DNA of 5,881 bases from a bacterium (GTDB taxonomy: Bacteria; Sysuimicrobiota; Sysuimicrobiia; Sysuimicrobiales; Humicultoraceae): the NCBI GenBank assembly GCA_041497675.1, contig JBGQGY010000174.1:1-5881 (forward strand). The letters are read 5' to 3'. The notes under the pieces are model-generated. The model made no database searches. It saw nothing but the letters and a program-made list of their open reading frames with translations, and was not told the origin of the DNA. The translations under genes and the position numbers were made by a program. The stretch's first letter is position 1; every line of letters starts with the position of its first letter. Below are positions 1 to 5,881 of this stretch, piece by piece.

Positions 1-793
1 CGTAGCCCGGGCCGACGTGAGCGTCGGTGATGTCGATGCTGCGTGCGTCCACAACGTCCGCCGGCACGCCGAGGATCCCGGCCGCGTCGCGGACCTGCGC
101 CGCCACGAGCCCCTGCAGGATCTGCGCCGGGGTATTGACGGACACGCCGAGGACGTGGGTCTCTACACCCGCCAGCCTGAGGCCGAGCAAGAGACCCGCC
201 TGTGTCGTACCGGAGCCGACAGCCAGGACAACGTGATCGGCCGGGGTCTGCCGTGCGCGCAGCTGCTCCTGCAGTTCGAAGGCCGCCGGGACGTAGCCGA
301 CGGAGGCCAGGCCGCTCGAGAATGTGGCTAGGTGGACGACGTACGGTCGACCACCCTGGCGGCGGACTCGGTCGGCGATCTCGTGCATCAGTCCAACAGT
401 TGCCGGTGCGTACGGATCATCGGTCTGCACGAAGTGCAGCTCAGCGTCGAAGATCCGCATGAGCAACAGGTTCCCTTGCGGCACCACATCGGGTCGCCCG
501 CGCACCACCAGCACCGGCTTCATCCCCACGCGCCGCGCGGCCGCGGAGGTCAGACGCAAGAAGTTGGATTGTGCGCCGGCGGTGGTAATGATTGTATCGG
601 CGCCTTGTGCGGCCGCGTCACCCAGCAGGAACTCCAGCTTGCGGACCTTGTTGCCGCCCAGCGCCAGGTCGGTCAAATCGTCGCGCTTCACCAGCAGCCG
701 CGCCACGCCCGCGGCCGCGGCCAGCCGCGGTGCGTCCTCGAGCGGGGTCGGGAGGCGCGCGAGCGAGACCCTCGGCAGACGGTCGAGGTTCAT
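1..793 (-). CDS. PLP-dependent enzyme, D-cysteine desulfhydrase / ACC deaminase family (fold type II); partial, 3' end runs off the left edge
   Basis: Hand-translated from ATG at 793 (overlaps the upstream TGA as ATGA, 790-793); open to base 1. Reads MNLDRLPRVSLARLPTPLEDAPRLAAAAGVARLLVKRDDLTDLALGGNKVRKLEFLLGDA...AGAQSNFLRLTSAAA...GNLLLMRIFDAE...VVLAVGSGTTQAGLLLG...VGPGY. The PTPL, KRDD..GGNKxRKLE (PLP Lys49, nt 647-649) and GSGTTxAG phosphate-binding motifs are characteristic of the family. It is missing from the ORF track, presumably because the stop lies outside the window. Confidence 0.93.
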   Translation of the reverse strand, partial: MNLDRLPRVSLARLPTPLEDAPRLAAAAGVARLLVKRDDLTDLALGGNKVRKLEFLLGDAAAQGADTIITTAGAQSNFLRLTSAAARRVGMKPVLVVRGRPDVVPQGNLLLMRIFDAELHFVQTDDPYAPATVGLMHEIADRVRRQGGRPYVVHLATFSSGLASVGYVPAAFELQEQLRARQTPADHVVLAVGSGTTQAGLLLGLRLAGVETHVLGVSVNTPAQILQGLVAAQVRDAAGILGVPADVVDARSIDITDAHVGPGY

Positions 794-2127
794 CGCGAGA
801 CCGGCGTGGGGGCCCACGCCGCATCGGCCAGCAGCGCGTCCACGAGCCGGTCGGACGCCCTGCGCACGAACCCGACGATCTCCCCCGGCGTCCGCGGATC
901 GGCCTCGTCGCGCCTGGGGTTGAAGACGCCGCTGGCGTAGTACTCGAGAAACGGCGAGATGCTTTTGTACGGATAGACGATGTAGACTTTCTTCCCCGTC
1001 GTGTGCGCGTGGATCATCTCCGCCAGCACACCAAACGACATCTGGCTCGTCGGGTAGAACACCACGTTCATGTCCGACTGATCGATCAGGCGGAGATCGC
1101 GCACCACGGTCGCGCGGCCCAGTTGCAGGCGGGTGTGGTCGTCGAGGCGCCGGCCCCACGCCCGCACCTTATCCAGCGACCCGGCCCAGGACAAGATCTC
1201 GGTTTTTTGCTCGTCCGAGAACTGGCGCTCGAACTCTTCCTCGCTCATCTTGGCGATCGTCGCCGCTTCCTCGTCTTTGACCGAGAGGGGGTCAAACACG
1301 ACGAAGTGGCGGCGCAGACGCTGGCCGAACTCTCGCGCCATCTCGATCAACGGCGCGTTCCCCTCGCGGCGCAGGTTCGTAATAGGATAGCCTATGTAGA
1401 TCTTGGGCCTTTTAAAGCAGATGAGGTCGAGCAGCGTCTGGACCGGTTCGTCGTGCGCGACCAGGTAGTGCGGCACCCGCTCGTAGGCGGCAAACATCTT
1501 GGAGATGAACACTTCCTGCTCTTGCCAGGCGATGAGCTCGCTGGTCTCGATCCTCCCGCGCCACTGGTCGGTCTCTTCGAGGCGGCGCTGGATCGCATAC
1601 ACGCTGTCGACAACGGTCGCATAAAAGATGCCCTCGGGACGCACGGGGGGCGCCAGACGCAGACCCGGCAGGGTCTCCTGCACTGCGTCGTCCACGGGCG
1701 GCATGCGGCGCCGGGTCTCGTCAAAGAGCAGTTTGAGATAGTGCGTATCCAACCCGGGGATCAGGTGGCCTTTCCACCAGAAGCAGGCGTGGGTGACCAG
1801 GATCGTGCAGAGGTCGGGGTCCCACAGGGCCGGGTCGTTGACCACTTCGGTGAAGGCGATCGCGCGCAACTCTTGCAGCGCTTCGGGCGCCATGTCCAGG
1901 ATCGTCTCGGTGCGCACCACCAACCCCAGGTCGGCCGCGCGCTGCAGCATGAGGCTCCCCATGTCGAGATAGCGGAGGCGCTTGATCGGCGACGTCCACC
2001 GCCCCTCGCGCTGTTCTTGAGCGATGCGACGGTTGCCCTCTTCGATCAGCCGAACGATGTAGCCCGGCCCGCCACCCGCCTCGCTCAGTTTGCCGCCCCC
2101 GGAGATACCGGTTGCAATCACGATCAT
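790..2127 (-). CDS. Two-domain protein: N-terminal AdkA-like P-loop NMP kinase domain (aa ~1-238) fused to a C-terminal nucleoside 2-deoxyribosyltransferase / NMP N-glycosidase-like domain (aa ~241-430)
   Basis: 445-aa ORF with a strong SD (GAGGTGA). N-terminus has VIATGISGGGK (Walker A-like), LDMGSLMLQRA, ILVTHAC..KGHLIPGLD, AIQRR and LIAWQEQE, paralleling archaeal adenylate kinase motifs (xNFGxxM, IxDTH, GYLPGLP, IxxRR, IxxHQ). C-terminus has KIYIGYPIT, VFDP, RDLRLIDQSD, SFGVLAEMIHAxxxGKKVY and SPF, matching the NDT/DNPH1 pattern Y...D..I..aD...SxGxxxE..A...gK.V. That the CDS is real is high confidence; its function is inferred. Confidence 0.8.
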   Translation of the reverse strand: MIVIATGISGGGKLSEAGGGPGYIVRLIEEGNRRIAQEQREGRWTSPIKRLRYLDMGSLMLQRAADLGLVVRTETILDMAPEALQELRAIAFTEVVNDPALWDPDLCTILVTHACFWWKGHLIPGLDTHYLKLLFDETRRRMPPVDDAVQETLPGLRLAPPVRPEGIFYATVVDSVYAIQRRLEETDQWRGRIETSELIAWQEQEVFISKMFAAYERVPHYLVAHDEPVQTLLDLICFKRPKIYIGYPITNLRREGNAPLIEMAREFGQRLRRHFVVFDPLSVKDEEAATIAKMSEEEFERQFSDEQKTEILSWAGSLDKVRAWGRRLDDHTRLQLGRATVVRDLRLIDQSDMNVVFYPTSQMSFGVLAEMIHAHTTGKKVYIVYPYKSISPFLEYYASGVFNPRRDEADPRTPGEIVGFVRRASDRLVDALLADAAWAPTPVSR

Positions 2128-2131
2128 GGTG

Positions 2132-2138
2132 TCACCTC
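2132..2138 (-). promoter_or_regulatory. Shine-Dalgarno site of the kinase/N-glycosidase gene
   Basis: Minus strand reads GAGGTGA-CACC-ATG; GAGGTGA is complementary to the 16S rRNA 3' end. Confidence 0.8.
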
Positions 2139-2147
2139 ATCCAAAAT

Positions 2148-2156
2148 ATCATAGCA
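2148..2156 (-). promoter_or_regulatory. Putative sigma70-type extended -10 promoter (TGCTATGAT) for the leftward unit
   Basis: Minus strand reads TG-C-TATGAT (TGn plus 5/6 match to TATAAT) in the only AT-rich patch of the intergenic region. There is no recognisable -35, consistent with an extended -10. The predicted start near 2140-2141 lies just ahead of the SD. Confidence 0.6.
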
Positions 2157-2218
2157 GACGCCACATCCTCCCGCGGGGCTCGCGGTGCGTGGGGGAACTG
2201 ACCCTCGTGCGGTGAAGG

Positions 2219-2243
2219 TAGGATACAAGTCGGAACGGAGGGG
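2219..2243 (+). promoter_or_regulatory. Possible -10 (TAGGAT, 2219-2224) and Shine-Dalgarno (GGAGGGG, 2237-2243) for the cupin-GT2 cassette
   Basis: GGAGGGG lies 5 nt before ATG 2249 and is a clear SD. TAGGAT is a 4/6 -10 match that keeps the conserved TA...T. The only -35 candidate (CTGACC, 2198-2203) has a poor 15-nt spacer, so the promoter part is weak. Confidence 0.5.
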
Positions 2244-2248
2244 AAACC

Positions 2249-2770
2249 ATGGCGACACCCGTTCAGGATAAGCAGACCGTAACCCCGGCGGGAGAAAGCA
2301 TTCAGCAGGTGCCCGCAGGAGTCACGTTCCACGACGTGATAACGCAAGTAGATGAACGCGGCATGGTCTGCGAGCTTTTCGATCCACGGTGGGGGTGGCA
2401 TAAAGATCCACTCGTTTTCGCCTACAGCTTTACCGTCCGACCTGGAATGATCAAAGGCTGGGGGATGCACAAGAAGCACGACGACCGCTACTTTATCCTT
2501 TTGGGGGAGATCGAGGTAGTCTTGTACGACGATCGGCCAGACTCGCCGGCTCGCGGGTTGATATCAACGGTCGTGCTTTCAGAATACCGGCGACGGCTGA
2601 TGAACATACCGGCAGGTGTGTGGCACGCGGATCGAAACATCGGGAGCAGGGATGCGGTACTGATCAATTTCCCGACCATTCCGTATGACCACGCCAATCC
2701 CGACAAGTATCGGCTGCCCTTGAATACTGACAAGATTCCGCACACGTTTGAGAATGCGCGCGGTGGGTAA
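2249..2770 (+). CDS. RmlC-like cupin (dTDP-4-dehydrorhamnose 3,5-epimerase family protein), non-canonical active site
   Basis: 173 aa with a good SD. Motifs DERGxxxE, PGMIKGW.MH, GEIEVVLYDDRPDSP and IPAGVWHA follow the RmlC-family pattern (DxRGxFxE, GvlRGlH, GxxxDVxVDxRxxSPT, IPxGxAHG). Confidence 0.85.
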   Translation: MATPVQDKQTVTPAGESIQQVPAGVTFHDVITQVDERGMVCELFDPRWGWHKDPLVFAYSFTVRPGMIKGWGMHKKHDDRYFILLGEIEVVLYDDRPDSPARGLISTVVLSEYRRRLMNIPAGVWHADRNIGSRDAVLINFPTIPYDHANPDKYRLPLNTDKIPHTFENARGG

Positions 2771-3728
2771 CCCACCCGAATTCAGTATTGTCCTCCCTAC
2801 GCACAACCGGGCCGATGTTCTGGTGTTTGCCATCCGATCCGTGCTGTGGCAGACCGTTCAGGACTTCGAGCTGCTCATTGTGGGGGATGGGTGTACAGAT
2901 CATACAGCTGATGTCGTCAACAGCTTTGCCGACCAGCGGATTCGGTGGTTCGATCTGCCCAAGGCGCCGCACTTTGGTTACGCGAATCGCAACGTCGCGC
3001 TTCGCGCGGCTCGGGGCGTGTGTATTGCGTATATGGCGCACGATGACCTGTGGGTGCCGGACCACCTGGAGTTGTTATCCTCTTGTCTCGACGAACATGA
3101 CACTGAGCTTGCCTACAGCCGTCCTTTGTGGGTGGAGCCCGACGGCGCGATCATGCCCGGGACCTTTAACCTAAACCACGCGGAAACGCTGGGGTTGTTT
3201 TTGGCCAGAAAGAGCAACCGCATTCCCTCCGGATGTGTTTTGCACCGCACGGAATGCTTTGCCAAATGCGGTTATTGGAATGAGACGTTATCTTCCGGTG
3301 GGGACTGGGACATGTGGGCCAGAATCATTGAGAGCGGAAAACAACGCGGCGTGGCTTATCTGGCCATACCCACCAACCTTCACTTTCGAGCCATCTGGCG
3401 CAGAGACGCCGACGTGTGGCCGCCCGAGTTGAGGGTGTGGAAGGCGCTGCATGCCGCAGAGCGCTTGATGCCTTCCGCGCTGAGGATTCCTGTCGCGACG
3501 GGTTTGACGGAGCAAGAAGCCGCCTGGAGGGTCATGTCCCTTGACGGGCAAAAATGGACGAGGGAGTTACGGGTCGCTGTTGACCAGGTCCTGGATTGGC
3601 GCGTTTGTCAAAGTGACGAATTGATGCACGAGCTACTTAAGCGACAATTTGGCCACAGTCCCTTCAGGCGGAAGCTGGTCCGGTGGCTCCGGGACACCAA
3701 ATGCCGTGTAGAGAGGGCTATGCCATAG
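2763..3728 (+). CDS. Glycosyltransferase family 2 (GT-A fold)
   Basis: Motifs FSIVLPTHNR, QTVQDFELLIVGDGCTD, RNVALRAARG..IAYMAHDDLW.PDHLE and GYWNE...GDWDMWARI are typical of GT2. The start is uncertain (TTG 2748, ATG 2754 or GTG 2763); all options overlap the cupin stop at 2768-2770. The C-terminal tail is basic (RRKLVRWLRDTKCR). Confidence 0.9.
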   Translation: MGNPPEFSIVLPTHNRADVLVFAIRSVLWQTVQDFELLIVGDGCTDHTADVVNSFADQRIRWFDLPKAPHFGYANRNVALRAARGVCIAYMAHDDLWVPDHLELLSSCLDEHDTELAYSRPLWVEPDGAIMPGTFNLNHAETLGLFLARKSNRIPSGCVLHRTECFAKCGYWNETLSSGGDWDMWARIIESGKQRGVAYLAIPTNLHFRAIWRRDADVWPPELRVWKALHAAERLMPSALRIPVATGLTEQEAAWRVMSLDGQKWTRELRVAVDQVLDWRVCQSDELMHELLKRQFGHSPFRRKLVRWLRDTKCRVERAMP

Positions 3729-3737
3729 ACGTCGGGA

Positions 3738-4493
3738 CTATCGAAACAGGTCCTCATCCTCAGGACGGACCAGATCCGCCGCCGGGCCCACCCCGGCGTA
3801 GTCTAGCCCGCGGATCAGCACCAACGGGGTCCCCTCTGCGGCCTGTCCCTGAAGGAGATTCGCCAGCGCCGCGCACTCGTCGGCGACAGCCTCGATCGAG
3901 ACACGCAGCACGTACCCGTACCGGTCCTCCTCGCCGATATACGATCGCAGCACGCGCAGCCCCGAGGCGCCGATCGCCACGCCCGTCGTGCCCTGCCGGA
4001 ATGGGCGGCCGTGGCTGTCGTTGACGATCACCGCCAGATCCACGCCAAACGTCTGACGCAGCCCCGCCCGGAGGCGATCGGCCGACGCATCGGGATCCCG
4101 GGGCAGCAGCGCGACGACGTCATCGCCAAGCCCGACGTTCGAGTGATCAACGCCGGCGTTGGCGCAGACGAATCCCAGCCGGTGCTCCGCGATGATGAGC
4201 CCCGGGCGCACCCGGCGGATCGCCTTCGACTCGCGCAGGATCACTTCGACCATCCGCGGATCCTTGTGCGCCTCCTCGGACAGGCGCACGGCCTCGGGTC
4301 CCGGCGTGATGGTGCGCAGATCCACCACGTGACCTTCAGCCTTGGAGACCACTTTGTGCGCGACAATGACCACGTCGCCTTCCTGCGGCACCAGCCCGGC
4401 GTCCCGCAGCGCAGCGCCGATCGCGCCGACCAGATCGTCGCCGGGTCTGATCTCCGGAAACGGCTCGGGAGCCCAGGCCGAGACGGTCTTCAT
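3738..4493 (-). CDS. cofE: Coenzyme F420-0:L-glutamate ligase (stand-alone CofE, 251 aa)
   Basis: The true start is ATG 4493 (MKTVSAW...), overlapping the npdG stop as ATGA (4490-4493); the 568-aa track ORF is over-extended. Motifs PEIRPGDDL, GDVVIVAHKVVSKAEG, GFVCANAGVDHSN, LLPRDPDASA, DSHGRPFRQG..GVAIG, ADE.A..ANL..GQ..EGTP.VLIRG and terminal EDLFR are hallmarks of CofE/FbiB-N. Confidence 0.96.
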   Translation of the reverse strand: MKTVSAWAPEPFPEIRPGDDLVGAIGAALRDAGLVPQEGDVVIVAHKVVSKAEGHVVDLRTITPGPEAVRLSEEAHKDPRMVEVILRESKAIRRVRPGLIIAEHRLGFVCANAGVDHSNVGLGDDVVALLPRDPDASADRLRAGLRQTFGVDLAVIVNDSHGRPFRQGTTGVAIGASGLRVLRSYIGEEDRYGYVLRVSIEAVADECAALANLLQGQAAEGTPLVLIRGLDYAGVGPAADLVRPEDEDLFR

Positions 4494-5137
4494 CGAGGCC
4501 GAGCGTCGGCGGGCAGGTGCGCAACGCGGATGCCCAGGTCGCGCCGCCGATACCGGATGTTCAGTCCGATAATCAGCACCGCCAGCCTCTCGATCGCCGC
4601 CGCGGCGTCCAGCCCGCCCGCATCGACACCACGGGCGCCGATCGCGTTCGACAGTTCGACCACCTGCGCGCGCGCCGCCGCGTCGTTCCCGCAGACCAAC
4701 ACGTCTTGATCGAGCAGTCGGGATGGATCGGCCAGCAGGCGCGCCGAGAGCGTGTGAAACGCGGCCACGACCCGGGCGTCGGGCGCCAGCGCTTGTGTTT
4801 CGGCCGCGGCCGATCCATCGGGCGGCGGGACGAATGCGCGCCCCTCTCCCATCGACACGGTGGCGTCCACGACGATGCGACCGGAGAGTTCCCCAGCCAC
4901 GGCCTTCACGAACTCTCCGTGCCCTTCGAGGGGCACGGCCAGGATCACAAGATCGGCGCGCCGGCACGCATCGCTGTTCCCCGCACCGGTCGCGTTGTGC
5001 AACTGCAACCGCTCGGCCGCCGCCTGCGCGCGGGCCGGGTCCCTCGATCCGATGATCACGTCGTACCCAGAGGCGCAGAGGCGGATGGCCAGTCCGTATC
5101 CCAGATTGCCGGTGCCGCCGAGGATCGCGATACGCAT
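4490..5137 (-). CDS. npdG: NADPH-dependent F420 reductase (F420H2:NADP+ oxidoreductase, Fno)
   Basis: 215 aa. Rossmann motif MRIAILGGTGNLGYGLAIRL, NADP-specific IIGSRDPARA, VILAVP, GSAA, VVAAFHTLSA, DVLVCGND and GVDAGGL..A..IE...LIIGLN match NpdG. It is adjacent to cofE. Confidence 0.93.
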   Translation of the reverse strand: MRIAILGGTGNLGYGLAIRLCASGYDVIIGSRDPARAQAAAERLQLHNATGAGNSDACRRADLVILAVPLEGHGEFVKAVAGELSGRIVVDATVSMGEGRAFVPPPDGSAAAETQALAPDARVVAAFHTLSARLLADPSRLLDQDVLVCGNDAAARAQVVELSNAIGARGVDAGGLDAAAAIERLAVLIIGLNIRYRRRDLGIRVAHLPADARPR

Positions 5138-5881
5138 CAGGCCGCACGCTCTGGGCCGGCGACGGCCAGCGCGTACGCGTCGGCCGGAAAGCGCCGCATC
5201 GCCCGCGCGATGTCGTCGTGTCCCACGCCCTGGATGATGGCCGGATAGCGTTCGAGGTAGTCGAGGCCGAGCCCGTGCAGTTCGATGTCCGCGAGCATCT
5301 GCGCCACGCCCTGGTTGGTTTCCAATCGCACCGCGAGGGACCCGACGAGAAAGGTCCGCGCATCAGCCAGCTCTTCGACGCGGGGACCGTCACGCTGCAG
5401 CGTGCGAATTTCGTGCAGGATCGCTTCGGCGGCGCGCTCGACATTCGCCGGGTTCACCCCGGCTTTGACCCACCACGGGCCCGCGAGCAACCCGGCGCGC
5501 AGATCGCTAAACGCGTAGTACGCCATCCCCTGACGCTCGCGGACGTTCTCGCCGACCCGACCCATCAACCCCAACTGACCGAGCAGCAGGTTCGTCACCA
5601 TCGTCGCGTAGTACTCCGGATCCCCCCGCCGGATGCCCGGCGCGCCGAGCACCAGATCGGACTGCGACTTCCCCGGGACCGCGATGTCCCGTCGCACCGG
5701 CCGGCCGAGCGGCCGCGGCTCGGGGAGTGCCGGCAACTTAAAACCATCCCCAGCCGGCCACGCCCCAAAGGCCTTCGCCACCTGCTCAACGGTGGCACCC
5801 GCGCTGATGTCACCGACGATCGCGAGCAATGTCACGCCCGCGTGCACGTGGCGCGCATGGAACGCCCGCAGATCGTCAGGC
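5137..5881 (-). CDS. M16 (pitrilysin/insulinase) family peptidase, C-terminal part; partial, 5' end beyond the right edge
   Basis: The frame is open to the window edge (PDDLRAFHARHVHAGVTLLAIVGDI...). QSDLVLG, NLLLG..GLMGR...VRERQGMAYYAFS (R/Y pair) and ELADARTFLVGS...LET are M16_C motifs. The stop overlaps the npdG start (TGATG, 5139-5135). The HxxEH zinc motif region is outside the window, so catalytic activity cannot be judged. Confidence 0.92.
   Translation of the reverse strand, partial: PDDLRAFHARHVHAGVTLLAIVGDISAGATVEQVAKAFGAWPAGDGFKLPALPEPRPLGRPVRRDIAVPGKSQSDLVLGAPGIRRGDPEYYATMVTNLLLGQLGLMGRVGENVRERQGMAYYAFSDLRAGLLAGPWWVKAGVNPANVERAAEAILHEIRTLQRDGPRVEELADARTFLVGSLAVRLETNQGVAQMLADIELHGLGLDYLERYPAIIQGVGHDDIARAMRRFPADAYALAVAGPERAA

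Follow-up and report, generated by a model that had tools for sequence, protein, structure and literature searches.

The window, a stretch of 5,881 nucleotides, carries on its minus strand an open reading frame (790..2127) that represents a single gene encoding a protein of 445 amino acids and ending in a TGA stop codon (790..792). All features described below lie on this strand. The ATG start codon is situated at 2125..2127 and a Shine-Dalgarno-like GAGG (2135..2138) is found 8-11 nt upstream of it; the N-terminal sequence MIVIATG is common to the orthologues. The stop codon overlaps, within an ATGA (790..793), with the start of the downstream gene coding for a PLP-dependent enzyme. The gene is real, as the homologue search returned 101 homologues at E<=1e-3 and the family set contains 443 cluster representatives (clusters at 50% identity). 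The AlphaFold model of the full-length protein had a pLDDT of 93.7 and a pTM of 0.92, and in this model a helix (residues 229-237) is followed by a strand (residues 242-246), which places the domain boundary at about residues 238-241. A preliminary description of this DNA had claimed one 445-residue reading frame with both a kinase and a glycosidase motif set joined at this point, and the reading frame, the profiles and the model agree on it; K13 and E370 were also found at the positions which it had given. Searching the window for Rfam families and tRNA genes gave no match, and PHROGs had no family for P0001.

The N-terminal domain (residues 1-238, 1414..2127) could hardly be recognized from the single sequence. 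The Pfam AAA_17 match (E=0.052) remained below its cut-off, and the NCBIfam model of the archaeal adenylate kinase, PRK04040, gave E=0.03 and 13.8 bits against a cut-off of 155, covering residues 50-132 only. Much stronger matches came from a family profile, which, like the conservation counts given below, was derived from an alignment of 150 sequences. When compared with the PDB, this profile matched six archaeal adenylate kinase sequences at E=6.7e-21 (6ln3) to 1.5e-15, the homology spanning about 140 residues. In the Foldseek comparison of the full-length model with AdkA structures the target TM was 0.68-0.78 with E about 1e-8 (0.70-0.78 for 6pk5, 6ln3 and 6pjw). The N-domain is thus homologous, by both profile and fold, to the archaeal trimeric adenylate kinase AdkA, a homotrimer which catalyses the phosphotransfer between AMP and ATP.

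The glycine-rich phosphate loop T6-G-I-S-G-G-G-K13 (2089..2112) is well conserved in the family (T6 in 121, G7 in 129, S9 in 110 and G10 in 127 of the 150 sequences), and so is His113 of the THA motif (1789..1791), which is His in 131/150 and aligned with the THA of the AdkA chains. This active-site His (H85 in OdinAK) is described in the accessible part of PMC9635829 as a conserved hallmark of the archaeal adenylate kinases. The family loop, T-G-[IV]-S-G-x-G-[RK], does not match the Walker-A consensus G-x-P-G-x-G-K-[ST]-T. Position 13, that of the Walker-A lysine, is occupied by Arg in 76 sequences, by Lys in 40 and by another residue or a gap in 34, and position 14 is K, I, L, D, R or V, never predominantly Ser or Thr. 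In the genome-derived set a positive charge is always present at position 13, with one Lys to Arg switch within the window's own clade (loci L003, L004 and L008). K13 had been proposed as the residue for a kinase control; the lysine is indeed present in the window protein, but since position 13 is more often Arg in the family, the K13A control is weaker than had been assumed. The HMMER alignments to AdkA stop at or just inside the arginine-rich LID, and among the putative LID arginines R182 is found in 82, R190 in 37 and R192 in 30 of the 150 sequences. At the LID position of AdkA the window protein carries a clade-specific insertion of 27 residues (137-163, 1639..1719). Outside the Armatimonadota, the 145 rows of the alignment show at least 80% gaps here, and the segment was modelled with lower confidence (pLDDT blocks of 75, 65 and 84). 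Both domains of the protein are constrained, as 12 columns of the N-domain and 22 of the C-domain are at least 80% conserved. Since the Walker-A lysine is not fixed and is not followed by Ser or Thr, the N-domain appears from its sequence more likely to be a nucleotide binder than a classic kinase, the loss of kinase activity being only probable.

The kinase question bears on a bifunctional enzyme, in which the AdkA-like domain would be an active phosphotransferase working in series with the glycosidase or transferase domain. It could catalyse the reaction (d)NDP + ADP -> (d)NMP + ATP, the (d)NMP being cleaved afterwards, or a base swap on a dNMP could be followed by phosphorylation to the dNDP, providing a deoxynucleotide salvage route. 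Such an enzyme would fit with the strongly conserved residues of the N-domain, which comprise the glycine loop, His113 and several others, with the active Methanococcus adenylate kinases, which lack the Walker lysine as well (Gly at this position in the profile-vs-PDB alignments), and with the family forms of 606 residues, which contain two AdkA-like domains. Other architectures of kinase plus NDT domain also recur (dNK+NDT, thymidylate kinase+NDT and KTI12+NDT; Atlas feature search 0.80-0.86, leads only), and DmtZ is, according to the accessible part of PMC12884076, a DNPH1-like enzyme able to transfer deoxyribose 5-phosphate to a base. However, the interchange of Lys and Arg at the catalytic P-loop position and the presence of neither in 34/150, the missing Ser/Thr metal ligand, the end of the AdkA alignments before the LID, where only R182 is moderately kept, and the competition of the two activities, kinase and glycosidase, for one dNMP substrate make this arrangement rather unlikely in our judgement.

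The C-terminal domain (residues 239-445, 793..1413) was similarly inconspicuous at the level of the single sequence. The Pfam Nuc_deoxyrib_tr match (E=0.024) was below the cut-off; against this model, PF05014, the window protein scored 15.2-17.4 bits and 14 individually scored C-domains of the family at most 26.7 bits, the gathering score being 28.8, although 30 of 31 C-domains matched it at E<=0.01. The best sequence-profile match was MilB (4jen; E=0.003 with the full family profile and 0.028 with the C-domain profile), the sequence similarity to DNPH1 being marginal (profile E about 1). Structural comparison of the full-length model with human DNPH1 gave a TM of 0.66-0.68. When the C-domain was modelled alone (pLDDT 91.8), DNPH1 and MilB structures occupied ranks 1-11 of the Foldseek results, followed by NDTs, and ranks 1-43, those listed, were all NDT-superfamily chains; DNPH1 was matched with E=1e-4 and a target TM of 0.60-0.69. 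On the basis of the models, the C-domain has the DNPH1/MilB N-glycosidase (NDT-superfamily) fold. The combination of an AdkA-like domain with a DNPH1/MilB-type fold bearing a Glu nucleophile, as originally suggested for this gene, is thus supported by profile, fold and conservation. The (d)NMP N-glycosidase branch consists of obligate dimers with a shared active site; the homodimer prediction for two full-length copies (alignment A3) gave a score of 0.34, where the mark was 0.42 and the controls gave 0.00.

The residues of the predicted catalytic triad are practically invariant: Tyr244 (1396..1398) is present in 150/150, Asp344 (1096..1098) in 148/150 and Glu370 in 148/150 sequences. Asp344 is aligned with the Asp of the DNPH1 'EQD' and with that of MilB, its counterparts being D80 in DNPH1 and D72 in NDT. 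The segment S364-F-G-V-L-A-E370 (1018..1038), with the phosphate-type Ser and the predicted Glu nucleophile, is aligned with S-L-G-V-G-Y-E of DNPH1 and S-P-G-T-H-I-E of MilB, and its Ser, Gly366 and Val are conserved in 138, 149 and 134 of the 150 sequences, respectively. Tyr244 is predicted to be equivalent to Y24 of DNPH1 on the basis of profile coordinates and strand position: the PF05014 match in the C-domains of L045 and L074 starts at the Tyr244 equivalent (profile position 2), and the residue lies in strand 242-246 of the model, at the start of strand 1. Mutants of the related enzymes appear in the titles of PDB entries, namely DNPH1 Y24F and D80A, NDT Y7F/D72N and MilB E103A. A further motif, S391-P-F393 (949..957), is nearly invariant (S in 128, P in 143 and F in 140 of the 150 sequences) and has no assigned role. 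The residue six positions before the Glu is Ser (S364) and not Asp, as in the members accepting 5'-phosphates, and we take this Ser to mark phosphate binding.

The accessible text of PMC7308715 presents a Tyr or Phe beside the catalytic Glu as thought to set the specificity for dNMP or NMP, and that of PMC12884076 states that the triad Tyr of the NDT superfamily excludes ribosylated substrates. From the invariance of Tyr244 and the DNPH1-type Ser-x-Gly-Val-x-x-Glu motif, a 2'-deoxynucleoside 5'-monophosphate is predicted as the most likely substrate, with Tyr244 as the putative 2'-deoxy selector. A nucleosidase for AMP or another ribonucleotide, gated by the adenylate energy charge and sensing ATP, ADP or AMP through its AdkA-like domain, would presumably be a functional analogue of the bacterial AMP nucleosidase (Amn). 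A sensor domain descended from AdkA and the housekeeping contexts of the gene would suit such an enzyme, as would the high rank, by both fold and profile, of MilB, which is an N-glycosidase of the ribonucleotide CMP. Nevertheless, we consider it improbable in view of the Tyr found in all sequences at a site where ribo-specific relatives carry Phe, as far as the accessible text of PMC7308715 covers them, and of the informative neighbours, which are deoxynucleotide genes.

The fusion was found in Armatimonadota/Sysuimicrobiota, Bacillota, Chloroflexota, Thermofilaceae and Nitrososphaerota. Its members are thus distributed over the archaea and no fewer than three phyla of bacteria, many of them come from hot environments, and each phylum-level group forms one clade in the tree. 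In current annotation the genes appear as 'adenylate kinase', 'AAA family ATPase' or 'hypothetical'; the second of these names is borne by WP_011752112.1, the member from Thermofilum pendens, in line with the generic annotation mentioned in the preliminary description. That description knew of no biochemical characterisation either, and our literature searches found no paper on the AdkA+NDT architecture or on the T. pendens accession and no characterised member. Shorter forms were considered as stand-alone domains, but the 15 matches lie nearly all on contigs of 1-5 kb and are likely to be fragments. The family is an uncharacterised fusion of known enzyme kinds, and it is real and widely conserved.

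Additional domains also occur in P0240 and P0220, both of them single clusters of the family. P0240 has an extra C-terminal NUDIX domain; this fusion parallels the phage DutZ-DmtZ fusion and was taken as support for a role in the nucleotide pool. In P0220 a DNA-binding helix-hairpin-helix of the ComEA type is inserted into the C-domain, and no nucleic-acid-binding domain was detected in the other 149 sequences of the alignment. This insert would fit with a substrate other than a free mononucleotide, such as the end of a nucleic acid or a larger conjugate of a nucleotide, the AdkA-like domain holding one nucleotide moiety and the NDT-like domain removing a base. Endonuclease III is encoded directly upstream of the gene in one locus (L065), and AdkA binds bisubstrate analogues such as Ap5A, according to PDB titles. 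The support comes from one variant cluster and one locus, however, and the C-domain motifs fit the mononucleotide enzymes DNPH1 and MilB, hence we regard a substrate of this kind as very improbable.

In order to compare the gene neighbourhoods, all-vs-all clustering of the open reading frames of 80 loci and the window was carried out, and roughly a dozen synteny contexts were examined. No partner gene conserved across phyla was found in this clustering, the largest apparently shared cluster being an artefact of antisense reading frames. The contexts are heterogeneous and consist of ribosomal, tRNA, central-metabolism and cofactor genes, nucleotide-themed neighbours being present in a minority of them. 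Among the latter, a dNMP kinase and a dCMP deaminase are encoded directly downstream in L074, L078 and L079, genes for a class II RNR and an NrdD-like protein adjoin the gene at L057 and L069, and a PnrA-like nucleoside-binding ABC transporter is located directly upstream in L080; the endonuclease III gene upstream in L065 is counted here as well. Two further candidates for a link with ribonucleotide reduction were rejected: an NrdH-like role of the glutaredoxin-fold neighbour in 16 Thermofilaceae/Bathyarchaeia loci is unsupported, as most copies lack the CxxC motif, and the radical-SAM neighbour of the Thermofilaceae paralogue B has NrdG2 as its best match, at a score far below the cut-off (E=1.3e-7) and too weak to identify an RNR activase.

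In 25 of the 28 loci of the window's clade CofE is encoded upstream on the same strand, so that the gene stands directly behind F420 genes. This placement might represent a further link to cofactor metabolism; since the other clades lack the CofE link, no mechanism involving F420 was built on it. The ATGA-coupled downstream PLP enzyme (PALP) is shared only with L001, where the genes are likewise arranged with an overlap of 3 nt, with L002 and, at a distance of 5 kb, with L020; it was taken as local synteny. A RimO/MiaB-type methylthiotransferase occurs 0.9-5 kb away in 11/81 loci of four groups, an association too loose to interpret.

A nucleotide-depleting defence function had also been put forward for this gene. 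Retron NDT effectors are known in defence, and in an anti-phage sensor-effector the kinase-like domain would sense a phage-derived nucleotide and the NDT-like domain would deplete the nucleotides. PADLOC (2023 version) assigned 0 families to the window protein, tblastn with P0001 and P0068 as queries matched none of the 50,697 phage and 72,556 plasmid records searched, and no defence gene was present among the annotated neighbours except one MazF gene in L015. The synteny is stable within the window's clade, the clades follow the phyla and the neighbours are housekeeping genes. Although domains of the NDT/DrHyd superfamily serve as effectors in several defence systems, as the accessible part of PMC9503650 reports, these results speak against the suggestion and leave defence with hardly any likelihood.

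The housekeeping character of the gene is proposed on account of the monophyletic phylum groups and of the ribosomal, tRNA, central-metabolism and cofactor genes that surround it. We suggest, with a probability of about 0.5, that the product is a cytoplasmic housekeeping enzyme of nucleotide-pool metabolism, in which the C-domain would be an active (d)NMP glycosidase and the N-domain a nucleotide binder, the substrate, the activity and the role of the N-domain being inferred. In this enzyme Glu370 would attack C1' of the sugar, with Tyr244 positioning and Asp344 assisting; the base would be released and (deoxy)ribose 5-phosphate would remain, or, alternatively, the sugar phosphate might be handed to another base. 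The N-domain, a descendant of the archaeal adenylate kinase, has retained the phosphate-binding loop and the active-site His and lost the fixed Walker-A Lys, the next Ser/Thr and apparently most of the LID arginines. Nucleotide binding is its most likely function, whether as an allosteric signal of the pool or energy state or for holding a substrate, while an efficient kinase is unlikely. The physiological role could be dNMP catabolism, sanitation or salvage. The placement of the gene behind CofE and the F420 genes is left unexplained by this assignment.

Both the salvage or sanitising function and the nucleotide-gated hydrolase proposed originally are viable. A more specific proposal is a nucleotide-gated enzyme of archaea and several bacterial phyla that destroys dNMPs or swaps their bases, and whose AdkA-derived domain reads the adenylate/dNTP state and switches the DNPH1-like domain, or phosphorylates the product of a deoxyribose-5-phosphate transfer; we put this forward only tentatively, as a minor possibility. 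In either form it would give the cells a regulated means to clear damaged dNMPs or to build deoxynucleotides from free bases with no need for PRPP or ribonucleotide reductase. Much work has been done on the mammalian dNMP hydrolases of the DNPH1 type, which clear hydroxymethyl-dUMP, and DNPH1 is a drug target with many inhibitor complexes among the Foldseek-matched structures; to our knowledge, very little is known of such enzymes in prokaryotes and of how they are regulated. If the deoxy-specific, nucleotide-controlled function is true, it would fill a gap in the disposal, sanitation or recycling of deoxynucleotides by these organisms. The family could also supply thermostable enzymes for nucleotide-analogue synthesis. 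If the protein is no more than a dNMP hydrolase that acts constitutively and carries a degenerate appendage, the result is a useful correction of the annotation.

Among the known systems, AdkA (6ln3, 1nks, 6pk5, 7owe) has the same fold, THA active-site His motif and G-x-x-G-x-G loop as the N-domain, whereas in the family the Walker-A Lys is not fixed, the Ser/Thr is missing, the LID is unalignable and a second domain is fused to the kinase-like one. The design of a nucleos(t)ide kinase fold placed before an NDT-type domain is repeated in the dNK+NDT, thymidylate kinase+NDT and KTI12/AAA_33+NDT proteins, which are unaligned leads; their kinase families differ from the AdkA-like domain, and no characterisation of them was found in the literature searches. 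MilB and BcmB, N-glycosidases of CMP and hydroxymethyl-CMP, share with the family the Ser before the Glu and the Gly (S-P-G in MilB), but their genes lie in antibiotic-biosynthesis clusters, unlike the family gene, and as ribonucleotide users they have Phe in place of the invariant Tyr, according to the accessible part of PMC7308715.

In the DutZ-DmtZ protein of the PurZ0 phages a DNPH1-like domain acting on dNMPs is likewise fused to a nucleotide-handling domain; as far as the accessible text of PMC12884076 goes, it leads from the dNTP through the dNMP to the base, and its Tyr/Asn(Asp)/Glu triad was proven by mutagenesis. No sequence relationship of DutZ-DmtZ to the family was found, and its partner domain is a dUTPase-like pyrophosphatase and not a kinase relative, encoded by phages and serving Z-DNA synthesis. 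DNPH1/Rcl of human and rat, the 2'-deoxynucleoside 5'-phosphate N-hydrolase, has the same fold as the C-domain and the same Asp and S-x-G-V-x-x-E motif in the alignment, and the strand-1 Tyr is conserved in the family. DNPH1 is a single domain of about 130-150 residues, while its counterpart in the family follows an AdkA-like domain in the same chain and, unlike DNPH1, carries the SPF motif and a helical insert of about 50 residues between strand 2 and the Asp helix.

The gene at 790-2127 (minus strand) encodes a genuine fusion of two known enzyme folds, which is widespread and uncharacterised; literature searches returned nothing on the combination of an AdkA-like with a nucleoside 2-deoxyribosyltransferase (NDT)-like domain, nor on the T. 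pendens accessions, among which WP_011752112.1 is a shorter orthologue. The gene is a single ORF of 445 amino acids with an ATG start, a GAGG sequence 8-11 nt 5' of it and an N-terminus, MIVIATG, which is common to the orthologues. A 520-aa ORF lies antisense to it (592-2154, plus strand) and is probably a by-product of the high GC content. That the gene is real is borne out by its homologues: a search gave 101 proteins matching the target at E<=1e-3, among them an identical 445-aa JGI entry labelled 'adenylate kinase'. In an exhaustive HMMER scan, 443 representatives of 50%-identity clusters reached E<=1e-3, of which 195 also reached <=1e-10 and 37 reached <=1e-30.

When the window protein was searched as a single sequence, the domain matches were weak. 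Nuc_deoxyrib_tr (E=0.024, aa 335-385) and AAA_17 (E=0.052, aa 51-132) of Pfam were both below the cut-off, the archaeal adenylate kinase model PRK04040 of NCBIfam scored 13.8 bits (E=0.03) where the cut-off is 155, and the PDB sequence search led to the adenylate kinase 6ln3 at E=0.57. The profile of A3, the 150-sequence family alignment, matched archaeal AdkA structures in the PDB at E=6.7e-21 to 1.5e-15 and the CMP N-glycosidase MilB at E=0.003. The AlphaFold model of the full protein, built from A3, had a pLDDT of 93.7 and a pTM of 0.92; in Foldseek, aa 1-238 retrieved archaeal trimeric adenylate kinases (E ~1e-8, target TM 0.68-0.78) and the C-terminal half of the full model retrieved human DNPH1 (target TM 0.66-0.68). 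Modelled alone, the C-domain (pLDDT 91.8) had DNPH1 and MilB at ranks 1-11, followed by the 2'-deoxyribosyltransferases. PF05014 was matched at E<=0.01 by 30 of the 31 C-domains from genome loci, with a best E of 3.6e-7. These results confirm the AdkA-like plus DNPH1/MilB-type fusion proposed in the preliminary description, together with the junction it had placed near aa 238-241.

The predicted catalytic residues of the C-domain are kept in A3: Tyr244 occurs in 150/150 sequences, Asp344 and Glu370 each in 148/150, Gly366 in 149/150 and Ser364 in 138/150. The HMMER alignments paired R-D344 with the Asp of both DNPH1 and MilB, and S364-x-G-V-x-x-E370 with S-L-G-V-G-Y-E of DNPH1 and S-P-G-T-H-I-E of MilB. 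A Ser at this place would mark 5'-phosphate acceptance. Tyr244 lies in the first strand of the C-domain in the AlphaFold model, and the Pfam match of two family members begins right at the invariant Tyr (profile position 2), in keeping with the triad Tyr that appears in PDB titles as Y24 of DNPH1 and Y7 of NDT. According to PMC7308715, a Tyr versus a Phe beside the catalytic Glu is thought to divide dNMP from NMP glycosidases, and PMC12884076 states that the triad Tyr shuts out ribosylated substrates. From these two accounts of the Tyr, a 2'-deoxynucleoside 5'-monophosphate is predicted as the substrate of the C-domain.

In the N-domain the loop T6-G7-x-S9-G10 is retained in most of the 150 sequences (T6 in 121, G7 in 129, S9 in 110, G10 in 127). 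His113, present in 131/150, falls on the THA motif of AdkA in the alignments; according to PMC9635829, archaeal adenylate kinases conserve the His at this place in their active site. At the Walker-A Lys position, A3 has Arg in 76 sequences, Lys in 40 and neither in 34 (8 gaps among these), and instead of Ser/Thr the next residue is one of K, I, L, D, R and V. Even within the window's own clade the position varies, being Arg in three loci (L003, L004, L008) and Lys in their relatives. Since the aligned Methanococcus adenylate kinases have Gly here, loss of the Lys is no proof of loss of activity. The AdkA alignments stop at the arginine-rich LID, where R182 alone is moderately conserved (82/150) and where the window's clade carries a 27-aa insert. 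Columns conserved at >=80% number 12 in the N-domain and 22 in the C-domain, and both domains are under constraint. We read the N-domain as a putative nucleotide- or phosphate-binding module whose role is more likely regulation than classic kinase activity.

A one-genome-per-species scan matched 197 stretches, 107 of which encode relatives, and the best 80 of the 107 were retained. Among these best 80, 27 belong to Armatimonadota/Candidatus Sysuimicrobiota and are 67-89% identical to the window protein; the rest come from Bacillota, Chloroflexota and three further bacterial genomes, and, in the archaea, from Thermofilaceae and other Thermoproteota, Nitrososphaerota and one Bathyarchaeia. In a quick maximum-likelihood tree, built on 80 rows without the truncated L027, one change is needed per phylum-level group and two each for Thermofilaceae and for Nitrososphaerota; the sister of the window is the locus L001. 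Three Thermofilaceae MAGs have two family paralogues each (L035/L043, L042/L048 and L053/L051), which fall in separate clades. One locus labelled Betaproteobacteria, L034, is nested within the Bacillota clade and has the Bacillota gene order, so its contig is probably mis-binned.

Clustering of ORFs across the loci revealed no neighbour that recurs from one phylum to another. In the window's clade (loci L001-L027, and positions 3741-5880 of the window, minus strand) the M16 peptidases come first, followed by the F420-dependent NADP oxidoreductase, CofE, in some loci an enolase-superfamily gene, and then the target. In 25 of the 28 loci CofE lies 5' of the target on the same strand, often 13-50 nt off, and a DRG/Obg-type GTPase is 3' of the target in 16 of the 28. 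Our best reading of the target gives no reason for a link with the F420 genes. In L015, from a CSP1-3 genome, a MazF/PemK toxin gene (3733-4053) separates the M16 peptidase gene from CofE; it is the sole defence- or TA-type gene among the annotated neighbours. In the window, CofE is parted from the target by a 1.6-kb block on the opposite strand (2139-3739), which holds a cupin gene (2249-2770, plus strand) and a GT2 gene (2748-3728, plus strand) and has a GC content of 0.56-0.59 vs 0.66-0.71 in the flanks. In L001 CofE and the target are adjacent, and the two flanks lie 22 nt apart. Positions 3048-3646 of the window are 95% identical to another site, at the end of the L001 contig, and the flanks only 78-81%, which would point to recent transfer, rearrangement or a chimeric assembly. 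On the other side, a PLP-dependent enzyme gene (2-793, minus strand) begins within the target's stop codon, its ATG overlapping the TGA as ATGA (790-793), as also in L001; its top matches (XcbE, CuyA and the D-cysteine desulfhydrase family) are all below the cut-off, and this gene is found 3' of the target only in L001, L002 and, 5 kb off, L020.

For the other clades, neighbours were annotated in 17 loci and then in 29 more (78/112 candidate ORFs of the latter), and ribosomal, tRNA, central-metabolism and transport genes make up the majority. In L074 (6971-8237), L078 and L079 a dNMP-kinase-like gene (PF21448, E=1e-12) lies downstream of the family gene and overlaps it, and a dCMP deaminase gene comes next on the same strand; with this overlap and shared strand the three genes look like an operon. 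Two Nitrososphaerota genomes (L057, 1118-5735; L069, 1104-5743) have a class II ribonucleotide reductase gene beside the family gene, and an HTH-fused NrdD-like gene that is divergent, 258-266 nt upstream of the family gene. Single loci have a PnrA-like nucleoside-binding ABC transporter gene immediately 5' (L080), an endonuclease III gene upstream (L065) or SurE and TatD within <=3 kb (L035), and an alkaline-phosphatase-superfamily (Phosphodiest) protein is encoded upstream in 13/13 Bacillota loci. These nucleotide-related neighbours are a minority, and give weak support to a role in deoxynucleotide metabolism. In Thermofilaceae, paralogue B has a radical-SAM activase-like gene 21-45 nt 5' of it (top match NrdG2, weak, E=1.3e-7). 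Paralogue A has, in 16 loci (Thermofilaceae and one Bathyarchaeia), a divergent gene 76-167 nt upstream for a 74-97-aa protein (for example L035, 5580-5840, and L049, 5622-5906, minus strand), which profile matches assign to the glutaredoxin fold (Grx3 E=1.2e-4, NrdH E=0.01) and which in most copies lacks the CxxC motif. The possible defence function raised in the preliminary description is not supported: the PADLOC scan gave nothing, and neither of the family proteins P0001 and P0068 had a match in 50,697 phage and 72,556 plasmid records.

Most likely, the target is a housekeeping dNMP N-glycosidase (or deoxyribose-5-phosphate transferase) joined to an AdkA-derived nucleotide-binding domain; its substrate, regulation and physiological role are inferred. 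A feature search of the ESM Atlas gave other kinase plus NDT designs with scores of 0.80-0.86, which serve as leads only. In forms of ~606 aa (P0143, and P0078, P0079, P0081, P0089, P0144, P0160 and P0169) the AdkA-like domain is duplicated ahead of the NDT-like domain, the P0220 cluster has a ComEA-type helix-hairpin-helix insert within the C-domain, and the P0240 cluster has an extra, C-terminal NUDIX domain. This NUDIX fusion parallels the characterised phage DutZ-DmtZ protein, whose pyrophosphatase, according to PMC12884076, supplies dAMP to a DNPH1-like domain that hydrolyses it or moves the sugar phosphate onto another base.
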